A stretch of 64,000 bases of DNA, from assembly GCA_020441905.1 (NCBI GenBank), contig JAGRLG010000030.1, positions 20,970 to 84,969 of the forward strand, given 5' to 3'. Made by a program: the position numbers and the translations under genes. Source of the DNA: Rhodobiaceae bacterium (GTDB lineage Bacteria > Pseudomonadota > Alphaproteobacteria > Rhizobiales > NORP267). How positions within the stretch are numbered: position 1 is the stretch's first letter; every line of letters starts with the position of its first letter. The notes beneath the pieces are model-generated. The model was not told the origin of the DNA and searched no databases. It worked only from the letters and a program-made list of their open reading frames with translations. This document shows positions 1 through 64,000 of the stretch, in pieces.

Positions 1-698
1 CCTTCGAGTGGCTGCGCAAGGCGCCCTGGGGCAATCCGGCCTTTGCCGGCATGTTCCTGTCGCTGGTGCTGTTCGGCTTCCTCGGCGGCATCACCGGCGT
101 CGTGCTGGGTACCGAGCAGATCAACCTGATCATGCACAACACCCTGTATGTGCCGGGGCATTTCCATGCCACGGTGGTGGCGGGCACCACGCTTGCCTTC
201 ATGGCGGTCACCTATCTCGTCGTACCGCTGATCTTCCGCCGTCAGATCATCCTGCCGGGCCTCGCCAAGTGGCAGCCCTATCTGTTCGGCATCGGCGTCG
301 CCGGCATCTCGCTGTTCATGATGGGTGCAGGCACGCTGGGCGTTCCGCGCCGGCACTGGGACATCACCTTTACCGATGCCGCCATTGCCGTCGATATGCC
401 CGGCACGGCGTTCCTGATGATGGGTCTGAACGGTCTGTTCGCGCTACTCGCGGCGACAGGCGGCCTACTCTATATCCTCATCGTCGTCGGTTCGGTGTTG
501 TTCGGCGAGAAGCGGACCGAGGCGGTCGCCAAGGCCAACCCGGTCATCTTCGATGCCAGCACCGTCAAGAGCTACGGCTCGGAGGAACATCCGAAGCTTT
601 CCGGGACTTACGTCCTGGTGGCCATCTTCTTCGTGGCTTTCGTTCTCTACTACTATGTGAACTGGAAGTTCCTGTCGGAAGTCTGGCCGCTTAGCTAA
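1..698 (+). CDS. Haem-copper oxidase superfamily subunit I, C-terminal part (5' end outside window), B-family-like
   Basis: Frame 3 is open from the window edge (FEWLRKAPWGNPAF...). The translation contains HNTLYVPGHFHATVV (helix-X His-x-His haem ligands, with the VPGHFH form I associate with ba3/B-type enzymes) and GVPRRHW. There are several TM helices, including an extra C-terminal one. Stop at 696-698. Confidence 0.85.
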   Translation, partial: FEWLRKAPWGNPAFAGMFLSLVLFGFLGGITGVVLGTEQINLIMHNTLYVPGHFHATVVAGTTLAFMAVTYLVVPLIFRRQIILPGLAKWQPYLFGIGVAGISLFMMGAGTLGVPRRHWDITFTDAAIAVDMPGTAFLMMGLNGLFALLAATGGLLYILIVVGSVLFGEKRTEAVAKANPVIFDASTVKSYGSEEHPKLSGTYVLVAIFFVAFVLYYYVNWKFLSEVWPLS

Positions 699-710
699 GC
701 GAATGAAGGC

Positions 711-742
711 GGGCCCGCGGCGCAAATCGCGGGCCCGTTTTT
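711..742 (+). terminator. Rho-independent terminator after oxidase subunit I
   Basis: GGGCCCGCG (711-719), 8-nt loop, CGCGGGCCC (728-736), then G+TTTTT (737-742). It lies 13 nt after the stop codon. Confidence 0.8.
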
Positions 743-772
743 CTCTCAACCCGGTGTAACTGGAGTCCGGCC

Positions 773-1642
773 TTGGCCAACCCGATCGCCCTTGTGGCCA
801 ACGTGTTCAAGTTGCGCATCGGTGTGGCGATTACGCTTTGTGCCCTTGCCGGCCTTGCCGTCACACCCGGCCCCGACCTGCCGGTCTGGAAGATCGCTGT
901 CTTGGGCCTGAGCGTTCTTTTTTCGTCCGCCGCCGCGGGTGCCTTCAATCAGTATGTCGAGCGCGATCTCGACGCGCATATGACACGGACCCGCAACCGG
1001 CCCTTCGTCACCGGTGCCCTCGCGCCCGGATGGCCCTGGCCGGCCGTCATTTCCGGCATCCTTGTCGCTTCCGTTGCCGCCGCGGCGCTGGTTCTGAACC
1101 TGGCCGCCGCCGCCTATGTTTTTCTCGGCGCCTTCTTTTACGGCATCGTCTACACCGTATGGCTGAAACGCCGCAGCGCCTGGAACATCGTCATCGGCGG
1201 GCTAGCCGGCAGTTTCGCCGTTCTCGCCGGCGCCGCCGCCATCGATCCGGCGCTAGCGCCCGAGCCTGTCATCCTGGCCGTCGTGCTGTTCCTGTGGACG
1301 CCGCCCCATTTCTGGAGCCTGGCCGCCGCGCTGCGCGACGATTATGCCGCTGCCGGAGTTCCCATGCTCCCGGTCGTCGTCGGTACGCCGCGCGCCTCGC
1401 AGGCTACTCTGGTGCATACGCTCGTCCTCGTGGCGTTGTCGCTGGTGCCGGCGCTGGCCTATGGCCTCGGGCCGATCTATCTTGCGGGTGCCGCCGCCGG
1501 TGGCGCCCTTTTTGTCTGGCGCAGCATTCAGTTTGCCCTGGCGCCGGGACGCATTACCGCAATGTCCAATTTTCACGCGTCGCTGGTTCAGCTAACCCTG
1601 CTCCTGGTCGGCGCCATGCTGGATCGTTGGCTCCTCGCCTGA
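773..1642 (+). CDS. ctaB: Protohaem IX farnesyltransferase (haem O synthase), UbiA family
   Basis: TTG start with GGAG at 762-765. Translation has FNQYVERDLDAHMTRTRNRPFVTG and a multi-TM UbiA-type layout with WTPPHFWSLA. Confidence 0.85.
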   Translation: MANPIALVANVFKLRIGVAITLCALAGLAVTPGPDLPVWKIAVLGLSVLFSSAAAGAFNQYVERDLDAHMTRTRNRPFVTGALAPGWPWPAVISGILVASVAAAALVLNLAAAAYVFLGAFFYGIVYTVWLKRRSAWNIVIGGLAGSFAVLAGAAAIDPALAPEPVILAVVLFLWTPPHFWSLAAALRDDYAAAGVPMLPVVVGTPRASQATLVHTLVLVALSLVPALAYGLGPIYLAGAAAGGALFVWRSIQFALAPGRITAMSNFHASLVQLTLLLVGAMLDRWLLA

Positions 1643-1657
1643 AAGAGGCCGAAAGAC

Positions 1658-2578
1658 ATGCAATTCAGGGCGATTGCCCGCACCGTCTGCTTGGTTGGCC
1701 TGGCACTGGCTCCGCTGGTCGCCGCGGCGGGCGCGTGGGCGGAATCGCCGGCGCTTTCGGGCGGCCATGGCGGCAAGCTGCGGGCCGTGCCAGCGGCTGG
1801 GGCGAAGCCGGTCGACCGGTCTAGCCACCCGGGCGCCGCCGAATTCGATGAAAAGCAGGCTCTGGCAATCAGCCAGGGGGCGATCGGCAACCGGCTTTCC
1901 AATCTGTCCTTCACCGATTCAAATGGGCAGAAGGTCGAGTTGTCCGAATTTCTCGGCAAGCCGCTGATTGTCAGCATGGTCTATACCAGTTGCTACCACA
2001 CTTGCCCGCTGATTACGGAAACCGTCGAACACGCGGTTTCGAATGCCAACGGCACGATCGGCGCCGACAAGCTCAACGTCATTTCCGTCGGGTTCGATAC
2101 CCGCTACGACACGCCGGAGCGCATGCGCTCATTTGCCCGCAATCATGGCGTCAAGGAATCCAATTGGCGGTTGCTGTCGGGTGACGAAGAGACAATAAAG
2201 CAGCTGTCGAGAGAACTCGGCTTCATTTTCTTCCCGTCGTCCAAGGGGTTCGACCATCTGGCCCAGACGACGGTCATCAATAAGGACGGAATCGTCCACG
2301 GACAGGTTTACGGTGCCGATTTTCCGCTGCCGAGCCTGGTCGAACCGATAAAAGCCCTGGTTTTCGGGAGGGAGCGCGATTTTACCACGTTCGAGGGAAT
2401 CGCAAATCGCATACGGTTGTTCTGCACGCTCTACGATCCGCGGGACGACCGCTATTATTTTGACTATTCAGTGTTTATCGGCATCATCATCGGATTTCTG
2501 TGCCTCGGAGGGGTTGGCACGGTCCTGATACGCAACATCTGGCGGCTTTGGCGGAACAGCAAGGCGCACCAGGCGTAA
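1658..2578 (+). CDS. SCO1/SenC-family copper chaperone with signal peptide and extra C-terminal TM anchor
   Basis: AGAGG RBS. N-terminal signal-like segment ends ...AAAGAWA. Thioredoxin-fold CxxxC (YTSCYHTCP) and conserved His (FDHLAQT) are present. The C-terminal LFCTLYDPRDDRYYFDYS is followed by a hydrophobic helix (VFIGIIIGFLCLGGVGTVLI). Confidence 0.85.
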   Translation: MQFRAIARTVCLVGLALAPLVAAAGAWAESPALSGGHGGKLRAVPAAGAKPVDRSSHPGAAEFDEKQALAISQGAIGNRLSNLSFTDSNGQKVELSEFLGKPLIVSMVYTSCYHTCPLITETVEHAVSNANGTIGADKLNVISVGFDTRYDTPERMRSFARNHGVKESNWRLLSGDEETIKQLSRELGFIFFPSSKGFDHLAQTTVINKDGIVHGQVYGADFPLPSLVEPIKALVFGRERDFTTFEGIANRIRLFCTLYDPRDDRYYFDYSVFIGIIIGFLCLGGVGTVLIRNIWRLWRNSKAHQA

Positions 2579-2592
2579 CGGAGTGCAACAAC

Positions 2593-4179
2593 ATGACCTT
2601 CCTTCAGGCACCGATTCGTGCCTTTTTCGCCATTCTCGAGAGCGCTTTGGACCGGATCTTCGGTGCCAAGTTCAACCCGCTGTACCATTTGGGAGCGCTC
2701 GGCTTCTTCATGTACTGGGTGGTCGCGGTCACCGGTATCTACATCTACATTTTCTTCGATACCGGCATCACCGAAGCCTATGATTCGGTCGAATATATGA
2801 CCCATGACCAGTGGTATCTGGCCGGCGTCATGCGCTCATTCCACCGCTATGCCTCGGATGCCATGGTGCTGTTCATGGTGATCCATATCTTCCGCGAATT
2901 CGCCATGGATCGCTATCGCGGAGCGCGCTGGTTCACCTGGGTCACCGGAACCCCGGTCATGATCCTGATCTTTGCCTCGGGTATCACCGGCTACTGGCTG
3001 GTCTGGGACGAACTCGCCCAGTTCATCGCCGTGCGCTCGGCCGAATGGCTGGATTGGCTGCCAATTTTCGGCACCGCCATCGCCGCCAACTTCCTGACCC
3101 CCGATGCGCTGGACGACCGCTTCTTCACCCTGATGATCTTCATCCACATCGCGGCCCCCTTGATCCTGCTGTTCATCTTGTGGATTCACTTGCAGCGCGT
3201 CTCCAATGCGGTCACCAATCCGCCCCGCGCGCTGGCCGTCGGCATGATGGTTGCAATGCTGGTGCTGTCGCTGGTCAAGCCCGCGGTCAGCCATGGCCCC
3301 GCCGATCTTGGCACCGTGGTGTCGGTGCTCGACCTCGACTGGTTCTATCTCGGCATGTATCCGCTGCTCGACTACTGGTCTTCGGGCACGGTATGGGCAA
3401 CGCTCGGCGTGCTTTTGCTGATCCTGCTCCTGCTGCCCTGGCTGCCGCCGATGCGCCGCGCCGCCCCGGCCCTGGTCACCCTGGACCAGTGCAATGGCTG
3501 CACACGCTGCCAGGCGGACTGTCCCTATGCCGCCATCACCATGGTGCCGCGCACGGATGGACTCAAATTCGACCTCCAGGCCGAAGTCAATCCCGACAAA
3601 TGCGTCAGTTGCGGCATTTGCGCCGGGGCCTGTCCGACCGCGACGCCGTTCCGGCGCCGCGCCGATCTGGTTGCCGGCATCGATCTGCCGGATTCCTCGA
3701 TCGCCGACCTTCGCGACCGCATCCATGCCGCCGCTGACCTGCTTGGCGGCAAGACCCGCATTCTGGTCATGTCGTGCCAGCATGCGGCCCGCACCGACGA
3801 TCTGGTCGGGCCGGAAGCGACCGCGGTCAAGGTGCCCTGCATCGGCGCCATTCCGCCGTCCTTTATCGATTACATGCTGAGCGAGGGGCTTGCCGACGGC
3901 GTCATGCTGTCGGGCTGTTCGGAAGGCGAATGCTACAATCGATTTGGCGGCCATTGGACCAAGGCGCGGCTGGAAGGCACCCGCGACCCCAACCTGCGCA
4001 AGCGCGTTCCGCGCGAACGCATAGGCACCTTCTGGGGCAACAAGATGCAAGGCGGCGGGTTGCGCCGTGAAATCGAGCGGTTTGCCGGCTCCCTTGCCGA
4101 TCTTCCCAAACCGCCGCTGCCGGATCGATCCGGTCCCCCTCCCGCTCCCAGCCGGTCGAAGGAGGCGAGCGATGCTTAG
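2593..4179 (+). CDS. Fusion protein: dihaem cytochrome b (bc1/b6 N-terminal type) + 2x[4Fe-4S] ferredoxin + MvhD/FlpD-like hydrogenase Fe-S domain
   Basis: ATG at 2593 with GGAG at 2580-2583. N-terminal part has RSFHRYASDAMVLFMVIHIFREF and FIHIAAPLILLFILWIHL (four His on helices B/D). Then CNGCTRCQADCP and CVSCGICAGACP. Then VMSCQH...VPCIGAIPPSFIDYML..GADGVMLSGCSEGECYNRFGGHW (MvhD/FlpD pattern). Confidence 0.8.
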   Translation: MTFLQAPIRAFFAILESALDRIFGAKFNPLYHLGALGFFMYWVVAVTGIYIYIFFDTGITEAYDSVEYMTHDQWYLAGVMRSFHRYASDAMVLFMVIHIFREFAMDRYRGARWFTWVTGTPVMILIFASGITGYWLVWDELAQFIAVRSAEWLDWLPIFGTAIAANFLTPDALDDRFFTLMIFIHIAAPLILLFILWIHLQRVSNAVTNPPRALAVGMMVAMLVLSLVKPAVSHGPADLGTVVSVLDLDWFYLGMYPLLDYWSSGTVWATLGVLLLILLLLPWLPPMRRAAPALVTLDQCNGCTRCQADCPYAAITMVPRTDGLKFDLQAEVNPDKCVSCGICAGACPTATPFRRRADLVAGIDLPDSSIADLRDRIHAAADLLGGKTRILVMSCQHAARTDDLVGPEATAVKVPCIGAIPPSFIDYMLSEGLADGVMLSGCSEGECYNRFGGHWTKARLEGTRDPNLRKRVPRERIGTFWGNKMQGGGLRREIERFAGSLADLPKPPLPDRSGPPPAPSRSKEASDA

Positions 4180-4678
4180 TATCGTCAAATATATCGGTCA
4201 GGCGCTCGTTTATGCCGCCATCATGGCCAGCCTGGGTTTCCTGGCGACCTCTCCCGCTTATCAGCATTTCCCGCCCGATCACGCGATGATCAAGCTGACC
4301 TTCGCCCATGGCGGCAAGCATATCACCGACTGTGTGAGGACCTCGCGCGAGGACCTGAAGGACCTGGCGCCCAATATGCGCAAGCAGGTCCGCTGCTCGC
4401 GGGACCGTGTCGCCATTACCGTGCAGCTGGAGATCGACGGCAAGGCGGTCTACGACCACACCTTGCAGCCGGCGGGCCTGCGCAATGACGGGCCTTCGCA
4501 GGTCTATGAGGGCTTCCCGGTTACGGCCGGAAAGCATGTGCTCAGCATGCGTCTGCGCGACACCAAGCGTACCGACGGCGGCTTCGACTACGAAACCACA
4601 GCCGAGGTTGAGCTTTCGCCGAAGCAGCTGTTTGTTATACAATTTCGACCTGAATTCGGCGGATTCTATTTTAACTAG
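4172..4678 (+). CDS. Hypothetical membrane-anchored protein (single N-terminal TM + ~130 aa soluble, beta-rich-looking domain)
   Basis: ATG at 4172 overlaps the upstream stop by 8 nt, with GGAGG at 4161-4165. N-terminal helix is YIGQALVYAAIMASLGFLA. I recognise no family. The AT-richer 3' end is still in frame. Confidence 0.6.
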   Translation: MLSIVKYIGQALVYAAIMASLGFLATSPAYQHFPPDHAMIKLTFAHGGKHITDCVRTSREDLKDLAPNMRKQVRCSRDRVAITVQLEIDGKAVYDHTLQPAGLRNDGPSQVYEGFPVTAGKHVLSMRLRDTKRTDGGFDYETTAEVELSPKQLFVIQFRPEFGGFYFN

Positions 4679-4702
4679 ATCAGCCGGGAAGTGGAGAATC
4701 GC

Positions 4703-5113
4703 ATGGCCTTGGTTGGATGGAAAAAGGAATACGAAACGGGCATTGAGTCCGTCGACGAGGAGCACAAGGAACTGCTTGCGCTGATCAACGAAACCACGGC
4801 AAAGCTGCGCGCCGATTTGCATACGGTGGAGAACATCGAGTCCTATCTTGGTGAGATCCATGCCAAGATTTCGGCCCACTTCGCGCTTGAAGAGCGCTTC
4901 ATGCGTGACGCCAGCTACAGCCATTTGAAGCCGCACAAGGACGATCACGAACGGCTTCTCGATGACCTGCGCCGGATCATGGTGAACTACCGCTCGGGCT
5001 CCTATCTTCAGTTCGAGCAATCCTTGATCCAGCACCTCAACGACTGGTTCATGATCCACTTCACCACGCATGATTCGCTTTTGCACGGTGAACTGGGCGA
5101 TCACCCGCATTGA
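4703..5113 (+). CDS. Bacteriohemerythrin-like di-iron protein
   Basis: ATG at 4703 preceded by GGAG (4693-4696); an alternative GTG lies at 4691. Full ligand pattern is present: VDEEHKELL, HAKISAHFALEE, HKDDHERLL, WFMIHFTTHD. Confidence 0.85.
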   Translation: MALVGWKKEYETGIESVDEEHKELLALINETTAKLRADLHTVENIESYLGEIHAKISAHFALEERFMRDASYSHLKPHKDDHERLLDDLRRIMVNYRSGSYLQFEQSLIQHLNDWFMIHFTTHDSLLHGELGDHPH

Positions 5114-5300
5114 TCGTCGCGGTGGCGGCGGCTGACCGGCCGCCGCCGCCGGGGCGCCATCTAGTTCCGGTTTCCAGCGGGGGCGGCACCGATAGCGGGT
5201 CCGCCCCCGTTGCCTTTGGTGCCCGGCAAATTTCCAGGCCGGCTGGACGCGATGAGGCGTATCGGGTCTACTGAAGGGGAAGAACAGTCGGGGGCGTTGA

Positions 5301-5936
5301 ATGACCGGCAGTGGAAACACGCCCGATGTCATCATCTGGGACATGGGCGGCATCCTCTATCGTTTTTTCACCGAAGTGGTGGTCGAGCGCGCCCGGCACG
5401 AAAACTGGCCGCTTGAACGCCTCGCCCTGGGGCCGACGGGGCTGGCGCCTGATCCCGACTATGCTGCCCTGGATCGCGGCGATATCAGCGAACCGGAATA
5501 TGTCAGGCGCCTGGTGGCGGGCCTTGCCCGCCACGGCATCGAATATGAGCCTTATGCCGATGTCGGCCTGGGCGGCAGGGAGCGGGCGGAAACCTGGCCA
5601 CTCGTGGTCAGCCTCGGGCGGATGGGCCGGCGCCAGGTGCTGCTAACCAACGATGCCACGGCCTGGCTGGGCGAGGCATGGTGGGAGGGGTGGAAATACC
5701 GCGACCATTTCGAGGCCATTGTCGACGTCAAGACGATCGGCATCCGTAAGCCGGCGCCCGAGCCTTATCTGGCTTGCACCCGCGCCCTTGGCGTGACGCC
5801 GGACCAATGCATCTTCATAGACGATATGCATGTCAATTGCCTGGGCGCCGAGGCGGTCGGCATGGAAAGCTACTGGTTCGACGTTGCCGATCTGCCAGCC
5901 GCTGTGGCGGGCCTGAACCAGCGGCTGGGCCTCTAG
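5301..5936 (+). CDS. HAD-superfamily hydrolase
   Basis: VIIWDMGGIL N-terminal motif, LLTNDA, and CIFIDD near the C-terminus. Subfamily not assignable. Confidence 0.7.
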   Translation: MTGSGNTPDVIIWDMGGILYRFFTEVVVERARHENWPLERLALGPTGLAPDPDYAALDRGDISEPEYVRRLVAGLARHGIEYEPYADVGLGGRERAETWPLVVSLGRMGRRQVLLTNDATAWLGEAWWEGWKYRDHFEAIVDVKTIGIRKPAPEPYLACTRALGVTPDQCIFIDDMHVNCLGAEAVGMESYWFDVADLPAAVAGLNQRLGL

Positions 5937-6096
5937 CGGACGCGGCCCGGACCAGGCGTTCCGGCGGGCGGACTCGCGCCTGCCAGCCGCGATCCGACAG
6001 GCCCGCCTTGCCGCGGCCAGGCGCCGCCGCCGCCCGCGCCAGCCTGGCGAAAACAGCCATTGATTTGCCACAATGATCGTGCGAAATCTCCTCAAC

Positions 6097-6120
6097 GGCG
6101 GCCCGGTTAGGCCGCCTTTC
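6097..6120 (+). terminator. Orphan terminator-like hairpin in a 278-bp gap
   Basis: GGCGGCC (6097-6103), loop CGGTTA, GGCCGCC (6110-6116), then TTTC. It lies about 160 nt downstream of the HAD stop, with no CDS immediately upstream. Confidence 0.4.
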
Positions 6121-6214
6121 CTATGGCGAATATCCGGAGCGCGTGAGGGCAAGTTGGTCTTGCGCAGCGCCACCGCCCGCCAGCAGTGTGGCTTTCGGAA
6201 CGCAGGGTTCATAA

Positions 6215-6634
6215 ATGGAAAAAATGCTTAGGGTAATCGCTACCGGCCGGGTGGCGTTGGTCGCCGCCTTGGTGATTGTGGTTCTGTCTCTGATTCCGGC
6301 GGGCAATTGGTATCACGGGCTGGGTATCGAGGGTCTGGATCACTATATCGCCTATTTTGCCCTGTCCTTCCTGCTGCTTTACGGCTGCCAGGACCGCTTG
6401 GGCTGGGCCGCGCGCATGGCTGGCGCGATGACCCTCGGTCTTTTCATCGAACTGGTGCAGCCCTATTTCCATCGCGGCATGGAACTGCCCGATGTCTACG
6501 CCAATGCCGCCGGCATTGCGTCGGGCGCGCTGCTTGTCCTGTTGGTTCGCGCCGCCGTTTCCTTCCTGCATCGCCATATGCTGGATTTCGGCTTGGCCAA
6601 GGCCGGCGCCGCCGCCGACAATGTGGCGCCATAG
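6215..6634 (+). CDS. VanZ-like family membrane protein
   Basis: Four hydrophobic helices with HYIAYFALSFLL and ELVQPYFHRGMELPDVYANAAG, typical of VanZ-like proteins. Start could be 6215 or 6224. Confidence 0.65.
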   Translation: MEKMLRVIATGRVALVAALVIVVLSLIPAGNWYHGLGIEGLDHYIAYFALSFLLLYGCQDRLGWAARMAGAMTLGLFIELVQPYFHRGMELPDVYANAAGIASGALLVLLVRAAVSFLHRHMLDFGLAKAGAAADNVAP

Positions 6635-6721
6635 CCGCCAAGCGCCAGTCCGCACTGCCCGTAAATGGCGCGAAACCCCGGCGCTATTTCCGGCATAAAT
6701 CTAATAATTTCAGGAATTTAA

Positions 6722-6797
6722 TGGTGGGCGGTACTGGACTCGAACCAGTGACCCCTGCGATGTGAACACAGTGCTCTACCAACTGAGCTAACCGCCC
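6722..6797 (-). tRNA. tRNA-Val (anticodon CAC), CCA encoded
   Basis: Reverse complement is GGGCGGTTAGCTCAGTTGGTAGAGCACTGTGTTCACATCGCAGGGGTCACTGGTTCGAGTCCAGTACCGCCCACCA. All four stems pair (acceptor 7 bp, D 4 bp, anticodon 5 bp, T 5 bp). Anticodon loop is TTCACAT and T-loop is TTCGAGT. Confidence 0.95.
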
Positions 6798-6914
6798 CCG
6801 CCGCGCGCCCGGCGCCACGGCAGGCCGATATAAGGTTCAAGCTTTGGCCAAGTCAAGCGCGGCGCGGACGCTTTCCCGCTTGCCGGCAAAAATCAGCTCG
6901 GGCATATAGGCACC

Positions 6915-8111
6915 ATGGCCAAAACCACATCCTGGTGGCATGTCCTCATCCTGCTGATCGCCGGTGTGGCAATATCCCTCCAGATCGGAAAAGTGCCCGG
7001 CGCGGTGCCGGTGCTCAAGGAAGAGCTGTCGATCAGCCTGTTCGCTGCCGGCTGGGTCATATCAATTTTCAATCTGATCGCGGCGACAAGCGGAATCGCC
7101 CTTGGCGGCATAGCCGACAAGTTCGGCCAGCACCGCACCGTCGTCTTTGGCCTCGTGCTTACGGCTCTGGCGGCCATCCTCGGCGCCTTCGCCACCGGAC
7201 CGGCAAGCCTCCTCGTCACCCGCGCCCTGGAAGGCTTCGGCTTCGTCGTCGCCACGGTATCGATTCCAATGCTGATGACCGCAGTGGCGGCGTCGCGCGA
7301 TCGCGACCTGGTCCTTGGCCTGTGGAGCGTCTACATGCCCATGGGCACCGGCATGATGATGCTCATCGGTGCGCCGCTGCTCGATATTACCGGCTGGCGC
7401 GGCTTGTGGTGGCTGACGGCCATCATCATCCTCGGCGTCTGCGTCGCGGTCTATCGCGTCGCCGGCCGCGCCGTCACCAGCCTGCCGCCCCACACGCGCC
7501 CGCGCATGCGCGACATCACTCAGGTGGCTACCCGGCGCGGCCCCCTCATGCTGGCGCTGCTGTTCTGCTGCTATGCCGGCATGTTCATGGCCGTGCTCGG
7601 TTTCCTGCCCTATATCCTGGTCGAGGTCGATGGGCTTTCCAAGCCGCTGGCGGCTACCTTTGGCGCGGTGGCGGTGCTGGCCAATGTCGTCGGCAATCTG
7701 CTCGGCGCCTTCGCCCTTCACCACAATGCCGACCGCCGCGTCATGATGTTGATCGGCAACCTGTCGATGGCCGTCGGGGCCACCCTGGCGATGATGGATT
7801 TCCACCCCTATATCCGCGTCTATGGCGGTGCGCTGCTGGCGCTTGGCGGCGGCTGGATTCCGAGCACCCTGTTCACGCTGGCGCCGGTGCATGCGCCGCG
7901 CATCCAGCAACTGTCGAGCGTCACCGGACTGATGCAGCAGGGCGCCGCCATCGGCATGCTGCTGATGCCGCCGGCCGTTGCCGCCATCGTCGGCTGGTTC
8001 GGTACCTGGAGTGCCGCCGTACCCTTCGCATGGGCGGTGGCCCTGGTCGGCGTCTACGCCACCATCCAGCTCACGCGCTCGGACAGTCTCGGTTCGCAGG
8101 TGCCGGCCTGA
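6915..8111 (+). CDS. MFS transporter
   Basis: About 12 hydrophobic helices in a 398-aa ORF, with a typical MFS loop (GGIADKFGQHRT). Substrate unknown. Confidence 0.8.
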   Translation: MAKTTSWWHVLILLIAGVAISLQIGKVPGAVPVLKEELSISLFAAGWVISIFNLIAATSGIALGGIADKFGQHRTVVFGLVLTALAAILGAFATGPASLLVTRALEGFGFVVATVSIPMLMTAVAASRDRDLVLGLWSVYMPMGTGMMMLIGAPLLDITGWRGLWWLTAIIILGVCVAVYRVAGRAVTSLPPHTRPRMRDITQVATRRGPLMLALLFCCYAGMFMAVLGFLPYILVEVDGLSKPLAATFGAVAVLANVVGNLLGAFALHHNADRRVMMLIGNLSMAVGATLAMMDFHPYIRVYGGALLALGGGWIPSTLFTLAPVHAPRIQQLSSVTGLMQQGAAIGMLLMPPAVAAIVGWFGTWSAAVPFAWAVALVGVYATIQLTRSDSLGSQVPA

Positions 8112-8117
8112 ATCGGC

Positions 8118-8804
8118 TCAGCGCGCCAGCGGCCCCAGCAGGCGTTCCAGTTCGGGCATCAGGGCGTCGAAATGCGAAATCACCGCATCCGGCGCGAATG
8201 TCGAGATATGGCGGTCGGTATAGCCGAAGGTGACCCCGATCACCGGCAGGCCGGCCGAGCGCGCGGCGCGCACGTCGGTCTCGCTGTCGCCCACCATGAC
8301 CGCCTGGCCCGCTTGCGCGCCAATCCGCTCCAGAGTTTGCAGCAGGTGTCGGCCATCGGGTTTGTGCACGGCGAATGTGTCGCCTCCGGCGACTGCGTCG
8401 AAATAGTCCAAGAGGTCGAGTGCGCGCAGCAAGTGCAGGGAGCTGTGCTCGCGTTTGTTGGTGCAGACCGCCAGTTTCGCCCCCGACGTCTTGAGGGCGC
8501 GCAGCATTTCGGTGACACCGGGAAAGACGCGGCTTTCGCGGGCAATATTGTCGGCGTAATAGCGCAGGAAACGGTCGAGCAACTGATCGAGAAGCGCGTC
8601 GTCGTAAATTTGCCCGGAAGCCTCCATGCCGCGCTCGATCAGCGCCCGCGCGCCCATGCCGATGAGATGGCGCACCTTATCCGGCGCGATCGTCGGCGCG
8701 CCGATGCCCTCCAGCACGAAATTGAGCGCCAGAGTCAGGTCGGGCGCGGTGTCGGCCAGCGTGCCGTCGAGGTCGAACAGGATGGCGGGCGCGGTGTTGG
8801 TCAT
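8118..8804 (-). CDS. gph: Phosphoglycolate phosphatase-like HAD hydrolase
   Basis: Start taken at MTNTAPAILFDLDGTLADTAPDL (DxDGT motif I). CTNK and VMVGDSETDV motifs are present. The longer ORF start at 8840 is possible. Confidence 0.75.
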   Translation of the reverse strand: MTNTAPAILFDLDGTLADTAPDLTLALNFVLEGIGAPTIAPDKVRHLIGMGARALIERGMEASGQIYDDALLDQLLDRFLRYYADNIARESRVFPGVTEMLRALKTSGAKLAVCTNKREHSSLHLLRALDLLDYFDAVAGGDTFAVHKPDGRHLLQTLERIGAQAGQAVMVGDSETDVRAARSAGLPVIGVTFGYTDRHISTFAPDAVISHFDALMPELERLLGPLAR

Positions 8805-8910
8805 GTGCGGCAGGGGACCCGGCAGTGATGCCCGCTTCAAGCGGCTGGAGCGGTGTCGTAGCCTTGGCGGAGCGCCAAATCAACTGCCATCCGCGCCTGG
8901 CGCGGCGGCA

Positions 8911-10659
8911 TCAACTGGCATAGGCGGTCCGCAGGCCGCCCCAATGGCGGCCATGAACATGGATCGGAACGTCGATTTCCTTGATCATGTCCTTTTTGCC
9001 CGCTCCCATGTTGCGGGCATAGTTCTGGATCACATAAGGCCGCGTGTTTCGCGCCGCCGAAAGCCCGGCGCGGTCATCGAAAATCAGGCGATTGCGGCAA
9101 TGGGCCATGTTCCAATCCGGGTCGTCCGGGCGTTGCGGATGGGAATAGGCCGGATTGTGTACCGGAAGATAGCCGTTGAGGTCGACCGCGCAGCAAAGTT
9201 TCACGCCGGGGACCACATCGAAAACCTTGTCCTGAATTCGCGGCAGTATCGTCTCCAGATATGCGAGGGCGCGGGTGCGGTATTGCTGCGGATTGGTGCC
9301 GGCAATGGGCTGGTAGTCCATGTCGAACAGGTCGGCCTTTGATATGCGCCCGCTGTCTATTCCCTCCTCCATCGCCTTGGCGACCTCGCGCGCCGTCTCC
9401 TGCGCCCGTTCGATCAGCCGGCTGTTCTCCTGCTGGAGCTTGTCGGTCATCGCCTGCAGTCGCCCGGCGACCTCCTCGTCCATCTTGGAAAAGGCCACGT
9501 GTTTTCCAAGTTCGCTCGAACTGACCAGCCTGGCCGGCAGATCGCCGATACCCTCGAGCGAAACCGTGACTTCGCTGCCGGTCGTTATGTCCTTGGCGCC
9601 TTCCGCCTGAAGCAGGGCGCCGCCGTCGGACAGGTCGATGGTGACGATCGGCACCGAGCCGCCGCGATGTTCAAGGCGGCCGTCTATGGCGACGGGAAAG
9701 CGGTCATGGCGCCTGCGGTCGGCAACCTTGGTTTGCCGGATCAGCATGGTGAAACGGTTGCGCAGGCTCTCCAATTCGGCGTTCATGTCCTTTGCCGCCG
9801 CGCAGACTTCGTCGCCGACATCGACATATTGATCGGCGCATTTTCCGATATTGGCGATGCGCTCGGCCATGTCGGCGGCGAAGCGTTCCGTCTCGCCGGC
9901 GTTCTGGTTGATGGTCGCGATCGAGCGCGACTGTTCCTCGACCGAATGGGCGGCGCTGCCGAAAATCGGCTCCAGCTGGCCGATGGTTTCCGAAATATCG
10001 GTCACCGTGCCAATGCCGGCATGGGCCGATTTCTGCAATTGTTCGATCTTGGCCGCGATCTCCTCGGTGGCCCGCTGGGTCTGCACCGAAAGGGCCTTGA
10101 CCTCGTTGGCAACCACGACGAACCCGCGCCCGGCGGCACCGGCACGGGCGGCTTCGATGGTGGCGTTGAGGGCGAGCAGATTGGTCTGGCGCGCTACCGA
10201 GGCGATGAGCTGAACGACATTGCCGATTTCATCGGCCGCCTTGCGCAGATCCTCCATTCCCGTCGCCGCATTGCCGGCCAGGCTGCTCGCGCGCTTTGTC
10301 AGTGTTTCGGTTTCCGCCACCTGCCGCCCGACATTGGCGCTGGCGGCCTCCAGTTCTTCGGCAATAGCGACCAGCATGGCGGAATTCTGCGCTGCCTGGT
10401 CGCTCATCTGCGCCAGGCTATGGCTGTCTTTCTTGATCCCGGCGACGAGCTGGCGCTGGGCGTCCGTCCGCTCCCAGACCGAAGCGGAAGTTTGCAGGGC
10501 GCCTGACAATGCGCGGTTGATGTCCGTCTCGATGAGATTGAACGCGTCGTTGAGCTGGCTCACCTGGCCCGCTCCCGCTCCGCTTTCGCTCTCAAAGCCG
10601 GTTTTTTGTTCAGGTTGTATTTCAGCCATTGAAAGCCCGGTTCCCCCCAGGGTTTTCAT
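8911..10659 (-). CDS. Soluble methyl-accepting chemotaxis protein: MCP signalling domain, then PilZ, then C-terminal His/Cys-rich PAS/Cache-like domain
   Basis: No TM segment. Signalling tip is [35 protein letters not shown]. PilZ motifs are RRHDR (RxxxR) and DLSDGG (DxSxxG), at about nt 9475-9723. The C-terminal ~140 aa read AVDLNGYLPVHNPAYSHP...HCRNRLIFDDRAG...HVHGRHWGGLRTAY. Start could be 10659 or 10629. Confidence 0.85.
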   Translation of the reverse strand: MKTLGGTGLSMAEIQPEQKTGFESESGAGAGQVSQLNDAFNLIETDINRALSGALQTSASVWERTDAQRQLVAGIKKDSHSLAQMSDQAAQNSAMLVAIAEELEAASANVGRQVAETETLTKRASSLAGNAATGMEDLRKAADEIGNVVQLIASVARQTNLLALNATIEAARAGAAGRGFVVVANEVKALSVQTQRATEEIAAKIEQLQKSAHAGIGTVTDISETIGQLEPIFGSAAHSVEEQSRSIATINQNAGETERFAADMAERIANIGKCADQYVDVGDEVCAAAKDMNAELESLRNRFTMLIRQTKVADRRRHDRFPVAIDGRLEHRGGSVPIVTIDLSDGGALLQAEGAKDITTGSEVTVSLEGIGDLPARLVSSSELGKHVAFSKMDEEVAGRLQAMTDKLQQENSRLIERAQETAREVAKAMEEGIDSGRISKADLFDMDYQPIAGTNPQQYRTRALAYLETILPRIQDKVFDVVPGVKLCCAVDLNGYLPVHNPAYSHPQRPDDPDWNMAHCRNRLIFDDRAGLSAARNTRPYVIQNYARNMGAGKKDMIKEIDVPIHVHGRHWGGLRTAYAS

Positions 10660-10897
10660 ATCGGGCGCCAGCTAATCGGCTTTGCCGCGCCCTGTTCGGT
10701 CATAGCTGACGATCATTGGCGCAGTATAGTTAAGGCACCATTAATATGCCGGGAAAAGTACCATTAGCGTACCACCGGCGGCTTTAGCCCTTCTGGCCAT
10801 TGATTCTGCCTGCCATGACGGCTACCACCAAGCGCGTTTTGCTTACCGGGGCGGCAGCCCCGCCAAACTGCCGATAGCGCCGGACCTGAACAGGAGC

Positions 10898-11611
10898 TTG
10901 CTTGTGACCCTCACCGCCGACGAGCAAAAACGGGCAGCGGCCTTGCGCGCCCTCGATTTCGTGGAGGACGGCCAGCGCCTGGGTCTGGGCACCGGATCGA
11001 CCGCCGCCCATTTCGTCGATCTGCTGGGCGGCCGGGTTGCCGAAGGGCTTTCGGTGCGCTGCGTTCCGACATCCGAGGCGACGCGCGTCCAGGCCGAGCG
11101 CCTGTCAATTCCGCTCGCCACCCTGGATGAGATGCCGGAACTTGACCTGACCGTCGATGGCGCCGACGAGATCGGTCCGGGTCTAGCCCTTATCAAGGGC
11201 GGCGGCGGCGCCCTGCTGCGCGAGAAGATCGTTGCTTCCGCCTCGGCCCGCATGCTGGTCATAGCCGATGCCTCCAAGCACGTCGAAACCCTGGGTGCGT
11301 TTCCGCTTCCCGTCGAGGTGGTGAAGTTCGGCATGGCGGCGAGCGAACGCGCCATGTCGCGGGCATTCGCCGGCCTGGGGCTTGGCGGCGAGATCGTTGC
11401 GCGAAAAACCGGCTCCGGCGCGCTGTTTGAAACCGACAACGGCAACCACATATTCGACTGCCATTTGCGCCGGATCGAGGATCCCGCCGCTCTCGCCGCT
11501 GCCTTGGCGGCAATCGCCGGGGTTGTCGAGCACGGTCTGTTTATCGGTCTGGCCGGAAGCGCGATTGTCGCCGGGCCGGACGGCGTGCAGCTGATCGAGG
11601 CCGCGGCCTGA
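10898..11611 (+). CDS. rpiA: Ribose-5-phosphate isomerase A
   Basis: [26 protein letters not shown] and [14 protein letters not shown] motifs. TTG at 10898 or GTG at 10904 as start. Confidence 0.9.
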
Positions 11612-11648
11612 TCCGCGCCAGCCACATTCGAGTCGACAGGAGAGGGGC

Positions 11649-13004
11649 ATGACGGCACCGGGTTTCGACTATGATCTGATTGTCATCGGTGCCGGGTCGG
11701 GCGGCGTGCGTGCGGCGCGCATGGCGGCTCAATATGGCGCCCGCGTCCTCATTGCCGAGGAATACCGCGTCGGCGGCACCTGTGTCATTCGCGGCTGCGT
11801 GCCCAAGAAGCTGCTGGTCTATGCCAGCAAGTTCCACGAAGAGTTCGAGGATTCGGCAGGTTTTGGCTGGTCGCGGCCCGCCGCCGCCTTCGACTGGTCG
11901 AAGCTGATAGCCAACAAGGACAAGGAGATCGACCGCCTCAACGCCATCTATATCCGCAACCTCAATGCCGCCGGCGTCCAGATTGTCCAGAGCAGGGCCG
12001 AGCTGCGCGGGGCCAATGAGATCTATCTGGTGGCCGAGGAACGCACCGTTACCGCGGCAACCATCCTGATCGCCACCGGCGCCACGCCGTTCGTGCCGCA
12101 AAATGTCCCCGGCGCCCATTTCGCCATCACTTCCAACGATGCCTTTCACCTTGAGGCGCTGCCGAAAAGCATCGTCATTGTCGGCGGCGGCTATATCGCC
12201 GTCGAATTCGCCGGCATCTTCAACGGCCTTGGCGTCAAGACCAGCCTGGTCTATCGCGGCGAGCAGATCTTGCGCGGATTTGACGACGATCTGCGCAATG
12301 CCCTGGCCGGGGAAATGATGAAGAAGGGCATCGATATCCGCACCCATGCCGATGTGACCGAAATCGCGCGATCCGGCGCCGGCCTGGCGGCCGTGCTGAA
12401 ATCGGGGGAGCGGATCGCCGCCGGTCTGGTCATGTACGCCACCGGGCGCGTGCCCAATACCGCCGGCCTCGGGCTGGAAAATGCCGGCGTCCAGCTTAAC
12501 GGCAAGGGCGCCATCGAGGTCGATGCCTATTCGCGCACCCGGGCTGAAAATATCTATGCCGTCGGCGATGTCACCGACCGCGTCAACCTGACGCCGGTCG
12601 CCATTCGCGAGGGCGCTGCCTTCGCCGAGACGGTGTTCAATTCCAATCCCACGGCGGTCGATCATTCCAATATCGCGACGGCTGTCTTTTCCCAGCCCGA
12701 GATCGGCACCGTCGGCATGAGCGAGGCCGATGCCCGCGCCGCCGCCAAACGGGTCAAGGTCTATCGCTCCTCGTTCCGTCCCATGAAGCACACCCTGTCC
12801 GGGCGCGACGAAACCATGCTGATGAAGCTCATCGTCGATGCCGAGAGCGACCGCGTGCTGGGCTGTCACATTCTCGGCCCCGATGCCGGGGAAATGGCGC
12901 AGCTGCTGGGCATCGCGGTCAAGATGGGTGCCACCAAGGCCGACTTCGACGCCACCGTCGCCGTCCATCCGACCGCGGCGGAAGAACTGGTGACCATGCG
13001 CTGA
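11649..13004 (+). CDS. gor: Glutathione-disulfide reductase
   Basis: DYDLIVIGAGSGGVRAAR FAD motif, redox-active GGTCVIRGCVPKK, second Rossmann motif VGGGYIAVEFA, C-terminal HPTAAEELVTMR. Confidence 0.9.
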   Translation: MTAPGFDYDLIVIGAGSGGVRAARMAAQYGARVLIAEEYRVGGTCVIRGCVPKKLLVYASKFHEEFEDSAGFGWSRPAAAFDWSKLIANKDKEIDRLNAIYIRNLNAAGVQIVQSRAELRGANEIYLVAEERTVTAATILIATGATPFVPQNVPGAHFAITSNDAFHLEALPKSIVIVGGGYIAVEFAGIFNGLGVKTSLVYRGEQILRGFDDDLRNALAGEMMKKGIDIRTHADVTEIARSGAGLAAVLKSGERIAAGLVMYATGRVPNTAGLGLENAGVQLNGKGAIEVDAYSRTRAENIYAVGDVTDRVNLTPVAIREGAAFAETVFNSNPTAVDHSNIATAVFSQPEIGTVGMSEADARAAAKRVKVYRSSFRPMKHTLSGRDETMLMKLIVDAESDRVLGCHILGPDAGEMAQLLGIAVKMGATKADFDATVAVHPTAAEELVTMR

Positions 13005-13036
13005 GGCGCGGGGCGGCGACAAGGAAACGGGCCGCC

Positions 13037-14269
13037 ATGGCCGAAGGCAAGGCAGCAAGGGCAGCAAGGCTTGATCTGGCGACCTTGCGCGCCATTCCGC
13101 GCGGTGTCTGGGGCGTTGGCCTCGTCTCCCTGTTCATGGATATGTCCTCGGAGATGATCCATGCCCTGCTCCCCGTCTATCTGGTCACCGTGCTGGGCGC
13201 GTCGGCGCTCAGCGTCGGGTTGATCGAAGGCGTCGCCGAGGCCACCGCCTCCATCGTCAAGGTCTTTTCCGGCGCGCTCAGCGACTGGTTCGGCAGGCGC
13301 AAGGCGCTGGCGGTCATCGGCTATGGCCTGGCCGCGCTGTCAAAGCCGGTCTTTCCCCTTGCCGGCAACGTGCTGTGGATCTTTCTTGCCCGCTTCGCCG
13401 ACCGCATCGGCAAGGGCATCCGCGGCGCCCCGCGCGATGCCTTGATGGCCGATATCACGCCGCGCTACCTGATCGGCGCCGCTTATGGCCTGCGCCAGGC
13501 CCTCGATACCCTGGGGGCGGTGCTCGGCCCGCTCATCGCCATGGCCCTGATGTGGCTGACAGCCGCCAATTTCACCTTCGTCTTCTGGGCCGCGGTCGTG
13601 CCGGCGCTTGCCGCGGTGGTCCTTCTTGTCGTCCTCGTTCGCGAACCGGCGCGGCCCGGCGGCACGGGCCCCGTCCGGTTTCCCCTGCACACGGCCGCAA
13701 TTCGCCGCCTCGGCAAGAGCTATTGGCTGATCTGCGCCGCCGCCACGCTGTTTTCGCTCGCCCGTTTCTCGGAAGCCTTCGTCATCCTGCGCGCCCAGCA
13801 GCTCGGCCTCTCCCTGGCGCTGGTGCCGCTGGTGCTGATCGTCATGAATCTGGCCTTCAGCGCCGCCGCCTATCCCGCCGGGGTGATCTCCGACCGCCTC
13901 GGCCGTCCCGGCGTGCTCGCCCTCGGCATCGCCCTGCTGGTTGGCGCCGACCTCGTGCTGGCTTTCGCCGGCAGTCTGGGCGGGATCGCCGCCGGCATCG
14001 TGCTTTGGGGTTTGCACCTCGCCTTCACGCAGGGTCTGCTTTCGGCCCTGGTGGCCGACACCGCGCCGGCGGATCTGCGCGGCACCGCCTTCGGCGTTTT
14101 CAACATGGTGACCGGTCTTGCCCTGCTCGCCGCCAGCATGATCGCCGGCGCGCTGTGGGATTTTGCCGGCGCTGAGGCGGTCTTTCTTTTCGGCGCCGGG
14201 ATTGCTGCTTTGGCGTTTATCGCCTTTGGCGCGCTGCGCGCGCACCACCGGATTTGCCGCGGCGGCTGA
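13037..14269 (+). CDS. MFS transporter
   Basis: 410-aa ORF with about 12 helices and MFS-type loops (DWFGRRK, DRLGRPG). Substrate unknown. Confidence 0.8.
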   Translation: MAEGKAARAARLDLATLRAIPRGVWGVGLVSLFMDMSSEMIHALLPVYLVTVLGASALSVGLIEGVAEATASIVKVFSGALSDWFGRRKALAVIGYGLAALSKPVFPLAGNVLWIFLARFADRIGKGIRGAPRDALMADITPRYLIGAAYGLRQALDTLGAVLGPLIAMALMWLTAANFTFVFWAAVVPALAAVVLLVVLVREPARPGGTGPVRFPLHTAAIRRLGKSYWLICAAATLFSLARFSEAFVILRAQQLGLSLALVPLVLIVMNLAFSAAAYPAGVISDRLGRPGVLALGIALLVGADLVLAFAGSLGGIAAGIVLWGLHLAFTQGLLSALVADTAPADLRGTAFGVFNMVTGLALLAASMIAGALWDFAGAEAVFLFGAGIAALAFIAFGALRAHHRICRGG

Positions 14270-14279
14270 CGTCAGCCGC
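14262..14279. repeat. 18-bp perfect palindrome carrying the stop codons of two convergent MFS genes
   Basis: GCGGCTGAC|GTCAGCCGC. TGA of the + gene is at 14267-14269 and TCA (= TGA on the - strand) at 14272-14274. Confidence 0.9.
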
Positions 14280-15516
14280 GCCTTGTCCCGTCACTCAGCC
14301 GGAAAGCGAACCAGGCGGCCAGCGCGCCGGCAATGCCGAGGCTGGCAAAGGCGAGGCCCCAGGCCAGCGGGCCGCTTCCCCCCACGGCATCGAGAACGGC
14401 GCCGAAGGCAAGCGGCGCCGCCGCGCCGGCGCCAAAGCCGAGCAGCGAGCGCACCGCCAGCACCGAGCCGAGCCAGGCCGGATCCACCGTTTCGGTGAGC
14501 GCGGTGGACAGCACCGCCGAGTCGCCGATGGCCAGGAAGGCGTAGGCCAGCACCAGCGGCACCACCAAAATCGGCGTCGCGCCGACCATCCAGCCGATGG
14601 AAAAGGACAGCAGCGCGCAGGCGGCGGCGACCAGCAGCAGAACCTTGCGCCGGCCGTGGATGTCGGAAGCCGTGCCCATGGATAGCGACGCCCCGGCCCC
14701 TGCGATATGGCTGGCGGCGCCGATATAGGCGGCTAGGCCGCTGGCCCCGGCAATCGCCCAGCCGCCCTGGGCAAGATTGGCGGCAACGAAAGCGGGCACC
14801 CAGGCCCACATGCCGAGCAGCTCCCAGCTATGGGCGGTGTAGCCGGCGATGAGGCGCCTGGCATCGGCACTGGCCGCCATCACGCGGCGCAGGTTCAGCG
14901 CCCCGGCCCGGGCGTGGATGGTATTGGCCTGGCGCCACAGCACCGCCGTCAGCAGCGCCGCGCCCGCGGCGGGCAAAAGGCCGGAGAGGGCAAATGCCGT
15001 CTGCCAGCCGCCAAGCGACAGGCCCAGTCCGGCAATGCCAAGCGAGCCGGCATAGCCAACCGAGGTCGAGCCGATCAGCCAGCCCACCGCCTTGCCGCGC
15101 TGCTGGGGCGCGAAGCGCTCGGCGAACAGCATCACCACCGGGGTATAGGTGCCGCCCTGCATCAGCCCGGCCAGCCCATAGAGAATGAAGGCGGAGAGAT
15201 AGTCGCGGGCGCCAAAGCCAAAGGCGAGGGCCGCCGCCGCGGTGGCCCAGGCGGAAGCCAGCGCCACCCGCTTGGCGCCGAAATGGTCGGCCAGCCAGGA
15301 GGTGGCGAACAGCGACAGCGCATAGGCCAGGGTGAAGCTGGTGATGATGGATCCGGCCCGCGCCGCGCCGATGCCCCAGGCCGGCATCAGAACCGGCAAG
15401 GTGGCGGCCAGCACCATGAAATTGGCGAACAGGAACACCCGCGCGCAGCAAATCAGAAGAACCCAGGGGTCGCGCCCGGCCGAACGGCCGGCAAAGCCCG
15501 CCGCGCCCGGCGTCAT
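14272..15516 (-). CDS. MFS transporter
   Basis: Start chosen at MTPGAAG (ATG 15516), which forms an ATGA overlap with the upstream stop; alternative ATG at 15528. Hydrophobic 12-helix body. The track ORF extends to 15999 only because the frame stays open inside the upstream gene. Confidence 0.75.
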   Translation of the reverse strand: MTPGAAGFAGRSAGRDPWVLLICCARVFLFANFMVLAATLPVLMPAWGIGAARAGSIITSFTLAYALSLFATSWLADHFGAKRVALASAWATAAAALAFGFGARDYLSAFILYGLAGLMQGGTYTPVVMLFAERFAPQQRGKAVGWLIGSTSVGYAGSLGIAGLGLSLGGWQTAFALSGLLPAAGAALLTAVLWRQANTIHARAGALNLRRVMAASADARRLIAGYTAHSWELLGMWAWVPAFVAANLAQGGWAIAGASGLAAYIGAASHIAGAGASLSMGTASDIHGRRKVLLLVAAACALLSFSIGWMVGATPILVVPLVLAYAFLAIGDSAVLSTALTETVDPAWLGSVLAVRSLLGFGAGAAAPLAFGAVLDAVGGSGPLAWGLAFASLGIAGALAAWFAFRLSDGTRRG

Positions 15517-16658
15517 GCTGGCGCGCATCCGGTCAGGAATTCGCCGGCCAGCAGGTCGATCACTTGCCTCAGAGCCTCGCTCTCGCCAGCTCCCGCTTCG
15601 ATCGCGGCGCGGTAGGCCGCCAGCTGCCGGTCGGCGCTGGTTCCCCGGCGGACGATCTCGCGCGCGTGTTCCACTTCCGCCACGCAGTTGAAATGAACCG
15701 CGTCGTCGCGCACAAGATCGACGAACTCGTCGATCAGGTCGGCAAACGGCACCAGCGCCCCCTTGCCGAAATCGACCAGTCCCTCGCTGACGCCATAGCG
15801 CTGCGCCCGCCAGCGGTTTTCGTTGACCAGGAATCGCGAATAGTTGCGCCATCGCTGGTTGTTGCGCCGCAGCCGCCACAGCATGCGGATCAGGCACAGA
15901 TAGAGCGCGGCGATGGTCATGGCGTCGTCGATCAGCGAGCAGACATCGGTGACCCGCATTTCCAGTGTCGGAAACCGCGCCGAAGGGCGCAGGTCCCACC
16001 AGATCTTGGTCGCGTCTTCGATCAGGCCGGCATCGACCAGGGTCCCCACCGTGCGGGCATATTCGTCGAAGCTTGAAAAGCTTTCCGGCAGGCCGGTGCG
16101 CGGCAATTCGTCGAATACCGACAGGCGGTAGGATTTCAGCCCCGAGCTGCGCCCCTGCCAGAATGGCGAGGATGTGGAGAGCGCCAGCAGATGGGGCAGG
16201 AAATAGGTCAGCTGGTTCATGAGGTCGATGCGCGTGCCGTCGTCGGGCAGCGCCACATGCACATGCATGCCGCAGATCAGCAGGCGTTGGGCCACCACCT
16301 GCATGTCCTGGGCAAGGGCGTTATAGCGCTCCTTGTCGGTGTGGCGCTGGCGTGTCCATTCGGCAAAAGGGTGGGTCGAAACCGCCAGCGGCACCAGATC
16401 GTAGCGTCCGGCGATTTCGGCAATGGTGCGGCGCAGATGCGAAAGCTCGCTGCGCGCCTCGCGCAGGGAGCGGCAGACCGGCGTTCCGACCTCGACCTGG
16501 CAGCGCAGGAATTCCGGGCTGACGCGGCTCTCCAGCGCCTTTTCGCATTCGGCCATGAAATCATGCGGCGGATCGCTCTCCAGATCGCGCGTCGCGCCAT
16601 TTGTCAGGAGATATTCTTCCTCGACGCCGATGGTGAATTCGGGTTCTGAATCGCTCAT
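15513..16658 (-). CDS. Carboxylate-amine ligase, YbdK/GCS2 family (gamma-glutamyl-cysteine ligase type 2-like)
   Basis: N-terminus EFTIGVEEEYLL, CGMHVHVALPD, and a length of about 380 aa are typical of the YbdK family. Confidence 0.85.
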   Translation of the reverse strand: MSDSEPEFTIGVEEEYLLTNGATRDLESDPPHDFMAECEKALESRVSPEFLRCQVEVGTPVCRSLREARSELSHLRRTIAEIAGRYDLVPLAVSTHPFAEWTRQRHTDKERYNALAQDMQVVAQRLLICGMHVHVALPDDGTRIDLMNQLTYFLPHLLALSTSSPFWQGRSSGLKSYRLSVFDELPRTGLPESFSSFDEYARTVGTLVDAGLIEDATKIWWDLRPSARFPTLEMRVTDVCSLIDDAMTIAALYLCLIRMLWRLRRNNQRWRNYSRFLVNENRWRAQRYGVSEGLVDFGKGALVPFADLIDEFVDLVRDDAVHFNCVAEVEHAREIVRRGTSADRQLAAYRAAIEAGAGESEALRQVIDLLAGEFLTGCAPA

Positions 16659-16728
16659 GCGCCGATTGAAGCCTGTGCGTCGGGTTTTGTGAAGCCGGCC
16701 GTCCGGCGGCCGCCGCGGCCCGCGCTGC

Positions 16729-17817
16729 TCACAGCAACTCGTCGTCGCCGCCGAGCCAGCCCTTGCGGCGGAAATAGAGCACCAGCGCGCCCGCCACCGC
16801 CAGCATCACGACCAGGGCGGCCGGATAGCCGAAGCGCCAGTTCAGTTCGGGCATGTTGAAGGGTGAGGCGCGGTCGAAATTCATCCCCCACAGGCCGGCC
16901 AGGAAACCCAGCGGCATGAAGATGGTGGCGATGATGGTCAGCACCTTCATGACCTCGTTGAGCTTGGCGCTCATTGCCGACAGATAGACGTCGAGCAGGC
17001 CGGAGGCGATTTCCCGGTAGGTTTCCAGCATGTCCATCAGCTGGACGACGTGGTCATAGACATCGCGCAGGAAGGGGCGGGTTTCTTCCTGGATGAAGGT
17101 GCCGCTGTCGCGGGTGAGGTGATGGATCATTTCCCGCGCCGGCCATATCGCCCGGCGCAGCAGCAGCAGGTCGCGCTTGATGGCGTGCAATTCGCGGGCG
17201 TGGTGCTGGTCGGGCCGGGTGATGATGGCGTCTTCCAGCGCTTCGAGCCGTTCGCCATAGGCCTCCAGCACGGGAAAATAGCCATCGATGACGGCATCCA
17301 TCAGGCAATAGGCGAGATAGTCCGGGCCGCGCATGCGCACGCGGCCCTTGGACTGGCGGAGCCTCTCGCGCACGGCGCTGAAACAGTCCCCGGCGGTTTC
17401 CTGGAATGTGAGCAGGAAGTCGGAGCCGAGAAAGAGGGTGATCTGCTCGCTTTGCGGCCCCGCGCCGGGCCGCAGCATGCGCACCACCGCGAACAGGTGG
17501 CCGGGAAACTCTTCCGCCTTGGGCCGCTGATGCACGTTCACCGTGTCTTCCAGCGCCAGCGCGTTGAGATCGAACTGCGCCCCCAGCGCCGAAATCAGGT
17601 CGACATCGCCAAGCCCGGCGACATCGAGCCACAGCACCGGCCGCACTCCGCGGCCGGCGGCGATCTTCTTCAAATTCGGCCTGGCGATTTCCTCGATGGC
17701 GTCGGGACCATAGGAAAACAGGTGCAGCGTCGGCGCTTCCGCTCCGGGGTGGGAAATGAGGGATCCTGGCGCCGCGCCGGCCGGGCTGCCGCGCCGCTTG
17801 CGAATATGTCTTGCCAT
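16729..17817 (-). CDS. corA: Magnesium/cobalt transporter CorA
   Basis: C-terminal two TM helices with the GMNF signature (LAGLWGMNFD). Start at MARHIRK is preceded by GGGGAG. The upstream part of the track ORF is not credible. Confidence 0.85.
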   Translation of the reverse strand: MARHIRKRRGSPAGAAPGSLISHPGAEAPTLHLFSYGPDAIEEIARPNLKKIAAGRGVRPVLWLDVAGLGDVDLISALGAQFDLNALALEDTVNVHQRPKAEEFPGHLFAVVRMLRPGAGPQSEQITLFLGSDFLLTFQETAGDCFSAVRERLRQSKGRVRMRGPDYLAYCLMDAVIDGYFPVLEAYGERLEALEDAIITRPDQHHARELHAIKRDLLLLRRAIWPAREMIHHLTRDSGTFIQEETRPFLRDVYDHVVQLMDMLETYREIASGLLDVYLSAMSAKLNEVMKVLTIIATIFMPLGFLAGLWGMNFDRASPFNMPELNWRFGYPAALVVMLAVAGALVLYFRRKGWLGGDDELL

Positions 17818-18085
17818 AGCGTTGCTCCCCTCATGCGGTCCTGCCACAGCGGGCGATTCCAGGCGCGCCCCAACATTAATCCAAAAACCGCCAGCGATGC
17901 ATAGCGCCGCGCCGCACGGCGCCTTGCCGCGCCCGCCAGCGCCGCCCGCCAATGCAGTTCGCCGGTGCCGCCCGCCAGCGCCAACCACCGCCAGGCGGGA
18001 GCGGCGGCGCGGACCGGTTGCGCCTGGGTATGGCGGATGATATAGCCCTGCCGGGCCCCAGTTCCGGCGTGTTCCCTGTTCCGGT

Positions 18086-18988
18086 GTGGATGTGGTAAGA
18101 AACCAGAAAATTTTTTACATCGCGATTGGCAGTATAGCCGTTGCCATAATCGTAATGTTCATAAAATATGCCGCGTATCACATCACCGGCAGCGTTGCGC
18201 TATACTCTGATGCACTGGAAAGCATCGTAAACGTCGTAACCGCGGTCGCGGCGCTGGTAGCCATCCGCATCGGCGCCAAGCCGGCTGACGACGATCACCC
18301 CTTCGGTCACCACAAGGCGGAATATTTTTCCGCCGTACTTGAAGGCGTGCTCATCGTCCTGGCCGCGCTGCTCATTTTTCGCGAGGTCTGGTTCGCTTTC
18401 CAGCAGCCGCGCCATCTTAACGCCCCGCTGGTGGGCATGGCGATCAATGCCGTTTCGACCATGCTCAATGCCGGCTGGTGCCTGGTTCTGATCCGGCTCG
18501 GCCGCCAGTGGCGCTCGCCGGCACTGGTTGCCGATGGCTGGCATCTCTACACCGACGTCATCACCTCGGTTGGCGTCCTGGTCGGCCTCGGCCTCGTCGT
18601 GCTGACCGGATGGGCGGTCCTCGATCCGGTGATGGGCGCCGTGGTCGCCGCCAATATCCTGTGGGCGGGGTGGAAGGTGGTGCGCGAATCCGTCGATGGC
18701 CTGATGGACAAGGCTGCTTCCACCGAGCTTGAAACCGAGATCCGTGCCGTGATTTCTGGCCATGCCCAGGGTGCCATCGAGTTTCACGATCTGCGCACCC
18801 GCGCCGCCGGGCAGGCCATATTCATCGAGTTCCATATGGTCGTGCCCGCGGCCATGTCGGTTGCCGATTCCCATGAGATCTGCGACCGTGTGGAAGAAGC
18901 CCTGCGCCGCGAAATCGCAGGGGCGCGGATCGTCATTCACGTCGAGCCTGAGGAAAAGGCCAAGAACGAGGGCGTTGCCGTTCTGTGA
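18086..18988 (+). CDS. Cation diffusion facilitator (CDF) family metal efflux transporter
   Basis: GSVALYSDALESIVN (helix II), HLYTDVITS (helix V) and a C-terminal cytoplasmic domain with IHVEPE. GTG start. Confidence 0.85.
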   Translation: MDVVRNQKIFYIAIGSIAVAIIVMFIKYAAYHITGSVALYSDALESIVNVVTAVAALVAIRIGAKPADDDHPFGHHKAEYFSAVLEGVLIVLAALLIFREVWFAFQQPRHLNAPLVGMAINAVSTMLNAGWCLVLIRLGRQWRSPALVADGWHLYTDVITSVGVLVGLGLVVLTGWAVLDPVMGAVVAANILWAGWKVVRESVDGLMDKAASTELETEIRAVISGHAQGAIEFHDLRTRAAGQAIFIEFHMVVPAAMSVADSHEICDRVEEALRREIAGARIVIHVEPEEKAKNEGVAVL

Positions 18989-19139
18989 CGGCGCCGCCAA
19001 GACTGGCTATACTTGGCCGACCTGTGTATAACGCGGGCGCAAGACGAAATAGGACCGGAAGGAAACCCGGCGCGGCGCGCGCTGCGCGGCGGCGGGCCAG
19101 GAGTTTTCCGGTTTTTGAACAGGCAGTTGGAGTGTGCTC

Positions 19140-20528
19140 ATGGCCGAGAAATGGTCGCCGTCAAGCTGGAGATCAAAGCCCTTCGTCCAGTTGCCGGATT
19201 ATCCCGATCCGGAACTGCTTTCCCAGATCGAGGCCCAGATTGCCGGCTTCCCGCCCCTGGTCTTTGCCGGTGAGGCGCGCAAGCTGACGCGCCAGCTCGC
19301 CCGCGTCTGCGAGGGCGACGGCTTCCTGCTTCAGGGCGGCGATTGCGCCGAGAGCTTCGCCGAGCACCGCGCCGACAATATCCGCGATTTCTTCCGCGTC
19401 TTCCTCCAGATGGCGGTGGTGCTGACCTATGCCGCCGCTTCCCCGGTGGTCAAGGTGGGGCGCATCGCCGGCCAGTTCGCCAAGCCGCGCTCCTCCGACA
19501 TCGAGAAGCAGGGCGAACGCACGCTGCCCTCCTATCGCGGCGACATCGTCAATTCCATCGAGTTCGAGGATGCCGCCCGCATTCCCGACCCCCAGCGCCA
19601 GCTCAAGGCCTATCGCCAGGCCGCGGCGACGCTCAACCTGCTGCGCGCCTTCGCCCAAGGCGGCTATGCCAATCTGGAGCACGTCCATCAGTGGACCCTG
19701 GGCTTCCTCAACGATTCGCCGGCCAGCGCCCGCTACCAGGCCCTTGCCGACCGCATCACCGAGACGCTGGCCTTCATGCGCGCCTGCGGCATCAATCCGG
19801 ACAACACGCCGCAGCTCAACACGACCGATTTCTTCACCAGCCACGAGGCGCTTCTGCTCGGCTACGAGCAGGCGCTGACCCGCGTCGATTCGACTTCGGG
19901 CGACTGGTACGACACCTCCGGCCACATGCTGTGGATCGGCGACCGCACCCGCCAGCCCGACCACGCCCATATCGAGTTCTGCCGCGGCGTGAAGAACCCC
20001 ATCGGCCTCAAATGCGGCCCCTCGATTTCGCCCGACGGCCTGCTGGAACTGGTCAATATCCTGAACCCCGCCAACGAGGCGGGACGGCTGACCCTGATCT
20101 GCCGCTTCGGAGCCGGCAAGGCGGGTGAGCATCTGCCGAAACTGATCCGCGCCGTGAAGCGCGAAGGCGCAAAGGTGGTGTGGTCCTGCGATCCCATGCA
20201 TGGCAACACCATCAAGGCATCGAGCGGCTTCAAGACCCGGCCCTTCGATCTGGTGTTGCGCGAGGTCGAGGAATTCTTTGACATTCACCGCGCCGAAGGC
20301 ACCCATGCCGGCGGCATCCATGTCGAGATGACGGGCCAGAACGTCACCGAATGCACCGGCGGCGCCACCGCGATTTCCGATGCCGACCTTTCGGACCGCT
20401 ACCACACCCATTGCGATCCCCGGCTCAACGGCGACCAGGCCCTCGAGCTGGCCTTCCTCATCGCCGAGCGGCTGAAGAAGGAGCGCGAGGAACGCGGGCT
20501 GCCCATCCCGGCGGCCGCCAGCGCCTGA
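19140..20528 (+). CDS. 3-deoxy-7-phosphoheptulonate (DAHP) synthase, class II
   Basis: [24 protein letters not shown]-terminus, about 460 aa, CDPMHGNT motif. ATG at 19140 follows GGAG (19129-19132); the track start at 19134 is a GTG two codons upstream. Confidence 0.9.
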
Positions 20529-20540
20529 CGCGGCGAACGG

Positions 20541-20578
20541 ACCCGCTGCCCGGCAGGGCAGCGGGTTAGCGGCTTTTC
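20541..20578 (+). terminator. Rho-independent terminator after DAHP synthase
   Basis: ACCCGCTGCCC, loop GGCA, GGGCAGCGGGT (11-bp perfect stem, 20541-20566), followed by TAGCGGCTTTT. Confidence 0.8.
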
Positions 20579-20593
20579 GAAGTCTCGATATGT

Positions 20594-20624
20594 TCCGCCA
20601 TTGTCTCTAGTCCGCCATTGTCTC
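20594..20624. repeat. Two exact 14-nt direct repeats (TCCGCCATTGTCTC) separated by 3 nt
   Basis: Copies at 20594-20607 and 20611-20624. Intergenic, about 110 nt upstream of the dioxygenase gene. Confidence 0.85.
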
Positions 20625-20734
20625 CAAGGCGTGAATAGTGAATTGCCGCCGCCGCTCCTTGGGGCGCGCCGCTTGCCCGTCCATATAGAAGGGCAGGGCG
20701 CCGCCGCACCGGCGCGCCAGGCAGCGAGGCGATC

Positions 20735-21553
20735 ATGGATACCCAGTTGTTCCCGCACATGCCGGCGAGCCTTTTCCTGTCGCACGGATCGCCGGATCTC
20801 GTTCTGAAAGAAGTTCCGGCGCGCCAATTCCTTGCCGCCCTGGGCCAAAGTGTGCCGCGGCCAAAGGCGCTTCTCGTCGTCTCCGCTCATTTTGAAACCG
20901 CCCGGCCCGCCGTTACCGCCGCCGCCAGCCCGCCGACGATCCACGATTTCCATGGCTTTCCCGAGCAGCTCTACCGGCTGCGCTACCCCGCTCCCGGGGC
21001 GCCGCACCTGGCGTCCCGCGTTGCCGAGTTGCTGCGCGGCGCCGGGTTCGAGTGCGATCTAGAGCGCGAGCGCGGCTTCGATCACGGCTGCTGGTCGCCG
21101 CTGATGCTGGCCTGGCCGCTGGCCGATATCCCGGTGGTGCAGCTGTCGGTGCAGCCGGAAAAAGGCGCCGCCCACCATATCCGCCTCGGCCGTGCCCTGG
21201 AGCCCCTGGCGGGCGAGGGCGTGCTGGTCATCGGCTCCGGCTCGCTGACCCATGACCTGCGCTCCTTCTTCGCCACCCGCGGCGCCGACGACATGCCGCC
21301 CCCAAGCTGGGTGAGCGAATTCGCCGACTGGATCTTCCGCCAGCTTGAGGCGGGCGATGAGGCTTCTCTGGCCGATTACCGCGCCCGCGCGCCTCATGCC
21401 GCGCGCAACCACCCCACCGACGAGCACCTGCTGCCGCTATTCGTCGCCTTTGGCGCCGCCGGCAAAGGCCCGCGTTCGGCGCGTATCCATGCCAGTTCGC
21501 TTGGCGGCGTGCTGCGCCTCGACAGCTACGCCTTCGAGGCAGCCGCGGCCTAG
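20735..21553 (+). CDS. Class III extradiol ring-cleavage dioxygenase (4,5-DOPA dioxygenase/YgiD-like)
   Basis: LFLSHGSP N-terminus, FDHGCWSPL, GSGSLTHDL and HPTDEHLLPL motifs. About 270 aa. Confidence 0.8.
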   Translation: MDTQLFPHMPASLFLSHGSPDLVLKEVPARQFLAALGQSVPRPKALLVVSAHFETARPAVTAAASPPTIHDFHGFPEQLYRLRYPAPGAPHLASRVAELLRGAGFECDLERERGFDHGCWSPLMLAWPLADIPVVQLSVQPEKGAAHHIRLGRALEPLAGEGVLVIGSGSLTHDLRSFFATRGADDMPPPSWVSEFADWIFRQLEAGDEASLADYRARAPHAARNHPTDEHLLPLFVAFGAAGKGPRSARIHASSLGGVLRLDSYAFEAAAA

Positions 21554-21649
21554 AGCCCGCGGCCGTCCGTTGTGTCGGCGTCGCTGTTTTCCCGCAATCA
21601 GGCCCTTCGGGGCATTCGCCGCATTGCTCTTGGCGCCGACGCGGGCTAA

Positions 21650-23347
21650 ATGGGCGCCATGTCGCAGCAGATTACAGACAGCCTGCGGATCGCCGCCGCC
21701 CAGCTCAACCCGACGGTCGGCGATCTTGACGGCAATCTCGCCAAGGCCCGCGCCGCCCGCGCCGAGGCCGCCGCCGCGCGCGCCGATGTCATCGCCTTTC
21801 CCGAATTGTTCATCTCCGGCTATCCGCCCGACGACCTGGTGATGAAGCCGGCGTTTGAACGCGCCTGCCGCGCGCGCATCGAGGCACTGGCGGCGGAAAC
21901 CGCCGATGGCGGCCCGGCGGTGCTGATCGGCGCGCCATGGCGCGAGGACGGCAATCTCTATAATGCCTATTGCCTGCTCGACGGCGGCAAGGTCGAGGCC
22001 GTGCGCTTCAAGGTCGAATTGCCCAATTACGGCCCCTTCGACGAAAAGCGCGTCTTTGTCCCCGGCCCCTTGCCCGGCCCGGTGAACCTGCGCGGCGTGC
22101 GCGTCGGCATTCCCGTCTGCGAGGATATCTGGATCGAGGAAGTGACCGAGTGCCTGATGGAAACCGGCGCGTCGATCCTCATCGCGCCCAACGGCTCGCC
22201 ATGGTGGAAGGGCAAGTTCGACCAGCGCCAGCAGGTGGCGCTGGCCCGCATCGTCGAAACCGGCCTGCCGCTGGTCTATGTCAACCAGGTCGGCGGCCAG
22301 GATGAGCTGGTGTTCGACGGCTCCTCCTTCGCTCTCAATGCCGACCGTACGCTGGCCTTCCAGCTCCCGGCATTCCAGAGCGCGGTCGCGGTTTCCCACT
22401 GGGCGCCGCAGAACGGCTCCTGGCGCTGCATCGATGGCGGCGGAGTCGCCGCGCTGCCCGACGAGGCCGAGGCGCTGTATCGCGCCTGCGTGATGGGCCT
22501 GCGCGACTATGTCGAGAAGAACCGTTTTCCCGGCGTCGTGCTGGGCCTGTCCGGCGGCATCGATTCCGCGCTGGTCGCCGCCATGTCGGTCGATGCGCTG
22601 GGGCCGCAGCGCGTGCACTGCGTGATGATGCCCTACCGCTTCACCTCGAATCTCTCGATCGCGGATGCCGCCGATTGCGCCAGGGCGCTCGGCGTGCGCT
22701 ACGACACGGTGCCCATCGCCGCCCCCGTCGAGGCCTGCGAAGCGGCGCTTCAGCCGCTGTTCGACGGCGCGGCGCGCGGCGTGACGGAGGAAAATATCCA
22801 GTCGCGCATGCGCGGCGTGATCCTGATGGCGATTTCCAACAAGTTCGGCGCCATGCTGGTCACCACCGGAAACAAGTCGGAAGTCTCGGTCGGCTACGCC
22901 ACGCTTTACGGCGACATGAATGGCGGCTTCAACCCGATCAAGGACCTTTACAAGATGCAGGTCTACGCGCTGTCGCGCTGGCGCAACGAGCACCGCCCGG
23001 ACGGCATGCTGGGGCCGCTGGGCGCGGTCATCCCGCCGAGCATCATCGCCAAGGCGCCGACGGCGGAACTGCGCGAGAACCAGACCGACCAGGACTCGCT
23101 GCCGCCCTATGACCAGCTCGACGACATTCTCGAATGCCTGATCGAACTCGAGCTCTCCCATGCCGAGATCGCCGCCAGGGGCCATGACGAGAAACTCGTC
23201 AGCCGCATCGAGAACTTGCTCTATATCGCCGAATACAAGCGCCGCCAGGCCGCGCCCGGCGTCAAGGTCAGTCAGCGCAATTTCGGCCGCGACCGGCGCT
23301 ATCCGATCACCAACGCCTTCCGCGACACCCCGCGCAAGGACGCTTGA
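21650..23347 (+). CDS. nadE: Glutamine-dependent NAD+ synthetase (nitrilase-like CN-hydrolase domain + NAD synthetase domain)
   Basis: N-terminal [29 protein letters not shown] (CN hydrolase). C-terminal [13 protein letters not shown] (PP-loop) and TGNKSE. Confidence 0.9.
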
Positions 23348-23351
23348 GGCC

Positions 23352-24695
23352 ATGGCCGGCGCCCTTCGTTTCGCTCCATCCCCAACCGGGCTGATTCACA
23401 TCGGCAATGCCCGCACCGCGATCCTCAATTGGCTCCACGCCAGGAAGACCGGTGCCCGTTTCATCCTGCGGTTCGACGATACAGACGCCGAGCGCTCCAG
23501 CGAGGAATTCGCCGCCGCCATCGAGAAGGATCTGGCCTGGCTCGGCATTGTCCCCGACGAGATCCATCGCCAGTCGCTGCGCGCCGCCGCCCACGACGCA
23601 GCGGCGGAGAAGCTGCGCCAGGCCGGCCGGCTCTACCCCTGCTACGAGAGCGCGGACGAGCTGGACCGCAAGCGCGCCCGCCAGCGTGCCCGCCACCTTC
23701 CCCCCGTCTATGACCGCGCCGCGCTGAAGCTGTCGGATGAGGAGCGCGCCAGGCTGGAAGGCGAGGGGCGCCGTCCCCATTGGCGCTTCCTGCTCGATCC
23801 CGGCATGGTGTCCTGGGACGATAGCGTGCGGGGGCCGCAAAGCATCGATGCGGGATCGCTGTCCGATCCGGTGCTGATCCGCGCCGACGGCAGCTATCTC
23901 TATACCCTGCCGTCGGTGGTCGACGATATCGATCTGGGGATTTCCCATGTCGTTCGCGGCGAGGATCACGTCGCCAATACCGGCGTCCAGATCCAGCTTT
24001 TCAAGGCGCTGGGCGCCCGCCCGCCGCTTTTTGCCCATCACGGGCTGCTCACCGCCGCCGACGGCTCCGGCCTGTCGAAACGTCTCGGCGCGCTGTCGAT
24101 ATCCGCCCTGCGCGCGGACGGCATGGAAGCCATGGCGGTGGCATCGCTCGCCGCCCTTATCGGCACCTCCGAGGCGGTGGCGCCCCACCAGAGAATGGGT
24201 GAACTGGTGGCGCTGTTCGATTTTTCCAAGCTGTCGCGCGCGCCGGCCCGTTTCGATCCCGCCGAACTTGAGGCGCTCAATGCCAGGCTATTGCACGACA
24301 TGGCGTTCGAGACCGCACAGCCCCGCCTGGCCGAACTCGGCATCGGCGGCGACAGGGATTTCTGGGAGGCAGTGCGCGGAAATCTGACCCGTCTGGGCGA
24401 TGTGGAATACTGGTGGAAGGTGGTGTCCAGCGATATTGAGCCGGTGATCGGCGATGCGGATTATTGCGCCCTTGCCGCCAGTCTGCTGCCCGCCGAGCCG
24501 TGGGATTCGCAGAGCTGGAAGGCGTGGACGGCACGCTTGAAGGAAGCCACCGGGCGCTCCGGCAAGGCCCTTTTCCAGCCCTTGCGGCTGGCCCTTACCG
24601 GCCTCGACCGGGGTCCGGAAATGGCCGCCATCTTCCCGCTCATCGGGAAGTCGAAAAGCGCGGCCCGCCTTCGGGGGCAGAAGGCCCAACCCTGA
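23352..24695 (+). CDS. gltX: Glutamate--tRNA ligase
   Basis: [18 protein letters not shown] (HIGH motif), [18 protein letters not shown] (KMSKS-like). ATG lies 4 nt after the nadE stop. Confidence 0.9.
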
Positions 24696-25959
24696 TCACA
24701 TTGGGCGAAGAATCGCCCGAACGCGCCTGAAAGCGGGGCGCGAACTGGCCCGAATCCGCGCTGGGGCGGAAAACATTGACCTGTCCGCCGCTGCCGGGGA
24801 CAAAAGTGGCGTTGCCGCCAGTGCCGCCAGTGCTTCCAGTGCCACCCGCCGCCGCCGGATTGGCCGCCGCGGCCTGTCCGCTTCCTTCTCCCGCTGTCGC
24901 CGGAATGCCGGTCGCGGTCTGCTGGGCGGGCGCCGCCTCTGACTGACTACCCGTTGCGCCGCTTCCGCTTTCCGGAGCGGCATTGCCGCTCTGGCCGGCG
25001 GCGCCGGGGGCAGGCGCCGGGGTTTCGCCCGCCGGTTGCTCGCCGGGCGCTGGAACCGTCTTGGCTTCCAGCGCCGCCCGGCGCTCTTCTTCTTCTTCCA
25101 GCTTCAGCGTGAAGGGGTTGCAGGAGCAGCCCTTCACATATTCCTTGCGGTAGCGGAAAGCGGTTGGAATCGAGCTGTAGGGCCGGCCGTTGAGCGAAAC
25201 CATCTGTTCCGGCGTGCCGCCCGGGTTCTCATGCACATACAGTTCCACCACCGCACTGGGGCACAAGGCCCGGCATTGCTCGGCGTCGGTCTGGAAGCGC
25301 TCGGGCAGGGTGGCGAAGCTGATCGGAAAATAATAGCCGTCGCAACTGCGCACGCACAAAGTGCGGTAGCTGGGCACATTGCCGAGCATGCGCCGCCCGA
25401 AGTCGGTGCCGATGCCGCGCTCGCCCGGCCCCGAATCCTCTTCCGACCATGATCCGAAGATGGATGGCGTGCGGTTGAAGGTGGCAAAGCGCGAATATTG
25501 CGGTCCGCAGCGGTTTTCGGCCAGCAGCTGCAAAATCCTCTGCTTGCCCGGATCGTCGTTGCGCGTCGGGCCGGCAATCTGGTCGCGGCGGGCTGAAAGC
25601 TGGGCGAGGTTGCGCCTCATCTGGTCGATCGAGGATTCAAGCTGCCCGCATTCCTCCGGCCGCCTGGGGCGGAAGAACAGAAAGCCGGTCTTGAAGCAGC
25701 CGATCTGGCGCGCATGCGATTCGGTGCGGTTCAGGGCATCCTGCTGGCGCCCGAGGGCGTCGTCGAGACGGTCCAGCTCGGGGTTGGTGCCGATGACGGC
25801 CCGGTCGTAGCTGGCCAGTTCCTGCTCCAGCAGGTAGCAGCGTGCATTCTGCTGCTGCGCCGCCGCGCCGCCCGAAAGGACGGCAGCGCCCGCCAGCAGC
25901 AACAGCGCGGCGCCGGACCGCGCCGGGCCGAACCATTTCTTGTACTTAGCCATCGCCAT
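24640..25959 (-). CDS. Secreted DUF2865-type protein (unknown function)
   Basis: Start at [12 protein letters not shown] with a signal-like [17 protein letters not shown]. Hallmark [19 protein letters not shown]...CRALCP block. Low-complexity A/G/P/T-rich C-terminus ends ..VIRVGPS.. The 3' end overlaps gltX by 56 nt (convergent). Confidence 0.7.
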
Positions 25960-26189
25960 GTCGTTCGCTCTGTCCCGCTGCGCTTTCTCGCGCCCGGCGC
26001 ATGCAGGGTCGCATCCTGCCGGCCGCGTGTTTCGCCACACGAAATTCCTCTCACATGAATGCGTGGCGAAATTTTGGTCCCGCTTCAAGCCCGCGCGGCG
26101 CGGGCGCGGCGGGAAGGACCCGATTATGCGGCCCCCGCCGCCAAAGAGCAATCAAAGGGCGCCGCCGCGCCTCCGCCCTTCCGCCGTCC

Positions 26190-26831
26190 TCAAGCCGCAT
26201 CGGGCTGGCGATCCGGGTGGGCCTGGGCAAAGGCTTCGATCTTGCCGCAGTTCTCCTCGATCCGCCTGATCTTGGGGAAGGGATAGAGATCGACCTCGAA
26301 ACGCCGCGCATTGAAGATCTGCGGAATCAGGCAGACATCGGCCATTGTCGGGCTATCGCCAAAACAGAAGCCGTCACGGCCCACCATTTCCTCGACAGCC
26401 TCGAAGCCGCTGTCGACCCAATGCGCATACCAGGCGCGCATGGCGTCGTCTTTCTGGTGCATCGGCCCTTTCAGGTAGTTCAGAACGCGCAGATTGTTGA
26501 TCGGGTGAATGTCGCAGGCGACGATATCGGCGATCGCGCGCACCCGTGCGCGGTCCAGCGGATCCGCCGGCAGCAGCGCCGGCTCGGGATGCACCTCCTC
26601 GAGATATTCGAGAATGGCAAGCGACTGGATGAGCGTGTGGTGGGTGCCGCCGTCCTCGATCTGGAGAACCGGCACCAGCCCTTGCGGATTGATGCGCTTG
26701 AAGTCCTGTTCGCTCTGTTCGCCCCTGGCGAGGTGGACAAAGCGCTTGTCGTGGGCAATCTGCTTCAGGTTGAAGGCGATGCGCACGCGATATGCGGCGC
26801 TCGACCGGAAATAGCCCCAAAAGGTGTACAT
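26190..26831 (-). CDS. maiA: Maleylacetoacetate isomerase (zeta-class GST)
   Basis: Start at MYTFWGYFRSSAAYRVRIAFNLK (SSxxxRVRIAL-type zeta GST motif). INPQGLVPVL. About 213 aa. Sits next to homogentisate-pathway genes. Confidence 0.8.
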   Translation of the reverse strand: MYTFWGYFRSSAAYRVRIAFNLKQIAHDKRFVHLARGEQSEQDFKRINPQGLVPVLQIEDGGTHHTLIQSLAILEYLEEVHPEPALLPADPLDRARVRAIADIVACDIHPINNLRVLNYLKGPMHQKDDAMRAWYAHWVDSGFEAVEEMVGRDGFCFGDSPTMADVCLIPQIFNARRFEVDLYPFPKIRRIEENCGKIEAFAQAHPDRQPDAA

Positions 26832-26990
26832 CAAGCGGTCTCCTTGCTCAGAGTCTTGTCGCCGGATTTGGAAGAAATATTGCTGGAAGCGAGAAGAACC
26901 GGCCTTGGCGCAAATTGCAAGGCGCGCGACCTTCACTTCGGCCGATTTCCTTGTGCAAAGCGCAATCGGCCGATCCGGCCGGCAATCCCT

Positions 26991-27590
26991 TCAATCGGCG
27001 TTGAACTCTCCGGCGCCATTGGCAAGGGCGTCGGAAATCTCCTCCGCCCGCGCCTTGAGCCGGTTCAGCAGCCGGTCCAGCGCTGCCCGGTCGCTGGCGC
27101 TCAGCACCGACTCAAGCTGGGCGCTGAATCCGAGCGCAACCGGTACCAGATCCTCATATACGGCGCGCCCGCGCGCCGACAGCGACAATTTGGCCGCGCG
27201 CCTGTCATGCTCCGCCGGCATGCGCGCCAGCAGGTCCTTGGCCGACAGCGCGGCCGCCGCCCTGCTGACCTTGGTCTTGTGCATCTGGCTGTGGGCGCCG
27301 ATCTGTTTGGCCGTCATTTCGCCGTACTGGCCCAATGTCACCAGCACCCGCCATTCAGGCACGCCGAAACCGTATTCGCGCCCATAGACGCGCGAAAGCG
27401 AGCGGCTGACCGTCTCGTTCAGCAGATGAAGGCGGTAGGGCAGGAAACTCTCAAGGTCGAGCAGGGTGCCGGCGTGCGGCGTGCCGGAATCCGGGCTGCG
27501 ACCGGTTTGGCCCCGCTGCGCGCCGATTTCCTGATTGCCGGTCTGTGACGCACCACCGGTGCCGCTGCCTCGTTCCGTCCGGCTGTCCAT
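26991..27590 (-). CDS. MarR-family transcriptional regulator
   Basis: Winged-helix core VPEWRVLVTLGQYGEMTAKQIGAHSQMHKTKVSRAAAALSAKDLL..DRRAAKLSLSARG. Start at 27590 (MDSRTE) is preferred over 27626, which would overlap the candidate promoter/operator. Confidence 0.75.
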   Translation of the reverse strand: MDSRTERGSGTGGASQTGNQEIGAQRGQTGRSPDSGTPHAGTLLDLESFLPYRLHLLNETVSRSLSRVYGREYGFGVPEWRVLVTLGQYGEMTAKQIGAHSQMHKTKVSRAAAALSAKDLLARMPAEHDRRAAKLSLSARGRAVYEDLVPVALGFSAQLESVLSASDRAALDRLLNRLKARAEEISDALANGAGEFNAD

Positions 27591-27627
27591 TTTTGTCGAT
27601 CTTGCTCCGCGATTGCGCATTGACATT

Positions 27628-27643
27628 AGTTACATTTGTAACT
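27628..27643. promoter_or_regulatory. Inverted repeat AGTTAC-N4-GTAACT, candidate MarR operator in the divergent intergenic region
   Basis: 6-bp perfect arms at 27628-27633 and 27638-27643. TTGACA at 27620-27625 lies immediately upstream on the + strand. Confidence 0.5.
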
Positions 27644-27762
27644 GAAACTATTATAAACAGGCAAGGGACGATCCGAGCCCGGCGGCTTGGATCCGTCACT
27701 CTAAACCCCGGATTGCGCGCTTTCCAGCGCCCGTTCCAGGTTCATCTTAAGGGAGGCTACAC

Positions 27763-28941
27763 ATGGCGCTCAGCAAATATATCCAGGTCAGGCGGGTCGA
27801 GGGTCAGTCCAGCCGTCAGGCCCATTGCGATCTGCCGGAAGGAACGTTCGAGCGCGAACTTGGCAAGGAAGGGTTTTTCGGCCCCGCGGCGATGATGTAC
27901 CACGCCCATCCGCCCACCGGCTGGACAAGCTGGGACGGGCCTTTGCGCCCGCGCGCCTTCGACCTCGTCAAGCTGGAACAGACCCCAAGCTTCTGGGACG
28001 CGCCGATGGTGCTCTACAATGCCAGCGTGCGCATGCGCCAGTGGCGTTTCGAGGGCAAGATGGATCATCTGGTGCGCAATGGCGATGGCGACGAATTGCT
28101 GTTCGTCCATGGCGGGTCAGGTTCGCTGTTCTGCGATTATGGGCACATGCCCTTCACCGCCGGCGACTACATCGTCCTGCCGCGCGCTACCATGTGGCGT
28201 ATGGAAACCAGCGCCCCGGTGACCCTGCTGGCGATCGAAAACACCAATGGCACCTATATGCTGCCGGAGCGCGGCATTGTCGGCAAACATGCCATCTTCG
28301 ACGAAGCCATTCTCGACACGCCTCAGATCGACGACGCCTTCCGCGCCCAGCAGGACGAGAAGGAGTGGCACGTCCACATCAAGCGCCGCAATGCCATCTC
28401 GACCGTGGTCTATCCCTTCAATCCGCTCGATGCCGTCGGCTGGCAGGGCGACCTGGCGCCGGTCAAGCTCAATGTGCGCGATATCCGCCCGCTGATGAGC
28501 CACCGTTTCCACCTGCCGCCCTCGGCCCATTCCACCTGGGTCGGCAACCGCTTCGTCATTTGCACCTTTGTGCCTCGCCCCTTCGAAAGCGACCCCGGCG
28601 CTCTCAAGGTGCCATTTTTCCACAACAATGACGATTATGACGAAGTCATTTTCTACCATGCCGGCGATTTCTTCAGCCGCGACAACATCCATCCCGGCAT
28701 GATGACCTGGCATCCCTGCGGCTTTACCCACGGCCCGCACCCCAAGGCGCTTGCGCGCATGTTCGAGCAGGCCAAGCCGGCGACCGACGAATATGCCGTC
28801 ATGCTCGACACCCGCGATGGCCTGGAAATGGGCGATGGCGCGGCCTCGGTCGAATGGACGGGCTATTCGGAAAGCTGGAAGACCGGCGAGCCGGTCAAGG
28901 CGCCCTCCATCGCCAAGGCCAAGGCACAGGCCGCCGAATAG
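27763..28941 (+). CDS. Homogentisate 1,2-dioxygenase family protein (short ~390-aa form)
   Basis: GGGAGG RBS. GKEGFFGPAAMMYHAHPPTGW and DGDELLFVHGGSGSLFCDYGHMPFTAGDYIVLPRATMWRME match the HGD core as I recall it. Neighbouring FAH and maiA genes support the call. Confidence 0.75.
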   Translation: MALSKYIQVRRVEGQSSRQAHCDLPEGTFERELGKEGFFGPAAMMYHAHPPTGWTSWDGPLRPRAFDLVKLEQTPSFWDAPMVLYNASVRMRQWRFEGKMDHLVRNGDGDELLFVHGGSGSLFCDYGHMPFTAGDYIVLPRATMWRMETSAPVTLLAIENTNGTYMLPERGIVGKHAIFDEAILDTPQIDDAFRAQQDEKEWHVHIKRRNAISTVVYPFNPLDAVGWQGDLAPVKLNVRDIRPLMSHRFHLPPSAHSTWVGNRFVICTFVPRPFESDPGALKVPFFHNNDDYDEVIFYHAGDFFSRDNIHPGMMTWHPCGFTHGPHPKALARMFEQAKPATDEYAVMLDTRDGLEMGDGAASVEWTGYSESWKTGEPVKAPSIAKAKAQAAE

Positions 28942-28987
28942 CAGCGGCCGAGCGGCCGGCATTTTTTCTGAGAGGATTTCCACGCCG

Positions 28988-30004
28988 ATGAAACTCGCCA
29001 GTTTGAACGACGGCACCCGCGATGGGCAGCTTGTCGTCGTTTCCTCCGATCTCGCCCGCTTCACCCCCGCCGGAACGGTCGCCAGCACCCTTCAGGACGC
29101 TCTCGATAACTGGGTGCAGGCGGCGCCGGCGCTGGGAAAACTCGGCCAGGAACTCGATCTTGGCATGATCGCCGGTACGCCATTTGATGAGGGTGCGGCG
29201 CTGTCGCCGCTGCCGCGCGCCTATCAGTGGGCGGACGGTTCGGCCTATGTCAATCACGTCGACCTGGTGCGCCGGGCCCGCGGCGCCGAATTGCCGAAGA
29301 GCTTCTGGACCGACCCGCTGATGTATCAGGGCGGCGCCGATGCCTTCCTTGCCCCCCGTGCGCCGGTCGTTCTGGCGCAGGAGGAGTGGGGCATTGATTT
29401 CGAGGCCGAAATCGCTGTCATCACCGACGACGTGCCGATGGGCGTTTCCCCAGGGGCGGCCGGCGCCCATATCAAGCTGGTCATGCTGGTCAACGACGTC
29501 AGCCTGCGCAACCTGATCCCGGGCGAACTGGCCAAGGGCTTCGGCTTTTTCCAGTCCAAGCCATCATCGGCCTTTTCCCCGGTGGCGGTCACCCCGGACG
29601 AGCTGGGAGCTGCCTGGGATGGCGGCAAGCTGGCGCTGCCCCTGGTCAGCCGGCTCAATGGCGAGGTCTTTGGCAGGCCGCGGGCCGATATCGACATGAC
29701 CTTCGATTTTCCCGCCCTGATTGCCCATGCCGCCAGGACCCGCCCGCTTGGCGCCGGCTGCATTATCGGCTCGGGCACGGTGTCGAACCGGCTCGATGGC
29801 GGACCGGGCAAGCCGGTTGCCGATGGCGGCGCGGGCTATTCCTGCATCGCCGAGCAGCGCATGGTCGAGACCATCAACAGCGGCGAACCCACAACGCCTT
29901 TCCTGCGGTTCGGCGACAAGGTGCGCATAGAAATGGTTGATGAAACCGGTGCCTCGATTTTCGGCGCCATCGAGCAGGAGGTCGTGAAATATACCGGCCC
30001 CTGA
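28988..30004 (+). CDS. Fumarylacetoacetate hydrolase (FAH) family protein
   Basis: Start at MKLASLNDGTRDGQLVVVSSDL. DFEAEIAVI and NDVSLRNL motifs of FAH-fold hydrolases. Confidence 0.8.
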   Translation: MKLASLNDGTRDGQLVVVSSDLARFTPAGTVASTLQDALDNWVQAAPALGKLGQELDLGMIAGTPFDEGAALSPLPRAYQWADGSAYVNHVDLVRRARGAELPKSFWTDPLMYQGGADAFLAPRAPVVLAQEEWGIDFEAEIAVITDDVPMGVSPGAAGAHIKLVMLVNDVSLRNLIPGELAKGFGFFQSKPSSAFSPVAVTPDELGAAWDGGKLALPLVSRLNGEVFGRPRADIDMTFDFPALIAHAARTRPLGAGCIIGSGTVSNRLDGGPGKPVADGGAGYSCIAEQRMVETINSGEPTTPFLRFGDKVRIEMVDETGASIFGAIEQEVVKYTGP

Positions 30005-30015
30005 CCGGCCCCTGA
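29994..30015 (+). repeat. 11-nt tandem duplication (CCGGCCCCTGA x2, plus partial third) that includes the FAH stop codon
   Basis: Copies at 29994-30004 and 30005-30015, followed by CCGGC. Confidence 0.9.
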
Positions 30016-30186
30016 CCGGCGCGCCGCCGGGGGCACCGTATTCGCTAGGGAAACAATGTGTTTCCGTGGCCGCTCTCTAATATCGGCTCGCCCGCGCCTA
30101 TCTTTGCCCTGAAGCATGGGTCCGGACCGCGCCTGCATCGGTGCCGGCGGGCCGGCGTGCACGGCGCGCAGACAAGGAACGAAAAC

Positions 30187-30648
30187 ATGAACGAAACCAA
30201 CTCACGCCTCATCATTCCCGCCCTTGGCGGCATCTATTCCGCTCTGGGCTGGCTGGCCGAGCCGCTGCTGCGCGTCATTGTCGGGATCAGCCTGGTGCCC
30301 CATGGCGCGCAGAAACTGTTCGGCATGTTCGGCGGCGGCGGCCTTTCCGGCACCGGCATGTTCCTGGAAAAGGTTGGCTACACGCCGGGCGAGTTCTGGG
30401 CCCTGGCGATCGGCTGCGTCGAGTTTTTCGGCGGCATCGCCCTGGCGCTTGGCCTGCTGACCCGTCCTGTCGCCTTCGCCGTGGCGGTGTTCATGGCGGT
30501 TGCCGTCTCGTTCCACCTGGGCAAGGGCTTTTTCTGGACCGGCGGCGGCTATGAATATCCCCTGATGTGGGGCATCGCCGCCTTGTTCTTCGTGCTGCGC
30601 GGCGCCGGTCCGCTGTCGCTCGATGCCAGGATCGGCCGCGAGTTCTGA
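30187..30648 (+). CDS. DoxX-family membrane protein
   Basis: Start at MNETNSRL. Four helices with LVPHGAQKLFGMFGGGG and the GG.EY motif typical of DoxX. Confidence 0.75.
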   Translation: MNETNSRLIIPALGGIYSALGWLAEPLLRVIVGISLVPHGAQKLFGMFGGGGLSGTGMFLEKVGYTPGEFWALAIGCVEFFGGIALALGLLTRPVAFAVAVFMAVAVSFHLGKGFFWTGGGYEYPLMWGIAALFFVLRGAGPLSLDARIGREF

Positions 30649-30709
30649 TCCGCCACATGCTTTCCCCCCGGGGGTTGCTCCGGGGCAATGATCCGTGGCG
30701 CAAGAAAAT

Positions 30710-30745
30710 GGGCCCGGTCCACTAGGGACCGGGCCCTTCTAATTC
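30710..30745 (+). terminator. Rho-independent terminator after doxX
   Basis: GGGCCCGGTCC, loop ACTAG, GGACCGGGCCC (11-bp stem, 30710-30736), followed by TTCTAATTC. Confidence 0.8.
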
Positions 30746-31184
30746 ATGCCGGCCGTCCGGGGGGCTGGCACATGTGGCCGGCATGGTTGTATCGAGAGCC
30801 GGTGGCGGGTCCATGGGGGCTGGGTTGACCGCCAATAAGACCCTTCATTTGCCCGATGGGTCTTGCCGGACTCTTTTCTACAATGGCGCCACTATCGCGC
30901 ATCTGAATTGAACCGCCCCTGAAGCCCCCGTTCATCCCCCGTTCAGCTTGCCGACCGCCGCTCGGGCTGCCGGCGCAAACCCGCAGTCAGCGGTTTTCTC
31001 GAGTTAACTTTAACGCCGGTCCCGGCGCACTCCGCCGCGCCGCCGCCGGTCCGGCCAGACGCCGATCGGCCGCACCTCTGGCCGGCCCGGGCGCTATGCC
31101 GGTATCGCGGCTCGCGAGTTGTTGAGTTCTTGCTGCGGCAACAGGTCGCTTGGCCATTCGCCGGGCCGCGAAATCCGCCGGCAA

Positions 31185-31320
31185 AAAACAGATAACATAT
31201 TGAAAGATAATGGAAAATTGTAAATCAATCAAATTATGGAAAAAGAAAACTATTGTATAATTCGATATTTGTTGGCACATAACTGGGGTGGGCTGGTATT
31301 TTTACGGTCTGTTATGATAC
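31185..31320. other. AT-rich island inside an ~890-bp non-coding region
   Basis: Runs such as AAAAAACAGATAACATATTGAAAGATAATGGAAAATTGTAAATCAATCAAATTATGGAAAAAGAAAACTATTGTATAATTCGATATTT contrast sharply with the GC-rich surroundings. No credible ORF. Confidence 0.8.
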
Positions 31321-31539
31321 GGAATGGCGTTGCAATTTGCGGCGAGTTGTAACATAAGGGCGCGGTCAAATGCCGGTATGAGGCGGCCTTTGGCATGCAG
31401 ATTTTGCAGGGGGATATAACCAAAGATTATTATTCCGTTGCATCCCGCTCGGACTATTGTTTCACTTCACGGGGCGTTGCCGGCCGATCCAAACAAGAAG
31501 CTCGGGGCACGGCGCGCAATTGTAGAAAGGGAGGAATGA

Positions 31540-32562
31540 ATGCGTATCAATAAACTCTTTATCGGTGTGGCGACGGTAGCGACCGGCCTGGCACTCGGTT
31601 CGCTTCAGGCGTCGGCACAGACGGTCATGAAGTTCTCGAGCTGGCTCAGCCCGAAACATGCGGTTAACGCGGTCGTCTATCCGACCTGGATCGCCGCCAT
31701 CGAGAAAGCAACCAATGGCCGGGTGACCGGCAAGATCGAATACAATCTTGCACCGCCCCCGGGCCAGATCGATCTCATCCAGGACGGCACCGCGGACGTC
31801 GCGTGGAGCTTCCACGGCTACAATCCGGGCCGTTTCATCACCACCAAGTTGATCGAGGTTCCCGGCCTGCCGGGCGATGCCGAGGCCGCTTCTGTCGCCG
31901 CCTGGCGCGCTTACGAGAAGTTCTTCGCCAAGAATGGCGAGCACAAGGGCGTCTATCTCGCGGGTATCATGACCCATGGTCCGGGCCAGACCCATATGCG
32001 CGAGCCGATCAGCAAGCTCGAAGATTTCAAGGGCAAGAAGATCCGTATCGGCGGCGGCATGTCGGCTGACGTGGCCGAGGCGCTCGGCGTTGTCGGCGTC
32101 CAGGTTCCGGCTCCCAAGGTTTATGAAACCCTGTCTCAGGGCGTTGCCGATGGCGTCTGGATGCCGATGGAAACCAACCAGAGCCTGCGCCTGTTCGAAG
32201 TCGCGCCCTATACGACGCTGATGCCGGGCGGCCTCTATCGCGGCTCCTTCGGCCTCTTCATGAGCGAGTCTTTCCTCAACAAGCTGTCAGAAGAAGACCG
32301 TAAGGCTGTTCTGTCCACGACCGGCGAGGAACTGTCCCGCATGGCCGGGCGCGCCTGGGCCGATGCCGACATCGGCGGCCTGGAAAACGCCAAGAAGACC
32401 GCCAAGGCGGTGACCGAGTTCTCGCCCGAGGAAGCGGCGAAGTTCAAGGCCATTGCCGACAAGGTTCGCGCCAAGGTCGTGGCCGAGGTTGCCGCCACTG
32501 GCGTCGACGCCGAAGCGGCGCTGAAGTTCATCGAAGAAACGATGGCGAATTACGGCAAATGA
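31540..32562 (+). CDS. TRAP transporter substrate-binding protein (DctP family)
   Basis: GGGAGG RBS, signal peptide (..SLQASAQT), about 340 aa, followed by Q and M subunits. Confidence 0.85.
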   Translation: MRINKLFIGVATVATGLALGSLQASAQTVMKFSSWLSPKHAVNAVVYPTWIAAIEKATNGRVTGKIEYNLAPPPGQIDLIQDGTADVAWSFHGYNPGRFITTKLIEVPGLPGDAEAASVAAWRAYEKFFAKNGEHKGVYLAGIMTHGPGQTHMREPISKLEDFKGKKIRIGGGMSADVAEALGVVGVQVPAPKVYETLSQGVADGVWMPMETNQSLRLFEVAPYTTLMPGGLYRGSFGLFMSESFLNKLSEEDRKAVLSTTGEELSRMAGRAWADADIGGLENAKKTAKAVTEFSPEEAAKFKAIADKVRAKVVAEVAATGVDAEAALKFIEETMANYGK

Positions 32563-33128
32563 GCCACAAGGCCGATCAACTAGATCGGGCGATCTCACGT
32601 GTCGAGCGGGCCGGCCAATTGCTGGCCCGCTTAACACTGGCGCTCGGTGCCCTGACGCTGCTGGCCATGCTGGCATTGACGGTGGCTGACGTCTTCGGCC
32701 GCTACCTCCTCAATGCTCCGATCAACGGCGCCAACGAATTGCTGCGCTTCCTCATTGGCGGCGTCATATTTTTGGCATTGCCGGTGGTCAGCACCACGGA
32801 TGAACAGATCACCGTCGATCTGCTCGACCATCTCTATTCGGAACGCGTGGCCGCGATACGGCAACTGATCGTCGATGTCATTGCCGCGGGCGCGCTCTTT
32901 GTTCTCGCCGACTGGATCGTCTTCCGCGCCGACCGCCTGGTGAGATACGGCTATGTCAGCGACTTCCTGCACCTTCCACTTGCGCCCATGGCCTATTTCA
33001 TAGCCGCAATGACGGCGATTACCGCGCTGGCGCTGGCGGTCAAGTCAGTTGTCGACGCCATTCTCGTTTTCCATCCCCGGCTCAGCGATCCTTCAGAGCG
33101 CGCGGACAGCCGCAAGATACTGGGCTAG
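32559..33128 (+). CDS. TRAP transporter small permease (DctQ family)
   Basis: ATGA overlap with the upstream gene. Four helices, VADVFGRYLLNAPI motif. Confidence 0.8.
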   Translation: MSHKADQLDRAISRVERAGQLLARLTLALGALTLLAMLALTVADVFGRYLLNAPINGANELLRFLIGGVIFLALPVVSTTDEQITVDLLDHLYSERVAAIRQLIVDVIAAGALFVLADWIVFRADRLVRYGYVSDFLHLPLAPMAYFIAAMTAITALALAVKSVVDAILVFHPRLSDPSERADSRKILG

Positions 33129-33133
33129 CTCTT

Positions 33134-34471
33134 ATGTCCACCGCATTGATCGGATTTGCCTTCGTCCTGGCCCTCGTCTTCCTGCGCATACCGATTGCCT
33201 TCGCCATGGGTATTGTCGGTGTTGTCGGTTTCGCCGCCATCGAGAATTGGAACTGGACCGCTGTGCTCTCGCCGGCGGCGGGTAACCTGCTCGACACTGC
33301 CCAGACCGAAAGCCTGACCGTTATCCCGCTCTTCGTACTCATGGGCATGCTGGTGTCCAAGGCGGGGCTGGCCAACGAGCTCTACCGCGCTTCCTATTCC
33401 TTTATCGGCCACCGCCGCGGCGGCCTTGCCATGGCGACCATCGTCGCCTGCGGCGGATTTTCCGCCATTTGCGGCTCGTCGCTGGCCACCGCCGCCACCA
33501 TGTCCAAGGTGGCGATGCCGCAGATGCGCAAGTTCGGCTATTCGGATTCTTTGGCCACCGCCTCCATCGCGTCCGGCGGCACCCTCGGCATCCTCATCCC
33601 GCCCAGCGTCATCCTCATCATCTACGGCATCATGACCGAGCAGAGCATCGGCAAGCTGTTTCTTGCCGGTATCCTGCCTGGCCTCATCGGCATCCTGTTC
33701 TATCTCGGCGCCGTGCAGTGGACGGTGTTCCGCAAGCCCAATTCCGGGCCAGCCGGCGAGCGCTCGAGCTGGTCAGACCGGCTCGACGCCGTCAAGGACG
33801 TCTGGGGCATCGTGCTGCTGTTCGTCATCGTCCTCGGCGGCATCTATGCCGGTGTCTATACGGTGACGGAGGCCGCCGGCATCGGCGCCGCCGGCGCTCT
33901 CGGCATCGCGCTGCTCAAGCGCAGCATGAGCTGGCATGCCTTCTTCGACGCGCTGCTGACCACCATCCGCACCACCGCCATGCTGTTCACGGTGCTGATC
34001 GGTGCCCAGATCTTCCAGGTCTTTATCGTGCGCACCGGCATGCCCGACGATCTGGTGGTCTTCGTCACCCAGTTCGGCGTCGAGCCGATGCTGGTCATTT
34101 TCCTGATCCTGCTGGTCTATATCGCGCTGGGCTGCGTCTTCGAGAGCCTGTCGATGATGCTGCTCACCGTGCCGGTTTTTGCCCCCGTCGTCGCCTCGCT
34201 GGGCTTTTTCCCCGAATATGCCGGTCAGGTTGGCACCGAACTTTCGCTGATCTGGTTCGGCATCGTCGTTGTCGTGGTCACCGAAATCAGCCTGATCACA
34301 CCGCCGGTTGGCCTCAATGTCTTCGTCCTGCGCGGTGTTCTCGGCGACGTATCCACCGGCACCATTTTCCGCGGTGTGACGCCGTTCTGGATCTTCGACA
34401 TCTTCCGGCTGGCGCTGCTGGTTTTGTTCCCCTGGATCGTGTTGATCGTGCCCTGGACCATGCAGGGCTGA
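33134..34471 (+). CDS. TRAP transporter large permease (DctM family)
   Basis: 445 aa, highly hydrophobic, with GGFSAICGSSLATAATM and GTLGILIPPS motifs. Confidence 0.9.
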   Translation: MSTALIGFAFVLALVFLRIPIAFAMGIVGVVGFAAIENWNWTAVLSPAAGNLLDTAQTESLTVIPLFVLMGMLVSKAGLANELYRASYSFIGHRRGGLAMATIVACGGFSAICGSSLATAATMSKVAMPQMRKFGYSDSLATASIASGGTLGILIPPSVILIIYGIMTEQSIGKLFLAGILPGLIGILFYLGAVQWTVFRKPNSGPAGERSSWSDRLDAVKDVWGIVLLFVIVLGGIYAGVYTVTEAAGIGAAGALGIALLKRSMSWHAFFDALLTTIRTTAMLFTVLIGAQIFQVFIVRTGMPDDLVVFVTQFGVEPMLVIFLILLVYIALGCVFESLSMMLLTVPVFAPVVASLGFFPEYAGQVGTELSLIWFGIVVVVVTEISLITPPVGLNVFVLRGVLGDVSTGTIFRGVTPFWIFDIFRLALLVLFPWIVLIVPWTMQG

Positions 34472-34676
34472 TAATTGCGCTAGCGAGAGGGCGCGGTACT
34501 TGACGCCGCGCCCGTTCCCGCGCATTGTCGCGCCATGAAAACGGCCCCCGCGCTTCGCGCATTCGTCATTTGCACCAAGATTATTTGCAGCTAGCACATA
34601 AGCTGGCTGCGGTCGTTCCTCCTTTCTGCAAAACTCAAGAGCAAGAACGCACCGGCCAGCAGGCAGGAGAAAACAC

Positions 34677-36095
34677 GTGTCCTTGCGGCTTTACAATACG
34701 CTGACGCGAACCAAGGAAGTCCTCAAGCCGCGCGACTGGCGCGCCGGCTCCGGCGTGGCCGAAGCCGATCGCAAGGTGCGGATGTATGTCTGCGGGCCGA
34801 CCGTCTACGACTTCGCCCATATCGGCAATGCCCGCCCCATCATCGTCTTCGACGTGCTCTACCGCCTGCTGCGCCACACCTATGGCGAGGGGCATGTCAA
34901 ATATGTCCGCAACATCACCGACGTCGACGACAAGATCAACGCCCGCGCCGCCGAGGAGCAAGTCGCGATCGACGAGGTGACGGCGCGCACCACGCGCCAG
35001 TTCCATGAGGATATCGCCGCCCTCGGCGCGCTTGCGCCCGACGAGGAACCGCGCGCGACCCGGCACATCGCCGACATGATCGCGATGATCGAAAAGCTGA
35101 TCGAAAACGGCCATGCCTACGCCGCCGACGGCCATGTGCTGTTCGATGTGCCGTCGATGCCGGACTATGGCCGCCTTTCCGGGCGCTCCACCGATGAAAT
35201 GCTTGCCGGCGCCCGCGTCGAGGTCGCGCCCTACAAACGGGACCCCATGGATTTCGTGCTGTGGAAGCCGTCCCCGCCCGAGCTTCCCGGCTGGGACAGC
35301 CCCTGGGGCCGCGGCCGGCCGGGATGGCACATCGAATGCTCGGCGATGTCGGCGAAACATCTTGGTGAGGTCTTCGACATCCATGGCGGCGGCATCGACC
35401 TTGCCTTTCCCCACCATGAGAACGAGATCGCCCAGTCGCGCTGCTGCTTCGGCACCGACACCATGGCCGATATCTGGATGCACAACGGCTATCTCCAGGT
35501 CGAGGGCGAGAAGATGTCGAAAAGCCTCGGCAATTTCATCACCATCCACGACCTGCTGGAAACGCGGGCCTTCGGATCGAGCAAATGGCATGGCTACGTT
35601 CTTCGCCTCGCCATGCTGATGACGCATTACCGCCAGCCGGTTGACTGGACCGTCGACCGGCTGGTCAAGGCCCGCAAGGCCTTGCGCGACTGGATCAACT
35701 GCGCCCAAGGCGCGGGCGGCGAGTCAGGCGGGCCGGCGGACGAAATTGTCGGCGCGCTACAGGACGACCTCAACACCGCCCAAGTGGTGGCTGTCCTGCA
35801 CCGCCTGTGCCGCCGCGCGGCGGCTGGCGATGGCGAGGCTGCCCGGCAACTGGCTTCCTCCTTGCGCTTTCTCGGCATCTGGAATGGCGAGGCGGCCGAA
35901 GAAATATATGGCTACGGCCATGAGGCGGCTCCTATTGCCGAATCTGAAATCAATTCCCTCATCGCCGCGCGCGCCGATGCCCGCAAGGCCAGGGATTTTG
36001 CCGCGGCGGACCGTATTCGCGATGAACTGACGGGGCTTGGTGTGACCATCATGGACCGTCCTGACGGCACGACAGACTGGGAGAGGGCGCAATGA
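34677..36095 (+). CDS. cysS: Cysteine--tRNA ligase
   Basis: GTG start. [18 protein letters not shown] (HIGH), [26 protein letters not shown]. Confidence 0.9.
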
Positions 36096-37711
36096 GCAGC
36101 GCAAAAAACGGCGCAAAGGAACGCTTGTATCTCTTCGACACCACCTTGCGCGACGGCGCCCAGACCAACGGCGTCGATTTTTCGCTCGAGGACAAGATGA
36201 TCATCGCCGGCATGCTCGATGAGCTTGGCATCGACTATATCGAGGGCGGATATCCGGGTGCCAACCCCACCGACAGCCAGTTCTTCGACAAGCGGCCGAA
36301 GTTGAAAAACGCCCGCTTCACCGCTTTCGGCATGACCAAGCGGGCGGGGCGCTCGGCCTCCAACGACCCCGGTTTTGCCGCCGTTTCCAAAGCCAATTGC
36401 GATGCCGTCTGCATGGTCGCCAAGAGCTGGGATTTCCATGTCCGCGTTGCTCTCGGCATTTCCAACGAGGAAAACCTCGACTCGATCCGCGAGTCGGTGC
36501 GCGCGGTCGCCGAAACGGGGCGCGAGCCGATGATCGACTGCGAGCATTTCTTCGACGGCTACAAGGCCAACCCGGACTATGCCCTGTCCTGTGCCAGGGC
36601 GGCGCTGGAAGCCGGCGCGCGCTGGATCGTGCTTTGCGACACCAATGGCGGCTCGATGCCCGACGAGGTCGAGCGCATTGTCTCGCAAGTTGCCGCTCAC
36701 ATTCCCGGCGAGCGCCTCGGCATCCACACCCATAACGACACCGAAAACGCGGTCGCCAACACCCTGGCCGCGGTGCGTGCCGGCGTGCGCCAGGTTCAGG
36801 GCACGCTGAACGGTCTGGGCGAGCGTTGCGGCAACGCCAATCTGACTTCGCTGATTCCAACCCTGATGCTCAAGGAGCCGTTCAGGAGCCGGTTTGAAAC
36901 CGGCGTTACGCCCGAAGCCCTGACGCGGCTGTCGTCATTGTCGCGCCAGCTCGACGAATTGCTAAACCACGCGCCAAATCGCCACGCGCCCTATGTTGGC
37001 GAAGCCGCTTTTGCCCATAAGGGCGGAATTCACGTCTCAGCGGTGGAAAAGGATCCCTCGACCTATGAGCATGTGCCTCCGGAGGCCGTCGGCAACCGGC
37101 GCCATACCCTGGTTTCCGACCAGGCCGGGCGCTCGAATATCCTCGCGGAACTGCGCCGCCTTGGCGTCGATCACGGCAAGGATGCCGATTTCGTTCCCCG
37201 GCTGCTCGACGAAGTGAAGAACCGGGAGGCCAGCGGCTATGCCTATGAGGGCGCCGACGCCTCCTTTGTCATTCTCGCCCGCCGCCTGCTCGGGCAGGTG
37301 CCCAAATTCTTCGACGTCAAGAGCTTCCGCGTCATGGTCGAGCGCCGCTTCAATGCCCTCGGCGAGGCGGTGACCGTTTCGGAAGCCACCGTCAAGGTGG
37401 CGGTGGACGGTCAGAGCATGATGTCGGTGGGCGAGGGCGTCGGCCCGGTGCATGCGCTCGATATCGCCTTGCGCAAGGATCTTGGCAAATACCAGACCTA
37501 TATCGAGGACCTTGAACTGGTCGATTTCAAGGTGCGCATTCTCAACGGCGGCACCGGCGCCGTGACGCGGGTGCTGATCGAAAGCAGCGACAGCAAGGGC
37601 GAACGTTGGTTCACCGTCGGCGTGTCGCCCAATATCGTCGATGCCTCGTTTCAGGCGCTGCTGGACTCGATCAACTACAAATTGCTCAAGGAAGGCGCGC
37701 CGGCACCCTGA
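36092..37711 (+). CDS. cimA: Citramalate synthase (LeuA/CimA family, long form)
   Basis: ATGA overlap with cys[43 protein letters not shown]-terminal regulatory domain. About 539 aa, as in CimA-type enzymes. Confidence 0.8.
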
Positions 37712-38280
37712 TCGGCGCTTTTTCGTCCCGCAACCGCTTCGCGCAGCGCCGGAACGATTTCAGCCACCTCCTCGGCGACCAGATAATGCGCCATCAGCCC
37801 CTCGCGGATGAATTCCTCGCCGCGCATATGGGTCAGCAAGGCGATAAGCGGCTGCCAGAAATTGCTGATATTGGCCAGCAGGACCGGTTTTTCATGCTGG
37901 CCGAGCTGCGACCAGGTCAGCATCTCCACCGTCTCTTCCAATGTGCCGAGGCCGCCGGGCAGGGCGACAAAGGCATCGGAGCGCTCGAACATGGTGCGCT
38001 TGCGGGTATGCATGTCCTCGGTGACGATGTGTTCGTCGACATCGCGCAGCATCTTCTCCCGCGACACCAGAAATTCGGGAATTATGCCGGTCACCTTGCC
38101 GCCATGACGCAGCACGCTGCGCGCCAGCGTGCCCATCAGCCCAAGGCTGCCGCCGCCATAGACCAGCCGCAGGCCCTCTTCGGCGAGGGATCGGCCGAAG
38201 GCTTCGGCGGCGGAAACATAAGCTGGGTTGAGGCCGGGGCCGGAGCCGCAATAGACGCAAACCGTTTGAATCGTTTTCAT
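37675..38280 (-). CDS. LOG-family nucleotide 5'-monophosphate nucleosidase (TIGR00730 type)
   Basis: Start at MKTIQTVCVYCGS. GGGSLGLMG and PGGLGTLEE motifs. The 3' end overlaps cimA by 37 nt (convergent). Confidence 0.8.
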   Translation of the reverse strand: MKTIQTVCVYCGSGPGLNPAYVSAAEAFGRSLAEEGLRLVYGGGSLGLMGTLARSVLRHGGKVTGIIPEFLVSREKMLRDVDEHIVTEDMHTRKRTMFERSDAFVALPGGLGTLEETVEMLTWSQLGQHEKPVLLANISNFWQPLIALLTHMRGEEFIREGLMAHYLVAEEVAEIVPALREAVAGRKSADQGAGAPSLSNL

Positions 38281-38562
38281 TTCACCATCTGGCATTGCCG
38301 CTTGGCCATCGTCAAGCGTGAGAAGGGAGCATGTGGGGTCAGGCCGGCAAATTGGCAATAGCGGGCCAGCACGTTGCAGCCGCTGGTGTAACTGATAGTC
38401 TTGGCTTTGAAAATTTGTGCAGCGTCCCAATGGGCGGCGAACCGGGGAACTTGACCGGGCACATGCCATTGGGAGAGCGCCCGTTCGGGACCATGCGCCG
38501 GCGGCATTTTCGCCGCTTGTTCCGCGTAACCGGCCACGGGCGCCAGATCAGGATCAAAGCCG

Positions 38563-40023
38563 GTGAACGCCAACAATTCCGAACCCGACCAGAACATCGC
38601 CGACGAAATCGACGGCATGGAAGCACAGGCCAAGAGCGGCAGCGCCGCGCCAATGGCCATCGCCATTACCAGCGTCGTCGTTGTCGCTTTGTTATTGGCC
38701 GCATGGTTCTTCGGCATCGCGCCGGCACGGCGCAATGCCGCTACGCCAGGGGCGCAGACCCAGCAGCAGAATGGCGCGCCGGCCAAGGCGCCCCAGAGCG
38801 CCGATGAATATGGCACCGGCAGCGGTGGTTCGGGTGCCGGCGGCGCCGCCGGACCGGCCCCCGGCAAGGGGTCGGAAAAGACCGGCGGCGAGTCCTCCAA
38901 GACCGTGGCGCAGCCGGACGGAAAGCCCCTGGCCCCAAGTTTCGATACCGTTCGCGTCGAGAGCAGCGGCGACGCCGTGCTCGCCGGCCAGGCGGCGCCG
39001 GGCGCCAAGGTTTATCTCTTTGCCGGTGACAGCAAGATTGGCGAAGCGGTCGCCGACCCCGGCGGCAATTGGGCGCTGGTGCTCGACAAGCCGCTGCCCG
39101 CCGGTACGTCGGATCTGTGGATATCCGCCGACAAGGCAGGGGCCGCCAAGATCCGCTCGGAACAGACGGTTGCCATCGTCATAGACCCCGACAAGCGCGC
39201 CCAGCCGCTGGTCGTGGTCCAGGATGGCCGGGGCAGCCGGGTGTTGCAGCAGCCCGACGAAGATGGCGCACAAGTCGGAAAACCGGTGCAAACGGCCATG
39301 CAGGGCAATGGAGAGCCTGGCGCGCCGGCCGGCGGCGCCAGCATTGCATCGGATGCGCAGGCGCCGTCCGCCCGCGCCGAGGTCAAGATCGCGGCGGCCG
39401 ATTATGCCGATGACGGCAAGTTGCATATTTCGGGCGGCGCGCAGCCCGGCGCCACGGTGCGCGTCTATTACGACGATGCCCATGCCGGCGACGCACTTGC
39501 CGATGCCAATGGCAGCTGGTCGCTGAGCATCGCCAAGGATCTCGACGGCGCCGTCCATGCGGTGCGCGCCGACGATCTCAAGGCCGCGGACGGCAGCGTG
39601 CAGGGGCGCGCCGAAGTGTCCTTTATCGCCAAGCTGTCGCCAGAGCAGGAACGCGAGCTTTCGCTGCGCGTGGCTGCCCGCGCCGATCAGGCCGATCAGG
39701 CCGGTCGGGCCCAGTCCATGGCGGCTCAGGGCGAACGGGCCGGGGACGGCGCCGTGCCGCGAACCGCTACCGAGCCGTCCGTCGGGCAGGGCAAGACAGC
39801 GATGGCGTCGGGCAGCGTCGGCGACGCCGCTCCCGGCGCCGGCGGTCGCGGCCGTATCACGGTGGAGCGAGGCGACAATCTGTGGCGCATAGCCCGCGAG
39901 AATTATGGCGCCGGAATCCGCTATACGGCGATCTTTCGCGCCAATAAGGATCAGATCCGCAATCCGCACCTGATCTATCCCGGCCAGGTGTTCCTGATGC
40001 CGCGCCTTCAGGACTCAAAATAG
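38563..40023 (+). CDS. Membrane-anchored LysM peptidoglycan-binding protein with Ig-like repeats
   Basis: N-terminal TM (AIAITSVVVVALLLAAWFFG), a G/A/P-rich linker, two GD..G.A.AD..G.W.L modules, and C-terminal LysM (ITVERGDNLWRIARENYG...IYPGQVFLMP). Confidence 0.8.
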   Translation: MNANNSEPDQNIADEIDGMEAQAKSGSAAPMAIAITSVVVVALLLAAWFFGIAPARRNAATPGAQTQQQNGAPAKAPQSADEYGTGSGGSGAGGAAGPAPGKGSEKTGGESSKTVAQPDGKPLAPSFDTVRVESSGDAVLAGQAAPGAKVYLFAGDSKIGEAVADPGGNWALVLDKPLPAGTSDLWISADKAGAAKIRSEQTVAIVIDPDKRAQPLVVVQDGRGSRVLQQPDEDGAQVGKPVQTAMQGNGEPGAPAGGASIASDAQAPSARAEVKIAAADYADDGKLHISGGAQPGATVRVYYDDAHAGDALADANGSWSLSIAKDLDGAVHAVRADDLKAADGSVQGRAEVSFIAKLSPEQERELSLRVAARADQADQAGRAQSMAAQGERAGDGAVPRTATEPSVGQGKTAMASGSVGDAAPGAGGRGRITVERGDNLWRIARENYGAGIRYTAIFRANKDQIRNPHLIYPGQVFLMPRLQDSK

Positions 40024-40200
40024 CCGCGCCAGGCACGCAAGGGCCTAATTCGGCCTGGCGTCCTTGTTCGCGGCGCCATGCGGATTATATGAGAGCGGGC
40101 GCTGCTTGCGGCGGCTCAGGGAATAAATGCGCAGCAATAACAAACACCTGTTCAACCGCCGCGCGGCAGTGCCGCCGGGTTGGCCAGCGCTGGAGCCTGA

Positions 40201-42111
40201 ATGCGGCACATGAAAAAGAGCCTGCCTGTGGCCCGGTTTTCGGATCAAGCGCCCAATTCGCAATGGGCGACCCTGAAAGCCCTGTGGCCCTATATCTGGC
40301 CGGCGGACCGCCCCGACCTCAAGATCCGCGTTGTCTTCGCGCTGTTGCTGTTGCTCGCCGCCAAGGGCGCGACGGTGGCGGTGCCCTTCTTCTACAAGGC
40401 CGCTGTCGATGCCCTGACCGGCGGCAGCGGCCCCGGCGCGGTGCCGGTGCTCGTCATTGTTCCGGTGGCCTTGCTCGTGGCCTATGGCGTGGGCCGTATC
40501 CTCATGGTGCTGTTTGCCCAGGTGCGCGACGCGCTATTTGCCAAGGTCGGCCAGAACGCCGTGCGCGTCATTGCCCGCCAGACCTTCGAGCACATTCACC
40601 GCCTGTCGCTGCGCTTTCATCTTGAACGGCGCACCGGAGGCATGAGCCGCGTCATCGAGCGCGGCACCCGGGGCATCGAAACCATCGTCCGCTATACCGT
40701 TCTCAACTCGCTGCCGACGGTTCTCGAACTGGTGCTGATCGCCGGCGTCCTGTTTTACCATTTCAGCGTCTGGTACCTGGCGGTGATGATCGTCACCGTG
40801 GTGCTCTATATCTGGTTCACCTTCGTCGCCAGCGAGTGGCGCATCGCCATTCGCCGTGACATGAACGAGTCCGACACCGAGGCCAATTCCAAGGCCATCG
40901 ACTCCCTGCTCAATTACGAGACGGTCAAGTATTTCGGCAATGAAATGTGGGAATCGGAGCGCTTCGACCGCTCGATGAAGCGCTATGAGCACGCCGCCGT
41001 GCGCACCTATACCTCGCTGGCCTTCCTCAATTCGGGCCAGGCGATCATCTTCACCGCCGGACTGACCGCCTGCATGGTCATGGCCGGCTATGACGTCGCC
41101 GCCGGCAAGCTCACCGTCGGCGATTTCGTCATGGTCAACGCCCTTCTGATCCAGCTCTACATCCCGCTCAATTTCATGGGCATGGTCTATCGCGAGATCA
41201 AGCAGGGCCTAGTCGATATCGAGAACATGTTCGAGCTTCTGGGCCGCAACCCCGAAATCGACGATGTGCCCGGCGCGCGCCCGCTCGAGGTTTCCAGGGG
41301 CGAAATCCGTTTTGAGCATGTCGGTTTCCACTACGATCCGGACCGCCAGATCCTGAAGGACATTTCCTTCACCGTTCCCGCCGGCAAGACCGTGGCCATC
41401 GTCGGTCCCTCGGGGGCGGGGAAATCGACCATTTCGCGCATCCTGTTCCGCTTCTACGACCTCTCCTCGGGCCGCGTCACCATCGACGGCCAGGACATCT
41501 GCGAAGTAACCCAGGACAGCTTGCGCCGCGCCATCGGCATGGTGCCCCAGGACACCGTGCTGTTTAACGACACCATCGCCTACAACATCCGCTATGGCCG
41601 CCCCGACGCCAGCGAGGAGGAGGTGCGCGAGGCGGCGCGCATGGCCCAGATCGACGAATTCATCGCCCGCCTGCCGGCCGGCTACAAGACGGAAGTCGGC
41701 GAGCGCGGCCTCAAGCTTTCCGGCGGCGAGAAACAGCGCGTCGCCATTGCCCGCACCATCCTGAAAGGCCCGCCCATCCTGATGCTCGACGAGGCGACCT
41801 CGGCGCTGGACAGCGGCACCGAGCGCGAGATCCAGAGCGCGCTGGCCCGCGTTTCGCAGGGCCGCACCACCCTGGTCATTGCCCATCGCCTCTCCACCAT
41901 CATCGATGCCGATGAAATTCTGGTGCTTCAGGGCGGCGTCATTGTCGAGCGCGGGCGCCATGACGCGCTGCTGGAGTCCGGCGGCGTCTATGCCCGCATG
42001 TGGGACCGCCAGCGCGAGGCCGAGGAAGCCCGCGCCCGCCTCGCCAGGGCCGAGGCCGAAGCCCAGGACCGGGCTTCGCTCGCCGCCGCGCTGCCGGAAG
42101 CGGCAAATTAG
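40201..42111 (+). CDS. ABC transporter permease/ATPase, Atm1/ABCB7-like exporter
   Basis: Six-TM N-terminal domain. Walker [10 protein letters not shown], signature [13 protein letters not shown], Walker [13 protein letters not shown]. Confidence 0.85.
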
Positions 42112-42146
42112 GCGTCGCCACTCGCAATTTCAGCTTTTCCCGTGGT

Positions 42147-42902
42147 ATGAACGCGCCGTCGCGAAATAGCAGGCGCGCCGGGCGCGGTAGAGGCGGAGAT
42201 ACACGGGTGCTCGATTCCATTCTTTCAGTTCTGACGCCGATCCACCGCGAGGGCTATCGCTTCATCGCCGCCTTTGCCATTGCCGCCCTGCTGCTGCTGT
42301 TGCTGTGGCCGCCGCTGGGATGGCTTTGCGTCATCGCCACCTTGTGGTGCGCCTATTTTTTCCGCGATCCGCAGCGCGTCACGCCCCAGCGGCCCGGCCT
42401 GGTCATCTCGCCGGCGGACGGGCGCGTTTCGGCGATCGAGGAGGTCGCGCCGCCGCGCGAGCTCGACCTCGGCGAGGAGCCGCGCCTGCGCGTCTCGGTA
42501 TTCATGAATGTGTTCGATGTTCATGTGAACCGCGCTCCGGTGGCTGGCCGTGTCACCCGCATCGCCTATACGCCCGGCAAGTTCATCAACGCCGAACTCG
42601 ACAAGGCCAGCGAGGATAATGAGCGCAACGGCCTCGCCATCGAAATGTCCGACGGCTCGTCCGTCGGTGTGGTCCAGATCGCCGGCCTCGTCGCCCGCCG
42701 CATCGTCTGCTTCGTCGCCGAGGGCGCCGAGCTTGCCGCCGGAGAACGCTTCGGCCTTATCCGTTTCGGCAGCCGTCTCGACATCTATCTGCCGCCTGGC
42801 AAGGCCGCCCAGGTCTGCGTCGGACAGCGTGCCGTCGCCGGCGAGACGATTTTGTGCGATCTTGAATCCGGTGAAGGCCCGCGCCCGGCGCGGGCGAGCT
42901 GA
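42147..42902 (+). CDS. psd: Phosphatidylserine decarboxylase proenzyme (short alphaproteobacterial type)
   Basis: [15 protein letters not shown], and the GSRLD cleavage-type motif ([10 protein letters not shown]). Start is uncertain: ATG 42147 or GTG 42207. Confidence 0.8.
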
Positions 42903-42959
42903 GCGCTGGTGCCGCCGGTCCGGTTTTTCGGCTGGCGCGGCTAGGGAAGGACCGAAGCG

Positions 42960-43835
42960 ATGAACTGGCTGTTTCCCCCTTTCGATCCCGAGGGTGGCCC
43001 GGCTTCGCCGAAGCGCCGTTTCCGCCGCATACCGATCCGCGCGCTGATTCCCAATGTGATCACCCTGCTCGCCCTGTGCATGGGGCTGACGGCGATCCGC
43101 ATGGGGATAGAAGGGCGCTTCGAGCTCGGCGTCGCCGCCATCGTCGCCGCGGCGGTGCTCGATTCCCTCGATGGCCGGGTGGCGCGGCTGCTCAAATCGA
43201 CCTCGCGCTTTGGCGCCGAACTGGATTCTCTCGCCGATTTTGTCAATTTCGGCGTCGCGCCGGCGGTGCTGATCTACAACTGGTCGCTGGTCGATCTCAA
43301 ATCCGCCGGCTGGATCGGCGTGCTGGTGTTTTCCCTGTGCGGGGCGCTGCGTCTGGCGCGATTCAATGTGGCCCTGGAGCGTCCGCTTCCCGCCTGGACC
43401 GCCAATTTCTTCGTCGGCATGCCGGCGCCGGCCGGCGCCCTGTGCCTGCTGCTGCCGCTGTATCTGGAATATCTCGGCCTCGAAGGAACCCGCGCCCTGA
43501 CCCTGCCGATCCTTGCCTATAGCGGCCTGATCGCCCTGTTCATGGTCAGCCGCGTGCCGACTTTTTCCGGCAAGGCAATCGGCCTTCGCATTCCGCGCGA
43601 CGTCGTGCTGCCGCTTTTTGTCCTCGTCGTCGTGTTCTTCGCCCTGCTGCTCAGCTTTCCCTGGCTGACCCTCGCCAGCGGCACCTTGCTCTATCTGGCA
43701 TCGATCCCCTTTTCCGTCCTGAGATTTCGCGCCCTTGCCGAGGCGGCGGCGGAAAGGGAAGCGGCGGGCGAGGAGGGCGCGAGCTTTCCCCAATCGGGGC
43801 GTGAACCGGACGCCCGGCCGCCCAAGCTGCACTGA
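42960..43835 (+). CDS. pssA: CDP-diacylglycerol--serine O-phosphatidyltransferase
   Basis: CDP-alcohol phosphatidyltransferase motif DSLDGRVARLL...GAELDSLAD. Multi-TM. Adjacent to psd. Confidence 0.85.
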   Translation: MNWLFPPFDPEGGPASPKRRFRRIPIRALIPNVITLLALCMGLTAIRMGIEGRFELGVAAIVAAAVLDSLDGRVARLLKSTSRFGAELDSLADFVNFGVAPAVLIYNWSLVDLKSAGWIGVLVFSLCGALRLARFNVALERPLPAWTANFFVGMPAPAGALCLLLPLYLEYLGLEGTRALTLPILAYSGLIALFMVSRVPTFSGKAIGLRIPRDVVLPLFVLVVVFFALLLSFPWLTLASGTLLYLASIPFSVLRFRALAEAAAEREAAGEEGASFPQSGREPDARPPKLH

Positions 43836-43911
43836 AGCGGGGCGGCGAGGAAACGGGTATCGCATCTGCGCCGCGATCCGTCCCGCAAGGCGCGGTTTCG
43901 GCGCGCCGTTG

Positions 43912-44403
43912 TCAGTCGATATCGTCTTTGCCGGGATTTGCGTATTTTTCCTGCCCGCGATCCGATGGATATTTGTAGGACGCGTAGCGCAGGATCAGCA
44001 CGGCGAACGCCAGCAGCAGCACGCCGATGGTGACGATGATGAGGCCCCAATGCGGCGTATGGATGGCGGCCTGGATGTCGATATGCTCGACATTGGCCAT
44101 CCCGATCAGAAGCCTGGTCAAAGCGGTCAGCGCGACATAGATCAGGAACCGCACCGGCATGTGGTTGGTGGTGAAATAGATGCCAACCATGGCGCCCAGT
44201 TCCAGGTAGATGAACAGCAGCAAGATATCCTCGACCGAGGCATGGCCCTTGGATGCCATGCCCCAGAAGGAAAATACCGCCGACCAGACGATGGTCGCTC
44301 CGATGGCGAAAAGCGCCAGCTGGTGAAACAGGCCGACCAGAATGCGGCCCAGCCTGTCGATATTGGCCTGGCCGGTTCGGCCAACTTGCTGCCACTGGCT
44401 CAT
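43912..44403 (-). CDS. psiE: PsiE-family (phosphate-starvation-inducible E-like) membrane protein
   Basis: Start at MSQWQQ. Four helices with LLFIYLELGAMVGIYF and VRFLIYVALTALTR, resembling PsiE. Confidence 0.65.
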   Translation of the reverse strand: MSQWQQVGRTGQANIDRLGRILVGLFHQLALFAIGATIVWSAVFSFWGMASKGHASVEDILLLFIYLELGAMVGIYFTTNHMPVRFLIYVALTALTRLLIGMANVEHIDIQAAIHTPHWGLIIVTIGVLLLAFAVLILRYASYKYPSDRGQEKYANPGKDDID

Positions 44404-44486
44404 TTTGTCTGCCAACCATCGATCTCCGTCAGGATCCGGTCTTTGGCGGATCGTAATTGCCAGCGACAGGCGGATCAAGAAACGCG

Positions 44487-47400
44487 CTATTCGGCGGCGC
44501 CGGGCGCCGTCTCGCCAGCTGGCGCCGGGGCGCTCTTGCCCTTGGAGCGAGCGGGCGGCGCATTGTGCCCAGCTGCCGTTTTCGCCCCCCGCCCGCGGCC
44601 GAAACGGGCACTCAGCCTGGCCAGCCTCTGGCCATAGATCGTCGGCGCCACCAGCAGGGTGGGAACCAGGATCAGCGTCAGCAGGGTGGCGAAGCCGAGG
44701 CCGAAGATCACCGCCGTCGACAGCTGTACCCACCAGATCGAGGTGATGCCCCCGACATTGATGCTCGGGCCGAAGAAATTGACCGTGACCTGAAGCGCCA
44801 TCGGCACCAGGCCGAGGATCGTGGTCACCGTCGTCAGCAGCACCGGGCGCAGCCGCTGCGCCGCGGTGCGCAGCACGGCATCGACAACCCCCAGCCCGGC
44901 TTCGCGGTGCATGCGGTTGAAGGTGTCGATCAGCACGATGGCGTTGTTGACCACGATGCCGGCCAGCGCCACCACGCCGGTGCCGGTCATGATGATCGAG
45001 AAGGTCTGCCCCGTCACCAGCATGCCGAGCAACACGCCGAAGACCGACATCACCACCGTCGAGAGGGTGATCGCGGTCTGGTAGAAACTGTTGAACTGGG
45101 TCACCAGGATGATGAACATCAGAAACAGCGAGCCGGCCATGGCTTTGCCGAGGAAATCGCCCGCCTCCTTCTGTTCCTGGTCGGCGCCGCGGAAACGGAA
45201 GCGGATGCCGTCGGGCCAGTCCTGCGTCTTCAGCCAGCTATTCAGTTCCTTGACCTTGCCGTCGGCGAGAATGCCGGGGGCGGTGTTGGCCTTGACCATC
45301 ATCGCATAGGCGCCGTTCTGGCGCAGGATCGAGCTCACCCTCGGCTGCGCCACGCGCTCGACCATGTTGCGGATCGGCACCAGCCCCTGCGGCGTCCTCA
45401 CCCGCAATTCGTCGAGGCGCGAGATCGACCGCTCCTCGGAAGGCAGGCGGACCCTGATATCGACCTCGTCCTCCGAATCGTCGGGCCGGTAATTGCCGAT
45501 CAGGATGCCGTTCGTCACCAGCTGGATCATGGCGCCGATGGAAGCGACATCCGTGCCGAAGCGCCCGGCTTCCTCGCGGTCGACCTTCAGTTCCCACTCG
45601 ATACCCGGCAATGGCCGTCCGTCCTCGATATCGATCAGACCTTCCATGCCGGTATCGAGATGGGCGCGGACTTTGCCTGTCACCTGCTTTACCAGCTCAT
45701 AATCGGTGCCGGCGACCTCGAGGCGGATATCCTTGCCGGTCGGAGGCCCGCCTTCCACATTGCGGATTTCGGCCCGGATGCCGGGGATCGGCGCCAGGCG
45801 CTGGCGCACCTCGGCGAAAATATCGTCGGCCTTGCGCCGGCAGCAGTAATCGTCGAATTCGATGATCATCTGGCCGATCTGGTCGACCGGCTTGTCCTGG
45901 GATTCGCCGACCTGCGGCCTTCCGCTCGGCGAGCCGGTGGTGACATAGAGGTTGCGGATACCCGCCACCTTGGTCACCTCATTCTCGACCTTCATCACCA
46001 TGTCGCGCGCTTCGGCGGCGGATAAATTGCCGCGCCCGGACACCAGGAGGATGGCCTGGTCCGGCTCCTCGTCGACGAAGAATTCGACGCCCGTGGCATG
46101 GTTGGCGAACAGGTAGACGATCACGCCGGCAGTAGCGAATGCGCCGAGCAGAACCTGGGTCGGCCGGCGCACCAGCGTTCTCAGCAGGCGGACATAGGTC
46201 CCGGTGATCCCGTGAATGGCGTCGTAGTCGACATGGCTGTCGCCCGACAATTCGCGCGCCGTCGCGATATCCTTGGCGCTTGCCGTCGTGCGTCCGATCA
46301 GGCTGCCGACGACGGGCAGAAACACCATTGCCGTCAGCAGCGAGGCCGACAGCACCACGATCACCATGATCGGCAGATAGCTCATGAACTCGCCGGATAC
46401 GCCCGGCCACAGCAGCATGGGCAGGAAGGCGGCCAGCGTCGTCGCGGTGGACGAAACGATGGGCCAGAACATGCGCTTGGCCGCCAGCGAATAGGCGTCC
46501 TCGCGGTTCAGGCCCTCGGCCATCTTCCGGTCAGCATATTCGACGATGACGATGGCACCGTCGACCAGCATGCCGACGGTGAGCACCAGGCCGAACATGA
46601 CCATCATGTTGACGGTCATGCCCATCAGGCCGAGCAGCAGGAAGCCGACCATGAATGAGGTCGGAATGGCAAGCCCGACCAAAAGGCCCGATCGCAGGCC
46701 GAGCGCGCCGACCACCACCACCATGACCAGCGTGATGGCGGTCAGGATCGCCGATTCCAGCGAGCCCAAAACCTCGAAGATGAACTTCGACATGTCGAGC
46801 GTGTAATCGACCTTGATCGTTTGCGGCCAGTCCTTGGTGAAGTCCGCCACCACCTCGCGCACGCGGGCATTGTTCTCGATGATGTTGGTGCCTAGTCTTT
46901 TCACCACCTGGATGGCGATCGCCGGACGGCCGTTGAAGCGGGTGAAGGTTTCCGGGTCCTTGAAGGTGCGGCGGATCTGGGCGAGGTCCCCCAATGTCAC
47001 GACGCCGTCCCCCGACACCTTGACCGGCAGGCCGTAAACGTCCTGCGCGGTGCGGAACAGGCCCGGCACCTTGACATTGAAGCGGCCCTTGCCGCCGTCG
47101 AGGAACCCCGCCGGTACCAGCTGGTTGTTGCGGTTTATGGCGCGGATCAGCTCGTCCTGGGAAATGTTGTAGGATTCAAGGCGCAGGGAGTCGATCACCA
47201 CTTCCAGCTGTTCCTCGCGGTGGCCGGCCAGCTTGGCTTCGAGCACGGATGGGATCGCTTCGATCTGGTCCTTGAGGCGGCGCGCATTGGCATAGAGCGT
47301 GCGCTCGGGGACATCGCCCGACAACACGACGATAATCGTCGGCACCAGGGAGAAATTCATCTCGAAGATCTGCGGCTCTTCGGCGTCCGCCGGCAGTTCC

Positions 47401-47756
47401 GCCTTGGCCTGGTCGACCTTGTCGCGAACGTCGGCCAGGGCCTCGTCCTTGTCGAAATCGATGCTGAACTCGAGCACGATCCCGGCATGTCCCTCATTGG
47501 CGATGCCGGTGATTTCCTTTAGTCCGTCGAGGCCGCGCAGCTTGGTTTCGAGCGGCCGTACCAGCAGGCGCTCGGCATCTTCGGGCGAAATGCCCTGTTG
47601 CAGCACCGAGATATAGAAAACCGGAACGTCGATATCCGGATTGGCTTCCTTGGGTACGGTGATATAGGCGACGATGCCGGCCAGCAGCATCACCACCATC
47701 ATGGTCATCACCGAGCGCCGCTGCTTGATGACCGTCAGGAGCGATTCAATCATCAT
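44487..47756 (-). CDS. RND efflux permease (AcrB/HAE family)
   Basis: Start MMIESLL forms an ATGA overlap with the adaptor gene. About 1089 aa with 12-TM/2 large-loop architecture. FGLVLTVGMLVDGAIVIVE and TGVVALAGIVVNNAIVLID motifs. Confidence 0.9.
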   Translation of the reverse strand: MMIESLLTVIKQRRSVMTMMVVMLLAGIVAYITVPKEANPDIDVPVFYISVLQQGISPEDAERLLVRPLETKLRGLDGLKEITGIANEGHAGIVLEFSIDFDKDEALADVRDKVDQAKAELPADAEEPQIFEMNFSLVPTIIVVLSGDVPERTLYANARRLKDQIEAIPSVLEAKLAGHREEQLEVVIDSLRLESYNISQDELIRAINRNNQLVPAGFLDGGKGRFNVKVPGLFRTAQDVYGLPVKVSGDGVVTLGDLAQIRRTFKDPETFTRFNGRPAIAIQVVKRLGTNIIENNARVREVVADFTKDWPQTIKVDYTLDMSKFIFEVLGSLESAILTAITLVMVVVVGALGLRSGLLVGLAIPTSFMVGFLLLGLMGMTVNMMVMFGLVLTVGMLVDGAIVIVEYADRKMAEGLNREDAYSLAAKRMFWPIVSSTATTLAAFLPMLLWPGVSGEFMSYLPIMVIVVLSASLLTAMVFLPVVGSLIGRTTASAKDIATARELSGDSHVDYDAIHGITGTYVRLLRTLVRRPTQVLLGAFATAGVIVYLFANHATGVEFFVDEEPDQAILLVSGRGNLSAAEARDMVMKVENEVTKVAGIRNLYVTTGSPSGRPQVGESQDKPVDQIGQMIIEFDDYCCRRKADDIFAEVRQRLAPIPGIRAEIRNVEGGPPTGKDIRLEVAGTDYELVKQVTGKVRAHLDTGMEGLIDIEDGRPLPGIEWELKVDREEAGRFGTDVASIGAMIQLVTNGILIGNYRPDDSEDEVDIRVRLPSEERSISRLDELRVRTPQGLVPIRNMVERVAQPRVSSILRQNGAYAMMVKANTAPGILADGKVKELNSWLKTQDWPDGIRFRFRGADQEQKEAGDFLGKAMAGSLFLMFIILVTQFNSFYQTAITLSTVVMSVFGVLLGMLVTGQTFSIIMTGTGVVALAGIVVNNAIVLIDTFNRMHREAGLGVVDAVLRTAAQRLRPVLLTTVTTILGLVPMALQVTVNFFGPSINVGGITSIWWVQLSTAVIFGLGFATLLTLILVPTLLVAPTIYGQRLARLSARFGRGRGAKTAAGHNAPPARSKGKSAPAPAGETAPGAAE

Positions 47757-48883
47757 GCATCTCCCGCGCCGGCAACGATCGGGGTCACTCTTTCGCCTTC
47801 GCGCACGAAGTCCTGGCCGGAGATGATCACCGTCACCTGCTCCGGCAACCCGCCGACCCACACCCCGTCAGGACCGTCTTCGAAGATTTGGACCGCGCGG
47901 AATACGACCCGTCCATCCTCGTCCACCGTGCGCACGCCGATGGTTCCGGCGTCATTGAGCGTCAGATAGGAGGATGTCAGCCGGTGCGCGGCGACCGGCT
48001 CCAGCGGAATGTCCATGCGCGCCGTCACCCCGTCGCGCAGCGCCCCATCGCCATTCTTGACCTCTATTTCGATATGAAAGGTGCGCGTGGCGGCATCGGC
48101 CGAGCGCGAAATGAAACGCACCGTGCCGGAAAACTCGTCGCCGGTGACCAGCTTTCCGCGCGCGCTCATGCCTTCATGCAGCGCCGCGACGTCGCGCTCC
48201 GAAATCTCGCCGACGACAAGTATCGGATCGAGCGAGGTTACGGTCACGCAGGGCGAAGCGACATTGAGATAGTCGCCGGCCTTGACCAGTTCGTCCTCGA
48301 CAACGCCGTCGAACGGCGCGGTGATCTGGGTGCGGGCGAGATTGAGCTCCGCTTCGGTGAGCGCGGCGCGGGCGGCGTCGAGAGCGGCCTGGAGCGCGCG
48401 GACCCGTGTTTCCGAAGCATAGCCGCTGTTCGACAATTTGTTCGCGCCTTCAAAGTCGAGTTCGGCCTGCGCCAGTTGCGCCTTGGCCTGAAGGACGCGC
48501 GCCGGGCGCACGCCTTCCTCGATGCGGCAGACCGTTTCGCCCTTCTTGACCATCGATCCCTTGGCCCGCGGCAACTCGGTCACCAGCCCGGCCACCTCGG
48601 CCTTGACCTCGACCCGCTTATTGGCCGCGGTGCGGCCGCGCACGGCAAGTACCGCGACGCGCTGCTCGGCCTGCAATTTCTTCACCAGGACGCGGAACGG
48701 CGTTTCTTCCGCGCTCGTTTCCTGCTTGCCGGGCATTGCCCCCGGCTCAGGCGCCTGGCCGCCGACGACGATTTCTCCGGTGCTCAGCCACAGGGCGAGA
48801 ATAACCACAATCAGAGCTGAGATTACATATGAGCTTTTCACATTAAGTGCAGCGAATATATTGCGAAAACGGTTCATGGGCAT
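47753..48883 (-). CDS. RND efflux periplasmic adaptor (MFP/HlyD-like)
   Basis: N-terminal anchor, coiled-coil hairpin (QAKAQLAQAELDFEGA...ALTEAELNLART), beta-barrel domain. Start ATG 48883 (MPMNRF) is preferred; GTG 48904 would overlap padR. Confidence 0.85.
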   Translation of the reverse strand: MPMNRFRNIFAALNVKSSYVISALIVVILALWLSTGEIVVGGQAPEPGAMPGKQETSAEETPFRVLVKKLQAEQRVAVLAVRGRTAANKRVEVKAEVAGLVTELPRAKGSMVKKGETVCRIEEGVRPARVLQAKAQLAQAELDFEGANKLSNSGYASETRVRALQAALDAARAALTEAELNLARTQITAPFDGVVEDELVKAGDYLNVASPCVTVTSLDPILVVGEISERDVAALHEGMSARGKLVTGDEFSGTVRFISRSADAATRTFHIEIEVKNGDGALRDGVTARMDIPLEPVAAHRLTSSYLTLNDAGTIGVRTVDEDGRVVFRAVQIFEDGPDGVWVGGLPEQVTVIISGQDFVREGERVTPIVAGAGDA

Positions 48884-48890
48884 TGCATCG

Positions 48891-49439
48891 TTACTCCGCT
48901 GCACGGCTTGATGGGTCAGGCTTCTCGGCCAGATCTATGGCGGCTTGCCGGTTCTTGGTCAGATAGCTGCGAGCTGCCTCATGGATGGCCAGTCCATAGC
49001 CGATGACAAAATGGCTGGCCTTGCGGTCGCAGCACGCTTTGGCCTCGTTGAGATGGGCGATGATGGCGTCATGCCGCGCCAGGCGGTGGTCCAGCGCCCG
49101 CTCGATCCGTTGGCGGCCAAGCCAGCCCGCGCAGATCATCAGAAACAGGAATTCCGACTTGAAGCGGTCGGGCCCCGGTTCTTCCTCGAGTGCCTCAAGC
49201 AAGGCGGCATGCCCGCGCTCGGTGATGGAATAGACCTTGCGGTCCGGCTTGCCGCTCTGTTGTTCCTCGCGGCACAGCACCATTCCTTCCTTGGTCAGCC
49301 GTTCCAGGGCGGGGTAGATGGAGCCGTAGCTGACATCGACGAAATTGCTGAACGGGCCGTCGACCGACATCTTCTTGATGTCATAGCCGGTGGTGTCGCC
49401 GAAAGAGAGGATACCGAGACACAGGGTCTTTACATTCAT
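48891..49439 (-). CDS. PadR-family transcriptional regulator
   Basis: Start at MNVKTLCLGILSFGDTTGYDIKK...SYGSIYPALERLTKEGMV (PadR winged helix). First gene of the padR-MFP-RND string. Confidence 0.8.
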   Translation of the reverse strand: MNVKTLCLGILSFGDTTGYDIKKMSVDGPFSNFVDVSYGSIYPALERLTKEGMVLCREEQQSGKPDRKVYSITERGHAALLEALEEEPGPDRFKSEFLFLMICAGWLGRQRIERALDHRLARHDAIIAHLNEAKACCDRKASHFVIGYGLAIHEAARSYLTKNRQAAIDLAEKPDPSSRAAE

Positions 49440-49507
49440 AGCTGAGACGCGCTTTTCGAGCGGTGGAAGGGCAGGGCATAGCCCCGCCACATTACCTATG
49501 CCAATTT

Positions 49508-49530
49508 GATATATGTTGAACCGATATATA
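49508..49530. promoter_or_regulatory. Direct repeat GATATAT-N8-GATATATA upstream of padR, candidate operator
   Basis: Copies at 49508-49514 and 49523-49530. They lie about 70-90 nt upstream of the padR ATG, in the 304-bp divergent intergenic region. Confidence 0.35.
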
Positions 49531-49743
49531 GCGCTGCCTCTGTCTGTCAAGTCACGAATAAGTCAACTTGCGGCCTGCGGCAGCAGTGCTATTCCCGATA
49601 GCAAAACACCGTCCTGTTTTCGAAAGCGGCTGGTTGAGGCCGCCTCCGGCCCCTTGACCACCTGCCATTCCGACTTGCAGACCGAAAGAGCATATTCCTT
49701 GTCCCTCTCCAGCTATCGACACCCGAACTGGCGCCGCGTCGCG

Positions 49744-50775
49744 ATGACCCTCGCTCTGGCGGCGGGTGGCGGCGCTCTTTTTGCTTTCGCCGGCTTGCCG
49801 GCCCCCTGGTTGTCCGGCGCCATGATCGCGGTTGGCGTCGCCTCTCTTTCCGGCGCCGCAGTCCTGGTTCCCGGCTGGCTGAAGGACATCGTCTTTGTGT
49901 TTTTGGGCATTTCCATGGGCACCGGGGTGACCCCGGAGTCACTGCACAAGATTGCGCTTTGGCCGTTCAGCATCTTCATGCTGGGGCTGGTCCTGCTTCT
50001 CATCCTGGCCACGGGAACCCTTTTCCTGCGCTTTGTCGCCGGATGGGAAAAGGCAACGGCGTTTCTTGCCGCCGTACCCGGCGCCTTGAGCCAGGTGCTT
50101 TCGCTGGCGCTGGATACTCCGGGCGTCAATGTTCAAAAAGTTGCCGTCTCGCAAAGCCTCCGCCTGTTCATCCTGGTCGCTGTGTTGCCAGGGGTGATCC
50201 TCTATTCGCGCGGAGACGCAGCCCTGCCGGCCGAGGTCCTGGGTAGCGCCGGCCCGGTGGAACTGGGGCCTTTGGCGCTGCTGTTCGTCCTTGGAACCCT
50301 TGGCGGACTGGTCTTTCGCCGCTTGCGCGTGCCCGCCGGCCTGCTGACCGGCAGCCTCATGGTGAGTGCGCTGCTCCACGCCACCGAGCTTGTGTCCGCG
50401 CGGCTGCCCGACGCCGTTCTGATCCCCGGTTTCATCGTCCTGGGGGCGCTGATCGGCACCCGTTTTGCCGGCGCCACCTGGCGCCACCTGGCCCAGGTCG
50501 CCGGCCCCGCGCTGATGGCATTCGTCCTTGCCATGGGCGTCTCGCTTGGCGGCGCGGCGCTGGTCGCTTGGGCGCTGGACCTTCCATTCGGACTGACCTT
50601 GCTGGCCTTTGCCCCGGGCGGGCTGGAAACCATGACCCTGCTGGCCTTCACCCTGGATCTCGACCCCGCTTTCGTCGCCGCCCACCAGGTCGCGCGCTAT
50701 GTGGCGATGGTGCTGTTCCTGCCCATGGTGATGCGCCTGATGACCGGCATATGGCCCGGCGGCAAGCGCGGCTGA
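49744..50775 (+). CDS. AbrB-family membrane protein (putative ammonia monooxygenase-like duplication, PF05145 type)
   Basis: Start at MTLALAAGGGALFAFAGLPAPWLSGAM. Two similar hydrophobic halves each contain GxP.P.L.G. About 343 aa. Confidence 0.7.
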   Translation: MTLALAAGGGALFAFAGLPAPWLSGAMIAVGVASLSGAAVLVPGWLKDIVFVFLGISMGTGVTPESLHKIALWPFSIFMLGLVLLLILATGTLFLRFVAGWEKATAFLAAVPGALSQVLSLALDTPGVNVQKVAVSQSLRLFILVAVLPGVILYSRGDAALPAEVLGSAGPVELGPLALLFVLGTLGGLVFRRLRVPAGLLTGSLMVSALLHATELVSARLPDAVLIPGFIVLGALIGTRFAGATWRHLAQVAGPALMAFVLAMGVSLGGAALVAWALDLPFGLTLLAFAPGGLETMTLLAFTLDLDPAFVAAHQVARYVAMVLFLPMVMRLMTGIWPGGKRG

Positions 50776-50782
50776 AAAAGGT

Positions 50783-52132
50783 TCAGGCGCTGCGGATAGT
50801 GGAAAGAAATCCCGCCACTTCCCGGCGCAGGGAATTGGCCTGCTCGGCCATCGCGTCGGTGGAATCGCGCAGTTGCGCCGCGATCAGATCGGTGACCTCG
50901 GCGGTATCGGCAAAGTCTTTGACATTGGCCGTCACCTCATTTGCCCGATCCGAGGCGAGAACAATGTTTTGCGAAATTTCCTTGGTCGCGACATCCTGCT
51001 GACGGGCGGCGGCGGCGACCGCGGCGATGATGTCATTCATGTTGCGCACCGTGTCGCCGACACTGTGTATGACATCGGCCGTGTTTTTCGTATCGGCCCG
51101 CACCGCCGCGATCTGGGCGTCGATCTCGGCCGTCGCCCTCGCGGTCTGGCTTGCCAGTTCCTTGACCTCGGCGGCGACGACGGCAAAGCCTTTCCCGGAC
51201 TCGCCGGCACGGGCCGCCTCGATCGTGGCATTGAGGGCGAGCAGATTGGTCTGTTCGGCAATTTCGTTGATGAGTTTGACAATACTGCCGATTTCTTCCA
51301 CCGAACTGAACAGCAGTTGAACCTTGTGCTTGGACTCTTCGGCGCCTTCCAGCGCCTTGCGCGACGTCTGGCTCGAGTCCTCGACCTGCTGATGGATTTC
51401 CTCGATCGAAGCCGAAAGTTCCTCTACCGCGGAGGCGACCGCCTCGACGCGCTCTGCCGTTTGTTCGCAGAATGCGACGGTATCGCCCGCCTTGGTGCGC
51501 GATTGCTCCGAGGCGCCCGCCAGTTCGCGCGATGCCCCGGCCAGCCGCTCGGCGGCGCCCGCAACAACGGTTCCGATGCCGGCAATGGTTTCCTCGAACC
51601 GCCCGGCCAATTGGTCGCGGCTGACCTTCCGCTGCTGCCGGCCGGCCTCGCGATAGGCGGCAATGGCCACCTGGATATCCAGCGTGGCCGCCTTGACGAT
51701 GGCGACCTGGGTCGCCACCAGGTTCCGGCGCCTCCCGCCCTCGAACCAGCCGCGCGGCAAATGGCGGGCCGAGGCATCGAGCAGGCCGGAAACGACCAGA
51801 TTGCAGGCACCGATATACCAGCTGGGTTCGAACCCGAGCTTTTGGTGCGCTTCGCCGATCCGGGTTATGGAGTCCAGATATCTGGTGCCGAACTTGGCTT
51901 CGAGAACAATCTCCCAGTGCGCGATCATCGCCGAGATCTGGCGGTCTATCTTCTTCGGGTTGTGTATGGCCAGACCGCTTTGTGGAAAATGACCGATATG
52001 GGCATAGACCCTTCCCAGTATGGCCGGCAGCTCGGACAGGATCATCGCCCGCGCCGCGCGCAGAGCATTCCGGCAGTCATCGTCGATACGATTGAAGCGC
52101 AAAAGATCGCCGAGAACATCTTGTCCGGTCAA
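50783..52132 (-). CDS. Globin-coupled sensor methyl-accepting chemotaxis protein (HemAT-like)
   Basis: N-terminal sensor globin ([14 protein letters not shown]...[10 protein letters not shown]...[18 protein letters not shown], candidate proximal His in EAHQKLG). C-terminal MCP tip [35 protein letters not shown]. No TM. Confidence 0.85.
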
Positions 52133-52240
52133 ATCATGGCTCCGATGCTGGCTATTTGTTAGGATCCAGTAACATTCCCTTACGGCAGGTTGTAGTGAAT
52201 CTTGGTTTACAAATTGCTAATGACAAAACAGTCTCAGCAA

Positions 52241-53137
52241 TCAGATATCTGGAAAAGATCTAATATAGCTATTATTATTTGAAATAACAGTTTGCCTGGC
52301 ATGTTCTATGTATATCTGGCGCAACCGTTTGGTGATATCACCGGGAACCCCTTGGCCGATATTGCTGCCATCTATGCAAATGACGGGCATGACAAGTCCG
52401 CCTGCTGAGCAATTGAAGGCTTCTTGTGCGTCATGGGCTTCTTGCAGGGAAAACCGGCGCGACTCGATTTTCAGGTCCTGTTCCTCGGCAAGCTTGAGCA
52501 CAGAAATACGGGTCACGCTCGGCAGGATTTCATGGCCGAGAGGCCGGGCGATCAGGGCCCTTTGCCGCGTGATGATGAAGGCGCTCGACGAGGCCCCCTC
52601 GGTGACGAAACCGTCTTCCACCATCCAGGCTTCGGCGCAGCCGGCCGCCGCCGCTTCCTGCTTGGCCAGCACCTGGGCCAGCAGGGCGATGCTTTTTATG
52701 TCACGCCGCTTCCAGCGCAGGTCCGGCACCGATTTGACGGCAATGCCGGTGCGCGCATCCGGGTTGTCAACGAGGTCGCGCGCCTGGGTGAACATGACGA
52801 GGCTGGAGGGTATGTCGGTACCGGGAAAGCGGAAGTCGCGTTCCGCCGCGCCGCGCGTGACCTGCAAATAGAGCGTGCCTTCGGTCAGACCGTTCCGGCG
52901 CAGCAGTTCCAGTTGCAGGCGGGTCAGTTCTTCCTCGCCGGCCGGGCAGGAAAGGCCGATTTCTCCCAAGGATCGCTTGAGCCGCGCCATGTGGTGGCCA
53001 TGATCGACAAGCCCGCCATCCAGCACCGCGGTCACCTCGTAAATGCCATCGGCGAACAGAAAGCCGCGATCCAGAATCGAGACACGCGCCTCGGTCAGGG
53101 GCACGAACTCTCCGTTGACATAGGCGATGCGAGTCAT
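52241..53137 (-). CDS. D-amino-acid (class IV) aminotransferase
   Basis: MTRIAYVNGEFVPLTEARVSILDRGFLFADGIYEV, catalytic Lys context RRDIKSIALL. The last ~20 codons are AT-rich (..QTVISNNNSYIRSFPDI). Confidence 0.8.
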   Translation of the reverse strand: MTRIAYVNGEFVPLTEARVSILDRGFLFADGIYEVTAVLDGGLVDHGHHMARLKRSLGEIGLSCPAGEEELTRLQLELLRRNGLTEGTLYLQVTRGAAERDFRFPGTDIPSSLVMFTQARDLVDNPDARTGIAVKSVPDLRWKRRDIKSIALLAQVLAKQEAAAAGCAEAWMVEDGFVTEGASSSAFIITRQRALIARPLGHEILPSVTRISVLKLAEEQDLKIESRRFSLQEAHDAQEAFNCSAGGLVMPVICIDGSNIGQGVPGDITKRLRQIYIEHARQTVISNNNSYIRSFPDI

Positions 53138-53243
53138 GATTGGGCCTTGATCGAGTAATGGCTAGGTGAAGCCGCGGCGGGCAATTCCGCCGCGTTTGCC
53201 GGCCAGCGGCGGAAGGCAAACATAGTCGGCCCGCCGTGCCGCG

Positions 53244-54437
53244 TCACGGATCTTTGCGGCCTGCCGGCAGCCGCCGTTGCTGGCTGGTCAGGATATGGCG
53301 GGTCATCACCGGCCCGGCCACCTCGAAGAATATCGTTGAGGAAATGGTGATGGTGAGAAGCATGCTCGCGAGTTCGGGAAACGCATCGCCGGCGGCGAGC
53401 GCCAGCCCGAGCGCAACCCCGGCCTGCGGCATCAGCGCCAGGCCGATGGCGCGGCTCTGACCGGGTGCCAGCCCGCCCAGGCGCCCCCCGATCCAGCCGC
53501 CGCAGATTCGCCCCCCTATGCGCAGCGCCATATAGGCCGCCAGAAGCACGCCGCCTCGCAGCACATGGGCCAGTTCCAGCCGCGCCCCGGCAAGCACGAA
53601 GAACAGCACCAGGAACGGCCATTCGATATGTTCGATGGCGCGGAATGTGCGGCGGTGATGGCGGGCCAGGTTGGCGATCACCAGCCCGGCGACCATCGGC
53701 GTCAGCAGGAAGGAAACCTCCAGCCACAGCGCGGCGCCGGCGCACAGGAAAACGATCCCCAGGGCTTCCGAAAGCGTCGGCTCGCCGGCGCGCAGGCGTC
53801 CCGTGAGCGCGGCGGCGCAAAGGCCGATGAGCGATCCGGCCGCAGCCGCGCCGCCGACTTCGCGCAGCGCATGCAGAACCGCGTCGCCGCCATGGCCGCC
53901 ACTGCCGCCATTGAGCAGGGACGAGGCGCCGAGCAGCACGCCGAACAGGATGACGCCCCAGCCGTCGTCGATGGCGACGACGCCGAGAATGGTGCGCGAG
54001 AAATTGCTGCGGCTGCCGGATTCATGGACGACGTCCTGGGCCGCCGCCGGATCGGTGGCGGTGGCGATTCCCGCCAGCATCACGGCCAGGACCGGCGGCG
54101 CCCCGAGCAGGGCCAGCCCGCCGCCGACAAACGCCGCCGTTGCCACCACGACCAGCAGGGAGACCGAAACGATGGCGCGGCCCAGCCGGCGCAGGCGCTC
54201 AAACGACAATTCGCCGCCGAGCAGAAAAGCCACCATCGCCAGGGAAATATTGGTGACCAGATGGCTGTGCTCGATGAGGCGGACGGGGAGCAGGTCGAGG
54301 AATTCCGGGCCGGCCGCGATGCCCAGCAGAATGAGCAGGGAAACCCGGGGCAGAAAGGTTTTCCGCCCCAGCGCATCGACGGCGATGCTGGCGAGCATCA
54401 GCAGGCCAATTCCCAGAAGCAGTCCGGCGTCATTCAT
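53244..54437 (-). CDS. Cation:proton antiporter (CPA/Na+-H+ exchanger family)
   Basis: 397 aa with about 11-12 helices. N-terminal LLLGIGLLMLASIAV..LPRVSLLILLGIAAGP and ATDPAA motif. Confidence 0.75.
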   Translation of the reverse strand: MNDAGLLLGIGLLMLASIAVDALGRKTFLPRVSLLILLGIAAGPEFLDLLPVRLIEHSHLVTNISLAMVAFLLGGELSFERLRRLGRAIVSVSLLVVVATAAFVGGGLALLGAPPVLAVMLAGIATATDPAAAQDVVHESGSRSNFSRTILGVVAIDDGWGVILFGVLLGASSLLNGGSGGHGGDAVLHALREVGGAAAAGSLIGLCAAALTGRLRAGEPTLSEALGIVFLCAGAALWLEVSFLLTPMVAGLVIANLARHHRRTFRAIEHIEWPFLVLFFVLAGARLELAHVLRGGVLLAAYMALRIGGRICGGWIGGRLGGLAPGQSRAIGLALMPQAGVALGLALAAGDAFPELASMLLTITISSTIFFEVAGPVMTRHILTSQQRRLPAGRKDP

Positions 54438-54479
54438 TGCAGCCGCCCCCCTTGGCGTCCGCGCCGGCCGTGATCGGCC

Positions 54480-55016
54480 TTATTGACGGCGGAAAACAAC
54501 CTCGCCGGACCGGTAAACGTCCCCGGTCTGCAAATCCGTGGCGGTGGTGGTCATGCGGAATTCGCCGTCGGCGACGATCTCGAATTCAAGATCGGAGCTG
54601 ATCTGCCGCCCTGTCCGCGAATCGACATAGCGGGCATTGAGCCGCAGCTGTTTCTTGTCGCCGCTGCCGGAAACCGTGGCCGGTGCCTTCATGACCGGCG
54701 ACACCAGCTTGCCGCCGAACTGGCCGTTCTCGCCCGCCTCGATGCGGCCCTCCAGCGCCCCGGTGGTATTGCCCACCGCGCAGCGGCCGGCCTGAAGCAG
54801 CGCCTTGCCGCCATCGCTGAGCGTGTTGGATATCTTGCAGTAGATCTTCTCCGCCGGTTCGCCCGGGCCGATACGGCCGTCGCCCTTGCCGATCCACTCG
54901 CCCGCCATGGCGTCGAGGACCTCATTGGCCCGCGCCGCCGGTGCCGCCGCCAGCAGGACACAGGCCGACAGGATCCACCGCGCCGGTATTCCAGCAATCC
55001 TTACCTTAGGACTCAT
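54480..55016 (-). CDS. Small secreted protein, unknown family (beta-rich, lipocalin-like pattern)
   Basis: ATG at 55016 forms an ATGA overlap with the MMPL gene stop. Signal peptide ACVLLAAAPAARA-NE. Alternating beta-strand-like pattern, two Cys. Confidence 0.6.
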   Translation of the reverse strand: MSPKVRIAGIPARWILSACVLLAAAPAARANEVLDAMAGEWIGKGDGRIGPGEPAEKIYCKISNTLSDGGKALLQAGRCAVGNTTGALEGRIEAGENGQFGGKLVSPVMKAPATVSGSGDKKQLRLNARYVDSRTGRQISSDLEFEIVADGEFRMTTTATDLQTGDVYRSGEVVFRRQ

Positions 55017-57286
55017 TTCCCGCTCTCCGTTGTAAACCAGGATCGCGCCGGTCCCGCCATCAATGCCGGCAGAAGCAGAAGGTCCGCGATCAGCGCCGTG
55101 GCAAGGGTAACGATAGCCAATTGCCCGAACAAGCTGATCGTCGGCAGGCCGCTGGTCAGGGTGGTCAGCAGGCCGACAACGATAATCAGCGTCGTGCTGG
55201 CCAGCACCGGTCCGATGACCCGCGACGTCAGCGTCAGCCGTTCGGCCAGAGTGGGGGTGCCGATGCGCATGCGCTGGAAGGCATTGATGAAATGAATGGT
55301 GTCGTCGACGGCAATGCCGAAGGCAACGGTCAGCGCGATGACGCTGGTGAACTGCATGCCGCGGTCGGAAAGGAAGAGCAGGCTGCCGGTGGCCAGGATC
55401 GGCAGGGCGTTGGGCAGGAAGGCGATGATGCCGATCTTGTAGCTGCGGAAAGCGAGCGATATCAGCGCCAGGCCGACCAGAACGGCAAAGCCGAGGCTGT
55501 AGCCAAGATTCCGGATCGTGCGGTCGCTTTCGCGCGAGGTCATCGCCGCCATGCCTGTGGCCACCACTTCGGCGCCTCCGGCGGCTTGCGCTGCCGCCTC
55601 GATGCGGTCGACCAGCGGGCGCATGATGCGCGTTGGCGCCTCGTGGACCGATACGCTGACCAGCGCGTCGCCATTGTTGCGGCCGATGAACCGCGACACC
55701 GCCGTCGGCGTCAGCTGCTTCAGCGTATCGTCGATCAGCTTGCCGCCCTTTTCGCCGCCGCCGGTCCATTGCGCCAGGCTCCATAGCGACAATGGGGTGC
55801 TGGTGCCGGGAACCGTTGCAACGGCCTCATGCACGGCGCGGATGCGGGCGAGGGCGGCCTCGCTGGTCGGCGCCAGTCCGCCCAAGGGAACGACGACCTC
55901 GATCGGGAATGTGCCGCCGAAATTGGTGTCGAGACGCGCCAGCGCCTCGTTGGCGGGGTCGCCTTCGGCGAGGTGCTCGCGGATCGAGTGTTCCGGCGGG
56001 GTCGAGAAATGCATGAAGGCGAAGGCCGCGAACAGGGCCATGCCGATCCAGCTCAGCAGCCAGGCGCGCCTTGTCGAAAACCGGGCGCAGGCCGCGCTGG
56101 GGGCTGCCAGCAGGTCCAGCGGCACCCCCTGGCTGCGCCGCGACGCGGTCCAGTACTTGCCGATCGTCAGCGCCAGCAGGGCATGTATGGCCAGCACGAG
56201 GACGGCGCCGCCGATGGAACCGATGGCGCCGATCCAGCCGAAATGGCGCACGATGGAGACATCGGAGATGGTCAGCGACAGAAAGGCGAATGCGGTGGTC
56301 ATCGCCGTCAGGATGCAGGCCGGACCGACCGCGACCATGGCCCGCCATTCCGATTGCCTGGCGTCGAATCCCTCGCGGTGGGCATGGCGCCAGGCGGCGT
56401 TGAGGTGCATGGCATCGGTGTAGCCGAGGATCATCACCAGCACCGGCACCACATTGGACATGACGGTGACCTTGACCCCGATCGCCCCCATCAGCCCGAT
56501 CACGCTGAGCCCGGCGGCCACGGCCGGAACGGCAGTCATCAGGGCGGCGGCCAGGGAGCGGAAGATGATGAGCGAGAGCAGGAATCCGACCGCGGCGCCA
56601 ACCGCGTTGAGGACCTTCTGATCGCGCACCAGGTGATCGATGATCCCGGCGCGAATGGCGGGAAATCCGCTCACCGTGGCGGCAAGGCCGGTCCCTTTCA
56701 GCGTGTCGCGCGCCGCCGCTTCGATCCTGCCCTGCAAGGTGCGGAACACGGCCAGCGGCGCCTTGGGCTGGCTTGGCGTGATGTAATAGGCCAGCGAGCG
56801 GCCATCTGCCGCCAGCAGCTTCTCGCCCAGCAGCGGGTGGGCGCGGATCTTCTGGGCCAGAGCCGGATCAAGTCCCTGGCCGGCATCGCTCACCAGTGTC
56901 GCCGAGCGGCCCTCCGCATCGATGAGCTGGCGCAAGGAAAACAGCGAAAAACTGCTTTCGATACCGTCGATGAGTTGAAGTTCGAATTGCAGGTCCTGAA
57001 GGCGCGAAAAGGTATCCGGCTTTGAAATGCCCTCGCCCTCGACCAGGAGCAGCAGCTCGTTCTCGGGGTCGGCGAAATTGTCGGTTGCCGAGACATAGGC
57101 GCGGTAGGTCTGCGTATCGCCGCGGAAGACCTGGCGCAGGTTTTCGTCGAAACTGAGCTGGGTCAGGCCGTAAACCGAGATCGCGAGCAGGGCGAGGATG
57201 ATGGTCGCCGCTGCGCGCGGAAATTTGAGCGCCAGCAAACCGGCATGCTCAAGACCTAGACCAAGGGAGATATCGCTGCTTTTCAC
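55013..57286 (-). CDS. MMPL/HpnN-like RND-superfamily exporter
   Basis: 757 aa. Two repeats of soluble loop + 5-6 TM. GFAVLVGLALI...FGIAVDDTIHFI in the second half and ILGYTDAMHL in the first half resemble MMPL/SSD transporters. Confidence 0.75.
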   Translation of the reverse strand: MKSSDISLGLGLEHAGLLALKFPRAAATIILALLAISVYGLTQLSFDENLRQVFRGDTQTYRAYVSATDNFADPENELLLLVEGEGISKPDTFSRLQDLQFELQLIDGIESSFSLFSLRQLIDAEGRSATLVSDAGQGLDPALAQKIRAHPLLGEKLLAADGRSLAYYITPSQPKAPLAVFRTLQGRIEAAARDTLKGTGLAATVSGFPAIRAGIIDHLVRDQKVLNAVGAAVGFLLSLIIFRSLAAALMTAVPAVAAGLSVIGLMGAIGVKVTVMSNVVPVLVMILGYTDAMHLNAAWRHAHREGFDARQSEWRAMVAVGPACILTAMTTAFAFLSLTISDVSIVRHFGWIGAIGSIGGAVLVLAIHALLALTIGKYWTASRRSQGVPLDLLAAPSAACARFSTRRAWLLSWIGMALFAAFAFMHFSTPPEHSIREHLAEGDPANEALARLDTNFGGTFPIEVVVPLGGLAPTSEAALARIRAVHEAVATVPGTSTPLSLWSLAQWTGGGEKGGKLIDDTLKQLTPTAVSRFIGRNNGDALVSVSVHEAPTRIMRPLVDRIEAAAQAAGGAEVVATGMAAMTSRESDRTIRNLGYSLGFAVLVGLALISLAFRSYKIGIIAFLPNALPILATGSLLFLSDRGMQFTSVIALTVAFGIAVDDTIHFINAFQRMRIGTPTLAERLTLTSRVIGPVLASTTLIIVVGLLTTLTSGLPTISLFGQLAIVTLATALIADLLLLPALMAGPARSWFTTESGK

Positions 57287-57403
57287 TGCGCACCACGTGC
57301 CACTGGCGAAGGGTCGGGGCGCGCCTGGGCGCGGCCGCCGCGCAAAATGACGTTGTCGGCAGGGACTGTCAATTGGCGATCCCGCTATGGCGGCGGCAAT
57401 CTC

Positions 57404-58525
57404 CTAATCGAGCGTGCGGCGGAATCGCGCCAGTGTGATCACGCCGACAACGAGCATGAAAGCGAGAATGGGCCACATCTCGCCCGCCACATTGGCCATC
57501 CCGTTGCCCTTGAGCAGGACGCCGCGCACGATACGCAGCAGGTGCGTCAGGGGCAGTGCCTCGCCGATCCATTGCGCCCAGACCGGCATGCCGCGAAACG
57601 GGAACATGAAGCCGGACAAAAGGATCGAGGGCAGGAAGAAGAAGAAGGTCAGTTGCATCGCCTGCATCTGGCTGCGCGCCAGGGTGGAGAACAGATAGCC
57701 GAGGCTGACATTGGCGGCAATGAACGCCAGAACGCCGGCCAGCAGCACCCAGAAAGGGCCGAGCATCGGCACGCCGAAGACGAAATGGGCGGCGAGCAGG
57801 ATGATCGCCACCTGGACGAAACCGAGCGCGATATTGGGCGTTATCTTGCCGAACATGATTTCCCAGGCCCGGGTTGGCATCGCCAGCAGGTTTTCCATGG
57901 TGCCGCGCTCGACCTCGCGGGTCAGCGACAGAGCCGTGGAAAGTACCGAAGTCAGGGTCAGGATGACGCCCAGCAGCCCGGGAACGATATTGTAGCGGGT
58001 GATCCCTTCTGGGTTGTAGCGCCGGTGCACCACCAGGTCGGCCCGCGATGCCGCGCGCGGTTTCATCGCGGCGCCGGCGGCGTCGCGGGCGATGCCGCGT
58101 TCGACGATTTCGCCCAGGGCCCCCAGCGCGTTGCTGGCCGAGGCGGGGTCGGTGGCATCGGCCTCGATTAGGATCTGCGGCCGCTCGCCGCGCATCAGCG
58201 CGCGCGAGAACCCGGCCGGAATGGTAACGACGAAGGCGACCTCGCCGCGGTCAAGCAGGGCGTCGGCCTCGGCATTGCTGGTGATGGCGGAGACGATTTC
58301 GAAATAGCTCGAGGTTTCCATCGCCGATACGATCGAGCGCGAGAACCGGCCCTGGTCCTCCAGCAGCAGCGCGGTTGGCAACCGGCGCGGATCATTGTTG
58401 ATGGCAAAGCCGAACAGGATGAGCTGGATAATCGGTATGCCGACCATCATCGCCAGCGTCAGCCGGTCGCGGCGCATCTGGATCACCTCTTTAAGGAAAA
58501 TGGCAAAAGCCCGCGATAATAACAT
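57404..58525 (-). CDS. ABC-2 type transporter permease (YbhS/YbhR-like)
   Basis: N-terminal TM, large external loop, then 5 TM with an ABC-2 signature region (ERGTMENLLAMP). Confidence 0.85.
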   Translation of the reverse strand: MLLSRAFAIFLKEVIQMRRDRLTLAMMVGIPIIQLILFGFAINNDPRRLPTALLLEDQGRFSRSIVSAMETSSYFEIVSAITSNAEADALLDRGEVAFVVTIPAGFSRALMRGERPQILIEADATDPASASNALGALGEIVERGIARDAAGAAMKPRAASRADLVVHRRYNPEGITRYNIVPGLLGVILTLTSVLSTALSLTREVERGTMENLLAMPTRAWEIMFGKITPNIALGFVQVAIILLAAHFVFGVPMLGPFWVLLAGVLAFIAANVSLGYLFSTLARSQMQAMQLTFFFFLPSILLSGFMFPFRGMPVWAQWIGEALPLTHLLRIVRGVLLKGNGMANVAGEMWPILAFMLVVGVITLARFRRTLD

Positions 58526-58528
58526 GCC

Positions 58529-59509
58529 CTAGTTGCCTTTTTTGGAGCTGTCCGCGTCGTTTGTGTGCCCTGCCCGTGCTCCGTTCCCTGTGTCGTCAGT
58601 GGCGCCATTGGTTGAGTTCATCAGCCGGATAAAGACATCCTCGAGGCTGGTTTCGCCCCGTTTCCAGGTCAGTCCGGGGCGCTTGCGATAGGGCGCGATC
58701 GCCTTGTCCAGCGCGTCCGCATCGGCGCCCACGACATGAAGCGCGGCGCCGAAAGGGGCCACCTGGTCGATGCCCGGCGCGGCGCGCAGCTCGCCGGCAA
58801 GACGTGCCACCTCTTTGCCCTCGACATGCCAGGTCGTCAGGCGCGACTGGGCGACGACCTCCTGCCAGGTGCCGCGCGCGATGATGGTGCCATAGGAAAT
58901 GTAGACGATGCGGTGGCATCGTTCGGCTTCGTCCATGTAATGGGTCGAAACCAGCACCGTCACGCCGTCGGCGGCGAGGGCATGCACCTCGTCCCAGAAT
59001 TCGCGCCGCGCTTTGGGGTCGACGCCGGCTGTGGGTTCGTCGAGCAGCAGCAGTTTGGGTTCGTGCATGATGCAGGCGGCAAGCGCCAGGCGCTGCTTCC
59101 AGCCTCCCGATAAAGTACCGGCCAGCTGGTGCTGGCGGTCGCCCATCCCGAGCCGCGCGATGGCCTTGTCGACATGGGCGCGCAGCGGCGCGAGCTCATA
59201 GAGCCTGGCGACGAATTCGAGGTTCTCGCGGATAGTGAGGTCCTCATAGAAGCTGAAGCGCTGGGTCATGTAGCCGACCTGGCGCTTGATGAGGTCGGAT
59301 TGGGTGCGGATGTCGTAGCCAAGGCAGGTGCCGGTGCCGTCATCGGCCGCCAGCAGGCCGCAGATCATGCGGATCGTCGTCGTCTTGCCGCTGCCATTGG
59401 GGCCGAGAAAGCCGACGATCTCGCCCTTTTCGATCTGCATCGAGATATGATCGACGACAGTCTTGCCGGAGAAGGTCTTGGTCAGGCCCTGAACGTCGAT
59501 GACGCTCAT
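58529..59509 (-). CDS. ABC transporter ATP-binding protein
   Basis: Start MSVIDVQGL forms an ATGA overlap with the HlyD gene. Walker A GPNGSGKTT, LSGGWKQRLALA, LLLLDEPTAGVD. C-terminal accessory domain. Confidence 0.9.
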   Translation of the reverse strand: MSVIDVQGLTKTFSGKTVVDHISMQIEKGEIVGFLGPNGSGKTTTIRMICGLLAADDGTGTCLGYDIRTQSDLIKRQVGYMTQRFSFYEDLTIRENLEFVARLYELAPLRAHVDKAIARLGMGDRQHQLAGTLSGGWKQRLALAACIMHEPKLLLLDEPTAGVDPKARREFWDEVHALAADGVTVLVSTHYMDEAERCHRIVYISYGTIIARGTWQEVVAQSRLTTWHVEGKEVARLAGELRAAPGIDQVAPFGAALHVVGADADALDKAIAPYRKRPGLTWKRGETSLEDVFIRLMNSTNGATDDTGNGARAGHTNDADSSKKGN

Positions 59510-60474
59510 TGCGCCGCTCCCGCGTTGAGGATCACCTCGACCGGCTGGCCGGGGCTGAGCAGCGCGGCGTCGCCTTGCGGCTCGGCCTCGATCATGAAGA
59601 CCAGCTTGCGGCGGCTTTCCACCGAATAGATGACCGGCGGGGTATATTCCGCCTGCGCCGCGATATAGCTGATGGTTGCGGCAAGGCCATCGCCGCAACC
59701 ATCGCAGCTCAGGGTGACGGCCTGGCCCGGCGCCAGCATCGCGCGCCCGGCCTCGGGTACGAAAAACCGCACCACGCGGTTGCCGTCGGGCAGGATCGAC
59801 AGCACCGGCCCCTCGGGGGACGCCATTTCTCCCTCCCGCCGCAACACTTCGTCGACGATGCCGCCGGCAGGCGCGGTGACGACGCGCTGCTCCAGCTTCC
59901 AGCGCGCCAGCGCCAGCGCCGCGGTCTGGGCATCGGCGCGCGCCCGCGCCGCGGCGATGGCCTGTTCGCGCGCCGGCAGGCTCTGCGCGGCGATCTCGCG
60001 CTTTAAGGCTTCCACCCGCGCCTGCGCGCGGTCATTTGCCGCCTGGGCCTGGTCGAGCGCGGCATCGGAGGCGATCTTGCGTTGGAAAAGCTCGCGCTGG
60101 CGCTCAAGCGTCTGGCCGGCGTCCTTCAATCCGGCCTCGGCTTCGTCGAGCTGGGCGCGGGTGACCGCGATCTCTTCCTTGCGCTTGCCGCTGAACAGGT
60201 CGGTAAGCTCGGCCCGCGCCCGCTCCAGCTCGGCTTGCGCCTGCGCCAGGGCGGCCCGAGCATCGTCCTCTTCCAGCCGCGCCACCACCTGGCCCTTTTC
60301 GACCCGCTCGCCGCGCGAAACGGCAATCTCGGCAATGCGGGCTGCCTCGCGCGGCGCCACGGCGACATATTTGCCCTCGACATAGCCGGTATATCGTATC
60401 GTTCCGCCATTCTCCGAGCACGCCGCGAGAAGGCCGGCCATCGCCAGCGCCGCTGCAATCAGCCTGAGTTTCAT
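59506..60474 (-). CDS. HlyD-family membrane-fusion lipoprotein
   Basis: Start MKLRLIAAALAMAGLLAACS (lipobox LAAC). Long coiled coil and beta-barrel. ATGA overlap with the TetR gene. Confidence 0.85.
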   Translation of the reverse strand: MKLRLIAAALAMAGLLAACSENGGTIRYTGYVEGKYVAVAPREAARIAEIAVSRGERVEKGQVVARLEEDDARAALAQAQAELERARAELTDLFSGKRKEEIAVTRAQLDEAEAGLKDAGQTLERQRELFQRKIASDAALDQAQAANDRAQARVEALKREIAAQSLPAREQAIAAARARADAQTAALALARWKLEQRVVTAPAGGIVDEVLRREGEMASPEGPVLSILPDGNRVVRFFVPEAGRAMLAPGQAVTLSCDGCGDGLAATISYIAAQAEYTPPVIYSVESRRKLVFMIEAEPQGDAALLSPGQPVEVILNAGAAQ

Positions 60475-61166
60475 TGCTTTCTCCCGCTCTGCTCCGTCCC
60501 GTCTTGTCCCGCGCCCGCCGGCACCGGTCCCAGCCGCGCCAGGGAAATCCTGATCGCCGCCTCGATTTCCGCCCGCTCGCCGGCGCCGATCTCTTGCCAG
60601 CCCATGGCGCGCATCACCGCGGCGCGCGCCACGCGGAACACCAGCACCTGGCCAATCAGGATGAGGGCGCCAAGGCGCGCCTGCGCGCCGCCTTGCGGCA
60701 ATCGGCACACCACCGCCACCAGCCGCGACAGCAGGGCGATGTTCTGGCTCATGCCGCGTTCGTAAAGGATGTCGAAGGCGGGGCTTGGGCTCATCTGCTC
60801 GCGGACGATGAAGCGCGCCCAGCCTTCGGTGGCCGGATTGGAAACCAGCAGGGCGGTGAGGCCTTCGAGCAAAAGGGTGATGGCGCGCCGCGCGCTGTCC
60901 GGGTGAAGCGGCGCCGATGACAGCTCCTGTTGCAGCCGGTTTCCCGCCTCGCCCATGTGGGCGGCGATCTGGCCGGCGATATATTCGGCCACGGCGTTAT
61001 AGAGGCCTTCCTTGGAGCCGAAATGATATTTGATGGCGGCGAGATTGACGCCGGCGGCATCGGCGATGGCGCGGGTGCCGGCGCCCTCGAAGCCGAAGCG
61101 GCCGAAAAGGTCGAGCCCGGCCTCGATCAATCGGCTGCGCGTCTGTTGGGTAGGTCTGTTCGCCAC
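60471..61166 (-). CDS. TetR/AcrR-family transcriptional regulator
   Basis: GTG at 61166 with AGGA 8 nt upstream. HTH is TRSRLIEAGLDLFGRFGFEGAGTRAIADAAGVNLAAIKYHFGSKEGLY. The in-frame open extension to 61691 is not credible. Confidence 0.8.
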   Translation of the reverse strand: MANRPTQQTRSRLIEAGLDLFGRFGFEGAGTRAIADAAGVNLAAIKYHFGSKEGLYNAVAEYIAGQIAAHMGEAGNRLQQELSSAPLHPDSARRAITLLLEGLTALLVSNPATEGWARFIVREQMSPSPAFDILYERGMSQNIALLSRLVAVVCRLPQGGAQARLGALILIGQVLVFRVARAAVMRAMGWQEIGAGERAEIEAAIRISLARLGPVPAGAGQDGTEQSGRKQ

Positions 61167-61204
61167 GCCGCAAATCCTGTTCCCACAATTCCAGCAACAA
61201 ATAT

Positions 61205-61220
61205 AATCAAACGATTGATT
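61205..61220. promoter_or_regulatory. Imperfect palindrome AATCAAAC|GATTGATT, candidate TetR operator
   Basis: 7 of 8 positions are symmetric. Located 39-54 nt upstream of the TetR GTG in a locally AT-rich patch. Confidence 0.45.
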
Positions 61221-61246
61221 TAATGCAATGGGAACTGGTTGGTTGG

Positions 61247-61302
61247 CGTGGGAGTGGTGGCGTGGGAGTGGTGGCGTGGGAGTGGTGGCGTGGGAGTGGT
61301 GG
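61247..61302. repeat. Four perfect tandem copies of a 14-nt unit (CGTGGGAGTGGTGG), followed by degenerate ~13-15-nt G-rich units to about 61470
   Basis: Copies at 61247-61260, 61261-61274, 61275-61288 and 61289-61302. Then CTGGGAATGCTGG, CTGGGCGCCAGGG, TGCGGAGAGCCAAGA, TGCTGAGAGCCAAGG and so on. Confidence 0.95.
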
Positions 61303-61646
61303 CTGGGAATGCTGGCTGGGCGCCAGGGTGCGGAGAGCCAAGATGCTGAGAGCCAAGGTGCGGGGGCAAGGAATGGGGCAAAACGCGGGGGAGAGTGGGA
61401 GCCTGGGTACGCGGACGGGAGCCGAGGGGTTGGGCGAAGGGCGCGGGCGATGCGGGGGCGGGGGCCTTGCCACCCGCTCCTGCGTCGTTCCGGTGCAAAC
61501 GGCAACCTGCTGGCGATTGCGGCGGGCGGAATCCTAAAAAGCATTGTCCCTTCCTTCGCCCGCCACTTGCTCCGATAGGCTCTGAGCCCTCGCAGGAGCA
61601 TGGGAAGCTGGGGGCGGCGCATCGATCTGCCCGGCAAGAGCCGGCC

Positions 61647-61683
61647 AAACAAAAACGGCGGGGCCGTATGGTCCCGCCGTTTC
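61647..61683 (-). terminator. Rho-independent (potentially bidirectional) terminator after the Nfn-like oxidoreductase gene
   Basis: Stem ACGGCGGG (61655-61662) / CCCGCCGT (61673-61680) with a 10-nt loop. On the - strand it is followed by TTTTTGTTT; on the + strand by TTCGATTT. Confidence 0.8.
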
Positions 61684-61703
61684 GATTTCAATCCCCCTGA
61701 CGC

Positions 61704-64000
61704 CTATTCGGCGGCCTGCGCCGGCTGGTTCTGCAGGCAGTAGCGGATCCAGTTCGCCGTCACCTTTTCCGACACCGAGTTCTGCTTCAGCCTTTCGGCC
61801 AGCCCGCCCCAGTCGACCCGGTCCAGCGGCTGGTCCTGCTCGAAGCAGGTGAAGACGAAGCTCTTCTTGCCCGTGACCGGATCGGTATGGGGCTGCACGC
61901 ACTGGGCGCAGATTTCCTTCATCATGCACTGCATCGGCGAGTTGATGGAGCCGATGGCGAAATGGTCGGCCTTGAGCAGATGGCTGAGCTCGGCCTTTCG
62001 CGCCGCCGCCACCGCCGCCATCATCTTGTCCGAGCCGATGGCGATGATGCGGTCGACATCGCCGAGCGGAATCGGCTGTTCGCCGAACTCGCCCTCGCCA
62101 TAGGCGCGGATCGCCTGCACGATATTGCCGTGGAAGGCGCGATCCTGGGGGCGGCGCGGCTGCGGCACGTCGGCCTCGTCGCAGCACCAGACGATAAGGT
62201 CGGACGCGTTCTCGATGTCATCGACCTTGTAGAGGTCGTGGCGCTTCTTGTAGCCGGCGAAATAGAGCACCTTGCAGCCGGCCTGGCGCATCGCCTGGCC
62301 GATCGAGAACAGCACCGCATTGCCAAGCCCGCCGCCGACCAAAAGCACGGTTTCGCCCTGCGGGATCTCGGTCGGGCCGCCGGTTGGCCCCATCAGTACC
62401 ACCGGCTCGCCCGGCTTAAGCTGGGTACACAAATTGGACGAACCGCCCATCTCCAGCACGATGACCGCGATCAGCCCCTTTTCGCGGTCGACCCAGGCCC
62501 CGGTCAGCGCCAGCCCCTCCATCGCCAGCTTGGTGTGGCCGACATCGATGGCGTTCTTTTCGTAGTTCTGCACCCGGAAGAACTGGCCCGGCTTGAAATT
62601 GCGCGCCGAGGCCGGCGCCCGCATCACCACCTCGACGATATTGGGCGTCAGCCGCTCGACACGCACCACGGCGGGGCGCAGCTCGCCGTAGAGCCGGGCG
62701 AAAAAGGCCGGCCCGTCCTCACTGGCGCTGGCCTTGGTATTTTCCAGCACCTTGTTGACGGTGGGATAGCCCTGCTTGGCGCTGGCCATGGCTTTCACCA
62801 CATTGCCGAAAAAGCTGGGATGTAGATCGCCGAAAAAGCTCATGAAGCGCCCTTGCGGATTTCTGGCCAGCAGCACCGCGGGATCCGCCGGCTTGGAATG
62901 GGACCACTCGGCCTCAACCGGATTGCCATCGGTATCGCAGGGCTGGAAATATTTGCCGTCGAGGCGGAACAGCCCCTTTTCCTCGCGCGCCAGCACCGTG
63001 TTGGGCTGGGTGCCGGCGGCGACGAACACGGCGCGCGCCGGCGCGGTGATGATCTCGCCCTCGGTCCACTTGCCGTCCTCGTTCTCCACCTGGCGCGCCA
63101 GCCGCAAGCCGGAAACATGGCCAAAGCGGTCGATCTCGATGGCCTTGGGGTCGACGCATTCGGAAATGAAAATGCCTTCTTCCAGCGCCTTTTCCACTTC
63201 CTCGTGGTTGAGGCGGTAGGCCGGGGCATCGATCAGGCGCTTGCGGTAGGCCACGGTGGCGCCGCCCCAGCCCCGCAGCAGGCGGCCGATATCGGCGGTT
63301 TGGCCCGCCGCCTCGGCGCGCTCGCGCTCAGTGCGGATGGCGCGGGCGTGAAGCAGCCACTCATCCGCCGTCTCCACTTCCTCGTCCGACCAGTTGGCGC
63401 GCAGCTCGATCTCGCTGCCCGCGGCGCTCAAGCGTTCGTAGCGGCCAAGGAACTTTTCGACATGGCGCACATAATAGGCCAGCGACTCGGTGGCGGTATC
63501 CACCGCCGTCAGCCCGCCGCCGATGACCACGATCGGCAGCCGCAATTGCAGATTGGCGATGGAGTCCTTCTTCGCCGCGCCGGTCAGCTGCAATCCCATC
63601 AGGAAGTCGGAAGCCGTGCGCACGCCGCGCGCCATGCCGTTGGGAATGTTGAGCAGGGTGGGGCGCCCGGCGCCGGTGGCCATGGCGACGTGGTCGAAGC
63701 CGTATTTCCAGGCATCCTCGACCGAAATGGTGCCGCCGAAGCGGATGCCGTCGAACAGCGCGAACTGCGCGCGCCGCTCCAGCAGCAGGCGGATCACCTT
63801 GAGGAAATTCTTGTCCCAGCGCACGGTGATGCCGTATTCGGCGACGCCGCCGAAACCGGCCAGAACCCGCTCGTCGAGATTTTCGAAAAGCTCGCTCTCG
63901 ATGTCGTGGACGGGGCGGAAGGCAACTCGTTTGCCCTCCCGCGTAACCCCGGTCAGGTCCTCCGGCAGCGGCTCGATCTTCAGCCCGTCGATACCGACCA
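61704..64000 (-). CDS. Fused GltD/NfnB-like FAD-NAD(P) oxidoreductase + PyrK/NfnA-like FNR module with [2Fe-2S] site (N-terminus outside window)
   Basis: The frame stays open past 63824 to the window edge (..GVAEYGITVRWDKNF). VVIGGGLTAVDTA Rossmann motif. C-terminal part has FKPGQFFRV, LLVGGGLGNAVLFS and the Cys cluster MQCMMKEICAQC...FTCFEQDQ. Confidence 0.75.
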   Translation of the reverse strand, partial: VGIDGLKIEPLPEDLTGVTREGKRVAFRPVHDIESELFENLDERVLAGFGGVAEYGITVRWDKNFLKVIRLLLERRAQFALFDGIRFGGTISVEDAWKYGFDHVAMATGAGRPTLLNIPNGMARGVRTASDFLMGLQLTGAAKKDSIANLQLRLPIVVIGGGLTAVDTATESLAYYVRHVEKFLGRYERLSAAGSEIELRANWSDEEVETADEWLLHARAIRTERERAEAAGQTADIGRLLRGWGGATVAYRKRLIDAPAYRLNHEEVEKALEEGIFISECVDPKAIEIDRFGHVSGLRLARQVENEDGKWTEGEIITAPARAVFVAAGTQPNTVLAREEKGLFRLDGKYFQPCDTDGNPVEAEWSHSKPADPAVLLARNPQGRFMSFFGDLHPSFFGNVVKAMASAKQGYPTVNKVLENTKASASEDGPAFFARLYGELRPAVVRVERLTPNIVEVVMRAPASARNFKPGQFFRVQNYEKNAIDVGHTKLAMEGLALTGAWVDREKGLIAVIVLEMGGSSNLCTQLKPGEPVVLMGPTGGPTEIPQGETVLLVGGGLGNAVLFSIGQAMRQAGCKVLYFAGYKKRHDLYKVDDIENASDLIVWCCDEADVPQPRRPQDRAFHGNIVQAIRAYGEGEFGEQPIPLGDVDRIIAIGSDKMMAAVAAARKAELSHLLKADHFAIGSINSPMQCMMKEICAQCVQPHTDPVTGKKSFVFTCFEQDQPLDRVDWGGLAERLKQNSVSEKVTANWIRYCLQNQPAQAAE

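Follow-up and report, generated by a model that had tools for sequence, protein, structure and literature searches.

The locus lay at the 5' end of the window, i.e., the whole 64-kb stretch of DNA analyzed, with its genes on the plus strand. Its first feature (positions 1–698, frame of nucleotide 3) was the C-terminal 231 codons of a predicted eNOR subunit I (Pfam COX1, E = 4e-24), a gene that extends past the 5' end of the window. The initial annotation had called for an upstream extension, and the missing 5' part was taken from a metagenome contig (L002) with 99.94% identity to the window, whose upstream part encoded a CuA subunit II (L002:1590–2126) and the complete subunit I (563 aa; L002:2136–3827), the C-terminus of the latter being identical to positions 1–698. 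A gene for a 54-aa transmembrane protein was also located with subunit II on the 5' side, outside the window; neither this ORF nor one of 60 aa had a match in Pfam or NCBIfam. The gene order was the 54-aa transmembrane protein, CuA subunit II, subunit I, ctaB, sco, cybFeS, orf168 and hemerythrin.

Between subunit I and ctaB, a GC-rich hairpin with a T-run was read from the sequence and its fold at about 706–747 of the plus strand (~11 GC-rich pairs, then TTTTTCTCTC; -34.4 kcal/mol, z = -1.8). The structure resembles an intrinsic terminator or attenuator; a consensus terminator scan did not report it. The following ctaB/cyoE gene (773–1642; 289 aa from a TTG start; Pfam UbiA) encoded a haem O synthase scoring 253.3 bits against TIGR01473 (cut-off 210.3), and sco (1658–2578) encoded a 306-aa Sco/SenC copper chaperone (Pfam SCO1-SenC, 56 bits), the translation of which contained a CxxxC motif (CYHTC), began with a signal-like segment and had a hydrophobic one towards the C-terminus. 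CtaB makes haem O, a precursor of the haem A-type cofactor that eNOR uses, and the role of Sco is the loading of CuA; ctaB is the one gene of this locus that bears on the haem type of the enzyme. The next gene, cybFeS (2593–4179), encoded a 528-aa fusion of a dihaem cytochrome b, a 2x[4Fe-4S] ferredoxin and an MvhD/FlpD-like, putatively [2Fe-2S] domain (Pfam Cytochrome_B, Fer4_7 and FlpD). It overlapped by 8 nt with orf168 (4172–4678; 168 aa, no family match), followed by a bacteriohemerythrin gene (4691–5113; 140 aa from a GTG, or 136 aa from an ATG at 4703). A second GC-rich hairpin with a T-rich tail, read from the plus strand at 5179–5219, probably marks the end of the operon, and the genes beyond it (HAD, VanZ-like, MFS) were conserved in none of the related loci among the best 80 of at least 584 relatives. 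For positions 1–5113 the initial annotation of genes, domain content and intergenic distances was confirmed throughout, including the gaps of 15, 14, -8 and 12 or 24 nt (the last according to the hemerythrin start) and, by HMM searches, the COX1, UbiA, SCO1-SenC, cytochrome b, Fer4, FlpD and hemerythrin assignments; the accessory operon, described as having six genes, had five downstream of subunit I.

Alignment of the full-length subunit I with the ba3 enzyme of T. thermophilus placed its helix X motif HNTLYVPGHFH on HNTAWVPGHFH, and the six canonical His ligands of the two haems and of the active-site metal (H69, H231, H280, H281, H385 and H387), of which the N-terminal ones were read on L002 upstream of the window, were invariant or aligned with ba3 ligands (HH and HxH kept). 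The CuA ligands of subunit II (H, CxxxC, H, M) likewise aligned with those of ba3 subunit II (H...CxxxCxxxHxxM). At the helix VI position of the O2-reductase cross-link Tyr (Tyr237 in T. thermophilus), subunit I had Gln (GHPIVY vs GHSSQQ), and GHxxQQ[IV]N was common to the Thermus, T. roseum, Natrarchaeobius and P0241 enzymes. The canonical ba3 active site, named in the initial annotation as a finding that would speak against its proposal, was absent, and assignment to the canonical B-family (ba3) O2 reductases was rejected for lack of Tyr at this position. Judged from its sequence, subunit I is a B-family-derived haem-copper enzyme of the NO-reductase type.

The residue at the cross-link position differs between families, being Q in eNOR, N in sNOR and D in gNOR (table in PMC8756737). 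The Gln found here is the eNOR signature, so the enzyme is not an sNOR, and that assignment was rejected against the Asn of sNOR and bNOR. In an NJ tree built without the R. marinus and M. magnetotacticum sequences, the Gln-type enzymes including subunit I formed one clade (97% bootstrap), which also held proteins from Thermus, Thermomicrobium and a haloarchaeon; its sister group consisted of Gln-Tyr archaeal enzymes, and the nearest Tyr-containing relatives sat in a separate clade. The gene of the Thermus member adjoins nirS, and its product has the His/Lys low-spin haem ligand described for some eNORs by Murali et al. (PMC11214002). On the basis of motif, tree and gene context, subunit I is predicted to be an eNOR. 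This family (Hemp and Gennis, 2008; Murali et al., 2024) includes the enzyme of Rhodothermus marinus and the Magnetospirillum "cytochrome a1-like" haemoprotein (PMC11214002). The initial annotation had considered the enzyme class biochemically uncharacterized; the R. marinus eNOR was, however, purified in 2024 and reduces NO, not O2 (PMC11214002). The eNOR family is thereby one already tested biochemically, and the trio of cybFeS, orf168 and hemerythrin behind it consists of uncharacterized redox genes.

The N-terminal part of CybFeS was a six-helix, bc/b6-type dihaem cytochrome b (cytochrome b6 sequence match, E = 3e-24). Its H85/H99 and H186/H200 pairs, which correspond to the bis-His ligation of two b haems by helices B and D, were invariant in 36 homologues, as were the eight ferredoxin Cys and the four Cys of the MvhD domain (C396, C417, C443, and C448). 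The FlpD domain scored 46 bits in Pfam (cut-off 22), and we infer that it holds a [2Fe-2S] cluster. The AF2 model (pLDDT 77) matched MvhD (5odc_D, TM 0.69) and cytochrome b6/b in Foldseek, and had six transmembrane helices, so that the Fe-S domains are predicted to face the cytoplasm. An LDWFY segment aligned on the PEWY of b6f subunit IV and of Aquifex cytochrome b at E values of 0.03–0.05, level with a spurious rhodopsin match; the subunit IV and cytochrome b matches were marginal and came only from the family profile, and a PDB search with residues 150–295 alone gave no match. No Rieske or cytochrome c gene occurred in the operon of any locus among the best 80 of at least 584 relatives.

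The product of orf168 was predicted to be periplasmic, with an N-terminal transmembrane helix followed by a beta-sandwich (AF2, pLDDT 92.7). It had no match in Pfam or NCBIfam, no recognizable redox cofactor motif and no Tat signal, and Foldseek against the PDB returned nothing significant, only generic beta-sandwiches; H46, C54, C75, and H122 were invariant. The hemerythrin scored 85 bits with TIGR02481 and 84.6 bits with NF033749 (cut-off 84), and its translation contained the di-iron ligand motifs H25, H62xxxE66, H81xxxH85, and H123xxxxD128. A literature search combining eNOR and hemerythrin found no paper.

Synteny was scored in the best 80 of at least 584 relatives, with no Magnetospirillum or Rhodothermus loci among them; 60 independent, species-level loci from Alpha- and Gammaproteobacteria were long enough to score. 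Among these best 80 of at least 584 relatives, sco, cybFeS, orf168, and hemerythrin were colinear in 57 of the 60 loci, ctaB was present in 49 and hemerythrin in 57, and sco was syntenic in every locus reaching that far. Agreement of gene order and strand in 57 of 60 loci goes far beyond what chance would give, and sco-cybFeS-orf168-hemerythrin is a real conserved unit in Alpha- and Gammaproteobacteria. The downstream genes were also colinear with subunit I in the related loci, which upholds the earlier proposal that oxidase and downstream genes form a single module. The cybFeS-orf168 overlap had a median of -8 nt across 65 loci, again among the best 80 of at least 584 relatives, and a Defluviimonas plasmid carried the same genes. 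Flanking genes in this set of 80 encoded an FNR-type regulator (19 loci), nirS (18), nnrS (16), and a nosR-like protein (14), while in the present genome no nir, nor or nos genes were detected in the 64-kb window or in 9 kb upstream. In L090, a more distant relative, cybFeS and orf168 formed one polypeptide, suggesting that the two proteins work together. The Thermus, Thermomicrobium, and haloarchaeal loci had no cybFeS/orf168/hemerythrin module; since it is absent there and the purified R. marinus eNOR is active with artificial donors, the module is not needed for catalysis. It is placed among assembly genes (after the hairpin here; between sco and ctaB in L090), which fits maturation equally well.

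Positions 1–5113 are read here as the distal part of a conserved eNOR-family operon, with its downstream redox module serving eNOR, to which we assign a probability of roughly 0.55. Our best guess for the module is a dedicated quinol-oxidizing electron module, with a maturation role nearly as likely. Specifically, CybFeS and Orf168 would form one membrane complex that has a periplasmic, Qo-like pocket for the oxidation of quinol and acts as the dedicated electron-transfer partner of eNOR, a proposal that we favor tentatively, at somewhat less than even odds. The two b haems and three Fe-S clusters of CybFeS would link this pocket to the cytoplasm, where the hemerythrin would be the only partner encoded in the operon. 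The electron supply by CybFeS and the binding of O2 or NO by the hemerythrin that were initially suggested are plausible candidate roles.

Somewhat unlikely, yet the strongest alternative, is that CybFeS, Orf168, and hemerythrin are maturation factors like CtaB and Sco, a transmembrane redox helper that builds the cofactors of eNOR. One candidate step is the O2-dependent conversion of haem O to haem A, for which the hemerythrin would scavenge or deliver O2 when oxygen is low. Another is the reduction and insertion of either the active-site metal or the copper of CuA, in which Orf168 would act as the chaperone in the periplasm. The three genes sit with ctaB and sco on the 3' side of the terminator-like hairpin, the fused gene of L090 has both as its neighbors, and Orf168 has invariant His and Cys. 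The eNOR cofactor is haem A-type and ctaA is present in many eNOR operons (PMC11214002); a CtaA homologue was lacking within 10 kb of every one of the 80 proteobacterial loci (best 80 of at least 584 relatives), and Thermomicrobium has a CtaA-CtaB fusion exactly at the position of the proteobacterial ctaB...cybFeS. The authors of a study on Ferrigenium also ask where the O2 for haem A comes from (bioRxiv 10.64898/2026.01.22.701106). However, the complementary distribution with ctaA is based on very few distant loci, and Alphaproteobacteria normally have ctaA elsewhere, for the aa3 oxidase. Five redox centers and a conserved, putatively Qo-like pocket are moreover much machinery for an assembly factor, and by structure matches no known haem A synthase or metallochaperone resembles the module proteins.

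It is doubtful that the module serves to protect or detoxify the cytoplasm while eNOR is in use. On this reading, electrons from quinol would reach the hemerythrin by way of the b haems and Fe-S clusters, and the hemerythrin would bind and reduce O2 or NO, or be kept reduced. A cytoplasmic location is predicted for the Fe-S domains, the MvhD domain and the hemerythrin alike, the seven residues that ligate the di-iron site are complete in the hemerythrin, the median gap between orf168 and its gene was -1 nt (best 80 of at least 584 relatives), and the lack of nir or nos genes nearby in this genome fits such a device better than respiration. But hemerythrin was absent from 3 of the 60 loci and from the L090-type operon, where cybFeS and orf168 were kept, so it cannot be an obligatory acceptor, and the periplasmic Orf168 would be left without a role. 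About as doubtful is a reading of CybFeS and Orf168 as a bc-type quinol oxidase that lacks a Rieske protein and splits the two quinol electrons between periplasm and cytoplasm. The first would exit periplasmically to the CuA of eNOR, with Orf168 standing in for the Rieske protein and the very high potential of NO reduction as the pull. The second would run via both b haems and the three Fe-S clusters to an acceptor of low potential in the cytoplasm, which could be the hemerythrin or a ferredoxin or, for the Ferrigenium variant, NAD+; if true, this would be a new coupling of denitrification to cytoplasmic reductant production. The first reading, an sNOR-type NO reductase of the ammonia-oxidizer kind or an atypical oxygen reductase, was right as to a B-family-like enzyme of NO-reductase type with a CuA subunit and a senC/sco neighbor as in sNOR clusters, but in its specific assignments can hardly be correct, given Gln instead of the Asn of sNOR/bNOR, the 97% grouping with Gln-type enzymes, no cross-link Tyr and the separate clade of the nearest Tyr-containing relatives.

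Enzymes of the eNOR type are thought to give a large share of environmental N2O production. In Proteobacteria the three-gene module is a nearly constant companion of eNOR, and one lineage has two of its parts fused, which provides concrete candidates for the electron donor and the assembly pathway of eNOR. Public pipelines label subunit I as "cbb3-type cytochrome c oxidase" and give no function for subunit II or Orf168, which appear as hypothetical; through this mislabeling such NO reductases are missed in denitrification surveys, and the annotation of eNOR loci needs correcting.

Compared with known systems, subunit I shares with eNOR its B-family descent, the Gln in place of the cross-link Tyr and the K-channel-like Ser/Tyr, and the operon shares the CuA subunit II, the haem O synthase gene and, in relatives, the denitrification context, unlike this genome, which has no denitrification genes near the locus; membership in one family with the two purified enzymes is predicted from motif, tree, and gene context. 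The sNOR (norSY-senC-orf1, ammonia oxidizers) and bNOR/qCuANOR (Bacillus) systems are similarly B-family-derived, with a CuA subunit, a senC/sco neighbor and no cross-link Tyr, but they have Asn where Gln is found here, a multi-TM "orf1/CbaD" membrane protein, and no cytochrome b/Fe-S fusion. CybFeS resembles b6f (cytochrome b6 plus subunit IV) and bc1 cytochrome b in its two bis-His sites with 14-residue spacing, the conserved WD in the cd region, a marginally PEWY-like LDWFY segment, and sequence and fold matches; unlike them, it ends after helix F and continues as predicted cytoplasmic Fe-S domains, in an operon without Rieske, cytochrome c1 or f. In MvhD of the Mvh-Hdr complex, matched here by Foldseek, the same type of [2Fe-2S] domain is the docking and electron-transfer end. 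We take CybFeS to resemble QmoC, HdrE/HdrC, DsrMK, and NarI/NarH as well, as a membrane-embedded dihaem cytochrome b connected with [4Fe-4S] clusters in the cytoplasm, although the cytochrome b of those systems is presumably NarI-type and that of CybFeS bc-type; in contrast to the Qmo, Hdr, Dsr, Nar, and Mvh systems, the operon has no gene for an HdrA-like flavoprotein or for any other obvious catalytic partner.

A precedent is found in Ferrigenium straubiae, where eNOR II, eNOR I, haem o synthase, and sco1 are followed by cytochrome b and [Fe-S] genes whose proteins were detected in the proteome under denitrifying conditions; in the literature, the cytochrome b/Fe-S gene was found mentioned in this one 2026 preprint only (bioRxiv 10.64898/2026.01.22.701106). 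Up to the cytochrome b and [Fe-S] proteins the gene set is the same as here, but one Ferrigenium protein has extra FAD and NADH domains, and the hemerythrin present here is not mentioned in the preprint. Whereas its authors called these genes "rather unusual", cybFeS, orf168, and hemerythrin were the rule here, in 57 of 60 proteobacterial loci among the best 80 of at least 584 relatives.

The window opens inside a haem-copper oxidase subunit I gene, whose last 231 residues (3–698, forward strand) matched Pfam COX1. A GC-rich hairpin with a T-run (about 706–747) lies between this gene and ctaB (773–1642), the first of five genes 3' of the hairpin, all on the forward strand. The others are sco (1658–2578), cybFeS, a cytochrome b/2x[4Fe-4S]/FlpD-MvhD fusion gene (2593–4179), orf168, an ORF of 168 aa that matched no family (4172–4678), and a bacteriohemerythrin gene (4691–5113). 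Their spacing was as read in the initial annotation, with gaps of 15, 14, -8 and 12 or 24 nt. The Sco protein was unusually long (306 aa), with about 95 additional C-terminal residues that end in a hydrophobic, TM-like stretch, and it also carried an N-terminal signal-like segment.

A CtaB protein identical to that of the window was found on 22 metagenome contigs. Contig L002 was 99.94% identical to window positions 1–10120 (window position 1 corresponds to L002:3130) and was therefore a legitimate upstream extension, providing the subunit II and full subunit I genes that the initial annotation had proposed to recover. Its upstream ORFs encoded proteins of 60 aa, 54 aa with a TM segment, 178 aa (subunit II) and 563 aa (complete subunit I). 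Subunit II fell below the threshold for Pfam COX2; its alignment with the CuA domain of the B-family oxygen reductase ba3 showed that every copper ligand was kept (H, CxxxC, H, M). The 54-aa single-TM ORF (L002:1410–1574), immediately 5' of subunit II, had no family match and may be a counterpart of ba3 subunit IIa. The 60-aa ORF (L002:1018–1200), farther upstream, also had no family match. A second contig of the same population, L003, corresponded over positions 1–4401 to the window from 407 onward with 99.8% identity; unrelated sequence was attached at a breakpoint within subunit I at window 407, and one indel divided cybFeS into ORFs of 278 and 256 aa. The contig either derives from a strain whose operon has decayed or was misassembled.

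Alignment of subunit I with Thermus thermophilus ba3 revealed that the active-site histidines were retained, with GH, HH and HFH corresponding to H233, H282/283 and H384/386, while the sequence GHSSQQ replaced GHPIVY of ba3, turning the cross-linked Tyr237 into Gln. At this position oxygen reductases have Y, cNOR and qNOR have E, sNOR and CuANOR have N, eNOR has Q and gNOR has D (Hemp and Gennis, as summarised in PMC8756737), and Asn was also given for sNOR/qCuANOR by Heylen and Keltjens. The Gln therefore speaks for eNOR and against the sNOR-type NO reductase first proposed for this locus, and the loss of the Tyr also speaks against the alternative of an atypical oxidase. Nor does the view that the enzyme lacks biochemical characterisation hold for eNOR: that of Rhodothermus marinus has been purified and reduces NO but not O2, and both of its sites hold a haem A-type cofactor (PMC11214002).

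When 1.8 billion cluster representatives were searched with subunit I, only 210 proteins scored below 1e-30. Among the full-length matches, the motif GHxxQQ[IV]N occurred in the window protein, in P0241 (57% identity) and in P0251 from the haloarchaeon Natrarchaeobius (40%). The next relatives, from Hodarchaeales and Thermoproteota MAGs (36–46% identity), had GHxxQY[IV]N, in which the Tyr is kept. A search of plasmid proteins added Gln-type sequences from Thermus thermophilus megaplasmids (48%) and Thermomicrobium roseum (46%). In a neighbor-joining tree, all Gln-type sequences formed one clade (97% bootstrap), sister to the Gln-Tyr archaeal group and far from the canonical GHPxVY B-family enzymes, which agrees with the published statement that eNOR groups with the K family. 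Because the tree and the comparison as a whole lacked the R. marinus sequence, as well as curated HMMs, the assignment of the window operon to eNOR from its sequence has good support but is not yet final.

One genome per GTDB species was scanned, and at least 584 of these genomes encoded a relative. Near-identical arrangements number in the hundreds, the window operon among them. The best 80 of these loci (69–81% identity) came from Alpha- and Gammaproteobacteria, including Bradyrhizobium, Xanthobacteraceae, Rhodospirillaceae, Woeseiaceae and Steroidobacteraceae. Synteny was assessed across them by tblastn with the window proteins, and in every locus extending far enough the order on one strand was 54-aa ORF, subunit II, subunit I, (ctaB), sco, cybFeS, orf168 and hemerythrin. 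The 54-aa ORF was kept in 78 of the 80 loci and the 60-aa ORF in about half. Sixty loci reached at least 5.6 kb past subunit I, and in 57 of them sco, cybFeS, orf168 and hemerythrin were colinear, bearing out the single module originally suspected; the remaining three lacked hemerythrin alone, and ctaB was found in 49 of the 60. The cybFeS–orf168 junction had a median of -8 nt, equal to the overlap in the window. The HAD hydrolase, VanZ-like and MFS genes beyond 5113 were unrelated to the operon and recurred in no locus; thus, the unit ends at hemerythrin. A RefSeq-annotated copy of the operon is present on a Defluviimonas plasmid.

Clustering of the ORFs flanking the 80 loci recovered a CRP/FNR-type regulator (19 loci), cytochrome cd1 nitrite reductase (18), NnrS (16), a NosR-like protein (14) and a NirJ-like radical SAM protein (6), a context that favours an NO-related function of this clade. 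Such denitrification-type neighbors were absent from the remaining 59 kb of the window and from 9 kb upstream, which makes NO detoxification as plausible as respiration in this genome. Elsewhere in the window, the reverse strand encoded a globin-coupled chemotaxis transducer with protoglobin and MCP signalling domains (50783–52132), which could be an O2/NO-sensing aerotaxis receptor of the same genome, and a 582-aa protein (8911–10659) with an MCP signalling domain fused to the c-di-GMP-binding domain PilZ and no obvious membrane sensor part.

About 6000 homologues of cybFeS were found, and the 120 matches listed were 516–557 aa long with unchanged architecture. Two His pairs (H85/H99 and H186/H200), spaced by 14 residues as in bc-type cytochrome b, were invariant in 36 aligned members, as were eight ferredoxin Cys and four Cys of the MvhD-like domain; these residues would bind two b haems and two [4Fe-4S] clusters, with the third cluster probably a [2Fe-2S]. 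The AlphaFold model (pLDDT 77) had six long membrane helices followed by soluble domains, and this helix number, with the cytoplasmic N-terminus of cytochrome b, would put the Fe-S domains on the cytoplasmic side, where the biogenesis of such domains must occur. In Foldseek, the matches were MvhD from the Mvh-Hdr complex and cytochrome b6/b, with alignments spanning as many as about 300 columns. A profile of residues 165–300 weakly matched b6f subunit IV and Aquifex cytochrome b (E 0.03–0.05), LDWFY falling on PEWY, and the WD of the cd region was invariant. This is suggestive, not proof, of a cytochrome b with helices A–F and a Qo-like pocket. No Rieske or cytochrome c gene occurred in the operon.

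Relatives of orf168 were all annotated as hypothetical and shared invariant H46, C54, C75 and H122. Its confident model (pLDDT 92.7) started with a membrane helix at the N-terminus, followed by a beta-sandwich with no significant match to any solved structure; positive residues before the helix predict a periplasmic domain. In the P0241 operon (subunit II, subunit I, sco, a 715-aa protein and ctaB, with napA and nirS upstream), the 715-aa protein joined cybFeS (36% identity) to an orf168-like C-terminal domain (E=4e-16), and this fusion, together with the conserved 8-nt overlap, indicates that both act as one unit. The P0241 locus (L090) also encoded a 497-aa protein with only a weak COX1 match (5844–7337); its gene immediately precedes that of subunit II and so separates nirS from the eNOR genes. 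The P0241 operon lacked hemerythrin. The window hemerythrin kept its full set of seven di-iron ligand positions and had no signal peptide.

As is established for their families, CtaB serves haem assembly and Sco serves CuA assembly. For the other three genes, our preferred but tentative reading (probability about 0.35–0.4) is an electron module that oxidises quinol and is dedicated to eNOR. Quinol would be oxidised at the periplasmic pocket of cybFeS, beside orf168, the haem and Fe-S chain would connect this site to the cytoplasm, and hemerythrin would be the sole operon-encoded partner on that side. A role of the trio in maturation is a more doubtful account, to which its place among assembly genes, the hairpin preceding ctaB and a possible complementarity with ctaA lend weight: no CtaA homologue lay within 10 kb at any of the 80 proteobacterial loci, and in Thermomicrobium a CtaA-CtaB fusion follows subunit I in place of the module. 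Cytoplasmic protection against O2 or NO centred on hemerythrin is improbable, hemerythrin being the dispensable member. A Rieske-less electron-splitting module is likewise improbable; it extends a proposal made for Ferrigenium, in which FAD and NADH domains are present in a related protein (bioRxiv 10.64898/2026.01.22.701106).

The cybFeS/orf168/hemerythrin module did not occur at the Thermus, Thermomicrobium, haloarchaeal or Hodarchaeales loci. On Thermus thermophilus TTHNAR1 plasmid 4 (L088:7983–11055), the Gln-type gene adjoined nirS and a copper-oxidase-like gene upstream and an Rrf2 regulator and a ScdA_N (DUF542) gene downstream. The Thermus protein had HFK, not HFH, with Lys replacing the second His, the low-spin haem ligand, and His/Lys ligation is described for some eNORs (Murali et al., PMC11214002). 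The Thermomicrobium roseum megaplasmid fusion (L089:9838–11640; 600 aa), directly after eNOR subunit I, carried COX15-CtaA and UbiA domains under the RefSeq name 'heme o synthase' only. The eNOR enzyme family is already known and characterised. Its accessory trio is without family names and, in the searchable literature, was met in a single 2026 preprint, as 'rather unusual' cytochrome b/Fe-S genes (bioRxiv 10.64898/2026.01.22.701106). The near-universal conservation of the trio in proteobacterial eNOR operons, the cybFeS–orf168 fusion and the link to hemerythrin appear to be previously undescribed.

Follow-up and report, generated by a model that had tools for sequence, protein, structure and literature searches.

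The cytochromes b of the bc1 and b6f complexes share a fold of helices A-F in which two Hx13H pairs hold two stacked b haems. The protein described here, encoded in a 64,000-nucleotide stretch of DNA from a Rhodobiaceae bacterium (the window), has the same arrangement and resembles b6 in its RSxHRY and GYxLxWD motifs, its possibly PEWY-like ef loop and its predicted cytoplasmic N-terminus. It differs from both complexes in having no Rieske, cytochrome c1/f or subunit IV partner, in possessing only six helices and no Cys for haem cn, in being fused at its C-terminus to Fe-S domains that are predicted to be cytoplasmic, and in lying in what appears to be a NO reductase operon. These Fe-S domains find a parallel in the C-terminus of HdrA2 and in MvhD, where two [4Fe-4S] clusters are followed by an MvhD-type domain in an electron-connector role. 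The window system, in contrast, has no HdrA flavoprotein, HdrBC or hydrogenase and carries the domain on a membrane cytochrome, and the first Cys motif of the domain, which is CxxC in MvhD, is here a single Cys.

In Qmo, HdrDE, DsrMK and NarGHI, two haems of the membrane subunit (QmoC, HdrE, DsrM or NarI) span the membrane to cytoplasmic Fe-S clusters, as they would in the present protein. However, the cytochrome b of the window is of the bc type, which belongs to a different superfamily from the NarI type, and the system has a predicted periplasmic subunit but neither a CCG domain nor a catalytic subunit. A preliminary, sequence-only reading of this DNA had likened the protein to HdrDE and DsrMK; the analogy of logic stands, whereas homology does not, the cytochrome being of bc1/b6 rather than NarI/HdrE type and unaccompanied by CCG, Hdr or hydrogenase components. 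CcoG (FixG), which is encoded after the cbb3 genes and aids the assembly of cbb3 oxidase, is likewise a membrane protein whose gene accompanies those of a haem-copper enzyme, and it carries two cytoplasmic [4Fe-4S] clusters and a C-terminal periplasmic domain of Ig-like, beta type (PMC7558416). Unlike the window protein, CcoG has no haems and reduces Cu on the cytoplasmic side, and the resemblance is architectural only: neither the protein nor 14 sequences of the orphan domain discussed below gave a CcoG/FixG_C match in Pfam at E values up to 10. The path proposed here, from a cytoplasmic reductant through haems b to the outside, is also that of eukaryotic NOX/FRE/STEAP and Dcytb and of bacterial MsrQ-Fre, a layout repeated by a Burkholderiales variant of the present family; the membrane fold of these systems is unrelated, and the input module of the window protein is of the Fe-S/MvhD type instead of a flavoprotein. 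Finally, the Rieske/cytochrome b complexes with NAD(P)-linked subunits proposed for anammox bacteria combine a bc-type cytochrome b with cytoplasmic low-potential modules and nitrogen-oxide chemistry, but retain their Rieske proteins along with multihaem c subunits; what these complexes do is, again, a proposal (PMC12954380).

A three-part membrane protein

The reading frame starts at an ATG preceded by GGAG and ends with TAG at 4177-4179 (Table 1). A longer frame from a GTG at 2500 is unsupported, since homologues begin at the Met encoded at 2593. The product consists of a bc1/b6-type cytochrome b, two [4Fe-4S] motifs and an MvhD/FlpD domain, the composition put forward by the sequence-only reading, and its three Pfam matches all exceed the gathering score: Cytochrome_B at aa 26-201 (70.9 bits, cut-off 27.2), Fer4_7 at aa 299-350 (38.8 bits, cut-off 27) and FlpD (PF02662) at aa 405-503 (45.7 bits, cut-off 22.3). 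Database names for homologues include 'hydrogenase iron-sulfur subunit'. Literature searches found no paper describing the protein, the sole trace being an uncommented domain listing for RME88945.1, and no RNA-seq runs containing the gene were found.

Table 1. Coordinates of the features of the locus within the window.
Feature	Position	Strand	Basis
Haem-copper subunit I, C-terminal 215 aa (N-terminus outside window)	51..698	+	Pfam COX1; synteny
Haem O synthase (CtaB/CyoE)	773..1642	+	TIGR01473, 253 bits vs cut-off 210
SCO1/SenC-type copper protein	1658..2578	+	Pfam SCO1-SenC
Cytochrome b-Fe-S-MvhD reading frame, 528 aa, ATG start	2593..4179	+	
Cytochrome b domain (aa 1-292), six TM helices A-F	2593..3468	+	Pfam, homologue alignments, PDB profiles, AlphaFold model
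Ferredoxin-like domain (aa 296-351), two [4Fe-4S] motifs	3478..3645	+	Pfam Fer4_7, alignments
MvhD/FlpD-like domain (aa 385-505)	3745..4107	+	Pfam FlpD; PDB profile matches to MvhD
168-aa 'orphan' subunit	4172..4678	+	Synteny and in-frame fusions
Bacteriohemerythrin, cytoplasmic	4691..5113	+	NF033749, 84.6 bits vs cut-off 84; TIGR02481

Both profile score and fold place the N-terminal part in the cytochrome b/b6 superfamily (PF00033). A PDB profile search matched it to b6 with E = 7e-25, and approximately 290 residues of an AlphaFold model built on a 45-sequence alignment (pLDDT 75.9, pTM 0.73) superpose on bc1 cytochrome b and b6 with a Foldseek probability of 1.00 and target-normalised TM-scores of 0.50-0.66. 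The six TM helices and the positive-inside distribution of K/R agree in predicting that the Fe-S domains face the cytoplasm, as had been supposed.

The metal ligands singled out by the earlier reading, namely four haem His on helices B and D, a twofold CxxCxxCxxxCP and the Cys pattern of the hydrogenase delta-subunit/FlpD family, are all conserved, and the joint match of domains and ligands is far above chance expectation. The four His (H84 in RSFH, H98 in VIHIF, H185 in FIHIA and H199 in WIHL) form Hx13H pairs on two helices, with H84 and H185 predicted to ligate the outer haem and H98 and H199 the inner one. They are invariant, together with the eight Cys of CNGCTRCQADCP and CVSCGICAGACP (C300/303/306/310-P311 and C337/340/343/347-P348), across some 125 sequences comprising 77 close and 49 divergent homologues, the latter at 24-39% identity, and the two CxxCxxCxxxCP motifs are those of a dicluster [4Fe-4S] ferredoxin domain (PF12838). 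In the MvhD-like domain, C395, C416, C442 and C447 are conserved in 97-100% of the 77 close homologues and are putative ligands of a [2Fe-2S] cluster; the last three align with Cys of solved MvhD chains, profile matches in the PDB being to chains 9sw2_D and 5odc_D, and the ferredoxin and MvhD domains together match residues 571-771 of the HdrA2 C-terminus.

Similarity to b6 and MvhD in Pfam and the PDB, and the names under which homologues are deposited, might assign the protein to a canonical bc1/b6f, hydrogenase or heterodisulfide reductase system. Set against this, its NCBIfam scores reach 83 bits for a cut-off of 325 (b6) and 66 bits for one of 1100 (HdrA2), no Rieske or cytochrome c1/f is found among the conserved families or annotated genes of the loci examined, no HdrA, other Hdr or [NiFe]-hydrogenase gene occurs in the operon at any of them, and a Pfam search detects no CCG domain (PF02754) in either protein or operon. 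We consider such an assignment hardly credible.

A probable dedicated companion of eNOR

The haem-copper enzyme upstream of the gene had been taken for an oxidase, but its relatives belong to the eNOR type of NO reductase. All 72 readable subunits I adjacent to the gene contain GH[SAG][SA]QQ, in which Gln replaces the Tyr of the cross-link; the HH and HxH metal-ligand His are present, as is the CuA motif CNEFCGVGHHTM in subunit II of locus L002. A Gln at this site, three metal-ligand His and a CuA subunit II characterise the eNOR operon of Hemp and Gennis and of Murali et al. (2024). The signature is set out in PMC8756737 (Table A4), and NO reductase activity of eNOR has been demonstrated (PMC11214002). 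The sNOR arrangement (norSY-senC-orf1) was also considered as the neighbour and rejected, because the Tyr position holds Gln and not Asn. Only the C-terminal third of subunit I lies in the window, so that the signature falls outside it and we infer the eNOR type of this copy by synteny, its C-terminus being 56-81% identical to those of the subunits I of syntenic loci.

The association between the two genes holds in both directions. Among 80 loci found via the cytochrome b protein, COX1 adjoins the gene in 70, and in a reverse sample of 80 loci found via eNOR subunit I, spanning at least 10 phyla and classes, the gene is present in 53 of the 55 eNOR loci with at least 6 kb of downstream sequence (~96%). 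A search from a single distant query gave one locus only. At L108, an eNOR locus without the gene, its place is taken by c-type cytochromes and a large molybdopterin protein. Conversely, an isolated copy in Nitrospinota lacks any haem-copper oxidase within 9 kb, and at locus L185 no eNOR lies within 10 kb of the gene; both cases count against a role as electron donor to eNOR. Denitrification genes occur near the gene at two distant loci (NirK, NirV-like and NnrS at L084; NirS, a cupredoxin and Crp/Fnr at L085), and no nir, nnrS, crp or ctaA homologues were found elsewhere in the 64-kb window. Since the gene adjoins eNOR in bacteria of many phyla, its product is probably a previously undescribed electron-supply or maturation partner of this enzyme.

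Downstream, the orphan gene is preceded by AAGGAGG, begins with an 8-nt overlap with the end of the cytochrome b frame and is adjacent in 78 of the 80 loci. Its product combines an N-terminal TM helix with a domain of about 130 residues that is predicted to be periplasmic and in which two Cys are conserved, along with CxRxR and PxGxxxDG motifs; sequence searches of Pfam, NCBIfam and the PDB gave no match to this domain, even at E = 10. In homologues of 687-736 aa from many lineages, the orphan forms an in-frame C-terminal extension of the cytochrome b protein, and because of these fusions we regard it as a real subunit of the system, to which it is predicted to add a seventh TM helix and a periplasmic domain; the orphan frame, earlier listed as a potential partner, thus proves to be one. 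The hemerythrin, also listed then, retains its His, Glu and Asp ligand residues and is a member of the operon, but one specific to a single clade, being present in 66 of the 80 close loci and in 37 of the 62 diverse eNOR loci that have the cytochrome b.

Family variants and the direction of electron flow

What had appeared to be an oddity of a single aerobic alphaproteobacterium belongs to a large family. The GTDB species genomes contain 507 relatives, the clusters at 50% identity number 3,729, and members are distributed over the Alpha-, Beta- and Gammaproteobacteria, Spirochaetota, Rhodothermales, Nitrospirota, Nitrospinota, Chloroflexota, Myxococcota and SAR324. The window sequence itself occurs in wastewater sludge. 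In a Burkholderiales variant comprising at least 120 clusters at 90% identity, all full length, the cytochrome b is joined to Fer2, FAD_binding_6 and NAD_binding_1 domains and fills the same operon slot, SCO-[cyt b-X]-orphan. The cytochrome b of this variant shares 52-55% identity with that of the window, to which the Fe-S-type cytochromes b of other phyla are more distant (31-35%). In MmoC and other E3-class reductases, electrons pass from NAD(P)H through FAD and [2Fe-2S] to an acceptor, and the presence of an NAD(P)H-FAD-[2Fe-2S] module in this slot suggests that electrons enter from the cytoplasm. The direction of flow, which had been declared unknown, is hence not wholly so, the reductase swaps pointing from cytoplasm to haems. 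Counting against the argument, the NAD(P)H and Fe-S types co-occur in Burkholderiales and are therefore not simple substitutes for each other. On balance, we deem outward flow fairly probable.

Other variants of the family occur as well. One cluster representative (P0264) fuses the cytochrome b to an HCO subunit-I-like protein, and at L185 the gene is translationally coupled to an HCO-like gene; another variant carries a C-terminal cytochrome c and lies beside a CuA-containing HCO, and P0205 and P0250 consist of cytochrome b and orphan with no cytoplasmic redox domain. A diflavin fusion (P0160) was set aside as a possible assembly artefact, and several apparent short variants among the cluster representatives were discarded as frameshifted gene calls.

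The second option of the sequence-only reading, a quinol:Fe-S oxidoreductase, can be spelled out as electron flow from periplasm to cytoplasm, the protein being a quinol-oxidising redox loop or a bifurcating complex. One electron would pass from a Qo-like pocket near the outer haem to a periplasmic high-potential acceptor (SCO-Cu or CuA, and then NO), and the other through the two haems and the Fe-S/MvhD chain to a cytoplasmic acceptor, following the logic of NarI-NarH, HdrDE and DsrMK. Helices E and F are indeed retained, and the ef loop between them contains a conserved L-D249-W250-F-Y252, of which D249-W250-x-Y252 is invariant in close homologues, at what we take, from bc1 sequences, to be the place of PEWY; this LDWFY loop falls in a segment (residues 233-260) modelled with pLDDT below 50, and the motif is altered to ADPFY in P0207. 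The conserved loop points to a possible quinol site, for which a pure wire would have no use. Quinol could also be the donor in P0205 and P0250, as these have no cytoplasmic redox domain, and a precedent has been put forward in anammox bacteria, whose Rieske/cytochrome b complexes would produce NAD(P)H (PMC12954380). Yet no Rieske or obvious high-potential one-electron acceptor is present in the 160 loci, the Fer2-FAD-NAD module that replaces the Fe-S domains is of an NAD(P)H-oxidising class, and, with no CCG/Hdr-type catalytic domain, the clade-restricted hemerythrin is the only conserved candidate for a cytoplasmic acceptor. We judge inward flow from quinol to be quite unlikely.

Assembly genes and the electron acceptor

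In the proteobacterial gene order, the cytochrome b gene follows ctaB and sco and not the structural genes. CtaB/CyoE is encoded in 58 of the 80 syntenic loci. The SCO protein adjoins the gene in 76 of them, and in 58 of the 62 eNOR loci with the cytochrome b; its stop lies 14 nt upstream of the cytochrome b gene in the window, and it has a signal peptide, a CxxxC and His site (C112, C116 and H200, all conserved) and a CTxYDP...FDYS motif towards the C-terminus, followed by a TM helix.

The vicinity of ctaB raises the notion of a role in haem synthesis, either as an alternative haem A(s) synthase or as electron donor to CtaA, next to whose gene the cytochrome b gene lies in L085. Mitochondrial Cox15 uses a ferredoxin. 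Furthermore, eNOR carries haem As and many eNOR operons encode CtaA (PMC11214002). CtaA and the gene, however, share operons in Turneriella, Burkholderiales and L085, so that the two are not complementary, and the alternative synthase was rejected for this reason. Each of the two haem sites is bis-His, the coordination found in electron-transfer cytochromes b, and a role in haem synthesis would leave the periplasmic subunit and the cytochrome c-fused variants unexplained; we find it very improbable.

The adjacency of SCO bears on a different proposal, a maturation reductase that would export cytoplasmic electrons to reduce Cu(II) to Cu(I) on or for SCO, or to keep SCO/CuA thiols reduced, during assembly of the CuA (and possibly the active-site metal) of eNOR in micro-oxic, NO-rich settings. 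It would be a counterpart of the Dcytb/FRE/STEAP metalloreductases and a functional parallel to CcoG and CrpH. Besides the 14-nt gap and the near-constant SCO neighbour, the proposal accounts for the location of the gene among assembly genes (ctaB, sco, PCuAC, CtaG, ctaA) and for the persistence of the SCO-[cyt b-X]-orphan triad even where the cytoplasmic module has been swapped; an SCO-cytochrome b fusion call (P0247) agrees with it, but this call, made on a long-read contig, could have arisen from a frameshift. To our knowledge, ordinary oxidases of the A, B and C types need no module of this kind to assemble CuA, which speaks against the proposal, as do the fusion in P0264 and the coupling at L185 to HCO-like proteins, unusual for an assembly factor, the cytochrome c variant, which resembles a respiratory relay, and the lack of detectable similarity of the orphan to FixG_C or any other Pfam family. 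Precedents are provided by CcoG, a cupric reductase with two [4Fe-4S] clusters (PMC7558416), and by CrpH, a PepSY_TM protein that contains haem and promotes the function of haem-copper oxidases (PMC13038864). In addition, a Rhodothermus marinus eNOR preparation showing two subunits on SDS-PAGE is active with TMPD/ascorbate (bioRxiv 10.1101/2021.10.15.464467; PMC11214002); purified eNOR works with no third subunit, and a stable complex is therefore not required for activity. A maturation role is, in our estimation, conceivable but doubtful.

A working model

The gene very probably encodes a transmembrane electron-transfer subunit linked to eNOR, and the transmembrane wire joining cytoplasmic Fe-S clusters to membrane haems, one of the two possibilities entertained by the sequence-only reading, has become the leading model. 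According to it, a cytoplasmic reductant would dock at the MvhD end, and electrons would travel through the [2Fe-2S] cluster, the two [4Fe-4S] clusters, the inner haem and the outer haem to leave at the periplasmic face, where the CuA side of eNOR would take them up to reduce NO. The likely part of the hemerythrin is to protect or maintain the Fe-S domain, which is exposed. That the acceptor is eNOR during turnover rather than its copper during assembly is a choice we make tentatively. The P0264 fusion, the L185 coupling, the cytochrome c variant and the genes that replace the module in L108 count for the enzyme as acceptor, while the position among assembly genes and the activity of the two-subunit eNOR preparation count against it and the tight SCO adjacency suits maturation at least as well. 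Taken as a whole, the best explanation, which we adopt provisionally, is that the protein forms the core subunit of an electron-export module and a dedicated genomic companion of eNOR.

A more ambitious version would make eNOR a self-contained supercomplex with a Rieske-less, bc-type cytochrome b, a periplasmic subunit and a redox-active SCO. It would not depend on the general pool of cytochrome c; a cytoplasmic reductant, NAD(P)H in Burkholderiales and a donor docked at the Fe-S/MvhD module elsewhere, would directly power NO reduction, or else quinol oxidation would bifurcate, sending electrons to NO and to a cytoplasmic acceptor of low potential. We view this version as unlikely.

Implications

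It was only in 2024 that eNOR was proven to be a true NO reductase, and it is among the commonest in environmental data (PMC11214002). A conserved multi-cofactor membrane partner in about 96% of the sampled eNOR loci is an obvious missing component of this system, and it provides a concrete handle on N2O formation by aerobic and micro-oxic denitrifiers, those of wastewater sludge included. Cultured hosts are at hand in Turneriella (CP002959.1), Pelagibius marinus, Marivita sp. S2033 and Defluviimonas sp. D31. More generally, the family shows a cytochrome b6-type scaffold put to another use, in which no Rieske protein takes part and the cytoplasmic input modules can be exchanged; this is of wider interest for how bc complexes and transmembrane electron conduits evolved. 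Should the supercomplex or bifurcation hold true, the result would be a respiratory complex of a new type, and the bioenergetics of about half of the NO reductases in the environment would have to be redefined.

Domain architecture and topology

The gene under study comprises 528 codons and a TAG stop at 4177-4179; its ATG lies 9 nt past a GGAG and 14 nt past the stop codon of SCO, the preceding gene. The following gene, an orphan, overlaps its end by 8 nt and has AAGGAGG ahead of its own ATG. The product belongs to the cytochrome b/b6 superfamily and has bona fide ferredoxin-type and MvhD-type domains, which bears out the dihaem cytochrome b, the two CxxCxxCxxxCP motifs and the MvhD/FlpD-like C-terminal domain proposed in the sequence-only reading. 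In addition to the Pfam assignments (see table), residues 292-504 match the C-terminal ferredoxin and MvhD part of HdrA2 (NCBIfam). The four named His (H84, H98, H185 and H199) form two Hx13H pairs and are conserved among 77 close homologues, as are the eight Cys of both motifs and a further four in the MvhD part; three of these four align with Cys in solved MvhD chains. All four His and all [4Fe-4S] Cys are invariant also among 49 homologues of just 24-39% identity.

An AlphaFold model based on an alignment of 45 sequences (pLDDT 75.9, pTM 0.73) has six transmembrane helices, followed by well-predicted Fe-S domains, and Foldseek aligns about 290 residues to bc1 cytochrome b and about 200 to b6 (probability 1.00). 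Arg and Lys are concentrated in the B-C loop, the D-E loop and past helix F, the A-B, C-D and E-F loops being acidic or neutral. Together with the six helices, this distribution places the N-terminus and the Fe-S domains, by prediction, in the cytoplasm, as had been anticipated for the latter.

Features of the window operon and of related loci
Feature	Sequence	Coordinates	Remarks
Operon	window	51-5113	all genes in the same direction
Haem-copper subunit I, C-terminal part	window		first in operon
Haem O synthase	window		second in operon
SCO1/SenC copper protein (SCO)	window	1658-2578 (+)	third in operon
C-terminal extension	SCO	aa 255-300	CTxYDPxxxRYxFDYS, then transmembrane helix
Gene under study	window	2593-4179 (+)	fourth in operon
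Cytochrome_B	its product	aa 26-201	Pfam, 70.9 bits, above gathering score
Dicluster Fer4 domain	its product	aa 299-350	Pfam, above gathering score
FlpD/MvhD	its product	aa 405-503	Pfam, 45.7 bits, above gathering score
Orphan, 168 aa	window	4172-4678 (+)	fifth in operon; no family match
Bacteriohemerythrin	window		sixth in operon
Downstream genes	window	5301-13004	housekeeping-like
tRNA-Val (anticodon CAC)	window	6722-6797 (-)	sole RNA gene detected in the 64-kb window
Small ORFs, 52-66 aa	L084	5389-5589; 7791-7949
Small ORF, 52-66 aa	L184	5322-5501
eNOR locus without cytochrome b gene	L108	12693-18929	Chloroflexi MAG
P0207 beside Tyr-keeping haem-copper enzyme	L173	3387-7374	also L174, L175
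Exact direct repeat	L170	1911-2210; 7935-8234	at least 300 nt
COX1b	L184	14319-15791
COX1b	L185	13910-15337
COX1b	L170	4020-5516
COX1b	L105	6367-7854
COX1b	P0264		fused to cytochrome b

Association with eNOR

Successive genes of the operon lie 75, 15 and 14 nt apart, then overlap by 8 nt, and the last two are 12 nt apart. Across GTDB, with each species represented by a single genome, 507 relatives were found, and at the best 80 of these the orphan (78/80), SCO (76/80), COX1 (70/80), hemerythrin (66/80) and ctaB (58/80) recur as neighbours, absences among these 80 loci being mostly contig ends. Complete loci start with a CuA-type subunit II (CNEFCGVGHHTM in locus L002), and in the L002 subunit I, WWGMGHSSQQINV, a Gln stands four residues past the first metal-ligand His, at the position of the cross-linked Tyr of oxygen reductases. 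Gln at this position is diagnostic of eNOR, a family of haem-copper NO reductases, the corresponding residue of sNOR being Asn (PMC8756737, Table A4); the Rhodothermus marinus eNOR has been proved biochemically to reduce NO and is unable to reduce O2 (PMC11214002). Since all 72 readable adjacent subunits I carry this signature (GH[SAG][SA]QQ), the neighbour earlier taken for an oxidase is an eNOR. For the window's own subunit I, in which the signature would fall upstream of base 1, we infer the same by synteny.

The C-terminal extension of the window's SCO is conserved and recurs in the SCO of L171, beside an NAD(P)H-type cytochrome b; the Turneriella SCO, at only 209 aa, is too short for it. 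At the distant loci L084 and L184, ORFs of 52-66 aa, which may encode small membrane subunits, lie directly before the gene for eNOR subunit II and also in the interval from subunit I to the cytochrome b gene. The genes downstream of the window operon include a HAD hydrolase by Pfam and, from translations by eye only, an MFS transporter, a phosphatase, a 582-aa chemotaxis-type signalling protein, ribose-5-phosphate isomerase and glutathione reductase; no homologues of nir, nnrS, crp or ctaA were found anywhere in the 64-kb window.

The reverse search started from aligned eNOR subunits I, with the distant Turneriella sequence as lead entry, and yielded 80 loci in Spirochaetota, SAR324, Nitrospirota, Nitrospinota, Chloroflexota, Myxococcota, Bacteroidota and Alpha-, Beta- and Gammaproteobacteria, all with the Gln signature (80/80). 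A homologue of the cytochrome b gene is present in 53 of the 55 loci having at least 6 kb downstream of subunit I, and adjoins eNOR in Rhodothermales MAGs too. The 62 eNOR loci with the gene mostly have the orphan (60/62) and SCO (58/62), and 37/62, from the alpha/gamma clade only, have hemerythrin. Two distant loci provide a denitrification setting as well. After the Turneriella operon (L084, CP002959.1) come Crp/Fnr, a NirK-cytochrome c fusion, a NirV-like gene, SCO and NnrS; in L085 a Crp/Fnr gene precedes the cytochrome b gene, which adjoins CtaA and faces NirS, a cupredoxin, SCO, ctaB and COX1.

The association is strong in both directions, though not absolute. A Nitrospinota copy stands alone, a Burkholderiales copy is coupled to a different haem-copper-like gene, and a cytochrome c-bearing variant (P0207) lies beside a haem-copper enzyme with GHPLVY that keeps the cross-link Tyr and resembles a B-family O2 reductase; hence, the cytochrome b module is not exclusive to eNOR. 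The eNOR locus of L108 has a Crp/Fnr gene upstream and, after ctaB, genes for a cytochrome c, a 222-aa hemerythrin-domain protein, a dihaem cytochrome c and a 1,233-aa molybdopterin oxidoreductase.

The orphan as a subunit

Exhaustive comparison with 1.84 billion cluster representatives brought up 3,729 clusters at E <= 1e-3, of which 541 reach E <= 1e-30. Many of these proteins measure 687-736 aa and end in an additional 170 aa plainly homologous to the orphan, which marks the orphan as a subunit of the cytochrome b module. The fused segment consists of a transmembrane helix and a domain with a conserved pair of Cys and CxRxR, DG and PxGxxxDG motifs, and has no sequence match in Pfam or PDB. 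As its helix is the seventh, after the cytoplasmic MvhD domain, the predicted topology dictates a periplasmic location, with which the Cys pair agrees.

Variant architectures and direction of electron flow

Pfam scans of unusual cluster representatives revealed several variants. Variant (a) joins cytochrome b to Fer2, FAD_binding_6 and NAD_binding_1 in at least 120 full-length 90%-identity clusters, mostly from Burkholderiales. It occupies the exact slot between SCO and orphan (L171, L184), these neighbours being 36% and 39% identical to the window's, and its cytochrome b domain is closer to the window's (52-55% identity) than are the Fe-S forms of other phyla (31-35%). The remaining variants carry (b) a flavodoxin-FAD-NAD module on cytochrome b (P0160), (c) a cytochrome c C-terminal to the orphan domain (P0253 and P0207, the latter on five contigs), (d) no cytoplasmic module (P0205, P0250) or (e) a subunit I-like haem-copper protein (P0264). 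The cytochrome b part of P0160 is identical to the adjoining Fe-S-type gene because of the exact direct repeat in L170 (269 aa, 100% identical at protein level), which may be a recent duplication or an assembly artefact, so that P0160 is possibly artefactual. Frameshifted calls with Arg/Pro/Ala-rich tails also occur (P0141, P0174, P0180, P0208 and P0252, representatives of 50%-identity clusters), and architecture counts from such libraries are therefore inflated by sequencing errors.

A second subunit I-like family, COX1b (475-498 aa, motif GGGHVLQ[YF]), retains the low-spin haem His, the first CuB His and HxH, with IYY, IYL or AYL at the two-His CuB position of eNOR. Its genes directly follow the Fe-S-type cytochrome b gene (with a 4-nt overlap in L185), without an adjoining subunit II.

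In reductases of the Fer2-FAD-NAD type (MmoC or E3 type), FAD takes electrons from NAD(P)H and hands them on by way of [2Fe-2S] to an acceptor. In variant (a) the [2Fe-2S] domain directly follows helix F and is therefore turned towards the inner haem. Being equivalent to this reductase module in position and by phylogeny, the window protein's Fe-S/MvhD module would most simply serve as electron input, MvhD being the putative distal docking point for the donor. Inward flow from quinol oxidised at a Qo-like site seems improbable: it would accommodate the conserved LDWFY loop and the module-less forms, but a Rieske-like acceptor is absent from the 160 loci examined and the module swaps are of NAD(P)H type.

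Turnover or maturation

Our tentative first choice, a little short of probable, is that the module feeds eNOR during turnover. This is suggested by the fusion of cytochrome b to a haem-copper protein, by the translational coupling of the Fe-S-type gene to a haem-copper-like gene in L185, by the fused cytochrome c beside a CuA enzyme, and by L108, where c-type cytochromes and the molybdopterin protein stand instead of the cytochrome b gene. Ranked slightly below it, and rather unlikely in itself, is a role in maturation, in which the module would reduce either copper or the SCO chaperone on the periplasmic side. Such a role would suit the almost constant adjacency of SCO, the triad in which SCO and orphan flank cytochrome b whatever its cytoplasmic module, and the placement among ctaB, sco, PCuAC, CtaG and ctaA; moreover, eNOR after purification shows just two subunits and works with artificial donors (bioRxiv 10.1101/2021.10.15.464467; PMC11214002). 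Precedents are CrpH (PMC13038864) and CcoG, a cupric reductase for cbb3 assembly with two [4Fe-4S], a periplasmic Ig-like domain and an unknown donor (PMC7558416), to which the window protein is similar in layout, though homology is undetectable. A haem A synthase role was rejected because CtaA co-occurs in the same operons.

The bacteriohemerythrin is cytoplasmic, and some hemerythrins protect Fe-S enzymes (PMC4257069); a putative protective or NO/O2-buffering role for exposed clusters can thus be put forward.

Relation to known systems

The absence of Rieske protein and c1/f from the loci examined sets the protein apart from Rieske/cytochrome b complexes, and that of HdrA and hydrogenase from Mvh/Hdr. 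The proposed analogy to HdrDE/DsrMK holds in logic only, and the protein is not a module of these types or of Qmo, because the cytochrome b belongs to another family and there is no CCG domain; the transmembrane wire proposed alongside it is retained, in the manner of NarI-NarH and NOX/FRE.

Database names are generic only (e.g. "cytochrome b N-terminal domain-containing protein", "hydrogenase iron-sulfur subunit"), the eNOR papers make no mention of the protein, and literature searches returned just an uncommented domain listing for one Chloroflexi protein. We rate it as part of a large, conserved and so far uncharacterised accessory system of eNOR. The window's organism is present in metagenomes of activated sludge and wastewater, environments in which the formation of N2O is important.
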